Positions 1 to 64,000 of a DNA stretch of 64,000 nucleotides are shown here, one piece after another; positions within the stretch are counted from its first letter, which is position 1, and each line of letters begins with the position of its first letter. The stretch comes from Sphyrna mokarran. Its lineage: Eukaryota. Under the pieces are notes generated by a model. That model searched no databases, had not been told where the DNA came from, and worked only from the letters and a program-made list of their open reading frames with translations. A program made the translations under genes and the position numbers. The DNA lies in assembly GCA_024679065.1 (NCBI GenBank), contig JAGIQG010000009.1:81840001-81904000 (forward strand), in the 5' to 3' direction.

Positions 1-1477
1 CAGAGCCTTTGGCTTTGATCTTCATGTCGTCATTGGCTACAGGTGTACTGCCAGAAAACTGGCGGATAGCCAATATTGTCCCCTTGTTCAAGAAGGGGAG
101 TAGAGACTATCTTGGGAATTATAGACCGGTGAGCCTTAATTCTGTTGTGGGCAAAGTTTTGGAAAGAATTATAAGGGATAGGATTTATAATCATCTAGAG
201 AGAAATAAATTGATTAGGGATAGTCAACACGGTTTTATGAAGGGTAGGTCGTGCCTCACAAACCTTATCGAGTTCTTTGAAAAGGTGATCAAAGAGGTGG
301 ATAAGGGTGAGGCAGTTGATGTGGTGTATGTGGATTTCAGGAAAGCGTTTGATAAGGTGCCCCATGGTAGGCTACTGCAGAAAATGCAGATGCATGGGAT
401 TGAGGGTGTTTTAGCAGTTTGGATCAGGAATTGGCTAGCTGATAGAAGACAGTGGGTGATGTTTGATGGGAAATATTCAGTCTGGACTGCAGTTACAAGT
501 GGTGTACCTCAGGGATCTGTCTTGGGGCCACTGCTATTTGTCATTTTTATAAATGACCTAGATGAGGGTGTAGAAAAATGGGTTAGTAAATTTGCTGAGT
601 CGGAGGAGTTGTAGACAGTGAGGATGGATGTTACAGTTTGCAGATGCACATAGATAAGCTGCAGAGCTGGACCAAGAGGTGGCAAATGTAGTTTAATACG
701 GAAAAGTGTGAGGTGATTCACTTTGGTAAGAGTAACAGGAGTACAGAATATAGGGCTAATGGAAGGACTCTTAATAGTGTCGACGAGCAGAGAGATCTTG
801 GTGTACGTGTGCATAGTTCCCTGAAAGTTGGCACCCAAGTTGATAAGGTTGTTAAAAAAGCAAACAGTGTGTTAGCTTTTATTGGTAGAGGGATTGAATT
901 TCAGAGCCGTGAGGTCATGTTGCAACTGTTCAAAACTTGGTGCGGCCGCACTTGGAGTATTGTGTACAGTTTTGGTTGCTGCATTGTAAGAAAGATGTGA
1001 AGGCATTGGAAAGGGGTACAGAGGAGGTTTACCAGGATGTTGCCTGGTATGGTGGGTAGGTCTTATGAGGAAAGGCTGAGGGACTTGAGGTTATTTTCAT
1101 TAGAGAGAAGACGGTTAAGAGGAGACCTAATTGAGGCGTACAAGATGATCAGAGGGTTAGATAGGACGGACAGTGAGAGTCTTTTTCTTCGGATGGTGAT
1201 GGCTAACACGAGGGGACATAGCTTTAAATTAAGGGGTGGTAGTTATAGGACAGATGTCAGAATGAGGTTCTTTACTCAGAGGGTAGTAAGGGCATGGAAT
1301 GCCCTGCCTGTAGCGGTTGTGGACTCGCTAACTTTAAGGGAGCTCAAATGGTCAATGGATAAGCATTTGGATAGCATTGGAATAGTTTAGGTTAGAGGGT
1401 CATCAGATTGGCTCCACTGGTCAGCGCAACATCGAGGGCTGAAGGGTCTGTACTGCACTGTAATGTTCTATGTTCTA
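1..1477 (+). mobile_element. CR1/HER1-type LINE, 3' part of ORF2 (RT) plus 3'UTR, frameshifted
   Basis: ORFs 9..614, 713..1000 and 1037..1390 give NYRPVSL, SQHGF, AFDKVPH, GVPQGSVLGPLLF and ERRRLRGDLIE; ends in a gttctatgttcta tail. Confidence 0.95.
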
Positions 1478-3159
1478 TATCAAACCCATGTCTTCTCTGC
1501 CTGCTGGACTGACTGACTTTTCCTTCTATATCTGACTAAACTTCACTCCCAGAGGCCAGAGTTGTTGCTGAGTTCAGCAGGAACCTTCCAGTTGAGGAAA
1601 CCATTAGGAGGAGGCTGGTGATCAGGGAGTTGGGGGTCAGGGCCGGCAAGTGGAAGGAGGTGGGGGCTTTGGCAAAGCCATTGGGAGGCCAGTCTATTGG
1701 GGAAGGGGAGATGGGGAGAGGAGGTCAAGCCCTGTGATCAGGGAAGTGGGGAATTAGGTTGTGGGAAAACCATCGCGAGGCAGGGATGTGGAGTTTCTGA
1801 TCCAGTTCTCACTGGTGGGATTAACCCCGTCCACTGGTGTAAATTTCCAGTGGATTTTGTGAAACACCAAGTGCCAGAAATTCAACTGAGTATGCCCAGA
1901 AAACAGCGGGAAAATCTCACATCGTTTTTTGGGAAATTTGTCCCCATCTTTTCAAGAGTGTGATTAGTGGGACACTAATAACACTGTATCTACCTTCAAC
2001 TCACTGTTTAACCTCCTTTTCCAATCCAGATGTTTCAGCCAAGGAGTCAAATAGATCTACAATACAGGAAGTGGCCATTCAGCCCCTCATGCCTGTACTA
2101 GCTGTTATACTAGAGTCATTTACAACTAACAGCTCAGTTTAATGTGTGTTTAGGAAAGTGACTGGAATGTTTTATTAGAGTCAGAATGAGTGAGAAACAT
2201 GAACTGATCAGAAAGAGTCAACACAGATTTAAAAAGATTCAGACATGTTCAACTAATCTGCTCACATTTGTTACTGAGCCACTAATGGACCAGGATCAGT
2301 GTAGGTCAATGAACACAACGGGTGATGGGTGAACAGGGTTTGGTGTGAGTTCAGATCCTGGCAGCAGAGTTCAGGGTGAGCTGATGATTACAGAGGGTGG
2401 TAGGTGTGAGATCAACCAGGACAGCATTGGAATAGTAACGTTCAGAGGGAACAAAGATACGGGTGAGATTTTCAGCAGAAAATGATGTGAGACAGGAGGA
2501 CTCGGGGGGTGTTACTGAGGTGGAAATAGTGATGGAGTGGATGATGTGGTGGGAAAGAAATCTCAGGGTCAAATAGGACTCCATGGCTGTGGACTGTGTG
2601 GGTGAGTGTCAGACACTTCAAAGGGGAAGGGATGGAATCAGTGTTGAGGGAACAGAGTTTGGATGGGGTCTGAAGACAATGGCAGATGGAATTCAATGTG
2701 GAGAGTGTGAAAACATCCAGTTTGGATCGAGGAAAGAGGGAGCAGATTAATCTTTGTGGGGAGTCAGATTGGGGTCAAATCTGAGGCCAGTGTTGTAGAG
2801 AGTGTGGTTGAGCAGCAGACAGTGCTCAGGGGGAGGGATGGAGTTTGTATCGGGAGCTGAAGACCACGGCTTTGATCTTCCCAATGTGTTTCCCAGTGAG
2901 CCTGGCTCCTCAGTCCTGACTGCTCTGAGCTGTTGTTATTTTCACTGATTGGACAGTTATTGTTAGAGATTCAGACCACAGCACAAATCCCCAGTGTCAA
3001 AAATAACTGCAAAGACTGTCAGATCGGAAGATTGAAACGTAACCAACAGAGGAAGTGAAAGAAGGAGCTCAGAGCAGCTGGATGTTTGTTACTGAGACGG
3101 GAGAAAATGGTGAACCGTGTTCACTATCTCCAATCTCCCAGCACAGAAGGCACAGTGGG

Positions 3160-5010
3160 ATACAGTCAGGAGGGAGTTATCCTGGGAATCCTCAACAACA
3201 TTCCAGACTCCATGCAATCGCTTGGTACCATGTCAAACACAGACAAGGAAACCTCCACATCCAGCCGTGAATGGTGGTGGACAATTAAACAACTCACAGG
3301 AGGAGGAGGTTCCACAAATATCGTCATTCTCACTGATGGAGGAGCCCAGCACATCACTGCAAAATTTAAGGCTGATACTTTTACAACTGGGTACTACAAA
3401 GACTTTGTCTCCTGAAAACAATCCAGAGAATGGAGATATTTGTGGAACCTCCTCCTCCAGTGAGTTGTTTAATTGTCCACCACCATTCACAGCTGGATGT
3501 GGCAGGACTGCAGAGCTTAGATCTGATCCATTGGTTGTGGGATGGTTTATCTCTGTCTATCACTTGCTGCTTCTGCTCTTTGGCACACAGTCTCTGTGTT
3601 GAAGCTTCACCAGATTAATACCTCATTTTTCAGTTTATTTGCTGTTGCTCCTGCCATGTCCTCCTGCACGCTTCATTGAACCAGGGTTGATCCCCTGGCT
3701 TGGTAGTAATGGTAGAGTGGGGGATATGCTGGGCCATGAGGTTACACATTGTAGTTGAGTCTTTGAAGACTTACACTCCAGAACTTGTCGCACCCTTAGC
3801 CAAGCTGTTCCAGTACAGCTACAACACTGGCATTTATCCGGCAATGTGGAAAATTGCCCAGGTATGTCCTGTACACTAAAAAAACAGGATAAATCTATTC
3901 TGGCCACTTATTCCCCCATCAATCTACTCTCACTCATCAGTAAAGTGATTTAAATTGTTGACATTTCTATCAAGCAGCACTTACTCAGCAATAATCTGCT
4001 CACTGACACACAGTTTGTGTTCCACCAGGATCACTCAGCTCCTGATCTCATTACAGCCTTGGTTCGAACGTGGAGAAAAGAGCTGAACTCCAGAGGTGAG
4101 GTGAGAGAGACTGTTCTTAACATCAAGGCAGCATTTGAGTGTGGCTTCAACGAGATTCAGTAAAACTTGGGCCAATGGGAATCGGGGGAAACTCTCCGCT
4201 TCCTGGAATCATACCCAGTACAAAGGAAATTGGTTGTGGTTATTGGACTTCTAAATTTAAATGTAAGTATTAGTGTCACAAGTAGGCTACATTAACACTG
4301 CAATGAAGTTAACAGGAAAATCCCTTGGTAACCACACTCCTGCTCCTGTTCCGCTACACTGAGAGAGAATTTAGTATGACCAATGCATATAACCAGCAGA
4401 TCTTTCGTGCTCTGGAAGGAAACCAGAACACCCAGAGGAAACCCAAACAGACACAGGGACAGAAGATGCAGACAGTGACCATTGCCAAGAATCGAACCCG
4501 GGTCCTTGGCACTGTGAGGCAGTAGTATTAACAAGTGTGTCACCGTGCCACCCAATATGATGAGAAAATGGTTGTGGTTAGTGGATTTCAATCTGAGATT
4601 GCTTCGGGACATCACTGCAGGAGTTCCTCAGGGTCGTGTCTGAGATACAACCATCTTCAGCTGCTTCAGTAATGACCTTCAGAAGTGGGGATGTTCACTG
4701 ATGATTGCACAATGCTCAGCACCATTCACAACTCCTCAGATATTGAAGCAGTAACATTCATGCCACATCAGTAGCATGGAATCACCATCTCCAACAAGAG
4801 AGAATTTTAACATCTCCCCTTGACATTCAATGTCATTACCATCGCTGAATCCCCCACTGTAAAATCCTGTTGGTTATGATTGACCAGAAACTGAACTGGA
4901 CCAGGCTATAAATACTGTGGCTACAAGAGAAGGTCAGTGAATAGGAATCCTGCAGCGAGCAACTCACATCCTGACTCTCCACAGATTCTCCACTACCTAG
5001 AAGGCACAAG
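3160..5010 (+). mobile_element. Degenerate CR1-group LINE (WWWTIKQLTGGGG family) with an internally inverted segment and a SINE insertion
   Basis: WWWTIKQLTGGGGSTN motif, PLAKLFQYSYNTGIYP...WKIAQVCPV and gagttcctcagggt (VPQG) remnants; 3430-3760 reads on the - strand. Confidence 0.7.
4255..4552 (-). mobile_element. tRNA-derived SINE (HE1-like head)
   Basis: Reverse strand has ggtggcacggtgacac...ctgcctcacagtgccaaggacccgggttcgatt (pol III A/B-box-like head). Confidence 0.7.
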
Positions 5011-5508
5011 TTATTAAACTAGAAAGAGTGCAGAAAAGATTTACTAGGATGCTACCAGGACTTGATGGTTTGGGTTATCAGGAGAGGCTGCATCAACTGG
5101 GACTTTTTTGTCTGGACTATAGAAGGTTGAGGGGGTGACCTTATAGACGTCTATAAAATAATGAGCGGCATAGATCAACGAGATAATCAATATCTTTTCT
5201 CAAAGGTAGGGGATGCTAAAACTAGAGGGTATAGGTTTAAGGCGAGAGGGGAGAGGCACAAAAGTGTCCAAATGGGCAATTTTTTCATACAGAGGGCAGT
5301 GAGTGTCTGGAACAAGCTACCAGAGGTAGAAATAGACGCGGGTATAATTTTGTCTTTTAAAAAGCATTTAGCAGTCACAGGGGTAAGATGGGCAAAGACA
5401 GATATGGGCCAAATGCCCAAATTGGAGTTCGGGGTTTAAAGAAAAGGGCAGCATGGACAAGTTGGGCTGAAGGGCCTGTTTCCTTGCTGTAAACCTCTAT
5501 GGCTCTAT
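5011..5508 (+). mobile_element. 5'-truncated CR1 LINE 3' fragment
   Basis: [15 protein letters not shown] and TRGYRFK...FFIQRAVSVWNKLP motifs with ctctatggctctatg tail. Confidence 0.85.
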
Positions 5509-5849
5509 GAGATAAAGAGAGGGAGAAACTGAGAGGAATAGAGGGAGGGAGAATGAGAAGAGAAAAAGAAAGAGCAAATGAGAGAGTTAACAAAGAGTGA
5601 GACAGGAAGGACAAGAAACGGAGACAGCGACAGTGGGATGGATACAGAGACTAATGGAGAGTTACTCAGAGAGTGAAAGAGACAATGATATCAAAAGAGT
5701 GAGGAAAACAGACTGAGGGGCAAATATTGAGACAGAAAGACTGAGAATGAGAGAGAGAGAGAGACTGAGGGACAGAGACTGACAAGCAGAAACTGATGGT
5801 CTCTGTCCCTCAGTCTCTGTCCCTCAGACACTCTGGAGAGAGAAGAAGA

Positions 5850-5943
5850 GGAAGTGAAAGATGCTGACGTGGTTTCTCTGGGTCAGACCATTTACAAACT
5901 GAGGAACAGGCAGTGAGACTCTCACAGGCTGCAGCTTTATAAA
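5850..5943 (+). promoter_or_regulatory. Ig light-chain V promoter: Ets-IRF composite element (GGAAGTGAAA 5850-5859), CRE half-site TGACGT 5865-5870, octamer-like ATTTACAA 5890-5897, TATA box TATAAA 5938-5943
   Basis: Motifs read directly, 60-155 bp upstream of the leader ATG (acaccATG Kozak). Confidence 0.7.
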
Positions 5944-6002
5944 GCAGAGCCCAGTGAAGGGAGAGTTTATCAGTAACAGGCACAGGGACACGAGCACACA
6001 CC

Positions 6003-6051
6003 ATGATTTCAGCCATCCAGCTGCTCTGGCCTCTGGCATTCTGCATCGCAG
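6003..6051 (+). CDS. IGKV: Ig kappa-type light-chain leader exon (MISAIQLLWPLAFCIA-G)
   Basis: ATG at 6003, hydrophobic signal peptide, phase-1 GT donor at 6052; splices in frame to 6238. Confidence 0.93.
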
Positions 6052-6237
6052 GTACTAATCTCTCTCCTTCCACCTTGAATATTTTCCTGCTCTCCATTTC
6101 AATCCAATTCTCCTGACTTGTGATTGAAGGGAAAATGCTGAAAGGAGAGGAACAGTCAGTGTCTCCAACAATATCTCATTGTACAGCCTCTTTCTGTGAC
6201 AGTTCTGACTTCACTCTGTTTCTCTATTACCCCTCAG

Positions 6238-6538
6238 GTATCAATGGAGAGATCATCATGACCCAGACTCCCGCGGTGCTGTCAGTGAGCCTGGGCCAGA
6301 CCGCCACCATCACCTGTACGGCCAGTCAATCTGTTAGCAACGATTATGTGAATTGGTATCAACAGCGAGAAGGACAGAAACCGGCTCTGCTGATCTACAA
6401 TGCAAACTCTCGATTCGCAGAAGTATCCGACCGATTCACCGGCAGTGGATCCGGGACAAGTTTCACCCTGACAATCAACAATGTTCAGAATGAGGATGTC
6501 GCTGATTATTACTGTCAGCAAGGTTCCATCTCTCCCTA
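6238..6538 (+). CDS. IGKV: Ig light-chain V exon, kappa / shark NS4 (type III) class, germline unrearranged, intact
   Basis: ccctcag acceptor; (G)[53 protein letters not shown]...[35 protein letters not shown] with the conserved Cys, Trp and YYC. Confidence 0.96.
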
Positions 6539-6566
6539 CACAGTGAAACAGAGCCTTACAAAAACC
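6539..6566 (+). other. V recombination signal sequence, 12-bp spacer
   Basis: CACAGTG (6539-6545) + aaacagagcctt (12 nt) + ACAAAAACC (6558-6566), perfect consensus; the V12/J23 arrangement is the kappa-type configuration. Confidence 0.98.
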
Positions 6567-6569
6567 CCA

Positions 6570-7170
6570 ACACACAGTCCCACCTCCTGTACTGACACAT
6601 CCCACAGTTTTATAAAATATATAATAATGGACACACAGTCCCACTGCCTGTACTGACACATCCCACAGTTTTATATAATATTTAATAATGGACACACAGT
6701 CCCACCTTCTGTACTGACACATCCCACAGTTTTATATAATATATAATAATGGACACACAGTCCCACCTCCTGTACTGACACATCCCACAGTTTTACATAA
6801 TATATAATAATGGACACACAGAGCCACCTCCTGTACTGATACATCCCACAGTTTTATATAATATATAATAATGGATACACAATCCCACCTCCTGTACTGA
6901 TACATCCCACAGTTTTATATAATATATAATAATGGACACACAATCCCACCTCCTGTACTGACACATCCCACAGTTTTATATAATATATAATAATGGACAC
7001 ACAGTCCCACCTCCCGTACTGACACATCCCACAGTTTTATATAATATATAATAATGGACACACAGTCCCACCTCCTGTACTGACACATCCCACAGTTTTA
7101 TATAATATACAATAATGGACACACAGTCCCACCTCCTGTACTGACACATCCCACAGTTTTATAAAATATC
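6570..7170 (+). repeat. 61-bp minisatellite, about 10 copies, in the V-J spacer
   Basis: Unit acacacagtcccacctcctgtactgacacatcccacagttttatataatatataataatgg; cccacagttt recurs at 6601, 6662, 6723 ... 7150. Confidence 0.97.
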
Positions 7171-7432
7171 TAAGAAACACAAGAAAGGAAACTGAACAAA
7201 TTATTTGCACTGTCCACTACACACTCCAGTCCCTATGGTGTCCAATGCTCACTGAAAGCCTCAAGTTTCCCTCTTACTCTCCATGTTCACATATGAAGAG
7301 CAGCTGAAAGATTTATCATCTCAAATTAAAATTCTCAACTCTCCCAATAAAACACAAAGACATTGAGAGAAACAGAGATAGGAAGAGACAAAGAGATGAG
7401 ATGAGTGAGTGAGTGAGTGAGTCAGAGACAGA

Positions 7433-7471
7433 GGTTTTTGTACAGCTCCTGCACTGGAAGCTGTCAGTGTG
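7433..7471 (-). other. J recombination signal sequence, 23-bp spacer
   Basis: GGTTTTTGT (7433-7441) + 23 nt + CAGTGTG (7465-7471; one mismatch to CACTGTG, critical CAC retained). Confidence 0.95.
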
Positions 7472-7506
7472 CCTTACGTTCAGTAAAGGAACAAAACTCA
7501 GACTGA
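7472..7506 (+). CDS. IGKJ: Ig light-chain J segment (LTFSKGTKLRL), the only J in the cluster; non-canonical FSKG motif
   Basis: c ctt acg ttc agt aaa gga aca aaa ctc aga ctg a, then a perfect GTAAGT donor at 7507; phase 1, matching the C acceptor. Confidence 0.93.
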
Positions 7507-8679
7507 GTAAGTAAAGCCCAATCCTCCGTTATTAACCCTTTTAATGTTGAAACTTTCTCAAACACAAATACTGAATAGTTGAAGGTGTTAGTGAGGGAGT
7601 TGCAGTCAATGAAATGGTTGATTGAAGAACATTGTGTTGAACAGGGAGTCCAGCTGTATTTCTTTCCTTCCATTCCCCCCTTTAAACAGCAAGATTTCAG
7701 TAAGCAGCTTTTACCCACCGTGTGGAGGAGATCTGGACGTTTGCAGACTGTGTTCACATTCCTGCAGCATGGAGTGAAATCACTCTCTAGACTCCTGTCG
7801 GTCTCAGTGTGACACACACAGGCAGAGTTTGATGTGAAGTTGAACTCTCTGTCTCACTCTCTGATATCACTGATCACAGCAGCAGCACAGTGAGACACCG
7901 AGGTGCCACCTGCCCCAGCTTTCACTCTGCTCTCTCCACTCCCTGCTTATCTCTTGCTGAAGTTCTGATGACAAACAGCCACAGCAGGGCTCACAATCCA
8001 GGGGCTTCAGTGTTGCAGGTTTTTGCTACTTTCTCTTTGGGATGAGTTCAGTCCGACATTTATCCTGGATCCAACATCACTGAAAATGCTGATTGTTCTC
8101 ATTGCTGTGTGTGGGATCTTGCTGTGTACATTTGTGACCACTCCTCAGACAGGATCCCTCATTTGTTGACTTCCTGAACTGGATCCCAATTTTGTTTTCC
8201 TCTGGGTGAGGAGTAATCAGCTGGAATCCTACCCTCGATTGGTCACAACTGGGTTCATTTAAAATGGATCCTTTCACCCGTGGAAACCTTACAAATTTGG
8301 CAAATTCCAGTTTAGTGAAATTGGCCCTATCCTATTTAAAACATTTCAAAGAACAAAGAACAAAACAGCATGGGAAACAGGCCCTTCGGCCCAACGAGCC
8401 CTCGCCGCCACCCCGATGTTCCCACCTCGACCCGCGATCCGTGACCATGTTTATAGATCCAAATTTGATTTAAATCCAAATTTGAGACAATTTAGGGAGA
8501 ATTTGTTTTGCCTATGAGCCTAAAAGCACATCTTTGGGATGTGGGAGGAAACCAGAGCACCCGGAGAAAACCCACGCAAGCACGGGGAGAATGCGCAAAC
8601 TCCCACAGACACAGGCACAAATCCATGTATCTGCACAGCACAGCGATAGTCAACGAGCTGTTGACTATCAAATGGTCCA

Positions 8680-9198
8680 TTTGGTCCCCACATTATAAGA
8701 AAGATGTGGAGGCATTGGAGAGGGTACAGAGGAGGTTTACCAGGATGTTGCCTGGTATGGAGGGCAGGTCCTATGAAGAGAGGTTGAAGGATTTGAGGTT
8801 GTTTTCGTTAGAAAGGAGGCGGCTACGAGGGGATCTTATTGAAGCATATAAGATGATTAGAGGTTTAGATAGGGTGGACAGTGATAGCCTTTTTCCTAGG
8901 AGGGAGAAAGCTAGCACGAGGGGACACAGATTTAAATTAAGGGGTATGAGTTATAGGACGGATATCAGAGGTAGGTTCTTTACTCAAAGAGTGATTAGGG
9001 AGCGGAATGCCCTGCCTGCAGCAGTTGTAGATGCGCCAAGTTTGGTGGCGTTTAAGAGGTTACTTGATAAGTATATGGAAGAGAAGGGAATGGTTTAGTT
9101 TGGAGGGGCATTGCTTTTTATTTTGGTCGGCACAACATCGAAGGCCGAAGGGCCTGTTCTGTGCTGTAATGTTCTATGTTCTATGTTCTATGTTCTAT
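8680..9198 (+). mobile_element. Young 5'-truncated CR1 LINE in the J-C intron
   Basis: [25 protein letters not shown]...KGMV, 3'UTR and (ctatgtt)x4 tail. Confidence 0.93.
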
Positions 9199-9349
9199 GT
9201 CAAACCATGAAGCACTAGGATACTCTCAAAAAAAACTAAGAACATACCCCCATTGCGTGTATGCCCCTTGTTAGACAACAAGGTGGGCTAAAGCACCTGT
9301 AGGATAAAAACAAGTACATCAATATCATCATCTATTTACACACTTCCCA

Positions 9350-10290
9350 GGGACTCCCAAGGCTCATGATCCCTATTTTAAATCAATTTTCTATACCCCT
9401 CCATACCCATTCTGTTCATGTGCCCATCTAAGTATTTCTTAAATAACTCCAGAGCACCTGCCTCCACCACTTTACTTGGCAACGCATTCCATATCCCCAC
9501 CAGTGTGAAAAAAGTCCCTCCAGCATCCAAATTATACCTTACCCCCCTCACCCTAAGCCCGTGACCCCTCATGTTGTTCAAGTCCATCCTAGGATAAAGC
9601 TTAACCCTGTTTACTCTATCTATACCTCTCATAATCTTGTACACCTCTATTAGATCTCCTATAAGTCTACGTCTTTCCAAGGAAAACAGTCCCAATTTGC
9701 CTAACCTCTCCTCGTAACTCAGACCTTCCTTACCAGGCAGCATCCTGGTAAACCTCCTCTGCACTCTCTCCAGACTCTCCACGTCTTCTGGTAGTAAGGC
9801 GACCAAAACTGGACGCAGTATTTCAAATGAGGTCTAACCAACTTTTTATACAAATTCAACATTAAAGGTCAGCTCTTGAACTCTATACCCCTTCCTATAA
9901 AGACTAACATACTATATGCTTTCTTCACAACCTTCTCCACTTGCTCTGTGACCTTCAGAGACTTGTTCACCTGCACCCCCAGGTCCCTCTGCGTTTCTAT
10001 ACTCTTAATAGGTCTACCCTTTATCATATACCTCCCCCTTACATTCTTTCTTCCGAAATGCATCACCTCACATTTATCAGGATTGAATTCCATCTGCCAT
10101 CTGTCTGCCCAAGCTACCAGCCTATCTATGTCCTGCTGTATCACCTGACAATGCTCCTTACTATCTGCAAGTCCAGCCATCTTTGTATCGTCTGCAAACT
10201 TGCTGATCACTCCACTTACTCCCTCTTCCAAGTCATTTATATATATTACAAATAGAAAAGGTCCCAGTACTGAGCCCTGCTGCATACTGC
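9350..10290 (-). mobile_element. 5'-truncated CR1 LINE
   Basis: ORFs 9869..10393 and 9378..9806: QGSVLGPFLF, SKFADDTK, WQMEFNPDKC, ERRRLIGDLIEVYK. Confidence 0.92.
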
Positions 10291-11219
10291 TAGTAATCAG
10301 CTGGAATCGCACCCTCGATTGGTCACAACAGGGATCATTTAAAATGGATCCGTTCACCCGTGGGAATCTTACACAGTCCGTGTAGTTTTTCATTAGCCAT
10401 TGAATCCCTACAGTGCAGGAGGAGGATATTCAGTCCATCGACAGAATTATGAGAGACAGAGATCGGGTAGATATGAGGAAACTTTTCCCGTTAATCGCAG
10501 AGGCAGCAGATTTTGAGAGACGTGAGGGAAATCTTTTCACCCGATTCTCCAAAAGAGCTTCTTACCAGGCTCCCTGTAACCCTGCACATTTACCATTGCT
10601 AACCCATCTAAAGAACACACTAGGGGCAATTTAGCATGGCCGATCCATCTAACTGGCAGACTTTTGGAATGTGATATTCCATCTACTCTCGGGTCTGGTC
10701 AGTCAAATATAACCCACATCGGAATTTTCCAGAAGCTGGTCACTTTACATTCTTGGCCATCTTGGAATGTGGAAGGAAACTGGAGCACCCGAAAAAATGT
10801 TTCAACTCACATTCTGTCACATCAGTACCAGTACACACAGCTCAGGTATACAGTTGAATTTTTAACCCATTTCCCTGTTGCTTTCTGAAAGGTAACAAAT
10901 AAACAGGTCCTTCACCCCAGAGTCAGTTCACTTTGAACTCAGACCATTTCCACATTCTGGGATATAACTCAACAGGAGATGGGTTTTGGATGTCTGCTGA
11001 GATGTGACAATCAGACTCCATTGTCTCCGTAACCACAAGAGAATAAAATTTAGTCTTTGTCATTTTTTTCTATCTGCATTTTTATGTTCTGTTTGAAGAA
11101 GTCCCTGACACCTTTCAGGTGAGATATTCCGTCTTCTCTCGGGTCTGGTCTGTCAAATATAATCCACATCGGAATTTTCCAGAAGTTGGTCACTTTACTT
11201 TCTCGGCCATCTTGGCTCA

Positions 11220-12370
11220 GTCAGAGTGTCATAGAGATTTACAGCCCAGAAAGAGGCCCTTCAGCCCATCCTGTCTCTGAGGGCCATCAAGCTCTTAATT
11301 ATTCTAATCGCATTTTCAAACACTTGATCCGTAGCCTTGTGTGCTTTGGAAGTTCAAGTGCTCATCTAAATGCTTCTTAAATGTTGTGAGGGTTCCTGCC
11401 TCCACCACACTTTCAGGCAGTGAGTTCCAGATTCCCAACATCCTCTGAGTGAAAAGGTTTTTCCTCCAATCCCTCAAAATCTTCTGCTTCTGAAATTAAA
11501 TCTAGGCTCCCTGGTTTTTGAATCTACTGCTAAAAGGGGAAAAGTTCCTTTGTATCTGCTCTATGTCTTCATAAATTCTGACCTGCTGCATTATACAGGG
11601 CTTTGGTGAGGCAGCACTGGGAATATTGCGCACAGTTTTGGTCTCCCTATCTCAGGAAGGATATTTTTGCTCTAGAGGAAGTGCAGAGAAGGTATCCCAG
11701 ACAGCTCCTGTTATAATGGGACTGATGTATGAGGAGAGATTGAGTTGGTTAAGACTTATATTCACTGGAGTTCAGAGGAATGAGGAAACAACTCATGGAG
11801 ACTTATAAAATTCTAACAGGTTAGGGGGAATAGTGAGGTAAATACATGGGGTTTATGGGGTAAGAGTTGATGCAGACTCGATGGGCCAAATGGTCTCCGC
11901 CTGCACTTTAGAGATTCTATTGTCCATGTCTGTGCCGGCCATTGAGTATCTATCTTTTCTAATCCCATTTTCCAGCATTTGGTCCGTTGCTTTGTTTGCT
12001 TTGGAATTTCAAGTGCTCATCTAAATGCTTCTTAAATGTTGTGAAGGTTCCCACCTCCACCATCCTTTCAGGCAGTGAGTCCCAGATTCCCAGCACCCTC
12101 TGGGTGAAAATATTTCCCTCAATTCCCTCAGAATCTGCTGCCTCTGTGATTAAGGGGAAAAGTTTCCTCATATCTCCCCTATCCCTGTCCCTTGTAATTC
12201 TGTCTTTCTGCAGTTATACAGGGCCTTGGTGAGATCACACTGGGAATAATGTGTACAGTTTTATCTCCTTATCTGAGAAAGGATGTTTTTTGCAACAGAG
12301 TGCAGCAAAAGATTACCAGAATGAATTCCATGGAATTGATGTTGGAGGAGAGATTACATTGGTTAAGATG
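11220..12370. mobile_element. Mosaic of degenerate CR1 3' fragments in both orientations
   Basis: FTQRVLGIWDSLP (ORF 11959..12171) and LVRxHxEYC remnants; partly duplicated. Confidence 0.65.
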
Positions 12371-12479
12371 ATATCTTTTTAGAAGTTTATTTATTAGTTA
12401 CAAGTAGACTTACATTCACACTGCAATGAAGTCAACATGAAAATCCCCACGTGGCCACATTCCAGCGCCTCTTTCATCC

Positions 12480-13355
12480 AGCTCATTAATATAGATTGTA
12501 CTGTTGAATGCCAACCATTTTCCTTTGTGCCGGGTACAACTCCAACCAGTGGAGAGTTTTCCCCTGATTCCCATTGGCTCCAGTTTTGTGAGGGCTCCTT
12601 GATGCCACACTTGCTGAAATGCTGCCTTGATGTTAAGGACAGTCTCTCTCACCTCACCTCTGGAGTTCAGCTCTTTTGTCCATGTTTGAACCAAGACTGT
12701 AATGAGGTCAGGAGCTGAGTGATCCTGGTGGAACACAAACTGAGTGTCAGTGAGCAGATTATTGCTGAGTAAGTGCTGCTTGGTATCGCTCTGGATATGT
12801 TCAGATCACATTGCTGATAATCGAGAATAGACTGATGGGGTGGTTAATGTGTAGATTGCATTTGTACTGTTTTTTGTGCACAGTTCATAACCAGGTAATT
12901 TATCACAATGTTGTGTTGATGCCAGTGTTGTAGATGTACAGGAACAGCTTAGTTAGGGACACGGAAAGTTCTGGAGCACAAGTCTTCAGGATCTCTGGAG
13001 GAGGTCGAGATGGATCATCCACTCGGAACTTCTGGCTGAAGATTCCTGCAAATGCTTCAGCCTTATCTTTTCTCCTGATGTGCTGGGTTCCTCCATCATT
13101 GAAGATGGGAATATTTGTGGTGCCTCCTCTCCAGTGGATTGTTTAATTGTCCACCATCATTCACGGCTGGATGTGACAGGACTGCAGAGCTTAGATCTGA
13201 TCCATTGGTTGTGGGATGGTTTAACTCTGTCTATCACTTGCTGCTTCTGCTGTTTGGCACACAGTCTCTGTGTTGTAGCTTCACCAGGTTAACACCTCAT
13301 TTTTCAGTCTGTCTGTTGTTGCTCCTGGCATGTCCTCCTGCACTCTTCATTGAAC
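12480..13355 (-). mobile_element. Degenerate CR1-group LINE, same family as 3160-5010
   Basis: ORF 12416..12736 (HSAPDLITVLVQTWTKELNSRGEVR...AAFQQVWHQG); nucleotide match to 3430-3680 and 3975-4240. Confidence 0.75.
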
Positions 13356-13356
13356 T

Positions 13357-13725
13357 GAAAGCGGTAGAGAATCCACAGAAACAGACTGATGCTTCAAATC
13401 CCACTCCTGATACTTGAGCACATCATCCAGGCTGAGATTGTAGTGCACTATTGAAGGAGTGCTGCACTGTCAGAGGTGCCGTCTTTCAGATGAGACAAAC
13501 AGATATCTGCCCTCTCAGGGGGTGTGAAAGATCCCATGGTACTATTGGAAGAAGAGCAGGGGAGTTCACCCCGGTGAACTGGTCAATATTCATCCCTCAA
13601 TCAATATCGCTACAAACCTGCTTATCTGTTCATTGTCACTCTGCTCCCTGGGATCTTGCTGTGCACAATGAGCTGTAAAACACATTGGGACATCCTGAGC
13701 TGGTGACAGGTGCTATACAAATGTA
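13357..13725 (+). mobile_element. Deu-domain SINE (SacSINE1/AmnSINE1-related)
   Basis: gtgctgcactgtcagaggtgccgtctttcagatgagac...tctgccctctcagg...aaagatcccatgg...gaagaagagcaggggagttc matches the Deu central domain as I recall it. Confidence 0.75.
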
Positions 13726-14249
13726 ATTCTGTCTGTGAGGTTGGAGATTCCTGATCCTGACTCTCTCCCATTGATAAGATAAAAGCACCCTCCAGAATTC
13801 ATGGGGTCATTCGGAGCAGTGACCCTGTCTGACCCCTGGACACTGAGACTAATTCTAGCCTCACCCTTGACCTCAGCCCAATGCTGGACAGTAAGGTTTG
13901 AAATGAAATCTAGAAGCTTCTACACCAGCCAGTGGGAATCCTGTGTGAAGTGTGTTGATCCAAGTCTGCTCCAATGTTCTGGGATAAAGTTCTCCTGATC
14001 TGTGTGTGATCTGAGGTTTGTTGATGCTCAACCTGTTTCCCCCAGACAGACTGAGCAATAGTTCCAGCTTCCTGATTGGTTAACAGTCTCTTAAAGGGAC
14101 ACTGTGTCTTTAAATACTCTATTAACCATTTCAGTGCTGAATTTGTAGTAACTGTCTTTACAAATGTTTCAGTAACATTGCAAAATGATTTAACCAGCTT
14201 CAACTCAAACCTTTACCCTCAGACATTGAACTAATTTGAATTATAATGT

Positions 14250-15080
14250 GCCACTTTCCATTGGATTCCATCAGCTTTTAATTTTAAAAAGCATTATCCA
14301 TCTTCCAGTCCACCTACACTAACACCTATACCCAGAGAGGATTGGAAAATAATGGTCAGAGTCTCTGCTATTTCTTCCCTTGCTTCCCTTCACATCCTGG
14401 GATATATTTCACCCGGCCCTGGGAATTTCTCCATTTTAAAAGATGATAAACACATTAATACCTCCTCGCTCACCATCATTATCCCATTAATTATTTCACA
14501 ATCCCTCCCCTCCTGAACCTACAATGTCAGCTTTGACCCTCTCATTTGTGATATCCAATGTAAATTATTCATTAAGAACATCTCCTTGTTTTCTCCCTCC
14601 ACACACAAGTTACCTTTTTGCTCTCTAATCAGCCCTATTTAATCCTTAGTTATTCTCTTTGCAATGTCCCACGCTATTGCTTGATGAACATATATGTCCT
14701 GAACTCTATCTCCAGCTCGAATATCCTCCCACTGCTCTGACACTGATTTACCTTCAAGTCACTGTTTCCTGTCCATTTTGGCAAATTCCAGTTTAGTGAA
14801 ATTGACCTTTTCCCATTTAAAACGTTTACTCTTGATCGATCTTTCCCCTTTTCCGGAGCTACTCTAAATCTATTATGATCATTATTACCCAAATGCTCTC
14901 TCACTGATACACCTTCCACATGCTGAGTTTCATTCTCTAAAACTGCTAAAACTGCCTCTTCTCTTGTTGGGATTGTTCCGTACTGGTTAAAAAAGTTCCC
15001 CTCGAATGGATTTTCAGAATTCTGCAACATCAAAACATTGACACTGATTTGATCCCAGTTAATATTCGGGATGTTGAAAG
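14250..15080 (-). mobile_element. Old CR1 LINE fragment (endonuclease/tether region)
   Basis: ORF 14674..15138: FNIPNINW, NQY..PTREEAVL, EHLGNNDHN. Confidence 0.7.
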
Positions 15081-15123
15081 CCTGAAAATGGCAGTGATTA
15101 AAATTCCTTCTCTTCTCTTTCAG

Positions 15124-15452
15124 CCCGTGAGAATTCACAACCCACGCTGACCCTGCTGCCCCCCTCCCCGGAGGAGGTCAAGACCAAGGGCACTGCCACC
15201 CTGGTGTGCCTTGCCAATCACTTCTATCCCGATGAGGTGGAGGTGAAGTGGAAGAAGGACGGTGCAGCCATTTCCAACGGGGTTCAGACCAGCAACTACC
15301 TGCGAGCTTCGGACAACACCTACAGCGTCAGCAGCCTGCTGACCCTCTCTGGCTCCGACTGGGAGTCCAACGCTCGCTTCTCCTGTGCCCTCACCCATGT
15401 GAGCCTCTCCTCTCCCCTCAGCAAGAGCGTCAGGAGTTCAGAATGTGCCTAG
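15124..15452 (+). CDS. IGKC: Ig kappa-type (NS4-like) light-chain constant exon, intact
   Basis: Pyrimidine tract + cag acceptor (15123); (T)RENSQPTLTLLPPSPEEVKTKGTATLVCLANHFYPDEVEVKWKKDG...YSVSSLLTLSGSDWESNARFSCALTHVSLSSPLSKSVRSSECA*; C1-set Cys/Trp and the C-terminal interchain Cys. Confidence 0.96.
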
Positions 15453-15874
15453 AGTGTTAGAGACAGTCCACAGAGGAGACACAACTTGGAATAGAACAGG
15501 GGTGAGCTGGAAGGATAAAGGTAACTGTCAGCATTGAATTACAATTCTCTTCCTTCCTGGGACTGGGTCTGAGATACTTCTGAGGGTCTGGAATTAATGA
15601 ACATTGTTGGGATATTGTAAAGAGAGCTTTACTCTGTATCTAACCCATGTTGTTCCTGTGCTGGGAGGGTTTGATGAGGACAGTGCACATTTGTGACAAC
15701 CTCTCAAAGATGCTGAAAACTGCCAGCTGTACAAAAATAATGTGACCCTCTGAAGTATCTGCTTTAGTAAACCAGACCTCCTTCCTGCTCATCCTGCAGT
15801 TACAATTGAAGCTTTAGTCACTGTTTAAAGGGACAGGATTCTCATGTTATTGAGAAAATCTCCACAAGCGTTTT

Positions 15875-15976
15875 AATAAACCTCCATTCTCCCTGTGAAT
15901 TTCTCCAGCTTCCTCTGGCTGGACTGTTTATTCAAGTCTTTTTTTCTGTCAATGTCAATGTGTAAAAGGTAATAAA
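15875..15976 (+). terminator. Candidate polyadenylation signals of the Ig light-chain gene
   Basis: AATAAA at 15875-15880 and 15971-15976, the latter followed by GT-rich sequence. Confidence 0.65.
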
Positions 15977-16080
15977 CATTAAGAATATTCAGTATATGTC
16001 TGGTGAGTGCTTTGGAAATGTCCCACCTCCCCATCAGCTGATTGGATACATTTCAACAAGTGATTATGAGTTATGATTAT

Positions 16081-16330
16081 GGTATGAGTTATAGGACGGA
16101 TATCAGAGGTAGGTTCTTTACTCAAAGAGTGATTAGGGAGTGGAATGCCCTGCCTGCAGCTGTTGTAGATGCGCCAAGTTTGGTGGCGTTTAAGAGGTTA
16201 GTTGATAAGTATATGGATGAGAAGGGAATGGTTTAGTTAGGAGGGGCATTGCTTTTTATTTTGGTCGGCACAACATCGAAGGCCGAAGGGCCTGTTCTGT
16301 GCTGTATTGTTCTATGTTCTATGTTCTATG
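16081..16330 (+). mobile_element. Short young CR1 3' end
   Basis: Near-identical to 8943-9198; (ctatgtt)n tail; tgatt on both flanks as a possible target-site duplication. Confidence 0.9.
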
Positions 16331-16819
16331 ATTGTCCTGATTGGTTGTTTGGACTGTCAATCAATGACACATTAGCAGAAGATTGGATTCAAATCCAATG
16401 GTCAATCATTTGAAAATGATCAGTTTGATTTGGAATCTCTTGAGTGACAAGATTGAAAACAGAAAAGAAACTGGAAGTTGCTGGGATTAAACCACCACTA
16501 TCATAATTTTCTATCCCATATTCACCACATTCCCCCTTGACACTACCATCGGACGCGGTCTCACTGCTCCCATAGTTTCAATCAGAGATAAGAACATGTC
16601 TGAACACTTCCTTCTATCACTCCCCAGCCTTATCACCCTTCCACATCCCAACCCTATTACTTTCTATATCCATCCCTGCAAAAGCTTATTCCCCAATTCA
16701 CTTACAACTGCATTTCCCAAACCCCAGCTATCTAGTCTCGGGCCCTCCACTGTCAACACCTTAAGTATCCTTTGCCAGTTTATCTTGGTCAATGTGCATG
16801 TCTCATATCATCAAAGTTA

Positions 16820-18335
16820 GCTTTCCTTAAGTTCAGGACCCTAGTCTCAGATTTAACTATGTTACTACTATTTTATGGTCATTGTTCCCCTAAGGATTTC
16901 ACACTATAAGATTGTTAATTAATCTCTCTCATTGTGCAATACCCATTCTCTGTTGACCTGATGTCTAGTTTGTTCCTTGACATATTGGTCGAGAAAATCA
17001 TCCCTTGTACATTCCAGGAAATCCTCCTCTATCCCATTGCTACCAATTTAATGAGCCCAATCAATATGCAGATTGAAGTCACACATAATTACTGCTGCAC
17101 CCTTACTGAATGCATCTCTAATTTCCTGCTTGATGCCATTCCCAATCTCACTACTACTGTTTGGTGGAATGTACACAACTCCCACTAGTGCTTTTATCCT
17201 TTAGTGTTCTGCAGCTTCACCCACATAGATTCCAATTTTCCCAGGCTAATATTCTTTCTTACTATTGTGTTAATGTCCTCTTTAACCAGCAACACTACCC
17301 CACCTCCCTTTTCTTTCTATCTATCTCTCCTGAATATTGAATAACCCTGGATTTTGAGTTCCTATCCTTGGTCATCCTCTCTGTCATATCCATTAATGAA
17401 TGTCTGTGCAGTTAATTCATCTACCTTATCACAAATGCTTCTTGTGTTGAGACATAGACCCTTCAGGCTTTTTTTTTTGGCATTTATTGCCCCCTTAGAA
17501 TTATGATTTTTCCTTTTTCGATTTTTGTGTTTGGTTTCTCTACCTTCCACTTTTTCCCTGACTGCCTTTTGTTTCTGTTCCCAGTTTACTTCCCTCTGAC
17601 TTCCTGCTTCAGATCCCATCCCTCTGTCACATTAGTTTAAACCCTCCCCAATAGCACTAACACCCCCTAGGAGTGGGTCCGGTCCTGTTTAGGTGCAGAC
17701 CATTCAATTTGTACCGGTCCTATCTCCCCAGAACTATCCCAGGAATTTGAATCCCTCCCTCTTGGACAATCTGTCAAATCATGTATTCATCTTAGTTGTC
17801 CTGATATCCCGACCCTGACTAGCACACATCACTGGTAGCAATCCTGAGATTATAATTTGAAGTCCTACTTTTTAGTTTAACTCCTAACCTCCTAAATTCA
17901 GTTTGTAGATCTCATCCCATTCTTTACCTATAACATTAGTGCCTATACATATTGCCCAGATGGCTGCTCACCCTCCCCCCTACCTCCAGAGTACCCTGCA
18001 GCCGCTCCGAGACATCTTTGACCCTTGAATCAGGGAGGCAATATATCATCCTGAAGTTTTGTTTGCATCCACAGAAATGCTTGGCTATTCTCCTCTCAGG
18101 TGATACCCTATTATGGGTATGGGCAACTTCCCTCCACCTCCCCCCCCCACCCCCACAGGCATCCTATAACATCCTGGGATACACTTCATCTGGTCCCGGG
18201 GATTTATCTACCTTGTTGTGCTTTAAGGCGTCTCGTACCTCCTTCTCTGTAACACGTACACTTTTCAAGACATCACTCTTCATTTCCCCATAATGGTTAT
18301 TTAGTTCCACAATAGCCATGCCTTTCTCAACAGTA
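16820..18335 (-). mobile_element. Old CR1 LINE remnants (ORF1 esterase-like, endonuclease and RT-proximal pieces)
   Basis: GLHLN-like motif near 17690, CLNTRSICDKVDEL (ORF 17362..17619), DKSPGPDEVYPRML (ORF 18164..18409). Confidence 0.7.
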
Positions 18336-18530
18336 ACATCAGTGATGGGCAAGCTCCCAAGATTAATCATCACATAGAAAAATATGAGTTGATTTGGAAA
18401 AGTCGACACGGATTTCTAAAGGGGAAATCATTTTCAATTAACTTGCTGCAGTCTTTCAGGCAGGTAACAGAAAGGGTAGCGCTGTTGAAATGGTGTACCT
18501 AGACTTTCAATAGGCATTAAATACAGTGCC

Positions 18531-19420
18531 TGTGACAAATGCTCATTCACCGGTTTAGGGAAAACACAACTCGTTTATTTAAAAGTTAAAACTATACAGA
18601 AGCTTTCAGCCTCATGGCTACAAACAGCTTCCAAGATGACTCTGAGTGCACAAGCCAGGGTGATCCCCTACCCTGCTCCCAGATTAGTTTCCCAGCTAAT
18701 ATCATTATTATTCTGCTTAAATCCTTAAGATCCCTAAAAGGACACATCCCTCTCCCTCTAAATCCTTTTGTACAAATGTCAATACATAATTTACATAGTC
18801 CAAGATAATTAAACTTTTATTACATGAATTGCATTAATTATAAATTAAGTCTTTCAGTTGGTTTCCAAATTCTTATGAAGCGGTTTCATTCCTCTATCTG
18901 GAGCATTTCTAAAACTACAATAACAGGAGCCCCCTCAGGCACAGGCAGTTCAGTTTTATCCATTTCCATGGAGATCTCAGTTGTATCTGCCACAGGATGA
19001 CCAGGTACTCCAGTACTTGGATAGTCACAACATTTCCTGATGGCAATATAGATACAGATGGCATTACCAGTTGCTGGGGTGACTTGTCTTTTCTCAAATG
19101 GTCTGTGTGTTTTCAGATGACCTTCCTTCTATGTCCACTTGATAATACAGAGGCTCAGTTTTAGAGACAATGATTCCAGGGATTCAACATGACCCACTAC
19201 CAAAATTCCTCACAGACACAGCGTCATCCATCATAAACAGTTGTCTTGACTGACAGGAATCATGACTTGCCCTCTAACTGCTTTGGGTGGTCTCTATCCT
19301 ACCCAGCAAGCTTGGAAATACATTCTGTTCTGAAATGATTGTTCATTAATAACTACGCTGGCAGGACTCATAGCTAAGAAGGAATCATGAGATTCTGGTC
19401 TCCTGGGTTTTTCCTGACTG
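18531..19420 (-). mobile_element. Degenerate Ty3/Gypsy 3' end (integrase C-terminus and probable LTR)
   Basis: Reverse strand reads IPGIIVSKTEPLYYQVDIEG, similar to Gypsy integrase C-termini; AATAAA and terminal CA near 18531-18580. Confidence 0.4.
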
Positions 19421-19921
19421 CTTCTTTAGACCAAACGGAAAGGTTTGGATTGTTCATTCAACAAGACTATTGGATGCTGGGTGGTAAGGCGCAGTCCTAA
19501 TGTGCTTGATAGAATTGAGCGTGGTGAAGTTTTAAAACTCAACACTTGTGAATACCGTTCCATTATCAGACACTGAATTCGTGTATTCCGTAGGTGGAAG
19601 GAGCTGGAGCCAAAGATGGGAACTGGCAGAAAAAAAAACCTCTTGAAATGCAAACGTGCCATTGGTGTTTTCAGGTGGGACACTTTCCACATGAATGTTG
19701 GAGCAGAGAATGTAAGCTGTGGCAAGAAAAGCCATATAACAAAGGGATGTTAGAAACAGCAGATTTCCCAAACCCTGAAGCAGCGCTAACAAAACAACAT
19801 GTTAAGAATTAAAGAAGGGTCTCTAAAAGGTCTGATGAAGGAAAAAATTTCCAAGATGATACTTGACTAAAGAAGATCTAAGAACTAAAAATGTGTCCCA
19901 TTGATCTTTCAACAGCTTTCA

Positions 19922-20402
19922 AGCTACTGAAAGGGTGCAGAGGAGATTTACAAGGATGTTGCCTGGATTGAGTGGCATGCCTTATGAGGATAGGTTGAGA
20001 GAGCTAGGTCTTTTCTCCTTGGAGAGACGAAGGATGAGGGGTGACCTGATAGAGGTTTATAAGATGTTGAGAGGAATAGATCGGTTGGCTTCTCAGAGGC
20101 TTTTTCCCAGGGCTGAAATGGTTGCTACAAGAGGACGCAGATTTAAGATGCTGGGGAGTAGGTGTAGAGGAAATGTCAGGGGTAAGTTTTTCACTCAGAG
20201 GGTGGTGGATGAGTGGAATTGTCTGCCGTGTGTGGTGGTGGAGGCAAAATCGATGGGATCTTTTAAGAGACTTCTGGAGGAGTACATGGGACTTAATAGG
20301 ATTGAGGGTTATAGGTAAGCCAGTAAGTAGGGATATGATTGGCACAACTTGTGGGCCAAAGGGCCTGTTTGTGCTGTAGTTTTTTTATGTTCTATATTCT
20401 AT
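19922..20402 (+). mobile_element. 5'-truncated CR1 inserted in the Gypsy element
   Basis: ORF 19935..20318 [13 protein letters not shown]...; tail atgttctatattcta. Confidence 0.9.
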
Positions 20403-21074
20403 TATAAAGGAGACATAAAAGATTCTTGGTTTATCCAAAGTTAGATAGAAATGAAGTAAAGCTGGAACTAGATATGAGAGCAGCTCTATTACTTCTTCCA
20501 GAAAGCACATTCAACCAGAAGTTTAAACATTTTTCACTAAAACCTTCAAATGTAATCTTGCAGGTTTAAACTGAGGAGGTAGTTGCACTCAAGTGATATG
20601 TCATGGTTCAAGCAGAAGTAATGGTCGATCAGAAGAATTGTCTCTGCACATATTAAAGGGAAATTTTCCTCCGCTGTTTGGAAGAGCGTGGTTACACAAA
20701 ATCAAGCTAAACTGGGGAGAATTAACCAATTGGTTGACGGCAAGAACATGCTGCAAAAACTTATGGAGAAGTTTAGAAAGATATTTGAGAATACACTATT
20801 GATCCATGACTGGAGTGGATGCAAAGCTCAAGATCAAACTTGATAGCAATCCTAGATGTTTCAAAGCAAGAACTTGCCTTATGCAATTGAACTAAAGGTA
20901 GAAGTGGAACTAGAGAAATTAGTCAAGGATGAAGTGATTGAACCTGTAATGATGAGCAATTGGGCAAACCCAATCACCCCAGTAATTTTGCATCTGTAGG
21001 GACTTTAAGACAACCATAAATCCAGTTCCGTGTGTCAGCAGTAATCTTTATCATTAATCAAGGATCTTTTTCAT

Positions 21075-21390
21075 TGAATCATAGAAACCCTACAGTGCAG
21101 AAGGAGGCCATTTAGCCCATTGAATCTGCACCAACAACAATCCCCATTACCCCACATATTGACCCCGCTAATTCCTCTAACTTATGCATCCCAGGATTCT
21201 AAGGTGCAACTTAACATGGCCAATCAACCTAAGCCATGCATCTTTGGAGTGTGGGAGGGAATAGGACCATCCGGAGGAAACTCACACAGACACAGAGAGA
21301 ATGTGCATAGAGAGTGATCCAAGCTGGGAATCGAACCCGGGTCCCTGGTGTTGTAAGGCAGCAGGACTAATCACTGTACCACTGTGCCAC
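21075..21390 (-). mobile_element. HE1-like tRNA-derived SINE
   Basis: Reverse strand gtggcacagtggtacagtgattag...ccagggacccgggttcgattccc; CR1-like 3' tail. Confidence 0.8.
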
Positions 21391-22444
21391 TCTGGTTATT
21401 TTCTGGATGGTCTGGTAGTCAGCAATTCAGCAAGATAGACTTGCCCCAACTTTATCTCTAAACAAGGTGGCAGCTGAAATGCAAATACTGCTAATGATTA
21501 GTACCTAGAAGAGATTGTTCCAATATAAATGTCTAATGTTCTGAAGAACATTAACATTGACCATATTCCAGAAATGAATGGACCAAATATTAAGAGGATT
21601 CAACAGTGTCCAGCGTTATTTAGATGATGTTCTATTCACAGGCAAAGATGAACAGGTTCACTTACAAAACTTAGAGGAAGTTCAGGAGCCTCTGGAGACA
21701 TACAACCTGGTGTGAATTATTGAGATCACGTAATAGATAACCTCCACAAACAACCTAAGAGAGTGACAGCAATCCCAAATGTACCAAGACCACAGAATGT
21801 GTAAGAGCTGCAATCATTTTTAGGACAGAACAATTATTATGGGAAGGTCATCCCAAACGTTTCAGCAATACTAAAGCCACTTCATACTTTGTGCACTAAC
21901 CAGCAATAAAATTGGACAAAGGAGTGTGAAAGTGTATATAAAGAAGTTAAATACATGCTCAAGCAGTTGAGGGTATTGCTCCACTTTAACACAGAGTTGA
22001 TAATTCAAACTGCATGTGATGCAATGCTTACATAATGGTAAGTGGGCCAATAGCATTTATATCATGAACATTATCAAGCTTGGAACAAAATTATGCACTA
22101 TTTGAGAAAGAAGCACTCAGCATGATTTTTGGCATTAAATTATTTCAACAGTACTATCGGATTTAAGCAAAGGCTAGTACACTCACTGAAACATGCCATC
22201 AAAACATCAAAAGGTTCACTATCCGGGAGGGGAAACAACTTTCTCACGTCCTAAAGGAACACATGTCATGTTACCACACAAAATTCACTGACAGTGCTCC
22301 CGAGAAGGAAACTGAAAACTAAATTCAATCTATTTGCACCACCTGACATTACTACATTGGCAAAGCAACAACAACAACAAGCACAAGTTATGCACTGTGA
22401 ACAAACATCAAAATTGAGGGGTTTTAAACGAGGAGAAAGAGTTT

Positions 22445-23356
22445 TACATAGAACATAGAACATTACAGCACAGAACAGGCCCTTCGGCCTTCGATGTTGC
22501 GCTGACCAATATAAAAAGCAATGCCCCTCCAAACTAAACCATTCCCTTCTCTTCCATATACTTATCAACTAACCTCTTAAATGCCACCAAACTTGGCACA
22601 TCTACAACTGCTGCAGGAAGGGCATTCCACTCCCGAACCACCCTTTGGGTAAAGAACCTACCTCTGATATCCGTCCTATAACTATCACCCCTTAATTTAA
22701 AGCTGTGTCCCCCTCGTGCTAGCTTTCTCCATCCTAGGAAAAAGGCTATCACTGTCCACCCTATCTAAACCTCTAATCATCTTATATGTTTCAATAAGGT
22801 CTCCTCTTAGCCGCCTTCTTTCTAACGAAAACAACCTCAAATCCTCAGCCTCTCTTCATAAGACCTGCCCTCCATACCAGGCAACATCCTGGTAAACCTC
22901 CTCTGTACCCTCTCCAATGCCTCCACGTCTTTTCTTATAATGCGGGGACCAGAACTGCACACAATACTCCAAGTGCGGCCGCACTAGAGTTTTGTACAGT
23001 TGCAACATGACGTTGCGGCTCCGAAATTCAATCCCCCTACCAATAAAAGCTAAGACTCCATATGCATTCTTAACAACCTTCTCGACTTGACTGCCTACTT
23101 TCAGGGATCTATGCACATACACACCAAGATCCCTCTGTTCATCAAGACTACTAAGAATCCTACCATTAGCCCTATACTCTACACATTTATTATTCCTGCC
23201 ATAGTGCATTACCTCACACTTTTCCACATTAAACTTCATTTGCCACCTCTCGGCCCAGCTCTGCAACTTGTCCAAGTCCCTCTGCAAACTATAACACCCC
23301 TCTTCACTATCTACCACTCCACTGACTTTAGTGTCATCTGCAAATTTACTAATCCT
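22445..23356 (-). mobile_element. Young 5'-truncated CR1 LINE
   Basis: ORFs 22856..23371 and 22534..22752: SKFADDTK...[15 protein letters not shown]; highly similar to 36965-37380 and 38731-39229. Confidence 0.93.
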
Positions 23357-23649
23357 TAGTGTCATCTGCAAATTTACTAATCCTAAATTTACTAAATTTA
23401 CTTTTTAGTGAGACTTTAGTGAGTAGTTACTTTATAAGTGGGAAGTGGGTATTTGCAACTATTCTAGCTAAGGCAGGCCTGATTTCTTAAACAGTGCAAC
23501 TTGATAATGAAAGAGTATGGCAGAAACACAAAGCTCAAATCCTCACTTCAAAAATGAATGAGCAGAGACAGTATCAGAAAGCTCATGTCAGACACTCAAG
23601 GTTGTGAAATCCCCAAACCAAGGATTACAACAAACTCCAGTAGAATCAA

Positions 23650-24920
23650 CAACATTTGTTCCCATTTGGAAATAAGTGGGCGTATTAGTAAGAAGCAACA
23701 TGGGTTTGTGAAGAGAGGTCATGTCTCACTAATTGATTGAGTTTTTCGAAGAAGTGACGAAGATGATTGATGAGGATAGGGCAGTGGATGTTGTCTACAT
23801 GGACTTCAGTAAAGCCTTTGACAAGGTCCCTCATGGCAGTTTGGTGCAAATGGTGAAGTTGCATGGGATCAGAGGTGAGCTGGCAAAGCGGATACAAAAC
23901 TGGCTGTATCATAGAAGACAGAGGGTGGCAATGGAAGGGTGTGTTTCTGAATGGAGGACTGTGACAAGTAGCAATCCTCAGAGATCAATGCTGGGATCTT
24001 TGCTGCTTGTAATATCTATATATATGAATGATTTGGAAGAAAATGTAACTGGTTTGATTAGTAAGCTTACAGACGACACAAAGGCTAGCGGATTTGCAGA
24101 TAGCAAGGAGGACCATCAGAGGATACAGCAGGATATAAATCAGTTGGGCATTGGTGGAGAGATGGCAGATAGAATTTAATCCAGGCAAATGTGAGGTAAT
24201 CTATTTTAGAAGGTCTAATACAGATAGGAAATATACAGTAAATGGCAGAATCCTTAAGAGCATTGATGGGCAGAGAGATCTGAGTGTATAGGTACACAGG
24301 TCACTGAAAATGGCCACACAGGTGCAGATGTCAAAAGGACATATGACATTTTGTCTTCATCCGCCTGAGCATTGAATTTAAAAATTGGCAAGACACGTTG
24401 CAGTTTATAGAACCTTAGTTAGGCCCCACTTGGAATATCACGTTCAATTCTGGTTGCTACATTACCAGAAGTTGTGAAGGATTTAGAGAGGTAACAGAAA
24501 AGATTTACCAGGATGTTGCATTAGCTATGAGGAGAGGGCAGAGAACTTTGGTTTGTTCTCATGGAACAACGAGGGGCAACTAAATAAAAGTCTACAAGAT
24601 TATGAGGGGCACGGATAGAGTAAATAGTCAGAAGCTTTTTCCCAGGGTAGAACTAGAGGCATAGGTTTAATGTCCGAGGGGCAAGGTTTAAAGGAGATGT
24701 ACGAGGCAGGTTTTTTGCACAGAGGGTGGTGGGTACTGGGGGAGGTAGTGGAATCTGATACGATAGTGAATTTTAAGACGTGTTTGGACAAATACACGAA
24801 TAGGATAGGAATAAAGGGAAGTCCCCAGATGGGAAGGGGGTATTAGTTCAGTCGGGCATGGTCGGTGCAGACTTGGAGGTTGGAAGGGCCTGTTCTTGTG
24901 CTGTAATTTTCTGTGTTCTC
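23650..24920 (+). mobile_element. Degenerate CR1 LINE
   Basis: ORF 23733..24179 IEFFEEVTK...MDFSKAFDKVPHG...SKLTDDTK. Confidence 0.88.
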
Positions 24921-25974
24921 TGTTCCCTGGAAACTGACAACAAAGCAACTTCACAAGATGAAGTATGTGACATTCATGCAGAACAGACTATTGAAGATGT
25001 CAAAGATCAGACTCCGGAACGTCGTATCTTACCAAAACAAATCAGCATTCACCAAAAAGATCCTAATATTAATTGTATATGTTTAGGTAATAACACTTGG
25101 TAATGTAACTGATGTTCATAATAGGTAATAATTAATGTTTCAAAGTTTGTTGTCATACTATTGAAGTAAAGAGGAGGGACATCATGCACTGTAGAGTAAT
25201 ACATGTGTTATTGGTCACATGACATGCTGGAGATGCCACAGGAGGTATTTGAGAGTCTCTCAGTCTCTCTTCCATTTTAGACTGAGATGAAGCAACACCT
25301 ATTTCAATAAACTATGACTATTTTTGGTTATGTGACTCATATTAAGGCAACAAATTCTCTTGCTCTTTGCAGTCTATGAAATAAGAGAGCCAAAAACATA
25401 ACAATGCCCAATGCTAAATTCTTGCAGATGCAATTGATGGAATAGCTATGTTTTCTTTAAAAAGACCCAAGAGCAGTTGGTGGTCAGAAACAGTGATGAA
25501 GTACCAACTGTACAAATATTAGTGGAATTTCTTGACACCAGAAGATACTGATAATCCTTCTTTTTCAATTTGTGAGTCATCTCTTTTTGGCCTCAGAGAG
25601 TGTTCTTGAGACATAGCCAATTGGCCTTTCAGATCCGTCATCCATCTCATGGGACAACATCACATCACATGGAGAGGCATCGCAAGTCAACTGAAGTTTC
25701 TTAGGTTAAAATGTACTAACAAGTTCAAAGAACAGAGCAATTGTTTTGCTCTGTTGAAAGCTTCTTTCTGGGAAGTCTTTCAAGACAAACGCTCTTACCC
25801 GAGAATGCAAGGGGACCAAAGGAATTAGGAGCAGGAGCAGACAAGTTCAGCCCTTTGAGCCTGCTCCACCATTCATTGCTGATCTCTCCCTGTCTCAAAT
25901 CCACCTCCCACAAGTTCACCATATCCCATTTTCCGCTTTTTTTTATTAGAAATATGTCTATTTCCCTCAAATCT

Positions 25975-27200
25975 GGCACTTTGTGCACCAGCCGCTGAAG
26001 GTAAGCATGCAGATGCAGTAGGCCGTAAAGAAAGCAAATGGTATTTTGATCTTCATTGCAAGAGGTTTTGAGTACAGAAATTTTGGTGTTGTTGCAATTA
26101 TACAGGGACTTAGTGAGGCCACATCTCAAATATTGGGTGCAGTTTTGGTCTCTATTTCTGAGGAAGGATGTTCTCGCTCTCAAAGGAGTGCAGCAAATGT
26201 TTACCAGGCTGATTCCAGGGATGATGGGACTGATGTATGTGGAAAGATTAGTTAGTTTGGTATTATTTTCACTGGAGTTCAGACGAAAGGAGGGTGGGGA
26301 ATCTCATTGAGACTTATAAAATTCTAACAGGACTAGTCAGGGTAGATACAGGTAGGATGTTCCAATGGTGGGAGTGTCCAGAGTCAGGGGTCACAGTTTG
26401 AGGTTTCGGGTAGACCATTCAGGACAGAGATGAGGAGACATTTCTTCACCCAAAGAGAGGTGAGCCTGTGGAATTCATTACCATTTGAAGTAGTTGATGC
26501 CAAAATGTTTTAAATGTTTTCAAGAGCTGGCTAGATATAGCACTTTTGGGTGAATGGAATCAAGGGATATGGGAGAAAGCAGGATTAGGCTGTTGAGTTG
26601 GATGATTAGCCATAATCATGATGAAGGGTGGAGCAGGTGCGAAGGGGCAAATGGCCTCCTCCTATCTTCTATGTTTCCCTCTTGAAACCATTTATTGATT
26701 CACACTCCACTGTGCCATGGAGCAGCAAGCTCTACCAATACTGTTTGTCCTCCTCTCAGTTTTAAACCTACTGCCTCTCAGTCTATACATGTGATCTCTT
26801 TTTCTACATTGCTCCATAAGAGGAAACAGTTGGTTTACATTTACTTTAGCAATTTCTTTAATAATTTTATATATCATGATCAGATCCCCTCTCACCCTTC
26901 TAAACTCCAGCGAGTAGACATAGACATAGAACAATACAGCACAAACAGGCCCTTCGGCCCACGAGTTGCGCCGATCACATCTACCAATCCACAGACCTAT
27001 CTTTTCCCTATACTCATCCAGAAGTCTCTTAAAAGACCCCAGTGAGTTTGCCTCAACAACCTCCGACGGCAGTCGGTTCCATTCACTCACCACCCTCTGA
27101 GTGAAAAACCTACCCCTGACATCTCCTTTGTATTTGCTACCCTGCACCTTAAATCTGTGTCCTCTCATAGTGACCATTTCAGCTCGGGGAAATAGTCACT
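25975..27200. mobile_element. Cluster of CR1 3' fragments (+ 25975-26675, - 26690-27200)
   Basis: ORF 26056..26310 (LVRPHLKYWVQFWS) and ORF 26692..27177 (RGRFFTQRVVSEWNRLP). Confidence 0.8.
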
Positions 27201-27369
27201 ACGAGAGTACAAGTTTGATAAAGAAACACCCATAGTAATTTGAAACCAAAAGAGAAAATGCTGAAAAATCTCAGCAGGTCTGGCAGCATCTGTAAGAAAA
27301 GAGCTGACGTTTCAAGTACAGATGACCCTTTGTCAAAGTGGAAAGGCATAGGATAAAAGGTGTATCTGC

Positions 27370-27851
27370 CCCACAAGGCTGTGTTTTCAGTCCCCTAACT
27401 ATACTCCTTATACACCTATGACTGTGCTGCCAAATTCCCTTCGAATTTGATTTTCAAGTTTGCTGACGATACCACTGTAGTAGGTCGGATTTCAAAGAAT
27501 GGTGAGACAGAGTGCAGGAATGAGGTAGAGAATCTGGTGAACTGGTGCAGCAACAATAATCTCTCCCTCAATGTCAACAAAACAAAGATTATCATTAACT
27601 TCAGAATGCATAAAGGAGAACATTCCTCTGTCTATATCACAGGAAACGAAGTAGAAAGAGTCGACAGCTTCAAGATTTTAGGTGTCCAGATCACCAACAA
27701 TCTGTCCTGGATCCCCCATGCCGACATCATAGTCACAAAAGCCCACCAATGCCTCTACTTTCTCAGAAGGCGAAGGAAATTTGGCATGTCAGCTACAGCT
27801 CTCATCAACTTTTACAAATGCACCATAGAAAACATTCTCTCTGGTTGTATC
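27370..27851 (+). mobile_element. Rex1/Babar-clade LINE fragment
   Basis: ORF 27447..27854 IFKFADDTTVVGRI...WCSNNNLSLNVNKTK...KAHQCLYFLRR..KFGMS...FYKCTIENILSGCI. Confidence 0.8.
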
Positions 27852-28275
27852 TGACCACCTCACTATAAGAAGGATGTGGAAGCATTGGAGAGAGTGCAGA
27901 GGAGATTTACCTAAATGCTGCCTGGTTTGGAGGGTAGGTCTTTTGAGGAAAGGTTGAGGGAGCTGAGGCTTTTCTCTTTAGAGCGGAGGAGGATGACAGG
28001 CAACTTAACAGAGGTTTATAAGATGATGAGAGGGATTGATAGAGTGGAGTGCAAAGACAATTTCCTTTGGTGAATGTAGTTATTACTCAGAGAGTGATTG
28101 AGATCTGGAATAGACTGCCTGCTGTGATGGTGGCATTTTAGGAACTTTCAAGCTGTTATTGGATAGGCACATGGAGCACACTAGAACGATAGGGAGTGGG
28201 ATAACTTGATCTTAGGTTTGGACAGAGCTCGGCACAACACTGAAGGCCAAAGGGCCTGTACTGTGTTCTAATGTT
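27852..28275 (+). mobile_element. CR1 3' fragment
   Basis: PHYKKDVEALERVQRRFT remnant and gggcctgtactgtgttcta 3' end. Confidence 0.8.
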
Positions 28276-28299
28276 CACTGGAAGTTTGCAGGTTGCTGC

Positions 28300-29340
28300 T
28301 CATAGCTTATAGGTACCAATGCAGTGTCAACTAATTTTATTGCTTCTCCAATACAACTTATTAACTTGGCTGCAGTGCTCTTCGCTTCAATGATTGAACT
28401 CCCTCTTTCAAATACCAATATATATACTCACTTATCACAGTAGCAGATGCCCTGTATCAGCTTCCATCTTAAGAGGCTTCCCAATGACCAAGAGCATTCC
28501 AGTAAAAGGGGTTAACTTGCCTGCTTTCATATTAAACAATGAGTGAATATTTAAATCGTTGATGCTAGACTCTTCCACATTGATGCTTCATCAGTATACA
28601 CTTAATTGGCTACCTTTTAGTTTTGGTGCCATCGCTGAGAGCAGATTCCCACACTAACTGGTGAACTTTGCACGTAGTATAACACTTGTGCACCTTTTTC
28701 AGTGCTTTTCTATTGTTTGGGCTAACTCCATTGCTTGTTTAAAATGTATATCGATCTCTGTAAGTAAGCTCAGGTGAATCACCCCAGTATTCACCCTGCA
28801 GGTTAATCTGTCTTGTATTATTCAAGGTGGCTTCAAAATAGCAATACTCCAATATCTGTTTCAATTTAGTGATATAAGTCACAGTAGTTTTGCCTTGGGC
28901 TCTCCATCTTGAATTAAGCTTGCATCTCTGGAATATGACTGATAGTTTAGGCTGGAAATGTGATTTTACATTTCCACAAGCTCAGTGAATGATTTGGAGT
29001 CAGCATGCTTAGGGTGTGATGCTGTGAATCAGACTATAAGTTTGGGTTCCAGGCTTGGTGCTTTGCCTCTTTTCCTGTTCCATTTGCTTGGAAGTAATAG
29101 TGAAGGAATCAAATGGATCTATCCATCCAAAGACAGACATCTTGGTAAGTACACTTTCCTTTTCTCGATTTTACACAATTTCAATATTAACATTCACAGT
29201 CTGAGGCTCTTCTTTTAACATCTTCATTGCGAAATGTGAAGATAATCATTCACCAGATTGGGAAAGGACAACTCACTTAGTTATAGGTTAAAACTATAGA
29301 GTCTTGTAGCCTTGTGGCTGCAATCAGCTCTGAGATGGTT
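28300..29340 (-). mobile_element. Possible highly decayed Gypsy gag/protease region
   Basis: Reverse strand has GWIDPFD and KSFTELV gag-like remnants; many stop codons. Confidence 0.35.
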
Positions 29341-29676
29341 CTAAGTACAGAAGCTCATGGTTACCAGGGAGATCCCCCACCCTGCCAACACATTGGTTTC
29401 CTGGGTCATGTGACCCATACTCTGCAGAACAACCCTTAAACAGACAATCACTACAGTGACTAAAAGGGAATAGTTGGTGATTAACTGGGGAAGGTGCTGT
29501 ATGGGGAATATTTGGGGATTATCGCACAGAATAATAGAATCCCTATAGTACAGAAGGAAGCCATTCATCCCAATGAATCTATGCTGACCACAATCCCACC
29601 CAAACCCTATTCCCATAACTCCACAATGCAGTGTGGAGCGATCACATGGGACAGGCAGACAGAGTGACAGAGTTAG

Positions 29677-29682
29677 TTTATT
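29677..29682 (-). terminator. Candidate polyA signal of the RABGAP1L-like gene
   Basis: tttatt (AATAAA on - strand) at the end of non-repetitive 3'UTR-like sequence 29680-30110. Confidence 0.5.
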
Positions 29683-30149
29683 GTTGAAAATACAATTGTT
29701 ACAAATACAAGTTGCCCCGAGAGCTGGCTGCAACTCTGACCAAGTCCTGGGAGCAGCCTGCCATTACAGACAAACACACAAACTAAAGGCATCTGTTGAC
29801 CAGGTCAGCAGGCTGCAAGTTAAGCATAAATTTCTATTTTTAACTATTTTAATATCGAACCTGTTTGAAAATTAAAGAAACAAGATAGATCATTTATTTG
29901 TTCTTTGTACAATGTGCAAATGGAGTCCTTTAGCTGTTGGTCTGCTGTGTGTGCACACACACCAGTTTGTAAAGAATGAAAGGGAAGAATGTTGGACTCT
30001 CTGGCAGAAAGATCCGAGCAGAACAGTTGGTGAATCAGATAGCATGTCCAAAGAAAGAGAGAGGGGGGGCTTTGGGAGCAACCTGAGCAAAACATCGCTG
30101 GTATTATGACTTCTTGAATGAGAGCAGCCAGGTACTGATAGAGTGAGAG

Positions 30150-32100
30150 ACTAATAGAGAGAGGGGCAGAAGGGAGATGGAGGGGTGGAGAGAGGGAGGG
30201 TGGGGCGAGAGAGAGAGCCAGGATGAGAGGGGGAGGGAGGCGATGAGAGAGAGATGGGGTGAGAGAGAGAGGCGGGCAAGAGAGGGAGACCGAGAGAGGT
30301 GGGGAGAGAGGGAGACCGAGAGAGACGGGCAAGAGAGGGAGACTGAGAGAGGTGGGGAGAGAGGGAGACCGAGAGAGGTGGGGAGAGAGGGAGACCGAGA
30401 GAGGCGGGCAAGAGAGGGAGACCGAGAGAGGTGGGGAGAGAGGGAGACCGAGAGAGGCGGGCAAGAGAGGGAGCGAGAGAGAGGTGGGGAGAGAGGGAGC
30501 GAGAGAGAGGCGGGGAGAGAGGGAGCGAGAGAGGCGAGCAAGAGAGGGATGAGAGAGGCAGGGGAGAGAGGGGGGACGAGAGAGGCGGCAAGAGAGGGAG
30601 TGAGAGAGGCAGGCAAGAGAGGGATCGAGAGAGAGGTGGGCGAGAGGAGCGAGAGAGAGGGGGGAGAGAGGGAGCGAGAGAGGCGAGGAGAGGAGTAGAG
30701 GCAGGGAGAGAGGGGGCGAGAGAGGCGGCAAGAGAGGGAGTGAGAGAGGCAGGGAGAGAGGGGGCGAGAGAGGACGGGCAAGAGAGGGAGTGAGAGAGGC
30801 GGGCAAGAGAGGAGACCGAGAGAGAGGCGGGAAGAGAGGGAGCGAGAGAGGCGGGCAAGAGAGGGAGACCGAGAGAGGCGGTGGGGAGAGAGAGCGAGAG
30901 AGGCGGGGAGAGAGGAGCGAGAGAGGCGGGCAAGAGAGGATGAGGAGAGGCGGGCAAGAGAGGAGACCGAGAGAGAGGTGGGGAGAGAGGGAGCGAGAGA
31001 GGCGGGCAAGAGAGGGAGACCGAGAGAGAGGTGGGGAGAGAGGGAGCGAGAGAGGCGGGCAAGAGAGGGAGACCGAGAGAGCGGGCAAGAGAGAGTGGGG
31101 AGAGAGGGTGCGAGAGAGGCGGGGAGAGAGGGAGACCAAGAGAGGCGGGGAGAGAGGGAGCGAGAGAGAGGTGGGGAGACAGGGTGCGAGAGAGGCGGGG
31201 AGAGAGGGAGACCAAGAGAGCGGGGAGAGAGGGAGCGAGAGAGAGGCGGGAGAGAGGGAGCGAGAGAGAGGTGGGGAGAGAGGGAGCGAGAGGAGGTGGG
31301 GAGAGAGGGAGTGAGAGAGGCGGGGAGAGAGGGATGAGAGAGCGGGAGAGAGGGGCGAGAGAGGCGGGGAGAGAGGAGCGAAGAGAGGCGGGGAGAGAGG
31401 GAGACCAAGAGAGGCGGGGAGAGAGGGAGCGAGAGAGAGGTGGGGAGAGAGGGAGACCAAGAGAGGCGGGGAGAGAGGGAGTGAGAGAGGCGGGGAGAGA
31501 GGGAGCGAAAGAAGCGGGGAGAGAGGGAGCGAGAGAGGCGGGGAGAGAGGGAGCGAGAGAGGCGGGGAGAGCGGGAGCGAGAGAGGCGGAGAGAGAGGGA
31601 GCGAGAGCGGAACGAGAGAGGCGGGGAGAGAGGGAGAGAGAGAGGCGGAGAGAGAGGGAGAGAGAGCGGAGAGAGAGGGAGCGAGAGCGGGAGCGAGAGA
31701 GGCGGGGAGAGAGGGAGAGGGCGGGGAGAGAGGGAGCGAGAGAGGCGGAGAGAGAGGGAGCGAGAGCGGGAGCGAGAGAGGCGGGGAGAGAGGGAGCAAG
31801 AGAGGCGGGAAGAGAGGGAGCGAGAGAGGCGGAGAGAGAGGGAGCGAGAGCGGGAGCGAGAGAGGCGGGGAGAGAGGGAGCAAGAGAGATGGGAAGAAGG
31901 ACAGGAGGAGGCTGGGAGAGACAGAGATGTGGGAAGACACAGGAAGAGGTGTGGAGAGAGAGGTGGGGAGAGATAAAGAGGTGGGGAGAGATAGAAAGAA
32001 TGTGTGTGTCTGTGAGAGAGAAAGACTGACTGAATGAGTGAGAGAGAGAGAGAGAGAGATAGAAAAATGAGAGAGAGAAGGAGCAAGTGAGAGCGAATGA
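30150..32100. repeat. About 2-kb GA-rich degenerate minisatellite (units like gagagaggcggggagagagggagc)
   Basis: Almost purely purine on the + strand; source of spurious long ORFs in several frames. Confidence 0.95.
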
Positions 32101-32463
32101 AAAACTTCATCAGCCAGTGTAGACAGGATGAATAAATAAAGAACATTTTGCTGCGTGCACCTCATTTCTGCAACTACCTGTAGAATTGATCCATTGATGA
32201 TATTAACCAAATACATTACCAATCAACTACTGATTACAATGACACTGACGAGATATTGTTTCCAAATTGCAATAACGTTTCTTGTTTAATCAATAGAAAG
32301 ATTGGATTAAATAATATGGGTGTGTTTGAACGGACAGAAAGATGAAAGCTGAGCGCTCACCCTCAGCTCCAGGTTTTGAGGATGATGTGTATGTAGTGAG
32401 TGCTTGCTACTGAAGGAGGTATTACTCAGGCTGCTGTCCATTCACCATCTGGGCAGGAGGGGA

Positions 32464-32652
<189 letters not shown>

Positions 32653-32712
32653 TCAAAGTAACTCTTCACAACAAGAAGTCTCACAACACCAGGTTTAGCT
32701 GAGCTACGAACA

Positions 32713-33120
32713 ACCCTGTACTCTCACACTGAGACAGGGACCACCCTGTACTCACACACTGAGACAGACTGAGACAGGGACCACCCTGCACTCTCGCACT
32801 GAGACAGGGACCACCCTGCACTCTCGCACTGAGACAGGGACCACCCTGCACTCTCGCACTGAGACAGGGACCACCCTGCACTCTCGCACTGAGACAGGGA
32901 CCACCCTGCACTCTCGCACTGAGACAGGGACCACCCTGCACTCTCGCACTGAGACAGGGACCACCCTGCACTCTCGCACTGAGACAGGGACCACCCTGCA
33001 CTCTCGCACTGAGACAGGGACCACCCTGCACTCTCGCACTGAGACAGGGACCACCCTGCACTCTCGCACTGAGACAGGGACCACCCTGCACTCTCGCACT
33101 GAGACAGGGACCACCCTGTA
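32713..33120. repeat. 30-bp minisatellite, about 13 nearly identical copies
   Basis: Unit gagacagggaccaccctgcactctcgcact. Confidence 0.97.
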
Positions 33121-33189
33121 CATGGCGAGTTCCGATACTGTACAGAAGAGTTGGTGTTGGAATGCCAAGAGAAGGGTAATACACAAACC

Positions 33190-34558
33190 TCTCTCACTCC
33201 TTTGCAATCTCCAAGCCTCCCGCACTCCTCTGGCCCCTTTCCTTCTCTTCCCGAGCCTCTCTCCCTTCCCCCTTCTCCATTCCCTCTCCCTTCCCCCTCC
33301 CTAATTCTTCTCCCTTTCTCAGCTCTTCTCTCACACACAGGGCCCCTCCCCCTCTCAATTCACCAACCTCTCAACCTCGAATTCACTTGGCCTCTCTCTG
33401 TCTCCCTCTCCCTCCTCCTCTGATACCCACCCTTTCTTTGCTCCTACCTACTTCACTCATTTTGCCTCTTCACTCTTTCCCTCCATGGCCTCTCCCTCCC
33501 CCTTCCTCATTCCCCTGGCCCTTTCCCTCCCCCTTCACCCTTCCTCATTCCGCCAGCCCTCTCGCCTCCCTCACTCCTCCAGCCCTCTCCTTCCCCTGGC
33601 CCTCTCCATCCCCCTCTCTCTTCCCTCACTTTCCTGGCTCTCTCCCTTCCCTTCTCCTTCTCCACTCCCCTCCTTCCCTTCCCCTGCCCTACTCTCCTCC
33701 TTCTTCCTCCCCTCCTCCTCCTCATTTCCCAGTAACCAGCCCTCCCCCTCCCTTCCCCAGCACACTCCTCCCTCTCCCTCACTCCCCTCCCCTCTCCATC
33801 CCTCTCCTCACTCGCCCAGCTCTCTTCCTCTCCCCCCCCCCTCCCTCACCTGGCCCACTCCCTATTCCTCACCCCCTCCCTCACCTGGCCCACTCCCTAT
33901 TCCTCACTCTCCCTCCCCCTCCCCCCCTTCACTCTCTCGGTCCCCTGCTCACTCCCCTCTCTCCCTTCCCTCACCCCCTCCCCCAGCACCCCCCCCCCTC
34001 CCACTCCAGCCCCCTTCCTCCCTCCCTCTCCCGATCCCCTCCTCACACCCCAGGCCCCCTACTCTCCCTCCCCCTTTTCCCTTTCACTCTTCAGACCCCC
34101 TACCTCCCCCCCAGCTCCGCCCCTCACTCCTCCAACTCCCTCAATCCCTCCCTCTTTTCTTCCTCCCCCAGTCCTCCTCCCTCCCTCATTTCCCTGGCCT
34201 CCTCCCTCCCTCGGCACCTCCCTCCCTCCCCTTCACTCCCCAGCTTCCTCCCCCACCCACCCCTCTCTCTCCTGCTGTCACTCGCCCTCTCACTCACTGG
34301 GTCACGCGGCTCTCCCTCCCCCAGCCGCTCTTCCTCCTCCTCACTCCCCAGCCGCTTTCGCATCCCCAAGCCGCTCTTACTCTCCCTCACCTCTCACCAA
34401 TCTCACTCCCCCAGCTGCCGGTGCTCACTCTTCACTCCCAACTGCCATTCTCAGTCACCCTTTCACTATTCCAATTGCTGCACTCCTGCTCTCACTCCCT
34501 CAGTTGCTCTTGTTCCCTCCTCAGCCACTCTCACTCCTGTTCCTCCTATTCCTCCCCC
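33190..34558. repeat. CT-rich low-complexity tract in the last RABGAP1L intron
   Basis: Polypyrimidine on the + strand; spurious Pro/Ser/Leu ORFs. Confidence 0.9.
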
Positions 34559-34563
34559 AGTAC

Positions 34564-34761
34564 CTGTATTTTACACTTGGCCTCCACCAGCTGCAGTTTA
34601 GTCTGGGCCAGCTCCAGCTCCATTTCCCTCAGCTGCTTCTTCAGAAGTTCCTTCTCCTCATCCATGTGCTGCTTTGGATGATCCTGGCCAGGCTCTGGGA
34701 GCTGGAATTCGCCGTCCTTCCTGAAGAGCTCACAGCAGTGATCACATGATAACACTTTACC
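34564..34761 (-). CDS. RABGAP1L: RABGAP1L-like coding exon (penultimate)
   Basis: cag|GKVLSCDHCCELFRKDG...KKQLREMELELAQTKLQLVEAKCKIQ|gt; 198 nt, phase 0. Confidence 0.93.
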
Positions 34762-34902
34762 CTGCCGGTTGAACAGAGAGCTCTCAATGAAGACATTTGC
34801 CAAGAGCTGTCAGTGGTACCATTCACCCAGAAACTTCATGTTACTCCCATGCCAGTGGTGCACAGGAAGTCCAGGTCAAAGGAGACTATTAGAGCCAGGC
34901 TG

Positions 34903-35245
34903 TTCATAGAATCATAGAACCCTACAGTGCAGAAAGAGGACCTTCGGCCCATCGAGTCTGCACTGAACACAATCCCATCCAAGCCCTATCCCCATATCCC
35001 TACACATAATCCCTTTAAACTATGCATCCCTAGACACTAAGGGGCAATTTTTTTAGCATGGCCAATCAACCTAACCCGCACATCTTTGGACTGTGGGAGG
35101 AAACCGGAGTATCTGGAGGAAACCCATACAGACACAAGGACAATGTGCAAACTCCACACAGACAGTGACCCAAGCCGGGAATCGAACCCAGGACCCTGGA
35201 GCTGTGAAGCAGCAGTGTGCTAACCACTGTGCTATCGTGCTGCCC
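34903..35245 (-). mobile_element. HE1-like tRNA-derived SINE, near full length
   Basis: Reverse strand gggcagcacgatagcacagtggttagcac...gggttcgattcccggc...cactgtagggttctatgattctatga. Confidence 0.85.
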
Positions 35246-36019
35246 AAACAACGTTCAGGAGATTACACTGGGAAACAATTTTTAATGGATAAGGTGGTGG
35301 AAATGTGAAACCCAAAAAAATGTGCTGTGGCTCGGGATCATTTTAAAACAACATCAACAGATTTCTCTAGGGTGTATCATAGAAGCAATGCTAGTCGATG
35401 GAGTAAAGATACAGATCGGTCTTATATAAACAAGGGGCTGGGAGGTTGTTTTATTCTTTCCTGGATATGGGTCAGCATTTAATGCTCACTTCCTTGCAAC
35501 GAGTGACTGGTTAAACTTTGCAATAGTAGTAGAAAGACTAAGATAAAGACTGCATGTGTCTGAATGTGCACAGCTTTATGAACAAATTGTTAGCACAGAC
35601 AGAAATAAATACGCATGACCTGATAACCATTACAGAACATGACTGCAAGGTGATCAAAGCTGGGGCCTAAATATTGAAGGGTTGCTCACTTGTGAAACTC
35701 TTTTCCCCAGAAAGCAGGATTTATTCAATAGAGAAGTTTTTGTCCGACAAGGGAATCAAGAATTATGAGGGAGGGGCAGATAGGATAAAGGAATTGAGAC
35801 AATAACCAAATCAGTCAGAGTAGGGAAGGTTCAGTAAGAGTAGGGAAGGTGGTAAAAGAGGTGGAGTAGCAGCAATGTTAATCAAGGATAGTTTAATGGT
35901 TGCTGAAAGGCATTTCCAGGGCAATCTGCCAATTGAGGTAATGTGGGCTAAAGTTAGAAATAGGAAAGGATCGGTCATGTTAAGAGTTATCTATAGGCCC
36001 CCAAATAATGATAGAAATG

Positions 36020-39000
36020 GAGAGCTAAGAGGGGACATGAGAAGACTTTGGCTGATAGCTTTAGGATTCTCCTTAATCCTTTCTTTAGATATGTTAAGAG
36101 TAGAAGATTGGTTAGGGCAAGATTAGGGCCAGTCATAGACAGCAGTGGGAAGTTGTGCGTGGAGCCTGAAGAGATTGGAGAGGCACTGAATAAATATTTC
36201 TCTTCGGTATTCACGCAGGGAGATGTAAATGTAGTTGTGGAGAACACTGAGGTACAGGGTTGCAAACTGGAAAGTATTGAAGTAGATGGGGAGGATGTGC
36301 TAGATATTCTTGAGGGTTTGAAGTTGGATAAGTCCCCTGGGCCGGACGGGATTTACCCTAGGATTCTCTGGGAGGCAAGAGAGGCGATTGCAGAGCCTCT
36401 GGCTCTGATCTTCAGGTCGTCGTTGGTTACGGGTATGGTTCCGGAAGACTGGAGGATAGCGAATGTGGTCCCATTGTTCAAGAAGGGGAAGAGAGACCTT
36501 CCAGGGAATTATAGGCCAGTGAGTCTTACTTCTGTTGTGGGCAAAGTATTGGAGAGAATTATTAGGGATAGGATTTATAGTTATTTAGAGAGAAATGAAT
36601 TGATTGGGGATAGTCAGCATGGTTTTGTGAAGGGTAGGTCGTGCCTTACTAACCTTATTGAGTTTTTTGAAAAAGTGACCAAAGAGGTGGATGGGGGTAA
36701 GGCAGTTGATGTGGTATATATGGACTTTAGTAAGGCGTTTGATAAGGTGGCCCATGGAAGACTTCTGCAGAAAATGCAGATGTATGGGATAGAGGGTGAT
36801 TTAGCTAATTGGATTAGGAATTGGCTAGCAGATAGAAGACAGAGGGTGGTGGTTGATGGGAGATATTCATCGTGGAGTTCGGTGACAAGTGGTGTACCTC
36901 AGGGGTCTGTTTTGGGGCCCCTGCTGTTTGTAATTTTTATAAATGATCTGGATGAGGGTATTGAAGGATGGATTAGTAAATTTGCAGATGACACTAAAGT
37001 CGGTGGAGTGGTAGATAGTGAAGAGGGGTGTTATAGTTTGCAGAGAGACTTGGACAAGTTGCAGAGCTGGGCCGAGAGGTGGCAAATGGAGTTTAATGTG
37101 GAAAAGTGTGAGGTAATGCACTTTGGCAGGAATAATAAATGTGTAGAGTATAGGGCTAATGGTAGGATTCTTAATAGTGTTGATGAACAGAGGGATCTTG
37201 GTGTATTTGTGCATAGATCCCTGAAGGTAAGCAGTCAAGTCGATAAGGTTGTTAAGAAGGCATACGGAGTCTTAGCTTTTATTGGTAGGGGGATTGAATT
37301 TCAGGACCGCAACGTATGTTGCAACTGTACAAAACTCTAGTGCGGCCGCGCTTGGAGTATTGTGTGCAGTTCTGATCCCCACATTAGAACATAGAACATA
37401 AAACATAGAACACTACAGCACAAACAGGCCCTTCGGCCCACAAGTTGTGCCGAACACATCAAAACCTACCCAGCCATAGACCTATCTATAACCCCAATCC
37501 CATTGGATCCCATATACTCATCCAGAAGTCTTTTAAAAGACCCCAGCGAGTTCGCCTCGACCACCACCGACGGCAGCCGATTCCATTCACTCACCACCCT
37601 CTGAGTGAAAAACTTTCCCCTAGCATCCCCTCTGTACTTGCTTCCCTGCACCTTAAATCTGTGCCCTCTCGTCGCGACCATTTCAGCCCTGGGAAATAGT
37701 CTCTGAGAGTCCACCCTATCTATTCCTCTCAACATCTTGTAAACCTCTATCAGGTCGCCTCTCAACCTTCGTCTCTCCAGGGAGAACAGTCCCAGCTCCC
37801 TCAACCTGTCTTCATAAGGCATGCCTCCCAATCCAGGCAACATCCTTGTAAATCTCCTCTGCACCCTTTCAATAGCTTCCACGTCCTTCCTATAGTGAGG
37901 CGACCAGAACTGCGCACAGTACTCCAAGTGTGGTCTGACAAGGGTCCTATAAAGCTGCAGCATTACCTCCTGACTCCTGAACTCAATCCCTCGATGAATG
38001 AAGGCCAGTACACCGTAAGCTTTCTTAACCACATCCTCCACCTGGGAGGCCGATTTGAGAGTCTTATGGACCCGGACCCCAAGATCCCTCTGCTCTTCCA
38101 CACAGCTAAGACTCCTACCTTTGATAGTGTACTCATTCATCCCGTTGGATCTGCCAAAATGGACCACAACACATTTATCCGCGTTGAAGTCCATCTGCCA
38201 CTTCTCCGCCCAGTCTTGCATCCTGTCGATGTCATGCTGCAACTTCTAACATCCCTCCAGACCATCCACAACACCACCGACCTTCGTGTCATCGGCGAAC
38301 TTACTCACCCATCCCTCTACCTCCTCATCCAGGTCATTTATGAAAATGACAAACAGCAAGGGTCCTAGAACAGATCCTGGGGCACTCCACTGGTGACCGA
38401 CCTCCATGCAGAAAAAAGAGCCATCCACAACCACCCTCTGCCTTCTGCAGGCAAGCCAGTTCTGGATCCACAAGGCCAAGGCCCCTTGGATCCCATGCCC
38501 TCTCACCTTCTCAAGAAGTCTTGCATGGGGGACCTTGTCAAATGCCTTGCTGAAGTCCATGTACACCACGTCCACTGCTCTTCCTTCGTCAATGTGTTCA
38601 GTCACATTTTCGAAGAACTCAATTAAGCTCGTAAGGCACGACCTGTCTTTTACAAAACCATGCTGACTATTTCTAATCAACCTAAACTTCTCCAAATGCT
38701 CGTAAATCTTGTCCCTCAGAAGCCTCTTCAGTATAAGAAAGATGTGGAGGCATTGGAGAGGGTACAGAGGAGGTTTACTAGGATGTTGCCTGGTATGGAG
38801 GGCAGGTCTTATGAAGAGAGGCTGAGGGATTTGAGGTTGTTTTCGTTAGAAAGGAGGCTGCTAAGAGGGGACCTAATCGAAACATATAAGATGATTAGAG
38901 GTTTAGATAGGGTGGACAGTGATAGCCTTTTTCCTAGGATGGAGAACGCTAGCACGAGGGGACACAGCTTTAAATTAAGGGGTATGAGTTATAGGACGGA

Positions 39001-39229
39001 TATCAGAGGTAGGTTCTTTACTCAAAGAGTGATTAGGGAGTGGAATGCCCTCCTGCAGCTGTTGTAGATGCGCCAAGTTTGGTGGCGTTTAAGAGGTTAG
39101 TTGATAAGTTTATGGAAGAGAAGGGAATGGTTTATTTTGGAGGGTCATTGCTTTTTTCATAATTGGTCGGCGCAACATCGAAGGCCGAAGGGCCTGTTCT
39201 GCGCTGTAATGTTCTATGTTCTATGTTCT
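36020..39229 (+). mobile_element. Young 5'-truncated CR1 with a long open RT domain, interrupted at 37387-38730
   Basis: 430-aa ORF 36048..37340 with all RT motifs (QGSVLGPLLF, FADD); resumes at 38732; (ctatgtt)n tail; aaatg on both flanks. Confidence 0.93.
37387..38730 (-). mobile_element. Young CR1 inserted antisense into the preceding CR1
   Basis: ORFs 38246..38695 and 37466..38242 ([25 protein letters not shown]); reversed tail gaacatagaacata at 37387. Confidence 0.93.
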
Positions 39230-42214
39230 AAATGTGGAGGAGGAAATGGCAAAGTAGATTATGGATAGGTGCGGAGGTCACAGGGTAGTTATCATGAGTG
39301 ACTTTAACTTTCCAAATATTGACTGGAACCTTTATAGGTCGAATAGTTTGGATGGCACACTTTTTATACAGTGTGTGCAGGAGAGTTTCCTGACACAATA
39401 TGTGGATAAGCCGACAAGAAGTGGGGTCACATTGGACTTGGTACTGGGTAATGAACTGGCTGAAGTGTTAGATTTGTTTGTGGGAAAGCACTTTGGAGAT
39501 AGTGACCACAATTTAGTGTCCTTTATTATTGTAATGGAAAGGGATAGAGTCACACTACAGGTTTATAATAGGGGCAGAGGTAATTATGATGCAATATGGC
39601 AAGAATTAGGGAGCATAAGATGGGAACAGAAACTGTCAGGTATGGGCACAAAGGAAAAGTGGAGCTTTTTTCAAGGAACAAGTACTGCGTGTCCTTGATA
39701 AGTATGACCCTGGCGGACAGGGAGGAAATGGCTGAGTGAGGGAATCATGGTTCACGAAGGAGGTTGAATGTCTTATTAAGGAAAAAGGAAGTGTATGAAA
39801 GGATGAAAAATCAAGATTCAGTTGGGTTGCTTGAGGGTTACAAAGAACCTAAGAAAAAAAGGGCTTAGAAGAGCTAGGAGGGGGAATGAGAAGTCCTTGG
39901 CAGGTCGGATAAAGGAAAGCCCCAAAGCTTTTTACTCTTATGTGAGAAATAAAAGAATGACCAGGGTGAGGTTAGGGCCAGTCAAGGATAATAGTGGGAA
40001 CTTGTACATGGAGTCAGAAGAGATAGATGAGGTGTTGAATGAATACTTTTCTTCTGTGTTCACGAAGGAGAGGGGCCATGTTTTTGAGCATGTGTTGTGA
40101 TGATAGGATGATAGGATGGAGGAGGTAGATGTTCTGAGGGAAGATGTATTTGCAATTTTGAAAAACCCGAGGGTCGATAAGTCCCCTGGGCCAGATGGGA
40201 TACATCCTAGGATAATTTGGGAGCCAAGGGATGAGATTGCAAAGACTTTAGCTTTGATCTTTGGGTCTTCACATGCTAGAGTTTGTGCCAGAGGACTGAA
40301 GAGTGGTGAATGTTGTTCCTCTCTTCAAGAAAGGAAATAGGAATGACCCTGGTAATTATAGGCCAGTTAGTCTTACTTTGTTGGTCGGTAAGTTAATGGA
40401 AAGGGTCCTAAGAGATAGGATTTATGACCATTTGGAAAGATGCAGTTTAATCCAGGATAGTCAGCATGGTTTTCATGAGGGGTAAGTCCTGCCTCACAAA
40501 TTTGATTGAATTCTTCGAGGAGGTAACTAAGTGTGTGGACGAAGGTAGAGCTGTTGATGTTGTATACATGGATTTTAGTAATGCATTTGATAAGGTTCCC
40601 TATGGTAGGCTCACGAAAAAGATAAAGGTCTGTGAGAAAGAAGGAAATTTGGCCGAATGGATAAGTAACTGGCTGTCTCATAGAAGACAGAGGGTGGTGG
40701 TGGAAGGAAAATTTTCAGACTGGAGGCCAATTACCACTGGTGTACCAAAGGGGTCAGTGTTGAGTCCTCTGCTATTTGTAATTTTTATCAATGACTTAGA
40801 AGAGGGGGCTGAAGGCTGGGTTAGTAAATTTGCTAATGTCACCAAGATTGGTGGAGTAGTGGATGAGTAGTGACCAGAACTGAACCCAATATTCCAAATG
40901 TGGTCTCACCAAAGTCTGGTTTAATTGCAGCATAACCCCATGGCTCTTAAACTCAAACCACTGTTAATAAACGCTAACACGTATAAGATTTCTTCACGGC
41001 TCTATCCACTTGAGTGGCACCCTTCAGAGATCTGTGGATCTGAACCCCAAAATCTCTCTGTTCCTCCACACTCCTCAGAATCCTGCCATTGACCCTATAA
41101 TCTGCATTTGAGTTTGTCCTATCAAAATGAATCACCTTGCATTTATCAGGATTAAACTCCATCTGTCACTTTTCGGCCCAGCTCTGCATCCTGTCAATGT
41201 CTCTTTGCAGTTTGCAAGAGCTCTCTACCTCATCCACTACTCCACCAATCTTGGTGACATTAGCAAATTTACTAACCCACCCTTCAACCCACCTTCTAAG
41301 TCATTGATAAAAATTATCATAGATAGATCATAGATGAGGTGGCAAGCTCTTGCAAGCTGCAAAGAGACATTGACAGGATGCAGAGCTGGGCTGAAAAGTG
41401 ACAGATGGAGTTTAATCCTGATAAATGCGAGCTGATTCATTTTGATAGGACAAACTCAAATGCAGATTATAGGGTCAATGGCAGGGTTCTGAGGAGTGTG
41501 GAGGAACAGAGAGATTTTGGGGTTCAGATCCACAGATCTCTGAAGGGTGCCACTCAAGTGGATAGAGCCGTGAAGAAATCTTATATGTGTTAGCGTTTAT
41601 TAACAGGGGTTTGAGTTTAAGAGCCGTGGGGTTATGCTGCGATTATACCAGACATTGGTGAGACCACATTTGGAATATTGTGTTCAGTTCTGGTCACTTC
41701 ATGTAAGAAGGATATGGAAGCATTGGAGAGAGTCCAGAGGAGATATACCAGGATGCTGCCTGGTTTGGAGGATAAGACTTATGGGGAAAGGTTGAGGGAG
41801 CTGGGGCTTTTCTCTTTGGAGTGGAGGAGGATGACAGGCAACTTAATAGAGGTTTATAAGATGATGATGGGGATAACATGGCAAGTTCTGCTCTGGAATG
41901 TTCTGCCAGAAATTGATTCAATGGCTACTTTCTGAAGGGACTGAAATAAATATTCCAAATACGAAAGGTTGCTGGACATTGGAAAAGATATCAGGGATTG
42001 GGACTAATTGGACAGTTCCCAATGAATGAGGAGCTTCCTCTTTGTTGTAGAATTCTTGAAACTCAAATCCCATCATAGCAACTGATAAAATTTCAATTCA
42101 ATTAATAAATCTGGAATTGAAAGATAGTTTCAGTAATAACCATGAAATTATCACTGATTTTAATAATCTTATACAATCGTAGAAAATAGGAGCAGGAATA
42201 GGCTTTAAGCCCTT

Positions 42215-42622
42215 TGTGGTAACAGAGTGGTTAGCACTGGTAGAGGTGGGAACATCAGGGCGGCGGCACGGGCTCGCTGGGCCGAAGAGCCTGTTTCCCG
42301 TGCTGTTTTGTTCTTTGTTCACTGCTGCTTCACAGCTCCAGGGACCTGGGTTCGATTCGTGAGTTGGGTCACTGTGGTGTGGAGTTTGCACATTCTTCTC
42401 GTGCCTGTGTGGGTTTCCTCTGAGTGCTCCACTTTCCTCCCACAGTCCAAAGATGTGCAGGGTAGGTTGATTGACCATGCTAAAAATTGCCCCTTAGATT
42501 CCTGACATGCATAGGTTAGAGGGATTAGCAGGTAAATATGTTGGGATATGGGGGTGGGATTGTGGTCAGTGCAGACTCGATGGGCTAAATGACCTCTTTC
42601 TGCACTGTAGGCTTTCTATGAT
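42215..42622 (+). mobile_element. HE1-like SINE containing a short LINE-3'-end insertion (42240-42320)
   Basis: gtggttagcactg[insert ending ttgttctttgtt]cactgctgcttcacagctccagggacctgggttcgatt. Confidence 0.8.
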
Positions 42623-43574
42623 TATGAAACCTGCTCTACTATTCAATATGATTGTGGCTAATCCTCTCTCTCAAGATTCTACTCCCACGCTCTCTCTGTA
42701 CTCCTTAACACCTTTAGAGTCTAGACATCTGTATTTCTTACTTAAATATATTCAGTGACTTGCCTCCACAGTTTTCTGTCATACAGAATTCCATAGATAC
42801 ACCACTGTCTGAGTGAAGAAATTTCTCCTCATCTCAGTTTGTAAGTATTTAGATGTGCACTTGTGATGCCAAGGAACACATTGCCCTTTAGGGAAGGAAA
42901 TCTGCCACCCTTACATGGTCTGGCCTACATGTGACTCCAAAGACATGGCAATGTGGTTAACTCTTAACTGCCCTCTGAAATGGCTAAGTGAGATCCATCT
43001 GAGATGGGCAACAAATGCTGGCTCTGCCAGCAATACTCTCATCCCATGAAAGAATAAAGCAAAACAAAAGCTAAATCAAGAAATAAAGCAGGAATGTAGG
43101 GCTGGCTTATAATATCCCAATATATAGATTCTTCCAGTTATTAGGTAAATGAGGAAACAGGAAGACAAACAGCTGAATCCTTCCACTATTAAAATGGTTT
43201 ACACAATATTAGATTAACCCTTCTGGAAAATGCTGAGCTTTCCATGAAAGAGGCTGAGAATACCAACTATCTGGTTAAGGAGGCTACCAGAGAGTTGGTT
43301 AGGAGGTTAGGGATGGTCAGTGGCTAGCGATGCCCACATCTTGTGAACCAGGAAATAAGAAAAAGCTGTAGCTAAACATGGCCAGTTCAATAAATCATTG
43401 CTAGTTTGTCTCTGAATTCCATCTAGCTGCCTTGGTTCCAGATCACCAAAGATTATTACCCAATGAAAGCCTAAATCTCAGTCTAGAAAGCTCATTTTTC
43501 ACCCCATCATTCTCCACATTCAAAGAGCCATCCTCTGCCATTTCTACATGATAAGATCATGAAACACATCTCTT

Positions 43575-44355
43575 CATAGGATATAGATGTAGGAGACGGG
43601 AGGCTTGGGCACAGAAATGGCAAATGGAGTTTGATCCAGAGAAATGCAAGGTGATGCATTTTGGAGGATCAAATTTAGGTGTGAATTAGACTGTAAATGG
43701 TAGAACCCTTAAGAACATTAACATACACAGGGATCTGAGGGTGCAGGTACACAATTCTTTAAAAGTGGCAACACAGATGGCCAAGGTAGTTAAGGAGGCA
43801 AATGGCATGTTTGCCTTCATCAGCTGGGGCATTGAGTACAAGAGTTGGGAAATCATGCTGCAGCTATATAAAGCCTTGGTTAGGCCACATTTGGAGTATT
43901 GTTTTGGTTATCACACTAATTGGAAAGACATAGAAGTTTTGCAGAGAGTGCAAAGAAGATTCACCAGGATGTTGCCTGGTCTCAAGAATGTTGGCTATGA
44001 GGAGAGGTTGAATAAACTAGTGTTGTTTTCACTGGAAAGACGGAAGGTGAGGGGAGACCGGATAGAGGTCTACAAAATTAGAAAAGGCACAGACAGGATG
44101 GATAATCAGAGGTTATTCCAATGTTGGAAGTGTCAATGACAACGGACATAGGTTCAAAGTGACAGGTGGAAAGTTTAAGGAAGATGTGTAGGTGAACCTT
44201 TTCATATAGAGATTGGTGGATACCTGGAATGTATTGCCAGAGGAGATGATGAAAGCAGGAACATCTGGATGATAGATGAATAGGGAGAAAATATAGGGAT
44301 ATAGACTGAGTAAGACAAAAGGGTTTTTTCGTACTTTAGTTACTTTTAGGGCATC
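43575..44355 (+). mobile_element. Degenerate CR1 3' fragment
   Basis: ORF 43741..44139 [13 protein letters not shown]...[10 protein letters not shown]. Confidence 0.85.
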
Positions 44356-46350
44356 ATGTACAACACGACATCATTTGCACTCTCAAGGCCAATGACAACA
44401 TTGTCATCAAACCAGCAGACAGAAGAGGGGTCACCATCATACTGAACAGAAGGGATTACTGCAAAGTAGAGTACCAAAAAGTGAACAACCAGGAACATTA
44501 CAGGCAGTTACCCGCCGATCCCACCAAAGAACACATCCGCCAATTCAACAGATTGATTAAAACCTTTGATCCAGAACTTTAGAGCACCCTCCATGCTTTC
44601 ATCCCACTTTGGAGATCTCTACTGCCTCCCGAATTTATACAAGGCCAAAACGTCTGGCCGTCAATTTGTTTCAGGCAATGGGACCTGTGTGAGAACCTCT
44701 CCGGTTATGTCGAGGGTATCCTGAAACCCATTGTACAAAGAACCCCCAGCTTCTGTCGCGACACTAGAGACTTCCTACAGAAACTCAACATCCATGGAGC
44801 AGTTGAGACAGGAACACCCCTCGCTATAATGGACATCTTAGCACTTTACACCAGCATCTCCCACAACAACGTCATTGCTGCATTACTCAATGCAGACAAC
44901 TGCCAATCTCCAAATGCAATTTTACAACTCACCCATTCAACCTGGACCACAATATCTTCATCTTCAATGACCAGATCTTCATCCAGAGACATGAACAGCC
45001 ATATGGATCAAATTCACACCTCAATATGCCAACATCTTCGTGCACAAGTTCGAACAAGACCTCTTCACTGCATAGGACTTTCAACCGATGCTATACACTA
45101 GATACATCAATGACATTTTCTTCCTTCGGGCTCACAGCGAACAATCACTGGAACAACTACATAATGACATCAACCAGTTCCATCCCACCATCAGACTCAC
45201 CATGGACTACTCTCCAGAATCAGTTGCATTCTTAGACACATGCATCTCCATCAGAGGCGGTCACCTCAGTGTTTCAATGTACCACAAACCTATGGATAAC
45301 CTCATGGTGCTCTACTTCTCTAACTTCCACCCTAAACATATTAAAGAAATCAACCCCTACAGACAAGCCCTCTGCATACACAGGATCTCTCAGATGAGGA
45401 GGAACGTAACAGACACCAACAGATGCTGAAAAGCACCCTCACAAGAGCAGGATATGGCGCTTGACTCATCGATTGACATGCCACAGCAAAAAACTGCACT
45501 GACCTTCTCAGATGATAAACACGTGATATGGCCAAGAGGGTACCCTTCATCGTCCAGTACTTCCCTGGAATGGAGAAGCAACGACATCATCTTCAGAGCC
45601 TTCAACATGTCATCAATGAAGATGAACATCTCGCTAAGGCCATCCCCACACCCCTACTTCTTGCCTTCAAACAACTGTACAACCTCAAACAGACCAGGGT
45701 CCGCAGCAAACTACCCAGCTTTCAGGAGAACAGTGACCATGGTACCACACAACGCTGCCACAGCAGCCTCTGCAAGACATGCCGGATCATCGACACGGAT
45801 GCCATCATTTCAGATGGGAATACCATCCATCAGGTATACAGTACATACTCATGCAACTCGGCCAATGTTATCTACCTGATACACTGCAAGAAAAGAATGT
45901 CACAAGGCAAGGTACATCAATCAGGCCATGTAGATGCTGCAACCACGGATGAATGGACAACACTTGACAATCACCAGGCAGAGTGTTGCCTTCTTATTGG
46001 GGACCACTTCAGCAGTCAAGGGCATTCAGCTTCCAATCTTGGTGTAAGTGTTCTCCAAGACGGCCTTCGATGCATATGACAACGCAGAATTGCTGAGCAG
46101 AAACTGATAGCCAAGTTTCACATGAGGACAGCCTCATCTGGGATCTTGGATTCATGTCACCCTACCTGTAATCCCCATGATTTGCCTGAGAATTTTGATT
46201 TCACCTGGTTGAAAGGTGTAGTCCGACAAGTTGACAATGGACTTCTCTGCATTGGTACTGTTTTCTCCTGTGGTACAGGCGGGGGAGGGGAGGCTTAGTT
46301 GCTGCTGCTGCTGCTGATGATGCCAAGTTTCTCCAGCATCCTGTTCTTGG
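44356..46350 (+). mobile_element. Penelope-like element (RT + GIY-YIG endonuclease), degenerate, with an inverted 5' fragment at its 3' end
   Basis: IVIKPADR, MDILALYTSISH, YTRYINDIFF, VAFLDT, CHSSLCKTC, YSCNSANVIYLIHCKK; IVNLSDYTF on the - strand at ~46200-46250. Confidence 0.85.
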
Positions 46351-46369
46351 GTGAGCATGTAGATGATTT

Positions 46370-47860
46370 AATTAATTTGATTTGATTAATTGTCACATGT
46401 ATTAGCAAACAGAGAAAACTTTTGTTTCTTGCAAGCTATACATACAAAGCATACTGTTCATAGAGAAGGGAAAAGTGCAGAATGTAATGTCACTGTCATA
46501 GCTAGGATGGAGAGAAACATTAAGTTAATGCAAGATCGGTCCATTCAAAAGTCTGACAGCAACAGGGAAAAAGCTGTTCTTGAGTAGGTTGGTATGTGAC
46601 TTCAGACTTTTGTATCTTTTTCCTGACAGAAGAAGGTGGAAGAGAGAATGTCCAGGGTGCCTGGGGTCCTTAATTATGCTGGCTGTTTTGTTGAGACAGC
46701 AGGAAATGTAGATAGAGTCAAAGATGGGAGGCTGGCTTTCATAATGGATTGGGCTACATTCACAACCTTTTGTAGTTTCTTGCTGTCTTGGGCAGAGCAG
46801 GAGCCATACCAAGCTGTGATACAACCAGAAAGAATGTATTCTACAGTACATCTGTAAAAGTTGGTGAAAGTTGGAGTTGACATGCCAAATTTCCTTAGTC
46901 TTTCGAGAAAGTGGAGACGTTGGTGGGCTTGGGGGGAAGCAGGACAGCTTGTAGGTGAATTGGACACCTAAAAGCTTGAAGTTTTTGACCCTTTCTACTT
47001 CCTTTCCACTGACGTAGACACTTCTCCTCTATGTTTCCTGAAGTTAACAATAAGCTCCTTTGTTTTGTTGACATTGAAGGAGGGATTATTGCTGCTGCAC
47101 CAACTCACCAGATTCTTTATCTCATTCCAGTACTCTGTTTCAACATTGTTTGAGACCCACTATGGTGGGGTCATCAGCAAACTTGAAAATCGAATTGGAG
47201 GGGAATTTGTCACAGTTGTATAAGGAGTTTAATAGGGGGCTGAGAACACAGCTCTGTAGGACATTGGTGTCGAGGATGATCATGGAGCAGGTGTTGCTGC
47301 CTATTCTTACTGATTGTGGTCTGTGAGTTAGGAAGTTCAGGATCCAGTTGCACAGGGAGGAGCCGAGGCCCAGGCCACAGAGTTTGGAGAATAAGAGCCT
47401 TGAAGGCTGAGCTGTAGTCAATAAATAGAGATCTGACATAGGTGTTATTGTCATCTAGGTGTTCCAGGATTTAGTGCAGGGCCAGGGAGATGGCGTCTGA
47501 TGTGGACCTGTTGCAGTGGTAGATGAAGTGTAGTGGATCCAGGTAGTCCAAGAGGCTGGAATTGATTTGTGCCATGACTAGCCTTTTGAGCACTTCATAA
47601 TGATGGATGTGAGAGCCACCGGATGATAGTCATTGAGGCACGCTTCTTGGTTTTTCTTAGGCATTGGGATAATGGCCATCTTTTTAAAACATATAGAGAC
47701 CTCATATTGTTGTACAGAGAGGTTGAATATGTCTGTGAATACCTCTTCCACCAAGATCTGAGTGTTCATCCAGGCACCCCATCTGGTGCCACACCAGTCA
47801 CTTGCCACAAGTTGACTTTCATGAAAGCTGCTCTGACATCTGCCGTTGTCTTGTCTGCTT
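46370..47860 (-). mobile_element. Rex1/Babar-clade LINE, 3' half
   Basis: [76 protein letters not shown]. Confidence 0.85.
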
Positions 47861-47864
47861 GGTG

Positions 47865-48600
47865 ATGTTTCTCAGCTGGTCTGAGCGCAAGTTGAGAATA
47901 TGGACTTTTCTGGTAAGCGTTCTCCAAGGTGATCTTCAAGACACACAACAACGGAGAATCTCCGAGCAGAAGCTGATAACCAAATTCCACACATGAGGAC
48001 TGTCTTAACTGGGATCTTGGGTTCATGTCACACTATCTGTAACCCCTATGACTTGCAAAATCTTACTAACTGTCCTGGCTGGAAACTATTCACACCTCTT
48101 TAACCTGTGCTTAATCCTCTCTCCACTCGCATTGCTTGTAAAGATTTGATGACCTGTTAAGACTCACATTCCAACCATCATCTTCCAATTGAGTCTATGT
48201 CTGTATATGGCCTGTTTGTGAGCCCAACTCTCCACTCACCTGAAGAAGCAGCGGTGCTACCAAATAAACCTGTTGGACTTTAATCTAGTCTTGTGAGACT
48301 TCTTACTACAATATCAGAAGGTGCACTACCAGCCCCTTTATCTCCTCCCTTCTCACCATTCAAGACCCCAAGCATTCCTTTCAGGTTAAGCGGCATTTCA
48401 CTTGTTTTGATTTGTTGTATTCATTATCACCCCTAATGTGGTCTCCTCTACATTGGGGAGATTAAACACAGTCTGGGTGACTGTATCGTGGAACACCTTT
48501 GCTCAGTGACCCAAACCTTCTTGTTGCAGCAATTTTAACTCAGCATCTTGTTCTCATGCCCCATGTCTGTCCTCGTCCTGCTGCAATGCCCCCATGAAAC
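47865..48600 (+). mobile_element. Penelope-like 3' fragments
   Basis: 47910-48030 resembles 46045-46160; GLLYIGE (GIY-YIG) at ~48440; cacctgaagaag...aataaacctgttggact terminal motif. Confidence 0.65.
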
Positions 48601-51600
48601 ATTAGAAACATAGAAGATAGGAGCAGGAGGCGCCTTTCTGGCCTTTCGAGCCTGCTCTGCCATTTGTTATGATTATGATTGATCAGCTAACTCAATAGCT
48701 TATTCCTGCCCTTTCTTCATAACCTTAGATCCCGTTCGCCCCAAGTGCTATTTCCAGCTGTGGCTTGAATATATTCATTGTTTTGGCATCAACTTCTTCC
48801 TGTGGCAATGAATTCTACAGATTCACCAGTCTGGCTGAAGAAATGTCTTTGCATCTCTGTCCTAAATGGTCTACCCTGAATTCTCAGACTGTGATCCCTG
48901 TTTCTGGACTCCCCCACCATCGGGAATATCCTTCCTGCATCTACTCTGTCTAGTCCTGTTAGAATTTTATAAGTCTCATTCATCTGAACTCCAGCAAAAA
49001 CAACCCTCATCTAGTCAATCTCTCCTCATACATCAATCCCGCCAACTGGAATCAGCCTGGTAAATTTTCGCTGTACTCACTCGAGAGCAAGAACCTTCCT
49101 CAGAAAAGGAGATCTAATCTGCACACAATACTCTAGGTGTGGCCTCACCAAAGCCCTATATAATTAGAATCATAAAATCATAGAACGCTACAGTGCAGAA
49201 AGAGGCCCTTTGGCCCATCGAGTCTGCACTGAACACAATCCCATCCAGGCCCTACACCCATATCCCTACATATTATACCCACTAATCCATCTAACCTACA
49301 CATCCCTGGACACTAAGGGGCAATTTCTTGGCATGGCCAATCAACCTAACCCGCACATCTTTGGACTGTGGGAGGAAACCGGAGTATCCAGAGGAAACCC
49401 ATGCAGACACAAGGAGAACGTGCAAACTCCACACATACAGTGACCCAAGATGGGAATCAAACTAAGAATCCTGGAGCTGTGAAGCAGCAGTGCTAACCAC
49501 TGTGTCACCGTGCTGCCCAATTGCAACAACACATCCCTGCTCCTGTACTTGAAATCTTTTGCAATGAATGCCAACATACCATTTGCTTCTTTACTGCCTG
49601 CTCCACCTGCATGCTTACCTTCAGTGACTGGTGCACATGGACACCTCGGTCCCACTGCACACTCCCCTCTCCCAATTTAGTACTATTCGGGTAGTAATCT
49701 GCCTTCTCGTTTTTGCTTTCAAAGTGAATAATCTCACATTTATCCAAATTCTATTGCATCTATCACTGATTAGCCACTCATCCAAACTGTCCAGATCATT
49801 TTGAAGGATCTCTGCATCTTGGTCAAATTCATCCTCCCACCAAACTTGGTATCATCTGCAAACTTTGAGATGTTACATTTTGTTCCCTCATCCAAATCTT
49901 TAATATATATTGTGAATAGCTGGAGTCCCAACAGCAATTCCTATGGCACCCCATTAGTTATGCCTACCAATTTGAAAAGCACCCATTAATTCCTATTCTT
50001 TGTTTCCTCTTTGCCAACTAGTTTTCTATCCATCTCAATATAGTTTCCCCAATCCCATGCTCTTTAAGCTTGCACAATAATTTCTTATATGGGACTTTGT
50101 CAAACACTTTCTGAAAGTCCAAATAAACAACATCTGATCCTGCCACTGCTTTCTAAATGCTCCTCTATAATGTCTTTGATAATGGATTTGAGAATTTTCT
50201 CCACTAATGATGCTAAAATTAGTGGTCTATAATTCCCTGTTTTCTCTCTACCTCCCTTTTGAATATTGGAGTGGCATTAGCTAGCCACCAATCTGCAGGG
50301 GCTACTCCTTAATTTATAGATGATCACTAATGCATCCAATATTTTGAAAGCCACTATAAGTACTCTGGGATATAGATTATCAGGCCCTGGGAATTTATCA
50401 GTCTTCAATCCCATCAATTTTCCCTGCATCATTACTTGAGAAAGGATATACTGTCAGTGAAGGGGATGCAAAGGAGAATCACTAGGTTGATTCCGGAGTT
50501 GGCTTTTGAGGAGACTGGGATTATACTCATTGGAATTCAGAAGAATGAGAGAAGATCTTATAGAAACATATAAGATTATGAAGGGAATAGTTAAGATAGA
50601 AGCAGGGAAGTTGTTTCCACTGGCAGGTGAAAGTAGAACTAGGGCGCACGGCCTCAAAATAAGGGGAAACATATTTAGAATTGAGTTGAGGAGGAACTTC
50701 TTCACCCAAAGGGTTGTAAACCTGTGGAATTCCCTGCCCAGTGATGCAGTTGAGGCTATCTCATTGAATGTTTTTAAGGCAATGATAGATACATTTTTGA
50801 ACAGTAAAGGAATTAAGGATTATAGTGAACGGGTGAGTAAATGAAGCCGAGTCCAAGAGCAGGTCAGCCATGATTTTATTGAATGGCAGAGTAAGCTTGA
50901 AGAGCCAGATGGCCTACTTCTGCTCCTAGTTCTTATTATATGTTCTACTAATATTGATCTCCCTCAGTTCGTCCCTCTCACTAAGTCTTGAATTCTTCAA
51001 CATATATATAGTCATAGAGATGGGAAGCAGGCCTTCGGCCCAATTTATCCATGTCCCTTTTGTTAACGGCTAAGCTAGTCCCAATTGCCTGCATTTAGCC
51101 CATATCCCTCTATATGCATCTTACTCATGCAATTGAACGTTTTTTAAAAATCAAAATTGTACCTATAAAATAACCCTCTGCTTGTTCCAGACACTCACCA
51201 TCCTGTGTGAAAAAATTGCCCCTCTGGACCCTTCTGTATCTCTCCCCTCTCATTTTAAATCAATGCCCTCTAGTTTCAGACTCCCCTACCTTTGGGAAAA
51301 GATATTGACTGTGCAGCTTATTTATGCCCTTCGTTATTTTACAGACCTCTGTAAAATCACCTCCAAGCCTCCTATGTTCCAGAGAAAAAAGTCCTACTGT
51401 ACCCAGCCTCTCCTCACAAGTCAAACTATCAAGTCCCAGTAGCATCCTAGTACATCTTTTCTGCACTCTTTCTGGTTTAATAATATCCTTTCTATAATAG
51501 GGGGACCAGAACTGTACACAGCATTCCAAGTGTGGCCTTACCAATGTCTTGTACAACTTCAACAAGGCATCCCAACACCGGTATTCAATGTTCTGACCAA

Positions 51601-53520
51601 TGAAACCAAGCATGCCAAGTTCCTTCTTCACCACTCTGTTCATCTGTGACGTCACTTTCAAGGAATTATGAACCTGTACCTCTAGATCTTTGTTCTATAA
51701 TTCTCCCCAGTACCCTGCCATTAACTGAATAAGTCCTGTCCTGGCTTGATCGGCCAAAATGCATCACCTCATACTCATCTAAATTAAACTCCATCTGCCA
51801 TTCGTCAGTCCACTGGCCCATGGTGGAATCCTAAATAATAGTCTTCACAGTCCACAATGCCACCAATCTTGGTGTCATCTGCAAACTTACTAACAATGTC
51901 TATTAAATTCTCATTCAAATCACTAACATAAATGACAAATAACAACGGATCCAGCACTGATCCCTGAGGCCGTGGTCAGAGGCCTCCAGTTTGAAAAAAA
52001 ACTACCCTCCACAACTACTGTTTGTCTTCTGTCATCAAGCCAATTTTGTGTCCATTCGACTACCTCATCCTGGATCCTGTGAGATTTAAACATAGCAACA
52101 ACCTACCATGTGGTACCTTGTCACAGGCTTTGCTATAGTCCGTGTAGACAACATCAACTGCACTGTCCTCATCTACTTTCTTGGTTAGCCCTTCAAAAAA
52201 CTCAATCCAATTTGTGTGACGTGATTTTCCACTCACAAAGCCATGTTGACTGTCCCTAACTAGTCCTTGCATTTCTAAATGCCTTTAAATCCTGTCTCTC
52301 AAAATATCTTCCAACAACTTACCCAAGTGTTTGTTTACCCAACAGCCTTTCTCAATAGTAAATATGGATGAGAAATATTCATTTAGGATCTCACCCATCT
52401 CCTATCGATCTACACATAGATGACTTTGTTGATCCTTAACAGGCTCTCTCCCAAATTACGCTTTTGCCCTTTGTGTATTTATAGAAGCTCGATGGATTCT
52501 CCTTTGCCTTATCTGCCAAAACAATCTCGTGTATCTTTTTGCCCTCCTGATTTCTCTTAACTCTACTCCTATACCTCTATACTCTTCAAGAGATCCACTT
52601 GATCCCAGCAGCCTATGCATGTCATGTGCCTCCTTCTTCTTTTTGACCTGAGTCTCACTATCCTGTGTTCCTGACTTGTCACCAGCCTTGCCCTTCACTC
52701 TAGGAGAAATGTGCTTACCCTGAACCCTGGTTAATATACTTTTGAAAGTCTCCTACTTACCAAACTTCCCTTTGCCTTCCCACAGACTCTCCTAATTAAC
52801 TGTTGAAAGTTCCTGCCTAATACCATCAAAATTGGCCTGGTCCCAATTTAGAATTTTAACTTTGGGCCAGACCTAAATTCTCCATTAGTATCTTAAAACT
52901 AATGGAATTATGGTCACTGGTCTCAAAGCAATCCCTCACTAATACTTCTGTCACCTGTTCTTCCTTATTTCCCAAGAGGGGGTCAAGTTTTGTTCCCCTC
53001 TCTATTCGGGCCATCCACATAGTAAATGAGAAATTCCTCCTGAGTAGACAACAAATTTCTCTCCATCCAAGCCTTTATTTGTGACATCTGCTGTGAAGAC
53101 AGAACCAAAGTATGCATTCAGTTGCTCATGATGTGAAGATGCCGGTATTGGACTGGGACAAACACAAAGAGCAAAAAAGAACAAAGAATAAAACAACGCA
53201 GGAACAGGCCCTTCTGCCCTCCAACCCGACGCTGCTCATGCGCCCAACTAGACCATCCATTTGAATCCCTCTATTCCCAGTCTGCTCATGTGGCTATCTA
53301 GATAAGTCTTAAACAGTTCCAGCGTGTCCACCTCAACCACCTTGCTTGGCAGTGCATTCCAGGCCCCCACCACCTTCTGTGTAAAATACGTCCCCCTGAC
53401 ATCTGTGTTGAACCTTGACCCCTTAACCTTGAACTTGTGACCCCTTGTGTTCATAACCTTCAACACGGGAAAAAGCTTCCAACTGTTCACCCTATCTACA
53501 CCCTTCACAATTTTTTTACA
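48600..53520. mobile_element. Stack of CR1 fragments (mostly - strand; + at 50455-50945) with an HE1-like SINE at 49165-49518
   Basis: ORFs 50506..50844, 51260..51661, 52060..52272 and 53248..53523 all carry CR1 RT/C-terminal motifs. Confidence 0.8.
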
Positions 53521-55324
53521 CAATTTTATAAATTGAGTTTACATCTTTACATGCCCTGCTTGTGAATAGAACTCCCACTTACCTGTTGAAGGAGCAACGC
53601 TCCAAAAGCTAGTGGTTTTTGCTACCAAATAAATCTGTTGGACTTTAACCTAGTGTTGTGAGACTTCTTATTCAGTTGCTCAGCCATTTCTTTGTCCCCT
53701 ATTATACATTTCTCTGTTTCTATCTACAGGGGACCTACATTTGTCATCACCAACTTCTTTCTCTTCACGTGTCTATAGAAACTCTTAGTGTTAGTCTTTA
53801 TGTTCTCTGCAAGCTTACTTTTGTACTGTATTTTCCACTACTTAATCAATCCCTTGGTCCTTCTTTGCTGAATTCTAAACTGCTCCCAATCCTCAGATCT
53901 ACTGAAGCTCAACACAAGCTGAAGGACTGGCGTCTCATCTTCTATGAACGTTACAGCCTTCAGGACTCAACACTAAGCTCAACAGCTTCAGATTGTGACC
54001 CTTCTCCTCATTCTTAAACCCCACTCCTTTTTAAAAAAAAAACCTCTAGATGTATCGCCTCAAATGCAAGCCCCCTTCTCCTCTTAAAAGCCATCTGGCT
54101 TTTGTTCTTAAAGTTGCTCATTTTTGTTGCAATTTCTACATTCTCCCTCCCTTCAGTTCTGATGAAGAGTCAAAGGATCTGAAACGTTAACTGTGTTTCT
54201 CTCCTGATAGATGCTGGCAGGCTTAGAATCCTTGTAGTACAGAAGGAGGCTATTTGGCCCATTGAGCCTGTACCAACAATAGTCCCACCTATCCCTGTGA
54301 CCCCATGTATTTATTCTGCTAGTCACACCGACACCAAGGGGCAATTTAACATGGCCAATCCACCTAACCTACACATCACTGGGAGGAAACCAGCGTTGAG
54401 TTTTGCTGAGATCAATTTTTCCAGATTCCTCTGTTCTTGTCTATAAACTGAGTCTGTGCAACCTGCCCTTAAACTGCAACCCTCTAAACCCCATCATCAT
54501 CCTGCTACTTTATCCCATCCAGGCATGAATTCTTTCTGAGGAATGGTGCCCAGTTACCGTTTCAAGCCTATGATCTTTCACCAGAATGAGGTCTTTTAAA
54601 GTTTCACATTGAGGGTGAAGCTCAGAGTGTGGGTCACCTGGGATTGAGGTGACTCTAAGATGACCCTGTTTCAGATGGAAAACAATGGAGTTCCAAAGAC
54701 TCAAAACGTTAACTCTGATTCTCTCTCCACAGGTGCTGCTAGGCTGATTGAATTTTTTCAGTGTTTTTGGTTTGTATTTTCTATTAGCAGGACTGGCTTG
54801 ATGCTGGAGTAGGTTAGGTCCCTGGAGACTGCTGTTCCAACTGGGCTATGGGAATGAGGTTGGGTAGGTTGGGCCTGTACTCATTCTTTAGGAGAATGAG
54901 AGGTGACCTTACTGAGACATAGAAGATCCTCAGGGACTTGACAGAGTAAACGCTGAGAGGTTGTTTCTCCTTGTGGAAAAGTCTGGGATGAGAGAGCGTA
55001 ATCTCAGAGAAAGTGCTCACCTTAAGACAGAAATCAGGAAGAATGTTTATGAAAGGGGTGGCAATCAAGTAGTCTGCTTTGTCCTGGATAGTAAAGCTTA
55101 AAGTTTATTTATTATCATCATAAGTAAGCTTGCATTAACACTACAATGAAGTAACTGAAAAATTCCATAGTACACTCCAACACCTGTTCGGGCAGACTGA
55201 GGGAGAATTTAGCATGGCCAACACACCTAACCAGCACATCTTTCAGACTGTGGGAGGAAACTGCAGCACCCAGAGGAAACCCACGGAGACACAGGGAGAC
55301 TGTGCAGAGTTAGCTGATTCCTAC

Positions 55325-55396
55325 CTTCACTATCTCCAATTCCTCCTTACTCGCCGCCTGCTGTTTCTCCAACCTTGTACTTAACTGTGAGCAAAT
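55325..55396 (-). CDS. RABGAP1L: RABGAP1L-like coding exon
   Basis: ctag|ICSQLSTRLEKQQAASKEELEIVK|gtagg; 72 nt, phase 0. Confidence 0.93.
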
Positions 55397-55574
55397 CTAG
55401 ACAGAGAGAGAGAGAGTGTTACTGACTGCTGTTAGTCAACATGATGAATGAGTATCCCTCAGGGAGAGAGAGGAATGCGTGGGACATAGGTCTGAGGATT
55501 GCCCTGTTTCCAAAATAAAACTTATTGCCCTGCACGATCCACTCCAGTAGACATCGTTTGGGAGGAAGAGACAC

Positions 55575-56960
55575 CTGGACCAGGGAGACACCACCCGCAG
55601 TGAACCCAATGCACTAAGGAGATACCACCCGGAGTGAACCCAATGCACCATGGAGACACCACCCGGAGTGAATCCAATGCACCAGGGAGACACCACCCGT
55701 AGTGAACCCAATGCACCAGGGAGACACCACCCGGAGTGAACCCAATGCACCATGGAGACACCACCCGGAGTGAATCCAATGCACCAGGGAGACACCACCC
55801 GTAGTGAACCCAATGCACCAGGGAGACACCACCCGGAGTGGTTCCCATGTACCAGGGAGATACCACCCAGAGTGGTTCCCATGGATCAGTGAGACACCAC
55901 ACAGAATAGCCCCCATGGACCAGGGAGACACCACCCGGAGTGGTTCCCATGGATCAGTGAGACACCACACAGAATAGTCCCCATGGACCAGGGAGACACC
56001 ACCCAGAGTGGTTCCCTTGGATCAGTGAGACACCACACAGAATAGTCCCCATGGACCAGGGAGACACCACCCGGAGTGGTTCCCATGGACCAGGGAGACA
56101 CCACCCGCAATGGTCCCCATGTACCAGGGAGACACCACCCGCAATGGTCCCCATGTACCAGGGAGACACCACCCGGAGTGGTTCCCATGGACCAGGGAGA
56201 CCCACCCGGAGTGGTTCCCATGGACCAGGGAGACACCACCCGGAGTGGTTCCCATGGACCAGGGAGACACCACCCGGAGTGGTTCCCATGGACCAGGGAG
56301 ACACCACCCGGAGTGGTTCCCAGGACCAGGGAGACACCACCGGAGTGGTTCCCATGGACCAGGGAGACACCACCCGGAGTGGTTCCCATGGACCAGGGAG
56401 ACACCACCCGGAGTGGTTCCCATGGACCAGGGAGACACCACCCGGAGTGGTTCCCATGACCAGGGAGACACCACCCGCAATGGTCCCCATGTACCAGGGA
56501 GACACCACCCGGAGTGGTTCCCATGGACCAGGGAGACACCACCCGGAGTGGTTCCCATGGACCAGGGAGACACCACCCGGAGTGGTTCCCATGGACCAGG
56601 GAGACACCACCCGGAGTGGTTCCCATGGACCAGGGAGACACCACCCGGAGTGGTTCCCATGGACCAGGGAGACACGCCTGGTGGATCCCCAAGAAATCAG
56701 CAGACATGTGGATTGTGGAGGCACTGTCTGGAGTTTTGCACTAGACTGTGAAGACACTATCTGGAGGATCCCTGAGAACCCGGGATACTCATCTGGAGTT
56801 CCCCCAGTGGATCGAGGAGACAACGTCTGGAGTGCCCTCCCAGACTGCAGAAACACTGTCTGGGAGGATTCCCCTGGATCGCAGAAACACTGTCTGGGAA
56901 ACACTGTCTGGAGTGTCCCCCCGGATCACATAGACACTGTCTGGGAGATGTCATTAGTGG
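55575..56960. repeat. 34-bp minisatellite with variant subarrays and a degenerate tail
   Basis: Unit ggaccagggagacaccacccggagtggttcccat; variants with gtgaacccaatgca or cacacagaatag; degenerate acactgtctgg units after 56675. Confidence 0.95.
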
Positions 56961-57181
56961 ACAGATTCCACCACTTGTTATTAAGGGATTTTAATGTTGG
57001 AATAAACCTGGAAACGGGGCCCAGGACACAAACACAACGATTGGAGCTGGTCTGGAATGATCAGCCTCAGAAACAGGAAATATTACGGACAACCCTCAGA
57101 CCCTCAAATAGCTACTCAATACACTGAGATTTTAAATACAATCTGCTCACCATCAATCAGACAAGACATGCAAAATGGTTA

Positions 57182-57310
<129 letters not shown>

Positions 57311-57354
57311 TCAAATAACTGATGGACAGGTTCAATCAAAATTAAACCATAGGA

Positions 57355-59080
57355 AAGAGCCCAGGCCTCCCTCTCTCCCTCTCCCGCAGCCCGGGCCTCC
57401 CTCCCTCCCTCTCCCACAACCCAGGCCTACGTTCCCCCCTCTCTCTCTCCCACAGCCCGGTCCTCCCTCCCTCCCTCCCTCTCCCACAGCCTGGGCCTCC
57501 CTCCCTCCCTCTCCCGCAGCCCAGGCCTCCCTCCCTCCCTCCCTCTCCCGCAGCCCGGGCCTCCCTCCCTCCTCTCCCAGCCCCTCCCTCCCTCCTCCCT
57601 CTCCCGCAGCCCGGGCCTCCCTCCCTCCCTCCCTCTCCTGCAGCCCAGTCCTCCCTCCCTCCCTCCCTCCCTCTCCCGCAGCCTGGGCCTCCCTCCTCCC
57701 TCTCCCGCAGCCCAGGCCTACCTTCCCCCCTCTCTCTCTACCACAGCCCGGTCCTCCCTCCCTCCCTCCCTCTCTCTCCCACAGCCTGGGCCTCGCTCCC
57801 TCCCTCCTGCAGCCCAGGCCTCCCTCCTCCTCTCCCACAGCCTGGGCCTCCTCCCTCCCTCTCCCGCAGCCCAGGCCTACCTTCCCCCCTCTCTCTCTAC
57901 CACAGCCCGGTCCTCCTCCCTCCCTCCCTCTCCCACAGCCTGGGCCTCCCTCCCTCCCTCTCCCGCAGCCCGGGCCTACCTTCCCCCCTCTCTCTCTCCC
58001 ACAGCCCGGTCCTCCCTCCCTCTCCCACAGCCTGGGCTTCCCTCCCTCCCTCTGCCGCAGTCCAGGCCTACCTTCTCCCCTCTCTCTCTCCCACAGCCGG
58101 TCCTCCCTCCCTTCCTCCCTCTCCCACAGCCTGGGCTTCCCTCCCTCCCCCTCCCACAGCCTGGGCTTCCTCCCTCCCCTCCCACCTGGGCTTCCCTCCC
58201 TCCCTCTCCACAGCCCAGGCCTACCTTCCCCCTCTCTCTCTCCCACAGCCCGGTCCTCCTCCCTCCCTCTCTCTCCCACAGCCTGGGCCTCGCTCCCTCC
58301 CTCTCCCGCAGCCCGGGCCTCCCTCCTCTCCTACAGCCCAGGCCTACCTTCCCCCCCCTCTTCTCCCACAGCCCGGTCCTCCCTCCTCCCTCACCTCTCC
58401 TGCAGCCTGGGCCTCCCTCCCTCTCCCTCCTGCAGTCCAGGTCTCCCTCCCTCCCTCTCCCTCTCCTGCAGCCCAGGCCTCTCTCCCTCCCTCACCCTTT
58501 CCCACAGCCCGGGTCTCCTCCCTCTCCCTCTCCTGCAGCCCAGGCCTCCCTCCCTCCTCACCCTCTCCCACAGCCCAGGTCTCCCTCCCTCCTCACCCTC
58601 TCCCACAGCCCAGGTCTCCCTCCCTCCCTTCCTCTCCCGCAGCCCAGGTCTCCCCCCCCCCTTCCTCTCCTGCAGCCCAGGCCTCCCTCCCTCCTCACCC
58701 TCTCCCACAGCCCAGGTCTCCCTCCCTCCCTTCCTCTCCCGCAGCCCAGGTCTCCCCCCCCTTCCTCTCCTGCAGCCCAGGCCTCCCTCCCTCCTCACCC
58801 TCTCCCGCAGCCCGGGTCTCCCTCCCTCCCTCTCCCGCAGCCCAGGTCTCCCTCCCTCCCTCTCTCGCAGCCCGGGTCTCCCCCACCTTCCTCTCCTGCA
58901 GCCCGGGTCTCCCTCCCTCCCTCTCCTGCAGCCCGGGTCTCCCTCCCTCCCTCTCTCGCAGCCCGGGTCTCCCTCCCTCCCTCCCTCTTCTGCAGCCCGG
59001 GTCTCACTCCCTCCCTCCCTCTCCCGCAGCCCAGCTCTCCCTCCCTCCCTCCCTCTCCCGCAGCCTGGGCCTCCTTCCCT
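57355..59080. repeat. About 30-bp C-rich degenerate minisatellite
   Basis: Units like ccctccctccctctcccgcagcccgggcct. Confidence 0.93.
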
Positions 59081-59469
59081 TTACGTCTCCCATATCTCAG
59101 GCCTCCCTACCTTTACCTCTTCCATATTCCGAGCCTCCCTACCTCTACCCCTCCTGCAATCCGGGTCTCCCTCCCTGAACCAGAGCCCAAGGCTCCCTTC
59201 ATTTCTATCCCAGAGAACGAGCTGCCCTCTCTCTCGGGGTCTGGACCCATTACCAAAGGCCGGGCCTCCCTGCCTTGCCCCATTCTCATGGTCAGTCCCT
59301 GCCCCCCTTCTCCTACAGACTGCGTAGTTACCCCGATATGGAAGACCGAGTGCTGGAGACCGAATGCACACTCTAATTCTCAAGCCCGTGTCCTCTTCCT
59401 TGCCTCATCCCCAGAATCTGGTCCCTCACAGAGACCGGACCTACATTCCAATACGGAAGACCAGGCCTA

Positions 59470-59799
<330 letters not shown>

Positions 59800-59844
59800 T
59801 TAACTGATTAATCACGTGATGTTCAGCTGAGCTTGTCAGCTGTG

Positions 59845-60413
<569 letters not shown>

Positions 60414-62017
60414 TTAATAAATAAATCAACAGAGATCCGGTCACTCAACTAACGGCAAAACATTCATCTGCAGGAGTCCTTCACAGCTTCGCCCTCTTCA
60501 CCCCAGACAGAGTCACAGGCCTCAGCCTCCTCATCCTTAGACACAGTCACAGCCTGAACTTCAACCCTAGTCATGGGGTGTGGGGCTCATCTTAGCCTAG
60601 TTACAGAAACAATTACATTCATTAAATAGACAGGCCTGTAATCTCTCAAAGGTCACGGAACAATGAAGTTGTCCTTGAAGGCGCTGCTTTGTCTTGGGTT
60701 AGGTGGTCTCAAGCAAGCTGGTGGATGTAGAATGGGATCAGCAACAATGAAGTGGAGGAAGAGATAGTAGAGCAGTATGAGGCCAAAGAAATATTGTGCA
60801 ACACGCAAATAATAATGGGACACAGTACAGGTAGATACATGGAAACAGGCAACTTCAAAGAGACGATAAAACCAGAAACACAGACACAAATACATAGAAA
60901 ACAGAGTGGTCAGTAATATCAGCATTCTGTAACATACAAGATCTGAGAGAAATCTCCATGTGCTTCCATTTGTAGGGGTCAGTGCCTCCAGCAGCACACA
61001 GAGTAATGGGTAAAAGAGTAATGAGGTGCGCGCAACAGCAGGACGGGGCAGGGGGTTCCAGATGTGCAATAGCAGGATGGGGGGGGCATGAAGGCAGGAG
61101 CAGGCACGCGACAACAAGACGAAGGGGGAATTGGGCATGCAACAGCGGGATGGAAGGAGGGGAGCGGATACACGATGGTGGGACGGGGGGGGGTGGGAAG
61201 CGGACGTGCAACGTTGGGATGCAGCAGGGATACAGGCATGCGACGATGGACCGGAGAGGAGCGGGCGCTTCGGAATTAGTTTAGGGATTTAAATAAAAAA
61301 GGGCGGCATGGACAAATCTGGCTGAAGGACCTGTTTCCATGCTGTAAATGTCTATGAATCTATGACACCCCTCAACCTCACTTCGATCCTTTCAGACACT
61401 CATTAAAACATAGCTTTTACACCAAAATATTGGTCACATCCTCCACTATTGCCTCATGGCTGGGTGTCCGACTTAATTTAATAAATCTCCTTAGGAAATT
61501 TCCCAATATTAAAACTTCAAATAAAAGTTGTAGTTGTGCTGGTCCGTGATGGGTGTAAACAATACTATAATTGGGCTTTCCCAAATTGGTGACTTTAATC
61601 CGAAGCTGTTGTTGCTCTGTGACTGTGCAGTTCCTCAATTTACTTTGGAGCCTGTGTGCAATAGCAGCCTCTGACCTCTGGGTGGTGCTGCCAAGTGATT
61701 TGTCAACCCCTCAGTTCATTGACAAGGCAGAGTCTCAGCAGCAGCAGCAGCTCAGAACATAATAAATTCACTTAGGTTCAAACCTCTTCCCATCTCTATA
61801 TGCTCTACTCTTCCAATTCCAGATATTCCATGTGTCTGATTTTCCTCACCTCAGCACTGGCAGCTGGCATTTTCTCCATAAACTTCTCTTCTCATGAATA
61901 TAAAGCCTGACCAAACCTGATCTAATATATCCATGTGGCTCAGTGTCACATGTTGCCCGATTTCAGGCCTGTGAAGCACCTTAGAATGGTTTTCTACATT
62001 CAAGATAGAAAACTCAT

Positions 62018-62440
62018 CAGAGTTTAGAAGGCTGAGGGGGGATCTTATAGAGACTTACAAGATAATGAAGGGGATAGATAGGGTAGAGGTAGAGAGATTC
62101 TTCCCGCTTAGAAAGAATAGCAGAACTAGAGGGCACAACCTTAAAATAGGAAGGGGGGGGGGGGGGGGGTTGGTTTAGAATGGAGTTGAGGAGGAAATTC
62201 TTCACTCAAAGGGTGGTGAATCTTTGGAATTCTCTGCCCATTGAAGTGGTGGAGGCTACCTCGCTGAATATATTTAAGTCACGGATAGGTAGATTTCTGA
62301 CAGACAAGGGAATTAAGAGTTATGGGGAAAAAGTGGGAAAGTGAAACTGATCCACTTCAGATCATCCATGATCTTATTGAATGGCGGGGCAAGCTCAAAG
62401 GGCTAGATGACCTACTCCTGTTCCTATTTCTTATATTCTT
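62018..62440 (+). mobile_element. CR1 3' fragment
   Basis: EFRRLRGDLIETYKIM...FFTQRVVNLWNSLP. Confidence 0.85.
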
Positions 62441-62471
62441 AAGGTATTTTATAAATATGACTTTTGTCATT

Positions 62472-62757
62472 GGCAGAGTGGCCCAGTGGTTAGCACTGCC
62501 GCCTCACAATGCAGGGACCTGGATATAATTCCCAGCTCAGGTCATAGTCTTGTGTGGAGTTTGCACATTCTCACCATGTCTGTGTGGGTTTCCTCCAGTT
62601 TCCTCCCACAGTCCAAAGATGTAAAGGTTAGGTGGATTGGCCATGATAAATTGCCTCTTAGTATCAGGGTTACTATTAGGGTAAATGTATGGGGATAGAG
62701 TGGGATTGTGGTCAGTGCAGACTTGATGGGCCTTCTTCTGCACTGTAGGATTGTATG
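62472..62757 (+). mobile_element. HE1-like SINE
   Basis: ggcagagtggcccagtggttagcactgccgcctcac...gtgggtttcctcc...cactgtaggattgtatga. Confidence 0.8.
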
Positions 62758-63229
62758 AATAGTATCTACCAAGAAAAGTTACTTATTTACAGGGTTAATC
62801 TTCACAAGTAGAGAAAAGGACTCTGGTTCAATGGGTTTGGAGACGTTTATAAATTCAATACATGATCTGTAGCCTCTGCCACACATGGTGTTTAAAGGGT
62901 TGACTGGATGAATTGTTTGGAGATTTATGTGCTCTCTCTGCCACTTCAACACGTTTCCTGATGAAATCTCTCGATGTATTCAGCCTTGCCAAATAAATTG
63001 TCTCCATTTTGGTCAGTCAGGGTCTCCCATGAGTTTACACAATTATTTGATTGGTGTGGGGATGCTTTGAGGGTTCATGCATTTCCTCCTGGGAATCTCC
63101 TGCTGTGACCAAGTACCAGACGGAGCAGTTGTTTTGAGTCTGCTGTCAGGGATAGGAATGACATGCCCTGCTCAACAGAACTGGTTGAGTGATTAGCGCT
63201 TCATTGCTGGGTACAAGGGGGGAGGGAGT

Positions 63230-63540
63230 TGACATAGTGGTATTGTCACTGAACTAATAATCCGGAGACCCAGGGTAATGTTCTGGGGACCTGGGCTTCA
63301 ATCTCGTCACAGCAGATGGTGAAATTCGAATTCACTAAAAATCTGGAATTAAAAGTTTAATGATTACCATGAAACCATTGTCAATTGTCGTAGAAACTCA
63401 CCTGGTTCACTAATGTCCTTTAGGGAAGGAAATCTGCCATCCTTACCTGGTCTTGCCTGGATGATTCCATACCCACATCAATGTGATTGACTCTTTATTT
63501 ATTGCTCAAGGATGAGCAATAAATGCTGACCCAGCCAGTC
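63230..63540 (+). mobile_element. SINE of a second family (also split across 42060-42180 and 42880-43060)
   Basis: Shared aaatctggaatt...ccatgaaa...cctttagggaaggaaatctgcca core. Confidence 0.6.
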
Positions 63541-64000
63541 AACATATTTAAAAAATTGGTTTTGAAGATGGTGCTGCTGTTAGACCACCTTTCTTGCCAC
63601 CAGATTTGGAAGATCTTGCAAAGGCATTGCTAGTGATTTGAGGCACCTGATGTAGGTGTCCAAGTTTCTGAAACATATAGGAGCACGGGGATCACAGTTG
63701 CCCATTTTACAATATGCTAGTGTTCAAGATCCTGCTCTTCAAATACTCTTTTCCTCAGTTTTAAAGCTTTTCGGAAATATACTGACATCATGAAAGGTGC
63801 TGCAGAAATGCACGTCTCTCTTTTATTTTCTTTGTCCTCCCCACTCCCTCGCTCATGTTTGTATCTGTTCTGTCCCCTCCCTTGTTTAAATCTAGAGCAA
63901 ACAATGCACCTCTTGGAGAATTGACTCCGCAGCAATATCGCAAATTATAGAATTCATTCGCCTTAGTGCAAAGTTCAATAACACCTCATGATTCAATCAC

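Follow-up and report, generated by a model that had tools for sequence, protein, structure and literature searches.

Does a tandem repeat that lies between the V and J segments of a shark immunoglobulin kappa cluster, and whose units look like 23-type recombination signal sequences (RSSs), act on RAG recombination, or does it simply travel with the gene? A preliminary description of this locus put forward a dedicated RAG decoy or silencer and named a neutral VNTR as the alternative. Our analysis favours the latter: with a probability of about 0.72, we consider the array to be a homogenised passenger VNTR in which the likeness of the units to a weak 23-RSS is fortuitous.

In the window, by which we mean the whole 64-kb stretch of DNA that was analysed, the repeat sits within an intact shark kappa V-J-C cluster with the layout L-V-12RSS / 23RSS-J / C. 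The label kappa (NS4/type III) rests on this 12/23 layout and on PMC2193156. The features of the cluster are the following:

6003..6051, + strand: leader exon of a shark-type Ig kappa gene (MISAIQLLWPLAFCIA)
6238..6538, + strand: V kappa exon, open frame
6539..6566, + strand: V 12-RSS, CACAGTG/ACAAAAACC, with consensus heptamer (7/7) and consensus nonamer (9/9)
6570..7173, + strand: 61-bp minisatellite, 9.9 copies (TRF, 95% matches)
6603..7129, + strand: nine cryptic 23-type sites with 3-4 mismatches to the ideal RSS, heptamers at 6603, 6664, 6725, 6786, 6847, 6908, 6969, 7030 and 7091
6847..6885, + strand: best cryptic site, 3 mismatches, nonamer ACACAATCC
6908..6946, + strand: second-best cryptic site, 3 mismatches, nonamer ACACAATCC
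7174..7432, no strand assigned: unique part of the V-J spacer
7433..7471, - strand: J 23-RSS, heptamer CACACTG (6/7), consensus nonamer
7472..7506, + strand: J kappa segment LTFSKGTKLRL, followed by a GTAAGT donor
15124..15452, + strand: C kappa exon, open, with SECA-stop at its end

Some details of this layout deserve mention in their own right. The J heptamer (window 7465-7471) reads CACACTG, not CACAGTG, in 26/26 clusters of the family described below. The window J (7472-7506) encodes FSKG rather than FGxG, and the J segments of the paralogues encode FAKG, FGKG or FSKG. A GA/GAGT simple repeat occupies part of the unique spacer (7174..7432) upstream of the J RSS. In the 3' flank of J (window 7500-8300), heptamer-like words reach a density of 8.75/kb, compared with 2.0 window-wide; none of the words in that interval has a matching nonamer.

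The array was said to begin 4 bp past the last base of the V nonamer, and it does so (V 12-RSS at 6539-6566, TRF array at 6570-7173, period 61). The same account held that each unit carries CACAGTT followed, 23 nt on, by a nonamer-like word. This stands for nine of the ten heptamers, whose words match at 6/9 or 7/9, and fails for the tenth (at 7152), where only 4/9 positions agree. More specifically, the ten CACAGTT heptamers recur at 6603+61n, and the nonamer-like words located exactly 23 nt on are ACACAGTCC in six cases, ACACAGAGC in one and ACACAATCC in two. The two 7/9 nonamers indeed belong to the heptamers at 6847 and 6908, both being ACACAATCC, and all window units lie on the + strand, in the same orientation as the V RSS, as had been described. 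Defining a cryptic 23-RSS by an intact CAC, a heptamer-like word, a 23-bp spacer and a nonamer-like word with at most four mismatches in all, nine of the ten window heptamers belong to such a site. A second heptamer-like word, CACAGTC, was considered as a 12-type signal and discarded, as its combined score stays below 10 at both 12 and 23 spacing. Counted as bare CAC words, the V-J spacer of the window holds 45 on the + strand and 5 on the - strand, those on the + strand being convergent with the J RSS.

We then asked how readily this geometry arises by chance. Outside the array, the 64-kb window contains no other 23-spaced site with at least 6/7 heptamer and at least 6/9 nonamer matches except the true J RSS; at the same thresholds, it holds three 12-spaced chance sites. 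Among shuffled tandem units, a site (either spacer, either strand) turned up at 0.24% after mononucleotide, 0.64% after dinucleotide and 6.1% after trinucleotide shuffling. Tandemised 61-mers held a site in 59/19,690 cases window-wide and in 27/1,789 cases locally, and other repeats of the window tested for such a site held it in 0/5. Across these nulls, the cryptic-site geometry is uncommon by chance, at about 0.3-6% overall and 0.3-1.5% under most of them. The ten copies are in this respect one ancestral event judged post hoc, not ten independent events.

The array had been presented as a feature of one cluster, which it is not. One 770-kb stretch of G000:C1548 contains 26 matches to the V exon, and comparison of the V-J spacers finds the unit right after the V nonamer in all 26 V-bearing clusters (26/26), with 293 units in total, a median of 10 and a range of 1-29 copies. 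Within C1548:81.08-81.86 Mb there are 26 V, 27 J regions and 29 C matches, and L-V-12RSS, 23RSS-J and C recur together in one repeated cluster, as is characteristic of shark Ig kappa (NS4/type III) miniloci. An exact 28-mer of the unit has 217 matches in the 2.77-Gb genome, 206 of which are in V-J spacers and the other 11 in a V-less 27th cluster. Head-to-tail units together with a variable copy number identify the array as a minisatellite/VNTR, the variation being that among paralogous clusters within one genome assembly.

Across the 26 clusters, the + strand carries 215 23-sites at four mismatches or fewer, distributed over 25/26 clusters at 0-21 per cluster, the copies not being independent; 7/215 have at most three mismatches. 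L008, L025 and L001 carry the most, with 20-21 each, and L019 carries none. The 26 spacers contain three 12-type sites at four mismatches or fewer, and their minus strand contains none of either type at that threshold. A D-like segment, which needs signals on both strands, was rejected on this absence of minus-strand sites.

Cluster integrity shows no evident relation to the number of units. The C exons are open in all 26 V-bearing clusters and the V exons in 25/26, whether a cluster carries 1 unit or 29. Clear damage is confined to two clusters, L020 (V stop, 21 units) and the V-less cluster (~34 units), and the intact L008 has 28. Conversely, L019, whose single unit offers one heptamer but no complete site, has L, V, RSSs, J and C all intact. 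Copy number follows neither leader-V identity (Spearman 0.02, p 0.72, over 325 non-independent pairs) nor the neighbouring cluster (-0.02). The stop of L020 (81663629) lies in frame in FR2 of the V exon, which is the sole broken V among the 26.

The V-J heptamer distance ranges from 337 to 2093 bp among the 26 clusters, or from 270 to 2026 bp between the RSSs. The array could be thought to act by setting this distance (337-2093 bp), or by influencing, with its AT-rich blocks, where nucleosomes are placed. The distances do vary six-fold among otherwise near-identical clusters, spacers of nurse shark NS4 are mostly 502-524 bp (PMC2193156), and nucleosome repulsion drives the use of cryptic sites (PMC12711392). 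Length nevertheless shows no evident relation to gene integrity, the V and C exons being open from the shortest to the longest arrays as given above, and we hold an effect of length or chromatin to be very unlikely.

The predicted strength of the sites bears more directly on RAG. Relative to the ideal RSS, the common unit has four mismatches and the two best window units have three. Sites with CAC and at most four mismatches have been classed as strong cryptic RSSs (Zhang et al., 2024, PMC11153149); the units pass this cut-off, and the claim that they are real 23-type look-alikes is thereby upheld. A finer scale is offered by Table S2 of PMC12711392, which comprises the top 1000 of 262,144 predicted nonamers. 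There, ACACAATCC occupies row 408 with an NF of 0.59 and a RIC of -38.15, compared with 0.90 and -26.70 for the consensus nonamer, and the common nonamer ACACAGTCC is not among these top 1000. Because RIC values in that table add up position by position (in three pairs, a C at position 4 lowers the score by 0.65; ACAAAGTCC is given as -44.34), we infer for ACACAGTCC, with the consensus heptamer and the assay spacer, a RIC of about -45. This would be ~18 RIC units under the consensus yet above the -60 line of PMC2193808, where both -45 and -38.15 represent the nonamer term only, before the penalties for the T7 heptamer and the spacer.

In 12-RSS data (PMC9723617), a purine at heptamer position 7 is preferred ~7-fold, the preference at position 5 is ~2-fold, and TT is a top-quartile spacer start. 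The array heptamers carry T at position 7 and are thus without the preferred purine, the array spacer begins with TT, and the true J heptamer itself lacks the preferred base at position 5. From the mismatch count, the rank and RIC of the nonamers, T7 and the TT spacer start, we predict that the array units are weak signals but not background.

Such signals might make the array an unselected but real RAG sink, in which as many as 21 weak sites, none farther than 2 kb from either true RSS, draw off a measurable fraction of rearrangement; the diverted events would be dead inversions or J-to-array deletions, and copy number would bias cluster use. The sites pass the four-mismatch filter, the NF predicted for ACACAATCC is some way towards that of the consensus, the spacer start is a favourable one in the 12-RSS data, and the true J heptamer with which the units would compete is non-consensus. 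In addition, signals of the gamma-satellite gave recombination frequencies of 0.6% and 0.02% on plasmids and were cleaved in cells (PMC2193808), and at DQ52 both orientations are reachable by short-range diffusion (PMC11153149). The common nonamer, however, falls outside the top 1000 and ~18 RIC units below the consensus, the pyrimidine at heptamer position 7 costs ~7-fold as against ~2-fold for J position 5 (PMC9723617), no more than 7 of the 215 sites come within three mismatches, and clusters bearing up to 21 sites are intact. On balance we find a sink of this kind unlikely. That the VNTR is a dose-dependent sink, its 0-21 signals setting the productive use of each cluster and helping to limit light-chain expression among the 26 loci, seems to us quite unlikely.

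Conservation of the signal bases was examined next. Positional statistics were computed on 233 parsed 61-mers or on 250 of the 293 units; in the 233 set, L001 was parsed in part (6 of ~29 units) and a few terminal units were mis-called as 36-bp. In the 233 units, the 12 signal-matching positions show 2.75 events per position and the other 49 show 2.53 (base-matched permutation p 0.72). The CAC bases have 3 events compared with 7.9 expected (p 0.12), a non-significant hint of constraint. Changes within the nonamer went away from the consensus 26 times and towards it 8 times (233 units), and G or A at heptamer position 7 occurs in no unit of the 233 parsed 61-mers. Heterozygosity over the 250 units is 0.045 in the nonamer-like word, 0.027 in the rest, 0.024 in the spacer and 0.017 in the heptamer-like word; for the true RSSs, it is 0 in 52 heptamers and 0.017 in the nonamers. 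Furthermore, 5/10 indel-bearing full units alter the 23-bp spacer, and 36-bp units that have no nonamer-like word are found in at least 5 clusters.

The difference among units is 0.024 inside a cluster and 0.027 between clusters, compared with 0.016-0.029 for other non-coding flanks. The unique spacer beside the array differs by 0.091 between clusters, more than the units (0.027), which suggests homogenisation between clusters; homogenisation or constraint could both yield the lower divergence of the units. We observe no sign of selection for signal function, with low statistical power because the units are young and homogenised.

The human KDE is the kappa-deleting element, the counterpart of the mouse RS. 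A selected inactivation element analogous to RS/KDE would destroy individual kappa clusters and aid light-chain exclusion among the 26 loci. In spacer class and orientation the array is suited to a 12/23 inversion, its unit is confined to kappa spacers and common to several species, and sharks must limit expression from many miniloci (PMC2435157). Like RS/KDE, it is non-coding, could pair with a V kappa 12-RSS and would leave a dead locus. Its signal positions, however, are neither conserved nor improved, L019 is intact in spite of having no complete site, and the array is lost at the first V-J join, which would leave it no way of editing an expressed gene, as RS can. RS is canonical, lies ~25 kb downstream of C, deletes C together with the enhancers and can act after V-J joining (bioRxiv 10.64898/2026.04.12.717890), whereas the shark array is multi-copy, weak, placed upstream of J, and would invert. 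Downstream of C, the 64-kb window holds no 23-site with at least 6/7 heptamer and at least 6/9 nonamer matches. None of the traits that define RS/KDE, namely a position downstream of C, a conserved canonical signal and action on the rearranged gene, is found in the array, which is not an RS/KDE equivalent; the analogy fails on position, signal quality and timing. We regard a selected element as highly improbable. Taken together, the presence of the array in every cluster, its free copy number, the intact L019 and signal positions no more conserved than the others leave a dedicated RAG decoy or silencer unsupported, and a neutral VNTR, family-wide and unconstrained in copy number and signal positions, is the best fit.

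The composition of the unit suggests a way in which such an array could have grown. Each unit is made of a 25-bp and a 36-bp sub-unit, both CA-rich and both opening with GACACA..TCCCAC (11/12 aligned). The nonamer-like word is the head of the next sub-unit, and the heptamer is the TCCCAC end plus AGTT. The unique spacer tail contains GACACA..TCCCAC blocks as well, L016 being the clearest case, and the first ~75 bp of the unique spacer of the window (7174..7432) are homologous to the unit-like tail of that paralogue. The GACACA microhomology would have allowed the array to grow through slippage or unequal exchange, slippage there explaining the 36-bp variant, and exchange between clusters would homogenise the units. 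Descent from the J RSS was also considered and set aside, the spacer of that RSS having no likeness to the unit visible by eye.

The 27th kappa cluster, L026 (G000:C1548:81417300-81419900), has no leader and no V and retains J, RSS and C; its C exon ends in CLEC instead of SECA. Its array of ~34 units contains an internal inversion. Three of the array breakpoints lie in AT-rich parts at least 13 bases from the heptamer border, two of them with AT-rich filler. At the fourth, four flank bases remain attached to the heptamer, and the neighbouring sequence is a LINE-like repeat, which we take to be of the CR1 type. A RAG origin of this germline inversion was rejected for this single case, none of the four breakpoints being a flush signal end.

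To see whether the tandem arrangement is found elsewhere, contigs of eight public sequencing runs (four guessed to be RNA, four others) were aligned to the single-unit cluster L019. A search of public runs listed no RNA holder for the window, an outcome that bears neither way on expression. A tandem junction appears in 6/8 runs, coded as six organisms, X1 being possibly the same species or sample as the genome analysed. Three of the four RNA-guessed runs (organisms H, I and J) have a joint that goes back 61 bases along with ordinary trimmed, N-filled V-J joints. X1 has the joint that goes back 61, and X5 and X7 have tandem-type loose ends or inserts; X19 yielded V pieces only and X21 nothing, which is no proof that the array is absent. 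Summed contig depth over the unit is far above that of the flanks in X1, X5 and X7, a value that is not a copy number. Among the joints and loose ends listed for the contigs of the eight runs against L019, none at an array heptamer border is linked to V or J; because assembled contigs drop rare variants and most of the runs probably come from other species, this lack of array joints is not counted against RAG use.

The array lies wholly between the two true RSSs and is for this reason excised on V-J joining, and it may be tolerated because joining normally removes it. RAG would use the units rarely, either inverting between a unit and the V 12-RSS or deleting between a unit and the convergent J 23-RSS. 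The first kind of event, inversion, is allowed by the 12/23 rule and would kill the cluster. A deletion from the array flank to J could also occur, given that array CAC words are convergent with the J RSS, and in the mouse off-target joints favour convergent orientation (PMC11153149). Each such error would inactivate one of 26 clusters, without being selected for. Low-level RAG leakage at the array is plausible, and low-frequency non-functional cryptic joints within mouse loci are normal (bioRxiv 10.64898/2026.09.01.748595). Several observations stand against a passenger: the geometry is uncommon, 215 23-sites on the + strand compare with 3 twelve-sites and none on the other strand, the units pass the strong filter, the nonamer term of RIC lies above -60, the CAC bases show fewer events than expected, the units diverge less between clusters than the unique spacer, and the array is kept in several species and at this place only.

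The closest precedent is the mouse gamma-satellite, a 234-bp repeat with a cryptic 23-RS near the RIC threshold at which RAG cutting has been shown (Cowell et al., 2003, PMC2193808); the same source puts cryptic signals in mammalian DNA at 5e-4 per bp. Both are tandem units with fortuitous 23-type signals that are weak and have no known function. The gamma-satellite lies away from Ig loci, whereas the shark array is part of a V-J spacer, with a true heptamer 64 bp away, and its sites are predicted ones. In the off-target cryptic RSSs of mouse Igk and Tcrb (PMC11153149), a true RSS is likewise joined to CAC-bearing sites within the locus; those sites are dispersed and mostly single, while the shark array is one site amplified 0-21 times per cluster. 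Nurse shark NS4 miniloci (PMC2193156, PMC2435157) share the multi-cluster L-V-12RSS...23RSS-J-C plan and a short V-J spacer. Their spacers are mostly 502-524 bp and those described here span 270-2026 bp between RSSs because of the VNTR; large arrays are therefore not universal. The main text of PMC2193156 does not contain the word 'repeat', and no description of a 61-bp array was found among titles and abstract openings in the open-access literature. A minisatellite with fortuitous cryptic RSSs is a known kind, to which the 61-bp shark array is a new addition.

Even as an ordinary passenger VNTR, the array is of use. The promoters of the 26 clusters differ by 1.6% and their RSSs by 1.3-1.7%. 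With 0-21 cryptic sites and V-J distances of 337-2093 bp, these near-identical clusters form a natural in vivo dose series for RAG partner choice, which also bears on whether shark miniloci need short spacers. If cluster usage tracked copy number, this would be the first mechanism biasing or limiting light-chain expression in the multi-cluster system of cartilaginous fish, and if the sink reading were true, the repertoire would be controlled by a mutable repeat. The array also matters for the annotation and PCR typing of shark kappa loci.

Several further observations concern the locus and its surroundings. In C1548:81.08-81.86 Mb, 18 clusters are oriented one way and 8 the other. There is no germline-joined V among the 26 V matches, unlike in nurse shark NS4 (PMC2193156). 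Three C exons, L041, L057 and L045 (C1548:81703163-81705250), stand in tandem at ~880-bp spacing behind one V-J, the middle one being degenerate (86% identity, with stops). Past the end of the kappa locus, the window contains a 1.7-kb GA-rich tract (30207-31889) and further minisatellites of 30, 34 and ~34 bp (32713-33118, 55576-56675 and 57375-59079); a 12-type chance look-alike lies at 32755, inside one unit of the 30-bp minisatellite. Finally, L003 and L005 (81605059 and 81548121) show no difference over 590 bp, have 11 units apiece and are a recent or an assembly duplicate, and L010 and L011 (81393054 and 81358484), 99.7% alike and mutually inverted, are recent cluster duplicates.
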